Part shown: positions 1 through 420 of the stretch, piece by piece
Position numbering within the stretch: the first letter of the stretch is position 1
Layout of the letters: each line of letters opens with the position of its first letter
Assembly: GCF_003334305.1 (NCBI RefSeq)
Contig: NZ_QOWS01000077.1
Source: Escherichia coli
GTDB taxonomy: Bacteria; Pseudomonadota; Gammaproteobacteria; Enterobacterales; Enterobacteriaceae
Direction: 5' to 3' (one strand)
Length of the DNA: 420 nt
Translations under genes and position numbers: made by a program
Notes under the pieces: generated by a model
Told to the model about the DNA's origin: nothing
Database searches by the model: none
Seen by the model: the letters and a program-made list of their open reading frames with translations, nothing else

Positions 1-420
1 TCCGGGTGCAGTTCCGGGTCCGGCAGCCGGTTTCCTGCCGGGTCCGTCGCATACGGGATATCGATATCCAGGTTCGCCGCCGTGGTGTGGACGCCCGTCA
101 GCCTTCCCGTGTCACTGTAACGGTACTCCCGGCTCTCCTGCGGGCCGCTGATGCGGATTAGCTGTCCGTTGTCGTTCCAGTCGTAGTCCCGGTCAAGCTG
201 CGGGAGGTTCAGGTGCCTGCTCTGTAGCTGCCCTGTGAGGGTGTATGTGCTGGTCAGTTCATATGCTGCATTACTGCCTGCCATGCTGCCGAAGCTGCGC
301 ACCGTCTCACGGTGCAGCCGGTCCCGCGTGTACTCGACCAGCGGTGTTCCGCCCAGCTTCATCCCCGCAAGATAACCGCTGCCATACGTCAGCCACTCCA
401 CCGGCGGCAGACCGTCCGGC
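1..420 (-). CDS. rhs: Rhs-family (rearrangement hotspot) YD-repeat protein, conserved core region; internal fragment, partial at both ends (gene continues beyond both window edges). Paralog not assignable from this window.
   Basis: Seen in sequence: the minus-strand frame with codons at + 419..417 down to 5..3 is open for all 139 codons, while the other five frames each have stops (for example + strand TAA 118-120, TGA 149-151, TAG 159-161 and 184-186). The translation carries YD-repeat-like motifs (DRDYDWNDNGQLIRISG, REYRYSDTGRLTG, LVEYTRDRLHRETVRSFG) that fit the Rhs/YD consensus of conserved Y-x-Y-D followed by G-x-L and a downstream G. GC3 is about 78% by hand count, consistent with genuine coding in this frame. 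Established knowledge: enterobacterial Rhs cores are GC-rich and built from such repeats. No database search was run. Confidence 0.88.

Follow-up and report, generated by a model that had tools for sequence, protein, structure and literature searches.

The 420-base stretch of Escherichia coli DNA analysed here in its entirety (the window) is filled by a single open reading frame. Six-frame translation yields one stop-free frame of 139 codons, on the minus strand, exactly as an earlier reading made from the letters of the window (the sequence-only reading) had claimed, and places one to six stops in each of the other five frames. The translation of this frame reads PDGLPPVEWLTYGSGYLAGMKLGG...DPAGNRLPDPELHP. 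The frame runs past both ends of the window and is therefore left out of an ORF listing restricted to closed frames; that listing returned short ORFs of 51, 46 and 29 aa, which we regard as noise.

Openness of the frame was not taken as proof of coding. In DNA of 64.0% GC an open frame of 139 codons is by itself weak evidence, because mononucleotide shuffling of the window left at least one frame free of stops over 139 codons in 322 of 2,000 cases (16%). Taken together with the two short ORFs on the plus strand (51 and 46 aa), this result would be expected if the frame were a chance product of GC-rich DNA and the region were non-coding or coded on the plus strand. Homology refutes such a reading, which we consider vanishingly improbable: the NCBIfam Rhs core model matches in exactly the 139-codon frame (E 1.4e-81), and PGAP annotates a CDS in this same frame in hundreds of genomes. 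Base composition agrees, with GC contents of 65/49/78% at codon positions 1/2/3, as does the pattern of substitution. Compared with a paralogous core gene of 84% identity, the window carries 67 substitutions and no gaps, distributed 18/15/34 over codon positions 1/2/3, and the amino acid is unchanged in 24 of the 48 codons that differ. Rhs core homology, codon-position GC and substitution pattern are thus the three lines of evidence that argue for a genuine coding sequence. The two plus-strand ORFs, which lie antisense to this strongly supported CDS and are without support of their own, were rejected. No non-coding feature overlaps the ORF in the window: an Rfam search at E ≤ 1 gave no matches, promoter and terminator scans gave no sites, and direct or inverted repeats were absent.

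The resemblance to Rhs core proteins proposed by the sequence-only reading was borne out along the whole fragment. The NCBIfam equivalog NF041261, ‘RHS element core protein’, covers fragment residues 1-139 from end to end, aligning with model positions 794-931 of 1261 at 274.9 bits; the curated full-length cut-off of this model, 2,000 bits, is beyond the reach of any 139-aa fragment. Both repeat models suggested as a check also match the translation, Pfam PF05593 (RHS_repeat) at residues 81-114 with 27.3 bits (E 4.7e-6) and TIGR01643 (YD repeat) at residues 81-115 with 15.9 bits, just above its cut-off of 15.8. The same reading had described several YD motifs. A loose pattern, Y-x(1-3)-D-x(1-2)-G-x(1-2)-L, matches the window peptide three times, and at least three such motifs occurred in 0 of 20,000 shuffles of that peptide; the wording was nevertheless slightly generous, as the window holds one literal YD dipeptide and the remaining motifs are Y-x-x-D variants (Table 1). 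Weak matches to the UPF0257/YnfC lipoprotein family (E about 0.01-0.06) and to the AcnX family of Pfam, and a match to the viral coat protein 6n4v that lacked a significant stretch, were taken as noise, and nothing was found that contradicts the Rhs family assignment. It is close to certain that the window is an internal segment lying about two-thirds of the way along a clade I Rhs core gene of E. coli or of a very near relative such as Shigella; by homology it would encode several YD-repeat β-hairpins of the wall of the Rhs β-cocoon.

Table 1. Positions of the features described in the text, given either within the window or within the inspected genomic regions (L001 to L006) and one RefSeq record.
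Feature	Location	Coordinates	Strand	Basis or remark
139-codon open frame inside a clade I Rhs core gene, part of the Rhs/YD-repeat shell	Window	3..419 (419→3)	minus	Six-frame translation
RHS/YD repeat pair (aa 81-114 of fragment)	Window	78..179	minus	Pfam PF05593, TIGR01643; sole stretch individually significant
YD-type motif YDWNDNGQL	Window	159..185	minus	Pattern search and shuffle test; contains the literal YD dipeptide
YD-type motif YRYSDTGRL	Window	99..125	minus	Pattern search and shuffle test
YD-type motif YATDPAGNRL	Window	24..53	minus	Pattern search and shuffle test
SE11 rhs gene	L001	9611-13876		Window at L001 12001-12420
T6SS-linked rhs gene (STN0717-20)	L004	5620-9855		Window at L004 8001-8420
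Context-A toxin tip	L001	13320-13876		
dsORF-h1	L001	13888-14337		
Context-B toxin tip	L004	9316-9855		
130-aa ORF after context-B rhs	L004	9833-10225		
Small-ORF pair upstream of h1-type rhs (SE11)	L001	8618-9070 and 9336-9530		
ISAs1-family transposase gene and adjoining truncated context-A gene of M10	L003	5877-9876		Truncated gene annotated as pseudogene
e4-type rhs directly after vgrG, 120899	L002	2780-6765		Annotated frameshifted
e4-type rhs directly after vgrG, 602354	L005	1-2765		Annotated frameshifted
D5 arrangement beyond the position-1 T6SS rhs	L006	10404-16420		
Stretch at 84% identity in E. coli S1	NZ_CP010226.1	1988064-1988497		Annotated ‘hypothetical protein | arylamine N-acetyltransferase’

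Extension of the window in genomes that carry it exactly recovered the full ORF of ‘over 4 kb’ that had been predicted. The parent gene of E. coli SE11 (WP_000015432.1) is intact, with 4,266 nt encoding 1,421 aa, and contains the window at nt 2391-2810 (aa 798-936); a second parent, linked to a type VI secretion system (T6SS) (WP_000509071.1), measures 4,236 nt and 1,411 aa and contains it at nt 2382-2801 (aa 795-933). On NF041261 the SE11 protein scores 2,640 bits against the cut-off of 2,000. It contains seven YD_repeat_2x stretches with 173 bits in total and the Rhs-associated core domain (TIGR03696, Rhs_assc_core) at aa 1184-1261 with 83.2 bits. Pfam, which was run on this protein in two pieces (aa 1-1200 and the tip), found in the first piece DUF6531 (aa 49-126), at least ten RHS_repeat matches with E<0.001 and the PF03527 RHS domain. 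The core ends at the junction ...YYDPLQGRYITQDPIGL, with DPIGL at aa 1235 followed by a tip of 182 aa; in the T6SS-linked parent DPIGL lies at aa 1232. Classical E. coli Rhs genes are recognised by a core of about 60% GC or more and an AT-rich tip in a genome of ~51% GC, and in the SE11 gene, read in 300-nt steps, the core has 59-69% GC and the tip 36-41%.

E. coli is the species from which Rhs elements were first described, and copies related to the window are widespread in it. A megablast search of 5,426 complete E. coli genomes found a related copy in 3,656, with a median of two and a maximum of five matching places per genome. At ≥99% identity 284 records match, and all 30 of the best listed matches are identical to the window over 420 bases. 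The product name ‘RHS element core protein’ stands on 29 of these 30, a soft sign of intactness given that frameshifted genes keep the name. An origin of the window from a mobile element was rejected, as plasmid and phage matches are negligible. In the plasmid collection only 10 records match, and the single exact one (NZ_OL790696.1) is 4.8 Mb long and chromosome-sized; in the phage collection the one match, at 84% identity, is to OR845200.1, an unannotated record of 1.9 kb that is probably host DNA. Both records look like issues of database labelling and not of biology.

The identical 420 bases occupy two chromosomal positions, where they belong to genes with different toxin tips. In context A, represented by strains SE11 (L001), 120899 (L002) and 602354 (L005), vgrG comes first, followed by an e4-type rhs and its dsORF-e4, a remnant of IS1, ISAs1 elements, and two small ORFs of 150 aa and 64 aa (DUF3969); then come the 1,421-aa rhs, dsORF-h1 and an ISAs1 remnant, beyond which follow pptA, yddH, nhoA and genes on the narZ side. 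Another rhs and IS elements separate the 1,421-aa rhs from the nearest vgrG, which is ~7-8 kb upstream. In context B, represented by STN0717-20 and D5, the order is tssC-tssB, hcp, vgrG, the 1,411-aa rhs, a 130-aa ORF and ISAs1; this rhs lies directly downstream of hcp-vgrG in a type VI secretion cluster, and past ISAs1 the STN0717-20 chromosome continues with yafV, ivy and fadE. In context B, with its tssB-tssC / hcp-vgrG-rhs arrangement, the T6SS association put forward earlier therefore holds to the letter. Genes for ISAs1-family transposases, which we take to be the H-repeat of the classical E. coli Rhs elements, flank the Rhs genes across the inspected contexts. Tip-specific queries running from the window start through the downstream ORF, which estimate the division in bins of identity and not as a per-genome tabulation, gave 156 context-A and 128 context-B records at ≥99% identity; their sum equals the 284 records that match the window at this level, and the figures fit a split of the exact-match genomes of roughly 55:45.

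Contexts A and B correspond to position 6 (yncG...pptA) and position 1 (dnaQ...fadE), respectively, of Jackson et al. 2009 (PMC2935791), who reported that a position-6 gene of SE11 clusters with position-1 genes. The arrangement, including the core type common to both positions, has accordingly been in print since 2009 (PMC2935791). To the clade I ‘position 1’ core type defined there (WP_000015432.1, WP_000509071.1) the window is identical over its 420 bases, with the same frame, the same positions 1 and 6 and the same core/tip architecture, and there is no difference inside the window. The e4-type core at the same locus is of the same family and length and aligns with the window without gaps, at 84% nucleotide and 83% amino-acid identity; the e4-type gene of SE11 scores 2,770 bits on NF041261 and belongs to the same equivalog. 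For the K-12-type genes RhsD and RhsE, identity is about 82-83% along the core portion of longer queries starting at the window. By this degree of divergence, the e4-type and the K-12-type RhsD/RhsE are classed as a different core subtype from the window.

Six exact-match genomes were inspected, and the copy in M10 differs from the others. There the context-A gene lacks its first 1,185 nt (~1.2 kb), is annotated as a pseudogene ‘missing N-terminus’ and comes directly after an ISAs1 transposase gene, without the 150-aa and DUF3969 ORFs that precede the gene elsewhere; yet the pseudogene still holds the exact 420-base window, and the window cannot for this reason certify an intact gene. A short or disrupted ORF had been named in advance as an outcome that would overturn the first interpretation; this outcome applies to M10, and in the other five genomes the ORF is intact, at 4,236-4,266 nt. 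The window might then derive from a degraded copy (5'-truncated, frameshifted or an orphan core) that no longer yields a working shell and survives only as a relic or as material for recombination. In addition to M10, this account can draw on frameshifts in nearby Rhs genes at the same loci in 120899, 602354 and D5, and on the report that in several lineages positions 1 and 6 hold genes that are inactivated or reduced to relics (PMC2935791). We hold it to be unlikely in view of the five intact contexts, of the product names of the best listed exact matches, soft indicators as they are, and of a window that contains neither stop nor frameshift. As a diagnostic, a 420-base Rhs core read is multi-copy and designates no unique locus, no particular toxin and no proof of an intact gene.

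Alignment of the context-A and context-B genes showed them to be 100% identical from ~nt 1350 to 2850, a tract of ~1.5 kb that includes the whole window. Beyond it the cores are 81-99% identical, and the tips are unrelated, with 23-39% identity in tip columns. The identical tract reflects either a recent duplication or homogenisation of cores between the loci. The window DNA, being identical at both loci, would provide homology for the recombination that swaps toxin tips, in keeping with the tip-displacement model, which invokes homologous recombination (PMC2935791). A more far-reaching proposal is that the tract results from recent or ongoing gene conversion between the position-1 T6SS-linked rhs and the position-6 rhs, and that core exchange is commoner than held by Jackson et al. 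2009 (PMC2935791), in whose view inter-locus core exchange is ‘infrequent, if any’. We judge this proposal quite unlikely; if true, sequence homogenisation would keep the orphan-like position-6 genes loadable onto the position-1 T6SS.

A conserved core joined to a variable C-terminal toxin, as the sequence-only reading expected of an Rhs protein, is what the exact-match parents display, their DPIGL junction being followed by unrelated tips. The context-A tip contains the sequence LGHEFAHAQ, an HExxH motif, and has a weak match to Pfam Peptidase_M91 (E 0.0025); a PDB sequence search with this tip gave no match at E ≤ 1. Together with dsORF-h1 it may constitute a putative metallopeptidase toxin/immunity pair. 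The context-B tip matches the YkuD L,D-transpeptidase catalytic domain (E 4.2e-5), which suggests a peptidoglycan-targeting payload, and has a second DPLGL 22 residues past the canonical DPIGL. By eye, the dsORF-h1 product opens with a signal-peptide-like sequence. The 130-aa ORF after the context-B rhs begins before the rhs stop, giving an overlap of 23 nt; also by eye, it has a lipoprotein-like signal sequence at its start. The signal-peptide-like, hydrophobic N-termini of the two downstream products would fit periplasm-acting toxins and periplasmic immunity proteins. Neither payload is attributable to the window, because the window could serve either tip.

Searches against proteins of solved structure placed the parent among T6SS effectors. 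Its homologues include Pseudomonas aeruginosa Tse5 (8cp6, E 4e-121), the Rhs protein of Photorhabdus laumondii (7q97, E 2e-91), a Salmonella Rhs protein (8qja), Acinetobacter baumannii Tse15 (8uy4) and P. protegens RhsA (7pq5). Tse5, Photorhabdus Rhs, RhsA and Tse15 have a homologous YD-repeat shell (E 4e-121 to 6e-45 against the parent) and, like the parent, an Rhs-associated core/autoprotease region before the tip; they are distant in sequence from the E. coli protein, and their N-terminal delivery regions and toxins differ. The window alone matches Tse5, Photorhabdus Rhs and Tse15 with E 1e-10 to 8e-5, and RhsA (7pq5) gave no match to the window alone. The alignments fall within the repeat shell, at residues 695-824 of Tse5 (8cp6_B) and 915-1049 of Photorhabdus Rhs (7q97_A). 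The same principle of a YD-repeat shell is found in the TcB/TcC (YenC2) components of insecticidal ABC toxins and in metazoan teneurins, to which the parent has weak similarity lying mostly outside the window segment (E 2e-4 with YenC2 and 4e-26 with teneurin-like proteins). These proteins act otherwise, through delivery by a TcA pore or in a cell-surface adhesion role, and have no T6SS context.

In the effectors of known structure, Rhs repeats build a closed cocoon around the C-terminal toxin, and the protein undergoes double autocleavage, at its N- and its C-terminal end (PMC8765631); cocoon, encapsulation and autocleavage are described also in PMC10684867 and PMC11461821. Mounted on VgrG by its N-terminal PAAR region, Rhs is launched by the T6SS into a target cell as a loaded cocoon (PMC8765631, PMC10684867 and PMC11461821). 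For the E. coli protein, we infer from these homologues a cocoon fold and autocleavage, delivery through the T6SS, and a toxicity countered by an immunity protein. In the resulting model, the N-terminal region would attach the protein to the VgrG spike of the T6SS, and the YD-repeat core, window segment included, would fold as a closed shell around the C-terminal toxin. The window segment would contribute a few β-hairpins of the cocoon wall, a conserved scaffold without catalytic role. Autoproteolysis of the aspartyl type at the conserved ...DPIGL junction would free the toxin inside the shell, the loaded shell would be fired into a neighbouring cell, and a small immunity protein encoded just downstream would shield sibling cells. 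The spike-mounting step is the less secure part of the model, because a Pfam search of aa 1-1200 of the SE11 parent turned up no PAAR family even at E ≤ 10; its support is gene adjacency and the statement, made on the basis of other databases, that a PAAR domain is present in long E. coli Rhs proteins (PMC7216683). By eye, the motif ‘PAARQGD’ is present at aa 5-11 of the parent.

The same Pfam result speaks for an alternative in which the gene is intact and its main role is other than T6SS killing, either as an intracellular toxin-antitoxin-like module or through another delivery route. In S. Typhimurium, Rhs elements are reported to work as TA-like modules of type II (PMC7043789), and the pptA-proximal copy does not directly adjoin vgrG. 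Against this, the other context with an identical core lies directly downstream of hcp-vgrG and beside tssBC, the nearest relatives with known structures belong to the T6SS effectors, and the signal-peptide-like candidate immunity proteins and the peptidoglycan-type tip domain fit periplasmic delivery and not an intracellular TA system. We regard the alternative as highly improbable and retain T6SS-dependent delivery as the working interpretation.

The family is thoroughly described and, as the sequence-only reading had itself stated, known and not novel: the window is identical to annotated genes and adds nothing new. Its significance beyond correct annotation is small, these genes being already annotated in hundreds of genomes.

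Several minor observations concern the surroundings of the Rhs genes (Table 1). The small-ORF pair upstream of the h1-type rhs is conserved across several strains; the 150-aa ORF is hypothetical and has a hydrophobic N-terminus, and the first codon of the 64-aa ‘DUF3969 family protein’ reads Leu; the pair might serve as chaperone or adaptor, or be a relic. NCBIfam matched no family to the product of the 150-aa ORF, of the DUF3969 ORF or of dsORF-h1. In both 120899 and 602354, the h1-type gene downstream of the frameshifted e4-type rhs is intact. In D5, an ISAs1 pseudogene separates the position-1 T6SS rhs from a module otherwise met at position 6, made up of a 150-aa ORF, a DUF3969 ORF, a frameshifted rhs and ydcD; this may represent a chromosomal rearrangement via ISAs1 or Rhs repeats, the type of event to which Rhs owes its name. 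The frameshifted rhs of D5 gave no BLAST match to the window and may carry a deletion at the window region. Finally, the ~435-nt stretch in E. coli S1, which has 84% identity to the start of the query, is apparently a small Rhs core relic adjoining nhoA, at position 6.

Follow-up and report, generated by a model that had tools for sequence, protein, structure and literature searches.

An internal minus-strand segment of an Escherichia coli Rhs core gene, predicted to encode six consecutive YD-shell beta-hairpins

The window, by which we mean the whole 420-nucleotide stretch of DNA analysed here, lies in the interior of a well-known E. coli Rhs toxin-shell gene on the minus strand and is an unremarkable part of it. 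With a probability of about 0.96 it represents a segment of the Rhs core that contributes six consecutive beta-hairpins to the YD shell. Gene identity, repeat register and periodicity were observed, and the fold is that of a predicted model. E. coli Rhs YD repeats have been described since about 1990, and the shell formed by such repeats, those of E. coli included, is already known biology. The importance of the assignment beyond correct annotation is therefore slight; several Rhs cocoons have already been solved. A sequence-only reading of the window had proposed three motifs and a weaker fourth one as repeat units of a Rhs/teneurin-type shell. Our analysis partly confirms this observation: the peptides are real, their coordinates are essentially right, and the statistics firmly back two of the four motifs. 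The results support the interpretation of these motifs as YD-repeat beta-hairpins of the Rhs shell.

Coding strand and gene identity

Minus-strand frame 2 (first codon + 419-417) is open without a stop over all 420 bases, and each of the remaining five frames contains 2-6 stop codons. The translation of the open frame, PDGLPPVEWLTYGSGYLAGMKLGGTPLVEYTRDRLHRETVRSFG...DRDYDWNDNGQLIRISG...REYRYSDTGRLTG..., contains all four peptides that had been picked out by eye. The coding feature is given below.

3..419, minus strand: open reading frame over the whole window, residues 798-936 of the 1421-aa RHS element core protein WP_001745227.1 (NZ_CP025916.1); stop-free, with 100% DNA identity to the annotated RHS core CDS, and matching NF041261 as a fragment alone (profile positions 794-931, 274.9 bits, E 1.4e-81)

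The CDS holding the window in NZ_CP025916.1 comprises 4266 nt on the minus strand. Its full-length product matched the equivalog model NF041261 (RHS_core) with 2639.7 bits, protein residues 1-1261 covering profile positions 1-1261 of 1261, compared with a curated cut-off of 2000 bits for the whole-protein score. In the full protein, TIGR01643 (YD repeat) reached 173.1 bits and TIGR03696 (Rhs-associated core) matched residues 1184-1261. Pfam placed DUF6531 at 49-126, RHS_repeat between 328 and 969 (12 domains at E<=0.001) and RHS (PF03527) at 1158-1193. Together with the 21-residue period and the structural model described below, the NF041261 match and the 12 Pfam domains support the assignment to the Rhs/teneurin-type shell family made in the sequence-only reading.

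Matches to the window were found in 3656 of 5426 complete E. coli genomes, and many chromosomes are 100% identical to it. The median copy number is two per genome (range 1-5). The same 420 bases occur at an identity of at least 99% in 284 records, and most further copies are 80-95% identical. Among the matches listed, 19 of 20 are annotated as 'RHS element core protein' and one as 'RHS repeat-associated core domain-containing protein'. The gene belongs to the same family and species as the known E. coli Rhs core proteins (RhsA-H; clade I rhs, PMC2935791; NF041261), with which it shares the end-to-end equivalog match, the G+C-rich core, the AT-rich tip and the downstream dsORF-h1. No substantive difference from these proteins was apparent, and the window gene is one allele among many. 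A frameshifted RHS core is present in the same locus as the matched copy. Since Rhs core fragments and frameshifted copies are common and 284 records agree at this level of identity, the source copy of the window could be a pseudogene.

Two open reading frames on the + strand, at + 6-161 and + 235-375 (51 and 46 aa), were dismissed as antisense to the strongly supported Rhs CDS; most likely they are spurious, a product of the high G+C content. A search of the window for Rfam families gave no match.

Repeat units and periodicity

The classic YD consensus is GxxxRYxYDxxGRL(I/T), and the units of the window gene follow it. Mapping the translation back onto the DNA, we found the coordinates of the three principal motifs to be exact: LVEYTRDRLHRETVRSFG at + 288-341, DRDYDWNDNGQLIRISG at + 144-194 and REYRYSDTGRLTG at + 93-131. 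The weaker peptide WLTYGSGYLAGMKLGG is likewise present, though its span had been given one codon short (351-395 for + 348-395). Because the coding strand is the minus strand, the '+' attached to these motifs can only refer to + strand coordinates, and is valid in that sense alone.

The equivalents of the YD tyrosine are protein residues 809, 829, 856, 878, 898 and 922, corresponding to spacings of 20, 27, 22, 20 and 24 residues between the six hairpins of the window. The three principal motifs, described earlier as regularly spaced, lie at 829, 878 and 898 and are thus 49 and 20 residues apart, i.e. about two periods and one period, because the unit YTLTGQL (Y856, between the first and second motifs) had been overlooked. 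Regularity is restored with the missed units, the other being YATDPAGNRL at + 24-53, outside the range considered in that reading. In the full protein, the matrix scan described below gave unit spacings of mostly 20-23 residues.

Periodicity was measured as BLOSUM62 autocorrelation against shuffled sequences. Shell residues 320-1030 gave z 6.2 at lag 21 and z 5.6 at lag 42, with weaker signals at 62-65 (95th percentile of the shuffle maximum 3.17), and the window alone peaked at lag 20 with z 4.3 (3.44). The control regions, the N-terminal 300 and the C-terminal 222 residues, showed no peak. The full protein hence displays the tandem periodicity of about 21 residues on whose presence the sequence-only reading had made itself dependent.

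The Pfam model RHS_repeat (PF05593), which spans two units in 38 columns, matched the 139-residue fragment at window residues 81-114 (27.3 bits, E 4.7e-6). TIGR01643 matched residues 81-115 with 15.9 bits, a marginal pass of its cut-off of 15.8. Both profiles place one two-unit repeat, which covers only DRDYDWNDNGQL and REYRYSDTGRL, belonging to the second and third of the listed motifs; the profile alignment proposed earlier as a check thus bears out half of them. At LVEYTRDRLHRE and WLTYGSGYL (protein 806-841) no RHS_repeat match was obtained at E<=10 in scans of the fragment and of the full-length protein, since these two are too divergent for Pfam and TIGRFAM. We assign them as probable divergent units, rescued only by the family alignment and the predicted structure.

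An iterative HMMER search with a model of the 21-residue unit took only every second or third unit, because neighbouring repeats were merged or suppressed, and was abandoned. An ungapped 17-column position matrix was used instead. It was trained on 25 units outside the window, so that the window was scored held out, and was scanned at every residue with 2000 shuffled windows as control. The scores in the window, with the first aromatic residue in protein numbering, are as follows.

REYRYSDTGRL, 896: 17.1, reached in 0 of 2000 shuffled windows
DRDYDWNDNGQL, 876: 3.8, family-wise p 0.04
YELTSTYTLTGQLQ, 854, not listed previously: 3.2, per-position p 0.0004, family-wise p 0.05
LVEYTRDRLHRE, 827: 0.8, per-position p 0.0014, family-wise p 0.13
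IPYATDPAGNRL, 920, not listed previously: -2.0, per-position p 0.003
WLTYGSGYL, 811: -8.3, p 0.02, not significant

As the best score in a wrong frame (+3) amounts to 1.7, sequence statistics alone carry only two canonical units of the four motifs. Reading motifs by eye evidently finds the canonical units only: it passed over two of the six hairpins, and of the four motifs it did list, two escape the public repeat profiles.

Predicted structure and the six hairpins

An AlphaFold2 model computed from the family alignment had a mean pLDDT of 84.3 and a pTM of 0.76. Protein residues 300-1081 are predicted as 54% strand and 1% helix, with strands of 5-8 residues connected mostly by five-residue turns. 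Within the window the pLDDT is 83-91 except for the loop at about 840-849 (64; model block 741-750 for residues 841-849) and the last ten residues (71). The turns are GSG 810-812, DRLHR 830-834, TLTGQ 857-861, NDNGQ 879-883, SDTGR 899-903 and DPAGN 923-927. The assignment of the following features, in protein order, refers to this predicted, not to a solved, structure.

354..401, minus strand: hairpin 1, protein 804-819; strand VEWLTY, three-residue turn GSG, strand YLAGMKL; the weak unit of the sequence-only reading
291..347, minus strand: hairpin 2, protein 822-840; strand TPLVEYTR, turn DRLHR, strand ETVRSF; contains the first listed motif, LVEYTRDRLHRETVRSFG
264..290, minus strand: connecting loop GSMAGSNAA, protein 841-849; longer than in most homologues
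210..263, minus strand: hairpin 3, protein 850-867; strand YELTSTY, turn TLTGQ, strand LQSRHL; previously unlisted
147..191, minus strand: hairpin 4, protein 874-888; strand RDYDW, turn NDNGQ, strand LIRIS; corresponds to DRDYDWNDNGQLIRISG
78..137, minus strand: hairpin 5, protein 892-911; strand ESREYRY, turn SDTGR, strand LTGVHTTA; corresponds to REYRYSDTGRLTG
24..71, minus strand: hairpin 6, protein 914-929; strand LDIDIP, then YAT-DPAGN-RL; outside the range read previously

All motifs listed previously fall on a strand-turn-strand element of the model with the turn at the D-x-x-G-R position. In its predicted secondary structure hairpin 1 is YD-like, with a turn shorter than the usual five residues; Y809, G810 and G812 are at least 90% conserved in 35 homologues, and YGSGHL is conserved in four solved Rhs proteins. 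Hairpin 2 is modelled in register with a five-residue turn and may be described as a YD unit in which R replaces Y and H replaces G. Its residues R829, D830, L832, H833, R834, E835 and R838 are conserved to at least 90%, and RDxLHRE aligns in Tse5, RhsA, 8qja and Tse15. Most rows of the alignment have a gap in place of the loop that follows, which is kept in the closest E. coli-type relatives. Hairpin 3, in register in the model, is a degenerate unit: the homologue consensus at this place is YD..GRL, which at 856 has drifted to YTLTGQL in E. coli. Hairpins 4 and 5 are the first and second halves of the Pfam RHS_repeat match (protein 878-911) and of the TIGR01643 match; both are in register in the model, and hairpin 5 is the most canonical unit of the window. 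In hairpin 6, D923, A925 and N927 are at least 90% conserved, and among all columns of the family alignment only G926 does not vary at all. Four solved Rhs proteins share the aligned motif Y.YDaaGN, and in the model bridges at T922 and R928 flank a five-residue turn.

Over the whole protein, 27 of 30 matrix-defined units are modelled as strand, five-residue turn and strand in register, including all five placed in the window. This matches the turn rule published for Tse5, whose shell is described as 40 hairpins with the consensus YDXXGRLV and DXXGR as the turn, D and R being often replaced and Y, which faces the cavity, being often H, R, W or F (PMC10684867). A consensus YDxxGRL(I/T) is likewise given in PMC4436062.

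A Foldseek search of the PDB returned Tse5 (8cp6) first, with E 9e-86 and TM 0.77/0.83, followed by 8qja, RhsA 7q97 (TM 0.74/0.81), Tse15, S. bongori Rhs, 7pq5 and RhsP, and then by teneurins and TcB/TcC. The predicted model is accordingly a spiral of beta-hairpins that can be overlaid on the solved Rhs cocoons, as the earlier reading had anticipated. The model further contains an insert of five helices, which separates the last strands of the shell from the RHS plug at the C terminus (model 983-1046, protein 1082-1145, L001 8376-8567).

Conserved variant motifs

A search of 1.84 billion representative proteins yielded 132,243 relatives at E<=0.001. Residues 100-1261 were aligned with 34 of them (31-96% identical), 31 of which had been picked for a collinear span of the window. 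The consensus of the window reads WLTYGSGHL.G..LGG..L..F.RD.LHRET.R.FG ... YD..GRL ... R.Y.YD..GQL..I ... Y.YD..GRL ... Y..DPAGNRLP. The two motifs missed by the profiles are conserved variants, F/Y-x-R-D-x-L-H-R-E and Y-G-S-G-H-L, the latter with the shorter turn, and the same residues align in the four solved Rhs proteins Tse5, RhsA, 8qja and Tse15. Near-invariant residues in the homologues are YGSG (809-812), RD.LHRE..R (829-838) and D.AGN (923-927), located at window + 354-401, 291-347 and 24-53, respectively.

These data raise the question of whether WLTYGSGYL and RDRLHRE are generic YD repeats or a family-specific block with its own role in the shell, such as a seam or a contact to plug or cargo. 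Both motifs are near-invariant where ordinary units vary, they lack a RHS_repeat profile match, and one has its turn cut to GSG while the other carries H for G. Furthermore, 16 of the 32 columns conserved to at least 90% lie in the window, which makes up 12% of the aligned length; this conservation is possibly inflated, because spanning the window was a criterion in choosing the rows. Against a separate block stands the model, which gives both motifs the canonical strand-turn-strand geometry and register. A second G-to-H unit, YHYDSQHRL at residue 986, occurs elsewhere in the shell and shows the same predicted hairpin geometry, and the Tse5 structure report notes frequent substitution at these positions with the hairpin kept (PMC10684867). 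We regard a family-specific block as doubtful; it would in any case supplement the YD-repeat reading, not replace it. In this homologue set the block YGSGHL...RDxLHRE...DPAGN, which occupies much of the window, shows the highest conservation of the Rhs shell. Somewhat less probable still is the broader proposal that it forms a specialised structural or functional element rather than belonging to six interchangeable repeats. A role of this block as, for example, a seam between shell layers or a contact to a plug or to the enclosed toxin is similarly speculative. The stretch with its unusually conserved variant hairpins may be of use to Rhs-shell structural biologists, for whom coordinates already exist.

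Chance resemblance and DNA-level repeats

Motifs of this kind might be a chance resemblance in a G+C-rich open frame without any real repeat. Such a view could draw on the low held-out matrix scores of three of the four listed motifs (3.8, 0.8 and -8.3), set beside the value attained in the wrong frame, and on the single two-unit repeat placed in the window by public profiles. It is incompatible with the score of REYRYSDTGRL, which shuffled windows never met, with the Pfam and RHS_core E values, the latter obtained over the whole window, and with the conservation of all motifs in homologues of 31-47% identity and their in-register hairpins in the model. Chance resemblance is excluded.

The periodicity could alternatively originate from repeats at the DNA level, acting as recombination substrates of a 'rearrangement hot spot', instead of from a constraint on the protein. 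Rhs elements first came to light because their copies recombine unequally, and the window is indeed found one to five times per genome. That recombination takes place between whole paralogous cores, however, not between YD units. Within the window, searches for tandem, direct and inverted DNA repeats gave none, and the period exists only in the translation. This explanation is excluded as well.

Proposed function and related shells

In the shell architecture proposed here, a unit of about 21 residues would begin with a strand whose last residue, the Y of YD, is aromatic or bulky; a tight D-x-x-G-R turn would then lead into the return strand, which starts with L. Each further hairpin would join the same antiparallel sheet, whose spiral closes into a cocoon. 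By analogy with homologues, the cocoon would enclose the variable C-terminal toxin, here an AT-rich tip with HEFAH (PMC10684867, PMC11461821 and PMC4436062). The toxin would probably be released via the aspartyl-protease motif at the end of the core, and a type VI secretion system would carry the assembly on its VgrG spike into neighbouring bacteria; in the matched genome, vgrG is found upstream. The small downstream dsORF-h1 would be the immunity protein, again as judged from homologous systems.

The closest solved relatives are the homologous T6SS shells Tse5 of P. aeruginosa (8cp6) and RhsA of P. protegens (7q97), found with E 3e-121 and 2e-91. The window is collinear with Tse5 residues 695-829, and YGxGHL, RDxLHRE and YxYDaaGN are common to both proteins. 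Identity in the structural alignment is 30% for Tse5 and 25% for RhsA, and the N-terminal regions and toxins differ: the Tse5 toxin is pore-forming, whereas the E. coli tip is HExxH-like. The E. coli protein also has the longer 841-849 loop and, in the model, the helical insert at 1082-1145.

In the teneurin YD shell and the TcB/TcC cocoons, YD hairpins form a spiral of the same architecture (Foldseek E 1e-35 to 1e-31), and teneurin-like proteins and YenC2 also match the E. coli Rhs protein in sequence. TM values to teneurins and Tc toxins are only 0.3-0.5, at 10-16% identity, and the E. coli protein is a bacterial single-chain Rhs without the extracellular domains of teneurins and without a TcB partner. 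Assignment to the teneurins was therefore rejected, the Pfam family TEN_YD-shell (PF25023) not being significant either (E 1.7, 7.1 and 0.11); the architecture is shared, but the protein is not a member.

C-terminal tip and genomic locus

The features of an Rhs polymorphic toxin were all found outside the window: the TIGR03696 and PF03527 matches, a 27-residue aspartyl-protease cleavage motif at protein 1235-1261, at the end of the core, and the tip. Cleavage at this motif is predicted. A literal search with the pattern PxxxxDPxGL gave no match, and the longer motif DP(I/L)G...D(P/S)xG(L/W) was matched. The tip comprises residues 1262-1421 (160 aa), is AT-rich, carries HEFAH and matches Peptidase_M91 weakly (E 0.0098). 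A GC-rich core with an AT-rich tip is a composition known for Rhs elements; here the core has 60-68% GC, and the tip and the downstream region about 34%. The tip and dsORF-h1 (L001 7545-8027 and 7084-7533) form a putative metallopeptidase toxin/immunity pair. NCBIfam gave no match for dsORF-h1, the DUF3969 gene and the neighbouring hypothetical gene, nor did PADLOC for the toxin tip and dsORF-h1.

The order of the locus is vgrG, a frameshifted RHS core with dsORF-e4, IS remnants, two small ORFs, the RHS core with dsORF-h1, an ISAs1 pseudogene and pptA. Two tandem Rhs elements are thus located behind a single vgrG (L001 11891-18420, L002 607-6767), the upstream core being the frameshifted one. 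Remnants of IS1 and ISAs1 separate it from the intact core that bears the window.

Follow-up and report, generated by a model that had tools for sequence, protein, structure and literature searches.

GC-rich composition of an internal Rhs core segment in Escherichia coli and its antiquity in the Escherichia lineage

The 420-nucleotide stretch of DNA analyzed here, hereafter the window, is an internal part of the conserved core of an Escherichia coli clade-I Rhs gene, and its high GC and GC3 are the compositional signature of the whole 3.8-kb core rather than a property local to the window. The comparison with E. albertii dates the compositional anomaly to before the split of the two species, and its persistence since then is a matter of slow amelioration versus active maintenance. 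As a discovery the composition is an ordinary one. Descriptions of E. coli Rhs elements as a GC-rich core followed by an AT-rich tip go back to the 1990s and the work of the Hill laboratory, and Rhs core composition is a standard example of compositionally foreign DNA.

Identity of the window and of its parent gene

The window contains 269 G+C bases among its 420 (64.05%; C 141, G 128, T 96, and A 55 on the plus strand), distributed rather evenly at 0.55-0.68 per 60-base step. A single frame among the six is open throughout: the minus strand at offset 1, read from window position 419 to 3, has 139 complete codons and 0 stops (3..419, minus strand; GC 64.0%), both window ends being intragenic, while the remaining five frames contain 2-6 stop codons each. 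In this Rhs frame, G or C occupies 90, 68, and 109 of the 139 first, second, and third codon positions, respectively (GC1/GC2/GC3 of 0.647/0.489/0.784), an inequality that is not due to chance (chi-square 26.3, 2 df, p = 2e-6). Both the total G+C and the number of codons ending in G or C (109/139, 78.4%) had been counted by hand in the first-pass annotation and proved exact on recount. The coding strand is purine-rich, with A 96 versus T 55 and G 141 versus C 128.

Three shorter ORFs of the window, a 51-aa antisense one at 6..161 (plus strand), one at 235-375 (plus strand), and one at 307-396 (minus strand), were rejected as genes: their frames are closed elsewhere in the window by 2-6 stops, against 0 in the Rhs frame. 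Such shadow ORFs arise because stop codons are scarce in GC-rich DNA. Antisense ORFs of up to 353 aa span Rhs cores in E. albertii (L008:3427-4488, minus strand) and in E. coli 64A:C (L012:19524-20402, minus strand), where they are likewise an expected by-product of stop-poor DNA and a trap for gene callers.

The window translation matches the NCBIfam model RHS_core (NF041261) at positions 794-931 of 1261 (E = 1.4e-81). In E. coli GE3, where the window lies at L001:15001-15420, it encodes residues 795-933 of an RHS element core protein, 1411 aa long, whose gene is linked to vgrG. This parent protein scores 2618.9 bits against NF041261 (cutoff 2000), with its residues 1-1258 covering model positions 1-1261. 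The match stops at residue 1258, the final residue of PIRYTDPLGL (aa 1249-1258), which is the parent's version of the core-end motif PxxxxDPxGL; the motif is outside the window and inside the Rhs-associated core domain TIGR03696 (aa 1181-1258). YD/RHS repeats are recognized in six stretches by TIGR01643 (YD_repeat_2x), and Pfam RHS_repeat matches both the window and N-terminal sequence of the parent. One repeat unit within the window (PF05593 RHS_repeat, i-E = 4.7e-06) comprises residues 81-114 of the 139-aa translation, that is, positions 78..179 on the minus strand by hand conversion from the residue numbers. The parent begins with MGGKPAARQGD..., and a Pfam search of its residues 1-400 returned DUF6531 and RHS repeats, with no match to a PAAR family. 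Its structural relatives are T6SS Rhs effectors: Tse5 (8cp6, E = 2e-122), 7q97, 8qja-8qjd, and 8uy4. In the published structures, the YD repeats build a closed β-shell around the C-terminal toxin.

A megablast search of 5,426 complete E. coli genomes found the window 100% identical in many chromosomes, where it is annotated as "RHS element core protein". Any match was present in 3,656 of these genomes, and a match of at least 99% identity in 284. The median number of places with a match is 2 per genome, with a maximum of 5, most copies being 80-95% identical; identity to rhsD is about 78% at the nucleotide level. As it is near-identical in few genomes and 80-95% identical in most, the window represents one subfamily of a multicopy family. 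The rhs gene located 3' of vgrG in the chromosomal T6SS-2 cluster has been named rhsG (PMC10711316), and by analogy with that vgrG-rhs arrangement the window's gene is probably rhsG.

The gene order in GE3 is a T6SS cluster (tssB to tssK), hcp, vgrG, rhs, a small overlapping ORF, an ISEc1 pseudogene, a second, frameshifted rhs, ydcD, two ISAs1 pseudogenes, yafV, ivy, and fadE. The window's gene is thus linked to a T6SS, with tssB-K, hcp, and vgrG directly upstream; vgrG is upstream in E. albertii as well. The locus corresponds to "position 1" of Jackson 2009 (dnaQ to fadE, clade I; PMC2935791). The frameshifted second rhs core (L001:19563-23689) has 60.3% GC, the ydcD that follows it has 27.3%, and three transposase pseudogenes of the ISAs1/ISEc1 family accompany them (L001:17404-18540 and 23870-26235), a set that amounts to an orphan core/tip array and the "H-repeat" elements classically found with it.

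The tip of the parent gene (L001:16394-16852) gives a weak Pfam match to YkuD (L,D-transpeptidase; E = 4.8e-05), which suggests a putative toxin directed at peptidoglycan; there are known T6SS effectors that resemble L,D-transpeptidases. The ORF downstream of it (L001:16833-17225, 130 aa) overlaps the end of the tip by 23 nt and is the candidate immunity gene. No family was found for the tip or for this ORF in an NCBIfam search.

Composition of the core against the host genome and at the tip boundary

The host background was sampled as six 50-kb regions spaced around the chromosome of E. coli GE3 (300 kb), a strain that contains the window at 100% identity. This sample has 51.0% GC, with a mean of 0.509 and an sd of 0.061 over 420-bp windows, and its long ORFs have GC1/2/3 of 0.596/0.408/0.588. 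Relative to these 420-bp windows, the window stands at z = +2.2, and its GC is reached by 15 of the 4,922 non-Rhs ones (0.3%), located in dnaX and the phn operon; the rhsD gene present in one 50-kb sample was left out of this set. Its GC3 of 0.784 is reached by 3 of 407 in-frame 139-codon chunks of long ORFs (mean 0.584, sd 0.093). By itself, the window is a tail value and not unique. The phn operon of GE3 (phnP to phnC, L007:38727-49540) has 60.1% GC over 10.8 kb, with gene GC3 of up to 0.80, and since it supplies nearly all of the GC-matching non-Rhs windows, high GC alone is not specific to Rhs in E. coli.

The core as a whole is more extreme than its 420-bp part. With 63.5% GC over 3,774 bp (L001:12620-16393; GC3 0.758), it tops all 2,754 same-length windows sampled, the highest of which reaches 62.0% in the phn operon (z = 3.1). 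Its neighbors are lower, at 55.7% for vgrG, 51-58% for the T6SS genes, and 50-57% for yafV, ivy, and fadE. Codon usage, for which the first-pass annotation had proposed a comparison with the genome, is also atypical for E. coli: the Karlin B of the window, 0.712, is exceeded by 0 of the 407 length-matched chunks, and that of the core, 0.535, is as extreme in 1 of 150 sampled genes. G-ending codons are favored relative to the genome sample (CGG 0.44 versus 0.12, GGG 0.37 versus 0.15), and ACG, GCG, and GTG are also among the preferred ones. The third positions of the core contain 585 G, 369 C, 176 T, and 128 A, the GC3 excess being mainly G rather than C. Among Ile codons, ATA has a share of 0.28, compared with 0.08 in the genome sample, unusually high for a gene so rich in GC.

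A sharp drop in GC at the end of the core, also anticipated in the first-pass annotation, was observed: GC falls from 63.5% in the core to 44.0% in the tip (L001:16394-16852) and GC3 from 75.8% to 22.2%, and the ORF downstream of the tip has 32.6% GC. In 30-codon steps, GC3 passes from 0.70-0.87 to 0.10-0.30 within ~100 bases. A two-segment maximum-likelihood fit puts the change point at base L001:16336, 57 nt 5' of where the PxxxxDPxGL motif ends, and the homology between E. coli and E. albertii ends at the same base (L001:16336; L008:4944). This base falls between two DPxGL motifs, DPIGL and DPLGL, the second of which reads DVLGL in E. albertii. Because homology ends 57 nt 5' of the motif end, the tip-replacement junction lies slightly upstream of the canonical demarcation. 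The second rhs copy of the GE3 locus, together with ydcD, shows the same plateau followed by a trough. A G+C-rich core with an A+T-rich extension, and C-terminal displacement, are established background (PMC2935791), and the statement of a G+C-rich core in that work bears out the earlier remark that the GC of the window matches known Rhs core composition.

Age of the core and origin of its composition

Genome contigs across species were scanned with exact-peptide patterns from the C-terminal half of the core, and among the matches listed the only non-E. coli genome is that of E. albertii. Its locus is syntenic with that of GE3. Between the two species, vgrG and the rhs core are 91.0% identical up to exactly L001:16336 and the flanking yafV-ivy-fadE segment is 91.2% identical; the GC of the E. 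albertii core is just as high (64.2%, GC3 0.778), and the tips are unrelated. A syntenic orthologue with flank-like divergence implies that any acquisition predates the split between E. coli and E. albertii. As judged from these alignments, the core appears to have been inherited together with its flanks since before the split, the tips alone having been replaced. Jackson 2009 likewise infers that position 1 is older than E. coli (PMC2935791).

Horizontal acquisition, which the first-pass annotation had proposed from the GC content, is the standard published inference, attributed to Wang, Zhao & Hill 1998 where that work is cited in PMC2935791. The atypical composition and codon usage support the proposal, which stands to that extent; composition alone is no proof, and the event, if it happened, was ancient. 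No donor lineage was found among the contig-scan matches listed, which consist of E. albertii and E. coli-derived contigs, and no phylogenetic incongruence is in hand, the sole non-E. coli relative among these matches being the syntenic E. albertii orthologue. Three metagenome-assembled (MAG) contigs of 2.6-3.6 kb, assigned to Collinsella (L009), Akkermansia muciniphila (L010), and Lentisphaerae (L011), all of unrelated phyla, are 95-96% identical at the nucleotide level to E. coli vgrG/rhs loci and almost certainly represent E. coli DNA binned in error; sequences as repeated and as odd in composition as Rhs cores interrupt assemblies and lead binning astray.

Decay of the composition towards that of the host was analyzed on 895 codons synonymous in E. 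coli, E. albertii, and rhsD, with rhsD as the outgroup. On the branches leading to E. coli and E. albertii, parsimony counted 67 GC-to-AT versus 28 AT-to-GC synonymous changes (2.4:1), from which the equilibrium GC3 would be about 0.57. In sequences of skewed composition, parsimony exaggerates the number of changes from a common to a rare state, and this excess was rejected as evidence of amelioration on account of that bias, a maximum-likelihood (ML) re-analysis having given an equilibrium of 0.71 with a wide interval. In the latter, a three-taxon general Markov (latent-class) fit with a bootstrap interval, the ancestral GC3 is 0.791 versus 0.771 and 0.783 in present E. coli and E. albertii, respectively, and the 95% interval of the equilibrium, 0.47-0.84, spans both the host value of 0.59 and the present value of 0.77. 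Arithmetic from the ML counts indicates that host-like substitution over the E. coli/E. albertii divergence is expected to lower GC3 by ~2.7 points. With so small an expected fall, the persistence of the signature needs no special force and argues neither way.

Rhs cores of further hosts were retrieved by tblastn against the plasmid collection PLSDB, which includes some mislabelled chromosomes. The A. baumannii core has 37.2% GC (GC3 0.25) in surroundings of 38-41%, that of an A. piscicola plasmid 40.7% in 37-38.5%, that of Rahnella 56.4% in 54-57%, and that of a B. glumae plasmid 66.7% in 64-65%; Acinetobacter cores range over 37-41% GC, with GC3 of 0.25-0.36. As the cores of these hosts match host GC, the Rhs fold does not in itself entail a high GC. 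In E. coli, the position 1 core (63.4%), the rhsD core (63.2%), and a distant Rhs next to kdp in strain 64A:C (L012:17394-22052; 61.7%, GC3 0.73) all lie in surroundings of about 51%, so that three Rhs lineages, the last with only 29% protein identity to the window's gene, stand 10-13 points above the surrounding GC. A GC excess common to such divergent E. coli lineages calls for a common donor type or a host-specific maintaining force. The genome of S. marcescens has about 59% GC. An Rhs core of that species has been reported at 67.7% GC (PMC2935791).

Within PLSDB, the linear 19-kb record NZ_CP069916.1 ("Klebsiella oxytoca plasmid unnamed5"; L017) carries ybbP-rhsD-ybbC ... mnmH-allS-allA-allR-gcl and, from its E. 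coli gene order and protein accessions, looks like a mislabelled or contaminating fragment of an E. coli chromosome. NZ_OL790696.1 (4.8 Mb), NZ_CP134663.1 (4.9 Mb), and NZ_CP077849.1 (3.7 Mb) are chromosomes labelled as plasmids.

We regard it as probable that the composition reflects ancestry in a GC-richer background, followed by an ancient entry into Escherichia and slow amelioration, with the tips added later. The core would have evolved in, or been exchanged among, such a background, would have reached Escherichia before E. coli and E. albertii diverged, and would since have decayed only slightly towards its 51% GC host. AT-rich tips and their immunity genes (GC3 about 0.22-0.28) would have joined later and separately by C-terminal displacement, and such a later attachment would account for the sudden loss of GC where the core ends. 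Muto-Osawa/Lawrence-Ochman regressions imply a genome GC of 62.4% (from GC1) and 63.9% (from GC3) for the core and of roughly 32-44% for the tip; applied to the E. coli sample as a control, they give 52-54%. We infer a GC-rich donor, and slow amelioration as the cause of the persistence. This account agrees with the one in the literature (Wang, Zhao & Hill 1998, as cited in PMC2935791; Jackson 2009).

The reading that competes most directly with slow amelioration is that the GC-rich state is actively maintained within Escherichia, either through GC-biased gene conversion between the multicopy, recombining cores or through selection, for instance for escape from the H-NS-type silencing that acts on AT-rich DNA. 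We consider it unlikely. In its favor, GC3 has barely shifted from its ancestral value in either species, the ML equilibrium is closer to the present GC3 than to the host value, and the occurrence of cores at several places per genome provides conversion partners; maintenance, if true, would explain both the near-static GC3 and the GC of 62-64% shared by three E. coli Rhs lineages as divergent as the kdp-adjacent one, and the S. marcescens core, too, exceeds its genome in GC. Against this, the ML interval also holds the host GC3, purely host-like decay would amount to so few points that the persistence is unforced, and the Rhs cores of four other hosts display no GC excess. In its fuller form, with 62-64% GC held far above the genome equilibrium by conversion or selection and the tips remaining as silenced cassettes, the proposal seems to us slightly less probable again.

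The other explanations fare worse. If YD-repeat shells needed Gly/Arg/Pro/Thr-rich sequence, any Rhs core would be GC-rich as a by-product of its protein, and the core indeed has a raised GC2 (0.49 versus 0.41), with Gly, Arg, Pro, Thr, and Tyr enriched and Lys, Asn, Ile, and Phe depleted. Amino-acid composition explains the raised GC2 alone, and the protein is to that extent behind the total GC excess; the largest excess, however, is at synonymous third positions (0.76-0.78 versus 0.59), and the homologous but GC-poor Acinetobacter cores contradict the idea, which we hold to be very improbable. A recent import of the gene into particular E. coli strains is equally improbable. It would fit the patchiness at high identity, with copies of at least 99% identity in 284 genomes versus any match in 3,656, and the ISAs1/ISEc1 remnants in the locus, but the E. 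albertii orthologue is syntenic and as divergent as the flanking housekeeping genes, and position 1 predates E. coli in the inference of Jackson 2009 (PMC2935791). Recent import is contradicted for the core by this synteny and holds for the tips, which differ between the species. Finally, the first-pass annotation had allowed that the composition would be unremarkable if the host genome were itself GC-rich, at about 64%, or if there were no contrast with the flanking genes, and would lie well above average in an enteric bacterium of roughly 50% GC. The latter is the case: the exact matches are in E. coli chromosomes, the sampled host GC is 51.0%, and the core at 63.5% contrasts with neighbors at 50-58%, which refutes a GC-rich host.

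Relation to known Rhs elements and foreign genes

The YD-repeat shell of the window's protein is homologous to those of the T6SS Rhs effectors Tse5 from P. aeruginosa (8cp6) and RhsA from P. protegens (7q97), of the Rhs cores from Salmonella/Advenella (8qja-8qjd), and of Tse15 from A. baumannii (8uy4). In the alignment with Tse5, the matched stretch is 294-933 of the parent, and the part encoded by the window (aa 795-933) falls within it. Also conserved between these solved effectors and the parent is the Rhs-associated core domain, located C-terminally in the shell, whereas the N-terminal and toxin domains differ. Relatives of the solved effectors have a host-like base composition in the hosts sampled, unlike the E. 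coli genes.

The closest counterparts are the clade I Rhs elements of E. coli, which Hill and co-workers divided into the subfamilies RhsA-B-C-F, RhsD-E, and RhsG-H. The window's gene shares with them the 3.8-kb GC-rich core, the PxxxxDPxGL end, the AT-rich variable tip, and the small ORF located 3' of it, and its locus has the same ISAs1-type (H-repeat) remnants, orphan rhs fragment downstream, and vgrG upstream; we found no substantive difference. Like the "foreign" E. coli genes of Lawrence & Ochman, the core is atypical in GC, GC3, and codon usage, but most genes of that kind are AT-rich and strain-specific, whereas the Rhs core is GC-rich, old, and multicopy.

Follow-up and report, generated by a model that had tools for sequence, protein, structure and literature searches.

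The 420-nt window of Escherichia coli DNA analyzed here (that is, the whole stretch, positions 1 to 420) lies, with high confidence, within the conserved core of a polymorphic-toxin gene of the E. coli Rhs family (rhsG/rhsH subfamily), the toxin tip of which cannot be read from the window. At least four unrelated C-terminal tips (A, B, C, and D) follow exact copies of these 420 bases, so the toxin/immunity pair beyond the left edge is not inferable from the window. The most likely cassette is tip A with its downstream ORF dsORF-h1 (the h1 cassette; ~55–60% of the sampled exact matches), and the next most likely is a putative YkuD-type tip C with a lipoprotein-like candidate immunity protein (~35%); the cassettes of tips B and D are minor alternatives. 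The finding overall is already known, with a modest leftover interest in tip A and dsORF-h1.

Identity of the window

The minus-strand frame (reverse complement, read from base 2) is free of stop codons in 139 of 139 codons over all 420 bases. Its complete codons occupy + strand positions 3–419, so the gene passes both ends of the window, with its C-terminal side past + position 1. By chance, such openness has a probability of P = 0.0225 in this one frame and ~0.19 when any of the six may be the open one, and because the DNA is 64% GC the open frame alone is weak evidence. The Rhs assignment is decided instead by sequence identity: the window matches annotated “RHS element core protein” genes over 420 of 420 bases at 100% identity. 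Matches to the window were identified in 3,656 of 5,426 complete E. coli genomes, and 284 records match it at ≥99%.

The full-length protein of E. coli SE11 matches the NCBIfam model RHS_core NF041261 with 2,640 bits over residues 1–1261 (cut-off 2,000 bits), and the YD_repeat_2x model TIGR01643 in seven stretches (E = 3e-52). The rhsG and rhsH genes form one core subfamily (PMC2935791), and the E. coli rhsG/rhsH elements (Hill nomenclature, NF041261, dsORF-h1) are the same element as the one sampled by the window, with identical sequence; they share a GC-rich core of ~1,260 aa, an AT-rich extension, a small ORF, and ISAs1/H-repeat sequences (PMC2935791). The features of the window are collected in Table 1.

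Table 1. Coordinates, strand, and basis of the features of the 420-nt window.
Feature	Position	Strand	Remarks
Internal segment of the Rhs core ORF (YD-repeat shell)	1..420	−	Residues 798–936 of the 1,421-aa SE11 protein WP_000015432.1
YD-repeat motif YRYSDTGRLTGV	90..125	−	Translation; TIGR01643 matches on the full protein
YD-repeat motif YDWNDNGQLIRI	150..185	−	Translation
Left edge flagged in the preliminary description: plain core coding sequence ...IPYATDPAGNRLPDPELHP (codons at 3–59)	1..60	−	Does not contain the boundary motif
Antisense GTG ORF of 51 codons	6..161	+	Open reading frame list

A DPxGL motif was sought in the translation of the window and is absent. No annotated feature lies on the + strand over the window in any locus inspected, and the antisense GTG ORF merely reflects high GC across from the real gene and does not belong to the element. 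The window sequence is thus ordinary and already annotated, and nothing inside it is new, in agreement with the preliminary description, which had also proposed a minus-strand Rhs gene with its C-terminal side past + position 1; the 100% identity and the open frame bear out both points.

Core boundary and tips beyond the left edge

In 15 of 15 loci computed, the boundary between core and tip lies 973 nt past window position 1, at a PxxxxD[P/S]xGL motif. The stop codon follows at 1,429–1,711 nt past position 1, varying with the tip, and tip length ranges from 151 to 245 aa (15 loci computed). A small ORF is located downstream of the tip in every locus computed, and GC content falls from ~63% in the core to 36–48% in the tips and 33–38% in the downstream ORFs. 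The anatomy proposed in the preliminary description (a PxxxxDPxGL-type boundary to the left of the window, then a variable tip, richer in AT, and downstream of it a small ORF with a drop in GC) is therefore what these loci contain.

Two D[P/S]xGL motifs stand exactly 17 residues apart in all four tip types. The second motif is DPLGL with tips B, C, and D and DSLGL with tip A, in which the Asp is retained; the boundary peptide is PVRFIDSLGL for tip A, PIEHIDPLGL for tip B, PIRYTDPLGL for tip C, and PVQRGDPLGL for tip D. In the known autocleavage site the Asp of the second motif is catalytic (PMC8636562), and autocleavage by the two-motif site is predicted for the proteins described here; in the h1 element the DSLGL motif keeps the catalytic Asp and may likewise constitute a site. 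Photorhabdus laumondii Rhs1 and Pseudomonas protegens RhsA share the YD cage, the 17-residue DPxGL pair, a vgrG neighbor, and an immunity gene (PMC8636562). The h1 element differs from both in its DSLGL motif; for the copies inspected here in general, no EagR/DUF1795 gene was seen, and the toxin domains are different.

Over the window the four types agree at 100% identity; toward the boundary they diverge progressively. Among 19 exact matches sampled out of the 284 records, 11 carry tip A, seven tip C, and one tip D; tip B was reached by another route, with the exact window present ahead of it in another two genomes. This tally is complemented by junction counts at ≥99%, which overlap, as a single genome can hold several elements: 156 records for tip A (window to dsORF-h1), 128 for C, 68 for B, and 39 for D. 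Recombination keeps the core near-identical across loci and strains while the tips are swapped, and in consequence an identical window stands upstream of at least four cassettes. An undescribed pair past the edge had been envisaged at the outset; a tip and an ORF are indeed present there, but the implication of one particular pair does not hold, as at least four tips follow the same bases.

We lean toward an origin of the window in an rhsH-type h1 element, with an M91-like tip and dsORF-h1 beyond the left edge. This is consistent with the 11 of 19 sampled exact matches that carry tip A, with the h1 junction count being the largest of the four, and with the presence of the h1 cassette in 1,083 of 5,426 genomes (~20% of complete E. 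coli genomes). However, tips C (7/19) and D (1/19) account for the rest of the sample, exact copies of the window precede tip B too, and no base among the 420 discriminates. The SE11 h1 cassette had been considered as the sole answer and was dropped, as further exact-window matches carried tips B, C, and D.

The window may instead come from a VgrG-linked rhsG-type element in the T6SS-2 region, carrying tip C or, less often, B or D, to which we give slightly less than an even chance. Tip C accounts for seven of the 19 sampled matches and is always found beside VgrG or in the context of the rhsG–tssM deletion, which was already known (PMC10711316); the C, B, and D junction counts also point to this origin. 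Against it, tips B, C, and D together are rarer than tip A in the sample, and the same indeterminacy of the window applies.

Among the exact-window copies several bear a pseudogene annotation, which raises the question of whether the sampled copy is a remnant, either an Rhs gene with a truncation or frameshift or an orphan piece of core that has been displaced, with no deliverable toxin whichever tip it has. One tip A copy (L006) is a pseudogene without its N-terminus beside ISAs1, another locus (L010) is a VgrG/Rhs partial, in two (L013 and L015) Rhs is joined to a truncated tssM, and the homolog in STEC 154 is split by a premature stop (bioRxiv 10.1101/2024.03.05.583533). The sampled copies are mostly intact ORFs of 1,409–1,421 aa, however, and the window itself is without a stop or frameshift; we regard a remnant as improbable.

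Tips and candidate immunity proteins

Each tip type is paired with its own unrelated, same-strand ORF immediately downstream, and the four ORFs are candidate cognate immunity proteins that would neutralize the respective tips.

Tip A is predicted to be a 160-aa M91/NleD-like (Tox-HopH1) zinc metallopeptidase with a minimal botulinum-light-chain-like fold. A zinc-binding HExxH motif (HEFAH) occupies residues 84–88 and is invariant in 16 relatives, as are H84, E85, H88, E114, E115, E123, and R135. The downstream [DE]N that is a Tox-HopH1 signature (Zhang et al., 2012; PMC3482391) is represented by E111–N112, with D/E at the first position in 13 and N at the second in nine of the 16 relatives. 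The match of tip A to Pfam Peptidase_M91 (PF14891) is below Pfam significance (E = 0.002, 18.9 bits), and assignment to M91 is made through transitive homology and the fold: PF14891 matches 10 of the 16 relatives at ≤1e-3 (best 5.9e-9), Hafnia proteins 43–45% identical to tip A are named “M91 family zinc metallopeptidase” by NCBI, and the AlphaFold2 model (pLDDT 86) has a zincin fold related to the botulinum neurotoxin (BoNT) light chain, a relationship documented for M91 (bioRxiv 10.1101/220806). The same tip was earlier predicted as “Rhs-Peptidase M91” (bioRxiv 10.1101/2024.03.05.583533).

Compared with M91/Tox-HopH1 proteins (NleD, HopH1) and the BoNT light chain (M27), tip A is small (~150 aa) and without the BoNT substrate-binding insertions, and unlike NleD and HopH1 it is an Rhs tip rather than a T3SS-delivered protein. 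Two other metallopeptidase families were rejected: Tox-MPTase4 (PF15640, Rhs-CT1) gave no Pfam match to tip A even at E ≤ 10, and 6H56 of the VgrG2b-Cter/Tpe1 family is not closely similar to tip A in structure or in sequence. The STEC Rhs-CT1 (Tox-MPTase4; Ma et al., 2017, via PMC6730261), a PAAR-Rhs with a C-terminal zinc metallopeptidase that is reported to act on the envelope, is likewise an E. coli Rhs metallopeptidase tip, of a family separate from that of tip A.

dsORF-h1 encodes 149 aa with four Cys and an N-terminus that is signal-peptide-like by hydropathy. A metagenomic tip 40% identical to tip A is also followed by a signal-bearing, four-Cys ORF (152 aa), and in a variant h1 cassette tip and ORF co-diverge (72 and 85% identical, respectively) with the motifs kept. 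As its partner appears to be exported, the tip A protease would act in the periplasm of the target, implying a bacterial periplasmic target and not host MAP kinases or SNAREs; a 2024 preprint took the target of the M91 tip as cytoplasmic (bioRxiv 10.1101/2024.03.05.583533). Tip A and dsORF-h1 are probably a periplasm-acting, M91-type antibacterial protease and its immunity protein. The pair would work in a way similar to the VgrG2b C-terminal metallopeptidase/Tpe1 with PA0261/Tpi1 (Pseudomonas aeruginosa, Acinetobacter baylyi), which provides a precedent for a periplasmic zinc metallopeptidase of the T6SS with an immunity protein that has a signal peptide and conserved Cys and is disulfide-dependent (PMC6899460). 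We consider it doubtful that all parts hold jointly, i.e., that the window derives from h1 and that its tip is active, acts in the periplasm, and is neutralized by dsORF-h1.

Standalone tip-A-like proteins (e.g., P0018) have no same-strand small ORF downstream, and are therefore uninformative on immunity. No papers were found under the name “dsORF-h1”, and the “RhsH” of an EHEC paper is z0272, a locus other than the rhsH discussed here.

Tip B is predicted to be a clan-CD, CPD-like (caspase-like) cysteine protease. It has a caspase/CPD-like alpha/beta fold, and a His-then-Cys dyad (H32 and C75) is invariant in 24 sequences; there was no match at E ≤ 10 to Pfam Peptidase_C80 or DUF4347, and no PDB profile match. 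The ORF downstream of tip B encodes a Sel1-repeat protein, which may be its cytoplasmic immunity protein. In comparison with clan-CD CPDs (MARTX/TcdA/TcdB, C80), Tce1/Tce2, and Tox-Caspase, tip B is Rhs-borne and not Hcp-loaded; the Sel1-repeat immunity candidate and the lack of sequence match to Peptidase_C80 or DUF4347 further set it apart from the clan-CD CPDs.

Tip C matches Pfam YkuD (PF03734, E = 3.4e-5), with 21 residues between His96 and Cys118 (~19–22 being the spacing expected of YkuD domains), and is presumably a YkuD-type L,D-peptidase that attacks peptidoglycan. Its downstream ORF has a lipobox-like N-terminus (...LVIGC) and is lipoprotein-like. Tlde1/Tae5 (DUF2778) and Tox-LD-peptidase share with tip C a catalytic His...Cys domain of the L,D-transpeptidase type, an envelope-targeted immunity candidate, and fusion to Rhs; however, the His–Cys spacing is ~9 in Tlde1/Tae5 and 21, as in YkuD, in tip C, which is also unlike Tlde1a in sequence. 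Assignment of tip C to Tlde1/DUF2778 was rejected on this spacing, together with the lack of a match to PF10908 or to the sequence of 7UMA.

Tip D (245 aa) has a CdiA-CT-like N-terminal module; Pfam returned nothing for it, and its last ~70 residues had no match in the searches made. No significant match to a Pfam or NCBIfam model was obtained for tips B and D or for any of the four downstream ORFs, and NCBIfam gave nothing significant for any tip or candidate immunity ORF. PDB sequence searches (tips A, B, and C, dsORF-h1, and the A1/A2 profiles) gave no meaningful match.

These missing matches, the unmatched end of tip D, and a sample that covers 19 of the 284 records, which leaves space for a rarer or fifth tip, are the arguments for a toxin fold and an immunity family past the left edge that are genuinely undescribed. 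We judge this highly improbable, as tips A, B, and C have known folds and belong to classes catalogued in 2012 (Tox-HopH1, Tox-Caspase, and Tox-LD-peptidase, respectively; PMC3482391), and every cassette encountered is a common E. coli sequence with annotation; for each tip, the complete E. coli genomes that contain it in annotated form number from hundreds to about a thousand. The undescribed toxin and immunity gene suggested in the preliminary description were accordingly not encountered: three of the four tips fall into the 2012 classes, and tip A had already been predicted. In the literature searched there was no experimental characterization (toxicity, immunity, or secretion) of the four tip/immunity pairs, so that, strictly, none of them matches an already characterized pair.

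T6SS linkage and significance

VgrG is encoded immediately upstream of the Rhs genes with tips B, C, and D and of some tip A copies (loci L003, L004, L005, L007, L014, L021, L024, and L025), and tssM adjoins the Rhs gene in L013 and L015. The expectation of vgrG on the other side of the window was thus confirmed for many copies, others having IS elements in that position. In the commonest h1 context, the SE11 type, the place of vgrG immediately upstream is taken by DUF3969, a hypothetical ORF, and ISAs1; a VgrG is encoded ~8 kb upstream, on which delivery of these copies may therefore depend. No match of the NCBIfam PAAR model to the full protein was reported, and E. coli Rhs proteins are said to carry a PAAR motif (PMC6730261). 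No EagR/DUF1795 chaperone gene was seen beside the inspected copies.

By analogy with characterized Rhs systems, the ~1,260-aa core would fold as a YD-repeat cage around the C-terminal toxin, and the two DPxGL-type motifs 17 residues apart would form an aspartyl autoprotease that releases it. The Rhs protein would ride the type VI secretion system's VgrG spike into neighboring bacteria, with the small downstream gene encoding an immunity protein that shields the producer.

These loci are textbook Rhs/T6SS competition elements, and their tip/immunity pairs are very common in E. coli. A window in the Rhs core is uninformative about the toxin delivered, because recombination keeps the cores identical while the tips are exchanged; proposals about what lies past the edge of such a window therefore need the flanking sequence. 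If the reading of the h1 cassette given above is true, tip A would represent the first member with antibacterial function in the protease lineage that comprises M91/NleD and the botulinum light chain: a minimal zincin of ~150 aa, delivered by Rhs/T6SS to the periplasm of rival E. coli and cleaving an envelope protein there. It would be blocked by an exported, disulfide-bonded dsORF-h1, representing an immunity family without known relatives, and the root of a lineage whose other known members are host-directed toxins only would then be taken by an enzyme of bacterial warfare. Carried by ~20% of complete E. coli genomes, the h1 pair is a tractable candidate for finding the substrate of an M91-type protease in the bacterial envelope.

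Core identity of the window and anatomy past its left edge

The window is identical at 420/420 bases to annotated 'RHS element core protein' genes of E. coli chromosomes and is matched in 3,656 of 5,426 complete genomes (284 records at ≥99%). In strain SE11 it makes up residues 798-936 in a protein of 1,421 aa. Against NCBIfam RHS_core (cut-off 2,000) that protein reaches 2,640 bits, and the model ends exactly at residue 1261. Translated from base 2 of its reverse complement, the window is open over 139 codons without interruption (minus strand; complete codons at + strand 3-419). Because this one frame is open from end to end, the gene runs past both edges, which bears out the preliminary description of a minus-strand gene with its C-terminal side past + position 1. 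Such a frame is unremarkable in DNA of 64% GC (P = 0.0225 for a single frame, ~0.19 for any of six), and we regard sequence identity, rather than the open frame, as the decisive evidence. The + strand ORFs in the window are antisense by-products. Positions 1-60 are ordinary core coding sequence (...IPYATDPAGNRLPDPELHP), and no boundary motif was found in this stretch. The feature is an E. coli Rhs element that is well known and abundantly annotated. Among the plasmid-collection matches H31 and H32, NZ_OL790696.1 is 4.8 Mb and evidently a misfiled chromosome; NZ_CP104632.1 is a genuine plasmid of 100 kb, and its Rhs core shares 98.6% identity with the window.

Twenty-five annotated loci with the exact 420-mer were fetched, and downstream anatomy was computed on the first 15. 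In all 15, the core ends 973 nt past window position 1 at a PxxxxD[P/S]xGL motif, the Rhs stop codon lies 1,429-1,711 nt past position 1, and a small ORF on the same strand comes after the stop codon or overlaps it. The core has a GC content of ~63%, which drops to 36-48% over the tip and to 33-38% over the ORF after it, and VgrG is encoded directly upstream of Rhs in many copies. A DPxGL-type boundary, a variable tip and a small ORF with a GC drop had been placed past the left edge, and vgrG was to be sought on the other side; all of these were found, and the predicted anatomy is therefore correct. Ahead of each tip, a pair of D[P/S]xGL motifs lies at a distance of exactly 17 residues from one another. 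Experiments have established this arrangement as the site at which the Rhs C-terminus is autocleaved, the second motif supplying the catalytic Asp (PMC8636562); a caveat is that the tip A element has DSLGL as its second motif.

Unrelated cassettes downstream of one core sequence

At least four tips, in four unrelated cassettes, lie downstream of the identical 420 bases (see table). Identity between the four element types is 100% across the window, starts to fall ~100 nt past its left edge, and is only 63-72% over the final 93 nt of the core. Identity in the window with divergence toward the boundary is the mosaic expected of tip replacement by core recombination (PMC2935791); rhsG and rhsH constitute one core subfamily (PMC2935791).

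Sequence features of the window and of the four cassettes found downstream of exact copies
Feature	Window position	Core boundary	Tip length (aa)	Downstream ORF
YD-repeat motif	90-125			
YD-repeat motif	150-185			
Tip A ('h1')		PVRFIDSLGL	160	Named 'RHS element protein dsORF-h1' by NCBI
Tip B		PIEHIDPLGL	151	Sel1-repeat protein
Tip C		PIRYTDPLGL	153	130-aa ORF, overlapping the tip
Tip D		PVQRGDPLGL	245	125-aa ORF

Among 19 exact-match records sampled, 11 carried tip A, seven tip C and one tip D; two further genomes, outside this sample, combine the exact window with tip B. Records in which the window-to-immunity stretch is ≥99% identical to the respective reference number 156 (A), 128 (C), 68 (B) and 39 (D), counts that are not mutually exclusive, since a single genome may contain more than one element. 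The cassette of the window itself is not determinable from the 420 bases; we estimate tip A to be moderately likely, tip C a reasonable possibility, and tip B, tip D or another cassette improbable. The suggestion of an undescribed toxin/immunity pair could not be tied to the window, and the cassettes found are common and belong to catalogued toxin classes. No experiments on any of the four tip/immunity pairs were found in the literature searched.

Tips B, C and D

Tip B has no sequence match in Pfam, NCBIfam or PDB. Its structural model (pLDDT 93) matches clan CD cysteine proteases, with gingipain, CHAT, legumain and caspases at later ranks. An exhaustive HMMER search gave 1,363 representative relatives, many of them directly after the DPxGL boundary in Rhs proteins or within PAAR proteins; across 24 sequences, only H32, G33, C75, G78 and G109 are invariant. 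Tip B belongs to the 'Tox-Caspase' class, whose members have been described as toxins at the C-terminus and also in tandem arrays (PMC3482391). Giant proteins of 3,000-6,800 aa (P0031-P0037) contain 4-6 tandem tip B domains that are 34-41% identical to the one from E. coli, and an 'array of caspase-like repeats' architecture of this type was mentioned by Zhang et al. 2012 (PMC3482391). Tce1 and Tce2, putative cysteine-protease effectors with unknown substrates, were reported in 2026 (PMC13323088). No export signal was found in the Sel1 immunity candidate, which suggests that the target of tip B would be cytoplasmic.

Tip C matches Pfam YkuD (E=3.4e-5), and the 21 residues between His96 and Cys118 correspond to L,D-transpeptidase spacing; it belongs to the Tox-LD-peptidase class (PMC3482391). 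Its downstream ORF has a lipobox-like N-terminus (...LVIGC). Assignment to Tlde1/DUF2778 was rejected: there was no DUF2778 Pfam match and no match to solved Tlde1a, and the His-Cys spacing is shorter in Tlde1. Tip C occurs at the VgrG-linked rhsG position, including rhsG-tssM deletion remnants. At two loci (L013, L015:1-4455) the exact-window Rhs is fused head-on to a truncated tssM, matching the 21-kb rhsG-tssM deletion reported in ST410-B/H24 (PMC10711316); these strains have lost the T6SS and kept the tip C toxin and immunity ORF. In strain Ecol_AZ147 (L013:4433-4824) this ORF is annotated as two short ones (WP_001101836.1 and WP_000008098.1) and not as one of 130 aa; the immunity gene is probably frameshifted, beside a decapitated toxin gene.

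Residues 24-175 of tip D are similar (E~1e-7) to the N-terminal portion of toxin chains solved as 'tRNA nuclease CdiA'. The N-terminal part of CdiA-CT is a cytoplasm-entry domain. No match to the last ~70 residues of tip D or to its downstream ORF was found in Pfam, NCBIfam or PDB sequences. In strain HKUOPY1 (L010:1-4731), a truncated tssI/vgrG pseudogene overlaps the 5' end of the tip D Rhs pseudogene, suggesting a deletion that joined vgrG to rhs.

Tip A and dsORF-h1

Of 5,426 complete genomes, 1,083 contain the h1 cassette, almost always with an identity of ≥99%. Its commonest upstream context is DUF3969, a hypothetical ORF and ISAs1 instead of vgrG; one sampled copy is VgrG-adjacent. Between ISAs1 and the h1-type Rhs start there are always two small ORFs (L001:8618-9530, L002, L005:7570-8420, L008-L012:1-130), one for a 'hypothetical protein' of 150 aa (WP_000960004/5) and one for a 'DUF3969 family protein' of 64 aa; neither matched NCBIfam. 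In strain GE3 this pair follows a tip C element, and therefore ISAs1, hypothetical ORF, DUF3969, Rhs(h1), dsORF-h1 and ISAs1 remnant may move as one block. Two loci (L001:1257-5872, L002:2780-7172) have a neighbouring VgrG-linked Rhs with a 'dsORF-e4' cassette, frameshifted in strain 120899; its tip has been modelled, with low confidence, as an ADP-ribosyltransferase (bioRxiv 10.1101/2024.03.05.583533). In strain MS1685 (L026:2519-3942), another Rhs core pseudogene starts 77 nt past a variant dsORF-h1-like ORF, a tandem arrangement consistent with tip displacement.

Tip A contains an HEFAH motif and has a sub-threshold match to Pfam Peptidase_M91 (E=0.002). A homologue search recovered Hafnia proteins 43-45% identical to it, named 'M91 family zinc metallopeptidase' by NCBI, and further relatives both Rhs-fused and standalone. 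Across 16 aligned relatives, H84, E85, H88, E114, E115, E123 and R135 are invariant and H138 nearly so, with an E/D-N pair at 111-112; 10 of the 16 match Pfam M91 at ≤1e-3 (best 5.9e-9). In environmental metagenomes, many tip-A-like M91 domains are standalone proteins of 140-180 aa that lack the Rhs boundary (alignment A1, P0013-P0025), and for P0018, at least, no small ORF lies downstream on the same strand. The AlphaFold model (pLDDT 86, pTM 0.85) is consistent with the documented sister relationship of M91 and BoNT light chains (bioRxiv 10.1101/220806), and is far more distant from GtgA (7.7), NleC (7.2) and the VgrG2b effector domain (4.9). The structure fits the 'Tox-HopH1' polymorphic toxin class, characterized by HExxH and [DE]N, found on Rhs and listed with no immunity family (PMC3482391). 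Membership of the VgrG2b metallopeptidase family was rejected, as was Tox-MPTase4, the metallopeptidase of the characterized E. coli Rhs-CT1. A 2024 preprint predicted 'Rhs-Peptidase M91' at the same locus with an unassignable downstream ORF, stated that no such effector had been characterized, and assumed a cytoplasmic target (bioRxiv 10.1101/2024.03.05.583533).

The product of dsORF-h1 has no match in Pfam, NCBIfam or PDB; its N-terminus is signal-peptide-like and it contains four Cys. Downstream of a metagenomic tip 40% identical to tip A lies an ORF of 152 aa whose product has a hydrophobic N-terminus, four Cys and weak similarity to dsORF-h1. In a divergent E. coli h1 cassette, drift has affected both tip (72% identity) and ORF (85%), yet all motifs are kept. 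By analogy with the P. aeruginosa VgrG2b metallopeptidase, which acts in this way and has a signal-bearing, DsbA-dependent immunity protein, PA0261 (PMC6899460), we infer that the tip A protease would act in the target periplasm and be blocked there by dsORF-h1. The h1 pair, in which the residual interest lies as a putative protease/immunity system, is probably an M91-type antibacterial protease acting in the periplasm, together with an orphan immunity family.

What the first reader, a model, noticed from the sequence alone, without database searches (positions are those of the whole stretch)
1..420. Likely multi-copy near-identical repeat, with recombination and assembly-collapse risk
Rhs cores are usually present in several nearly identical copies per genome and were first described as recombination hotspots. 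A 420-bp core window may therefore be ambiguous in placement, and short-read assemblies often collapse or chimerise these loci.
Basis: established knowledge. Interest (0 to 1): 0.25.

Follow-up and report, generated by a model that had tools for sequence, protein, structure and literature searches.

The report
Single-copy E. coli Rhs toxin core fragment
The window is an ordinary internal piece of a well-known E. coli Rhs toxin gene (the RhsG/RhsH type), and in 98% of the complete genomes that carry it there is only one near-identical copy.

Summary
The 420 bases are an internal coding fragment, on the minus strand, of an E. coli "RHS element core protein". They cover codons 794-934 of about 1411-1421, in the YD-repeat shell of a polymorphic toxin linked to type VI secretion. 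So the Rhs identification is right.

The predicted copy number is not. Among 5,426 complete E. coli genomes, 300 hold the window at about 95.7% identity or more. These give 306 places: median 1 per genome, maximum 2. A control with the homologous segment of K-12 rhsA at the same stringency gave 10,721 places in 3,779 genomes, median 3. The "several near-identical copies" rule therefore holds for the RhsA/B/C/F subfamily, not for this RhsG/H window.

Paralogues measured in the same genome are 82-91% identical to the window (longest exact runs 52-77 bp). K-12 rhsA/B/C-type cores are about 75% identical.

Two nuances:
- The identical 420 bp sits at two different chromosomal loci in different strains: the T6SS-1 locus near fadE, and the yncG-pptA locus behind RhsE.
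- Six of the 300 genomes carry two near-identical copies. The one examined, 13P460A, has one at each locus, inside an 847-bp exact repeat.

Hybrid cores show that recombination has occurred here. This is known biology, of low interest.

The parts
3..419 (-). Internal coding fragment (139 complete codons) of an Rhs core gene. It is gene nt 2382-2801 (codons 794-934) of the 1411-aa RhsG-type protein of strain GE3, and nt 2391-2810 of the 1421-aa RhsH-type protein of SE11. It encodes part of the YD-repeat shell. There is no start or stop codon in the window.
   Evidence: Open frame; NF041261 positions 794-931/1261, E 1.4e-81; position in the genes; the full-length host genes score 2619-2640 bits against a curated cut-off of 2000; dN/dS 0.26-0.27 against RhsE/RhsD.
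78..179 (-). One recognisable RHS/YD repeat unit (aa 81-114 of the translated fragment: DNGQLIRISGPQESREYRYSDTGRLTGVHTTAAN).
   Evidence: Pfam PF05593 RHS_repeat, i-Evalue 4.7e-06, model 1-35/38. Window coordinates were converted from the aa positions by hand.
268..319 (.). Longest stretch (52 bp) that is exactly identical between the window and the RhsD/RhsE-type cores (SE11 RhsE in tandem at the same locus, K-12 rhsD). Overall identity to these is only 84%.
   Evidence: SE11 RhsH nt 2492-2543 against RhsE. Coordinates converted by hand.
1..77 (.). 77-bp stretch exactly shared with the closest same-genome paralogue seen, the GE3 hybrid Rhs at the yncG-pptA locus (90.7% overall). In the gene it continues 6 bp beyond the window, giving 83 bp.
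346..420 (.). 75-bp stretch exactly shared with the same GE3 paralogue. Its gene-5' edge (window base about 420) coincides with the point where that hybrid allele switches from RhsE-like to RhsH-like sequence.

Best explanation
The window is an internal piece of the conserved, GC-rich 'core' of an Escherichia coli Rhs gene of the RhsG/RhsH subfamily. The protein is a polymorphic toxin of about 1,410-1,420 aa. Its YD repeats, which include the 139 residues encoded here, form a closed beta-shell ('cocoon') around a variable C-terminal toxin tip. [quoted passage not shown] A small downstream gene gives immunity. The window has no function of its own beyond coding for shell residues.

As a repeat it is effectively single-copy. 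Each genome normally has either an RhsG-type copy (hcp-vgrG-rhs at the T6SS-1 cluster next to yafV/fadE) or an RhsH-type copy (behind RhsE between yncG and pptA). Having two near-identical copies is rare.

Shown here: coding frame, family, loci, copy numbers, identities and mosaic structure. Inferred from the literature on relatives: cocoon architecture, autoproteolysis and T6SS delivery.
For: Identity and frame. GC is 59-67% across the window, which fits the GC-rich core described in PMC2935791.

Solved relatives by sequence: Tse5 8cp6 (E 9.6e-11) and P. protegens RhsA 7q97 (E 1.3e-06). The cocoon, autocleavage and VgrG mechanism are described in PMC8765631.

Loci:
- SE11, AR_452, ETEC-2265 and 120899 have vgrG-RhsE(dsORF-e4)-IS-DUF3969-Rhs(window)-dsORF-h1-pptA.
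- GE3 and STN0717-20 have hcp-vgrG-Rhs(window)-yafV beside a complete tss cluster.
- These are positions 6 and 1 of Jackson et al. 2009, who also report three subfamilies (ABCF, DE, GH) and both core types at position 6 in SE11.

Copy number: 306 places in 300 genomes at about 95.7% or more, against 10,721 places in 3,779 genomes for the rhsA-type control.

Paralogue identities: 84.0% (SE11 RhsE), 82.4% (13P460A RhsE), 90.7% (GE3 hybrid), 83.8/83.6% (K-12 rhsD/E), 75-76% (K-12 rhsA/B/C).

Different toxin tips sit on the same core segment: a YkuD-like tip in GE3 RhsG (E 4.2e-05) and an HEFAH/Peptidase_M91-like tip in RhsH (weak, E 0.0025). The DPxGL motif is at aa 1232-1254.
Against: The source genome of the window is unknown, so its own copy number is inferred from 300 public complete genomes, not measured. 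'Complete' assemblies could in principle contain collapsed repeats. The identity cut-offs come from converting megablast E-values myself, although they are checked by the weakest rows returned (97.6%, 721 bits; 95.7%, 641 bits). In some strains the gene that holds the window is a pseudogene lacking its N-terminus, beside a deleted T6SS (HKUOPY1, ST540), so 'active effector' does not hold everywhere. At position 6 the RhsH copy is not directly preceded by vgrG, so its secretion is unproven.
Confidence: 0.93

Rival explanations
1. One reading: in its own genome the window is one of several near-identical Rhs core copies, so that placement is ambiguous and short-read assemblies collapse or chimerise it.
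For: This is true for the other subfamily: K-12 rhsA and rhsB are 100% identical and rhsC 98.7% in the homologous segment, with a median of 3 near-identical places per genome. It is true for this window in at least one genome: in 13P460A the window is 100% identical in RhsG and RhsH, inside an 847-bp exact repeat. Six of 300 genomes have two near-identical places.
Against: 294 of 300 genomes have one place at about 95.7% or more. The best same-genome paralogue is otherwise 90.7% or lower, with exact runs of 77 bp or less.
Confidence: 0.04
2. The window lies in a decayed, non-functional Rhs remnant (a pseudogene or orphan core fragment), not in an active effector gene.
For: In 2 of the 9 window-bearing genomes examined (ST540, HKUOPY1) the gene is annotated as incomplete and missing its N-terminus, next to a deletion that removed vgrG and most of the tss genes. 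Truncated tandem Rhs copies are common at these loci.
Against: The window has an intact frame. In 7 of the 9 genomes examined the host gene is full length and passes the NCBIfam equivalog cut-off. dN/dS of 0.26 indicates long-term purifying selection.
Confidence: 0.15
3. The + strand ORFs (6..161 and 235..375) or a structured RNA, rather than the minus-strand frame, are the real feature.
For: Two + strand ORFs of 46-51 aa are listed.
Against: They are short and start with GTG. They lie antisense to a frame that is open across the whole window and matches a curated family at E 1.4e-81. There is no Rfam match at E<=1 and no internal direct or inverted repeat.
Confidence: 0.01

Closest known systems
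E. coli RhsG/RhsH elements (Hill nomenclature; RhsGH subfamily; positions 1 and 6 of Jackson et al. 2009, PMC2935791)
   Same: 100% nucleotide identity to annotated RHS core genes at exactly these two loci. The downstream gene is annotated 'RHS element protein dsORF-h1' at position 6, in tandem behind RhsE (dsORF-e4). The hcp-vgrG-rhs arrangement is found at position 1.
   Different: Nothing of substance.
E. coli K-12 RhsA/RhsB/RhsC (RhsABCF subfamily), the classical near-identical 'rearrangement hot spot' repeats
   Same: Same protein family and architecture (NF041261). The homologous segment aligns over the whole window.
   Different: Only 75-76% nucleotide identity to the window, with exact runs of 15 bp or less. 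These cores are truly multi-copy (median 3 near-identical places per genome), whereas the window's type has a median of 1.
E. coli RhsD/RhsE (RhsDE subfamily)
   Same: Same family. RhsE lies in tandem directly upstream of the window-bearing RhsH at position 6. Hybrid E/H cores exist.
   Different: 82-84% identity to the window; longest exact run 52 bp.
Structurally solved T6SS Rhs effectors: P. aeruginosa Tse5 (8cp6) and P. protegens RhsA (7q97; PMC8765631)
   Same: The window's 139 aa align to their YD-repeat shell regions (E 9.6e-11 and 1.3e-06). The expected mechanism is the same: a cocoon enclosing an autocleaved toxin, mounted on VgrG.
   Different: These are distant homologues from other genera, matched by sequence only. 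No structure was predicted or compared here.

Membership tests
RHS element core protein (NCBIfam NF041261, equivalog) | Whole-protein score at or above the curated cut-off of 2000 bits over the 1261-position profile | tested here: met
   The window alone scores 274.9 bits over profile positions 794-931, because it is a fragment. The genes that contain the window at 100% identity score 2640.3 (SE11 RhsH) and 2618.9 (GE3 RhsG) over positions 1-1261.
YD / RHS repeat proteins (Pfam PF05593, TIGR01643) | Recognisable YD/RHS repeat units | tested here: met
   PF05593 at E 4.7e-06 inside the window. TIGR01643 gives 6 stretches at E 3e-52 in the full protein.
Rhs polymorphic toxin architecture | [quoted passage not shown] | tested here: met
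   TIGR03696 at aa 1181-1261. DPIGL and DPLGL motifs are present. The tips differ between RhsG (YkuD-like) and RhsH (weak Peptidase_M91-like). Small downstream ORFs are present. All of this lies outside the window, in the host genes.
T6SS-delivered Rhs effector | Genetic linkage to vgrG/hcp/tss genes and an N-terminal plug or PAAR-type region | tested here: inconclusive
   Met at position 1: hcp-vgrG-rhs beside a full tss cluster. N-terminal DUF6531 at E 2.2e-19. At position 6 vgrG precedes RhsE, not the window-bearing RhsH. In ST540 and HKUOPY1 the T6SS is deleted. Actual secretion cannot be tested with these tools.
RhsG-H subfamily (as against RhsA-B-C-F and RhsD-E) | High core identity within the subfamily and much lower identity to the other two; location at the fadE-side T6SS locus or in tandem with RhsE | tested here: met
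   GE3 RhsG and SE11 RhsH are 95.6% identical over 3.7 kb and 100% in the window. The window is 82-84% identical to D/E types and 75-76% to A/B/C. Loci as described. 'dsORF-h1' annotation. The subfamily scheme is in PMC2935791.
   300 genomes, 306 places, median 1, maximum 2. The positive control with the rhsA-type segment gives a median of 3. Met only in 6 of 300 genomes, e.g. 13P460A.
Recombination substrate ('rearrangement hot spot') | Evidence of exchange between non-allelic cores in or around this segment | tested here: met
   An 847-bp exact identity island around the window lies between RhsG and RhsH cores that are otherwise 95.5% identical. The simulated longest run has a median of 122 bp and a maximum of 370 bp in 20,000 trials. 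An E-5'/H-3' hybrid core switches at the window's edge. Present-day rates and rearrangements cannot be tested here.

The most novel reading that the evidence does not exclude
The segment that holds the window may be a preferred exchange point between non-allelic Rhs cores. It lies in an 847-bp island of perfect identity between the RhsG core at the T6SS-1 locus and the RhsH core about 1.3 Mb away, although those cores differ by 4.5% elsewhere. In the hybrid allele present at about 95.7% identity or more in 1,026 genomes, the RhsE-like to RhsH-like switch falls at the window's gene-5' edge. This would mean that gene conversion between Rhs loci is more frequent than the 'infrequent, if any' stated by Jackson et al. 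2009. If so, core segments as well as toxin tips would be shuffled between loci.
Probability: 0.3. Interest if true: 0.3.

Novelty: already known. Interest (0 to 1): 0.1.

Why it matters
It matters mainly as a practical correction. 'Rhs core' does not automatically mean 'collapsed multi-copy repeat'. The risk depends on the subfamily: high for RhsA/B/C/F-type cores (median three near-identical copies) and low for this RhsG/H segment (one copy in 98% of genomes). For anyone placing this window there is one caveat. The sequence alone cannot say which of two chromosomal loci it comes from, because identical copies sit at the T6SS-1 locus in some strains and behind RhsE in others. It adds no new biology beyond what is known about Rhs toxins and their mosaic evolution.

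Tried and rejected
- Internal repeats in the window: none.
- Structured RNA: no Rfam match at E<=1.
- + strand ORFs: short, antisense to the real frame, rejected.
- Plasmid-borne or mobile copy: only 10 of 72,556 plasmid records match. Several look like chromosome pieces or mislabelled records, for example a 4.8-Mb 'plasmid'.
- Listing all places in one genome is not possible with the search tool, which gives one row per record. I therefore used E-value cut-offs as identity filters and located paralogues by synteny guesses. This worked for GE3 and 13P460A. One range request failed on size.
- The original Wang, Zhao and Hill 1998 paper on RhsG/RhsH is not held in the library. What I say about it beyond PMC2935791 is from memory.
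- PMC7216683 uses the names RhsG and RhsH for different small EDL933 genes, so it was not used as evidence.
- SE11 has four megablast places. Only the two at the yncG-pptA locus were retrieved.

Full report
**What is in the window.** The minus strand, frame 1, is open across all 420 bases; every other frame has stops. Its 139-residue translation matches the curated NCBIfam model NF041261 'RHS element core protein' at profile positions 794-931 of 1261 (E 1.4e-81). It contains one Pfam RHS repeat (E 4.7e-06). GC is 59-67%, well above the roughly 51% E. coli average (my own knowledge), as described for the GC-rich Rhs core (PMC2935791). There is no internal repeat and no Rfam family. The nearest solved relatives by sequence are the shell regions of the T6SS Rhs effectors Tse5 (8cp6) and P. 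protegens RhsA (7q97).

**Where it lives.** The window is 100% identical to annotated RHS core genes in many complete E. coli chromosomes. It occurs at two different loci in different strains.

- In SE11, AR_452, ETEC-2265 and 120899 it lies in a 4,266-bp gene followed by 'RHS element protein dsORF-h1' and pptA. This gene sits in tandem behind a vgrG-linked RhsE-type core with dsORF-e4, with ISAs1/ISEc1 copies in between.
- In GE3 and STN0717-20 it lies in the hcp-vgrG-rhs unit of a complete type VI secretion cluster next to yafV/ivy/fadE.
- In HKUOPY1 and ST540 it is at that same place, but the T6SS is largely deleted and the Rhs gene lacks its N-terminus.

These are 'position 6' (yncG-pptA) and 'position 1' (dnaQ-fadE) of Jackson et al. 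2009. [quoted passage not shown]

The window is gene nt 2382-2801 (codons 794-934) of the GE3 gene and nt 2391-2810 of the SE11 gene. The full-length proteins pass the NF041261 cut-off (2619-2640 bits against 2000). They also carry the Rhs-associated core end, DPxGL motifs and an N-terminal DUF6531 region. Their toxin tips differ: YkuD-like in GE3 RhsG, and an HEFAH-containing, weakly Peptidase_M91-like tip in RhsH.

**Copy number, the actual claim.** Megablast against 5,426 complete E. coli genomes found 8,539 places in 3,656 genomes (median 2, maximum 5). But only 284 records have a best match of 99% or more; most best matches are 80-95%.

I then used the E-value limit as an identity filter. 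With megablast scoring, 420 matches give 776 bits and each mismatch costs about 5.5 bits. For a full-length match, E<=1e-190 therefore corresponds to about 95.7% identity or more. The weakest row returned, 97.6% at 721 bits, fits this.

| Query and filter | Genomes | Places | Per genome |
|---|---|---|---|
| Window, about 95.7% or more | 300 | 306 | median 1, max 2 |
| K-12 rhsA segment (control), about 95.7% or more | 3,779 | 10,721 | median 3, max 4 |
| GE3 hybrid allele, about 95.7% or more | 1,026 | 1,108 | median 1, max 3 |

For the control I used the homologous 398 bases of K-12 rhsA at E<=1e-180, which is the same identity cut-off; its weakest row was 95.7%. Within K-12, rhsA and rhsB are 100% identical and rhsC is 98.7% identical in this segment.

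**How similar are the other cores in the same genome?** At E<=1e-130 (about 87% or more), 40 of the 60 window-bearing genomes listed have one place and 20 have two. In GE3 the second place is the Rhs at the yncG-pptA locus, 90.7% identical with a 3-bp indel and exact runs of 77 and 75 bp. D5 and IBS28 show the same pairing. The tandem RhsE core is 84.0% identical in SE11 (longest exact run 52 bp) and 82.4% in 13P460A. K-12 rhsD and rhsE are 83.8% and 83.6%. K-12 rhsA/B/C are 75-76%, with exact runs of 15 bp or less, which is too diverged for megablast, so 'places' undercount the total number of Rhs cores. A 100-150-base read from the window would thus differ at roughly 9-25% of its positions from any paralogue and should place uniquely. 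Only short shared k-mers (77 bp or less) could branch an assembly graph. Outside the window, GE3 has longer exact repeats between Rhs copies: 176 bp with the position-6 gene, and 371 bp with a truncated tandem copy that lacks the window region.

**The exceptions.** Six of the 300 genomes have two near-identical places. I found one of them, 13P460A. It carries both RhsG (position 1) and RhsE-RhsH (position 6). The window is 100% identical in both, in direct orientation, inside an 847-bp exact repeat, while the two cores are 95.5% identical overall. The other five were not examined.

**Recombination.** An 847-bp run without a difference is far beyond chance for two sequences with 163 differences in 3,749 positions. 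The simulated longest run has a median of 122 bp and a maximum of 370 bp in 20,000 trials, and the analytic P is about 2e-14. The same identity island is seen between GE3 RhsG and SE11 RhsH.

The GE3 position-6 gene is a hybrid:
- It is RhsE-like (95-100% to SE11 RhsE) up to alignment column about 2390.
- It is H-like with private differences through the window region.
- It is 100% identical to SE11 RhsH from column about 2820 through the tip and dsORF-h1.
- The E-to-H switch falls at the gene-5' edge of the window-homologous segment.

These are footprints of past exchange between cores, in line with the family's history and with the displacement model of Jackson et al.. They are inferences from sequence, not measured rates. 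Which arrangement is ancestral cannot be told from these data.

**Mechanism.** The frame, the family, the loci and a dN/dS of 0.26-0.27 against RhsD/E types show a protein-coding segment under purifying selection. By homology with solved Rhs effectors, these residues would form part of the beta-spiral cocoon that encloses the autocleaved C-terminal toxin, with the effector mounted on VgrG for T6SS delivery (PMC8765631). This last step is inferred and was not tested here.

**Verdict.** This is a correctly recognised but ordinary piece of a well-described gene family. The specific prediction of near-identical multi-copy sequence with a risk of assembly collapse is not borne out for this subfamily, apart from six of 300 genomes. 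The general remarks about paralogues and recombination are right. It is already known and of low interest.

**Main limits.**
- The source genome and its reads are unavailable, so copy number and depth in that genome are inferred from public complete genomes.
- Only nine window-bearing genomes were inspected for context.
- The original 1998 description of RhsG/RhsH could not be read.

Noticed in passing
L007 12198-15858 (GE3) and L016 12198-15858 (13P460A): A frameshifted second Rhs gene lies in tandem behind RhsG at the T6SS-1 locus. Its 5' 2.3 kb is 95% like RhsG/H. Its 3' part is about 80% identical to the RhsG core and is followed by ydcD, as at K-12 rhsE. It lacks about 560 bp that include the window-homologous region. 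It is preceded by the same ISEc1-hypothetical-DUF3969 module that precedes RhsH at position 6, which suggests an RhsH-element fragment transplanted between loci.
   Followed up: partly
L010 20944-25182 (GE3, yncG-pptA locus): A single hybrid Rhs core (RhsE-like 5', RhsH-identical 3' with dsORF-h1) stands where SE11 has two tandem genes. The allele's window-homologous segment is present at about 95.7% or more in 1,026 of 5,426 genomes. Whether it arose by deletion between tandem cores, or is the ancestral form, is not resolved.
   Followed up: partly
L014 (HKUOPY1) 5290-12350; L015 (ST540) 5566-11047: A deletion joins a truncated tssM to a truncated vgrG/Rhs N-terminus, removing most of the T6SS-1 cluster. 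The window then lies in an annotated pseudogene.
   Followed up: no
L012 (ETEC-2265) 12656-14420; L013 (120899) 12656-14420: The upstream RhsE-type core is annotated as frameshifted in these strains, while the window-bearing RhsH is intact.
   Followed up: no
L001 12050-12823, 18833-20962; L007 9186-11551, 16881-18017: ISAs1/ISEc1 ('H-repeat') transposase genes, often with internal stops, flank every RhsG/RhsH element inspected. These are further dispersed repeats that could complicate assembly more than the window itself.
   Followed up: no
L001 13545-14060 (RhsH tip) against L007 18566-19060 (RhsG tip): The same core segment is attached to unrelated toxin tips: HEFAH motif with a weak Peptidase_M91 hit (E 0.0025), against a YkuD-like L,D-transpeptidase fold hit (E 4.2e-05). 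Targets and immunity partners were not analysed.
   Followed up: partly
plasmid collection, NZ_OL790696.1: A 4.8-Mb record filed as a plasmid carries the window at 100%. It is evidently a chromosome mislabelled in the collection. The other plasmid hits are few (10 of 72,556 records).
   Followed up: no
literature: PMC7216683: This paper names two small EDL933 genes (z0702, z0272) RhsG and RhsH. This clashes with the Hill nomenclature used by the NCBI product names (dsORF-h1) and could mislead annotation transfer.
   Followed up: no
window 6-161 and 235-375, + strand: Two GTG-initiated ORFs of 51 and 46 aa lie antisense to the Rhs frame. They are most likely chance products of the high GC content.
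   Followed up: partly
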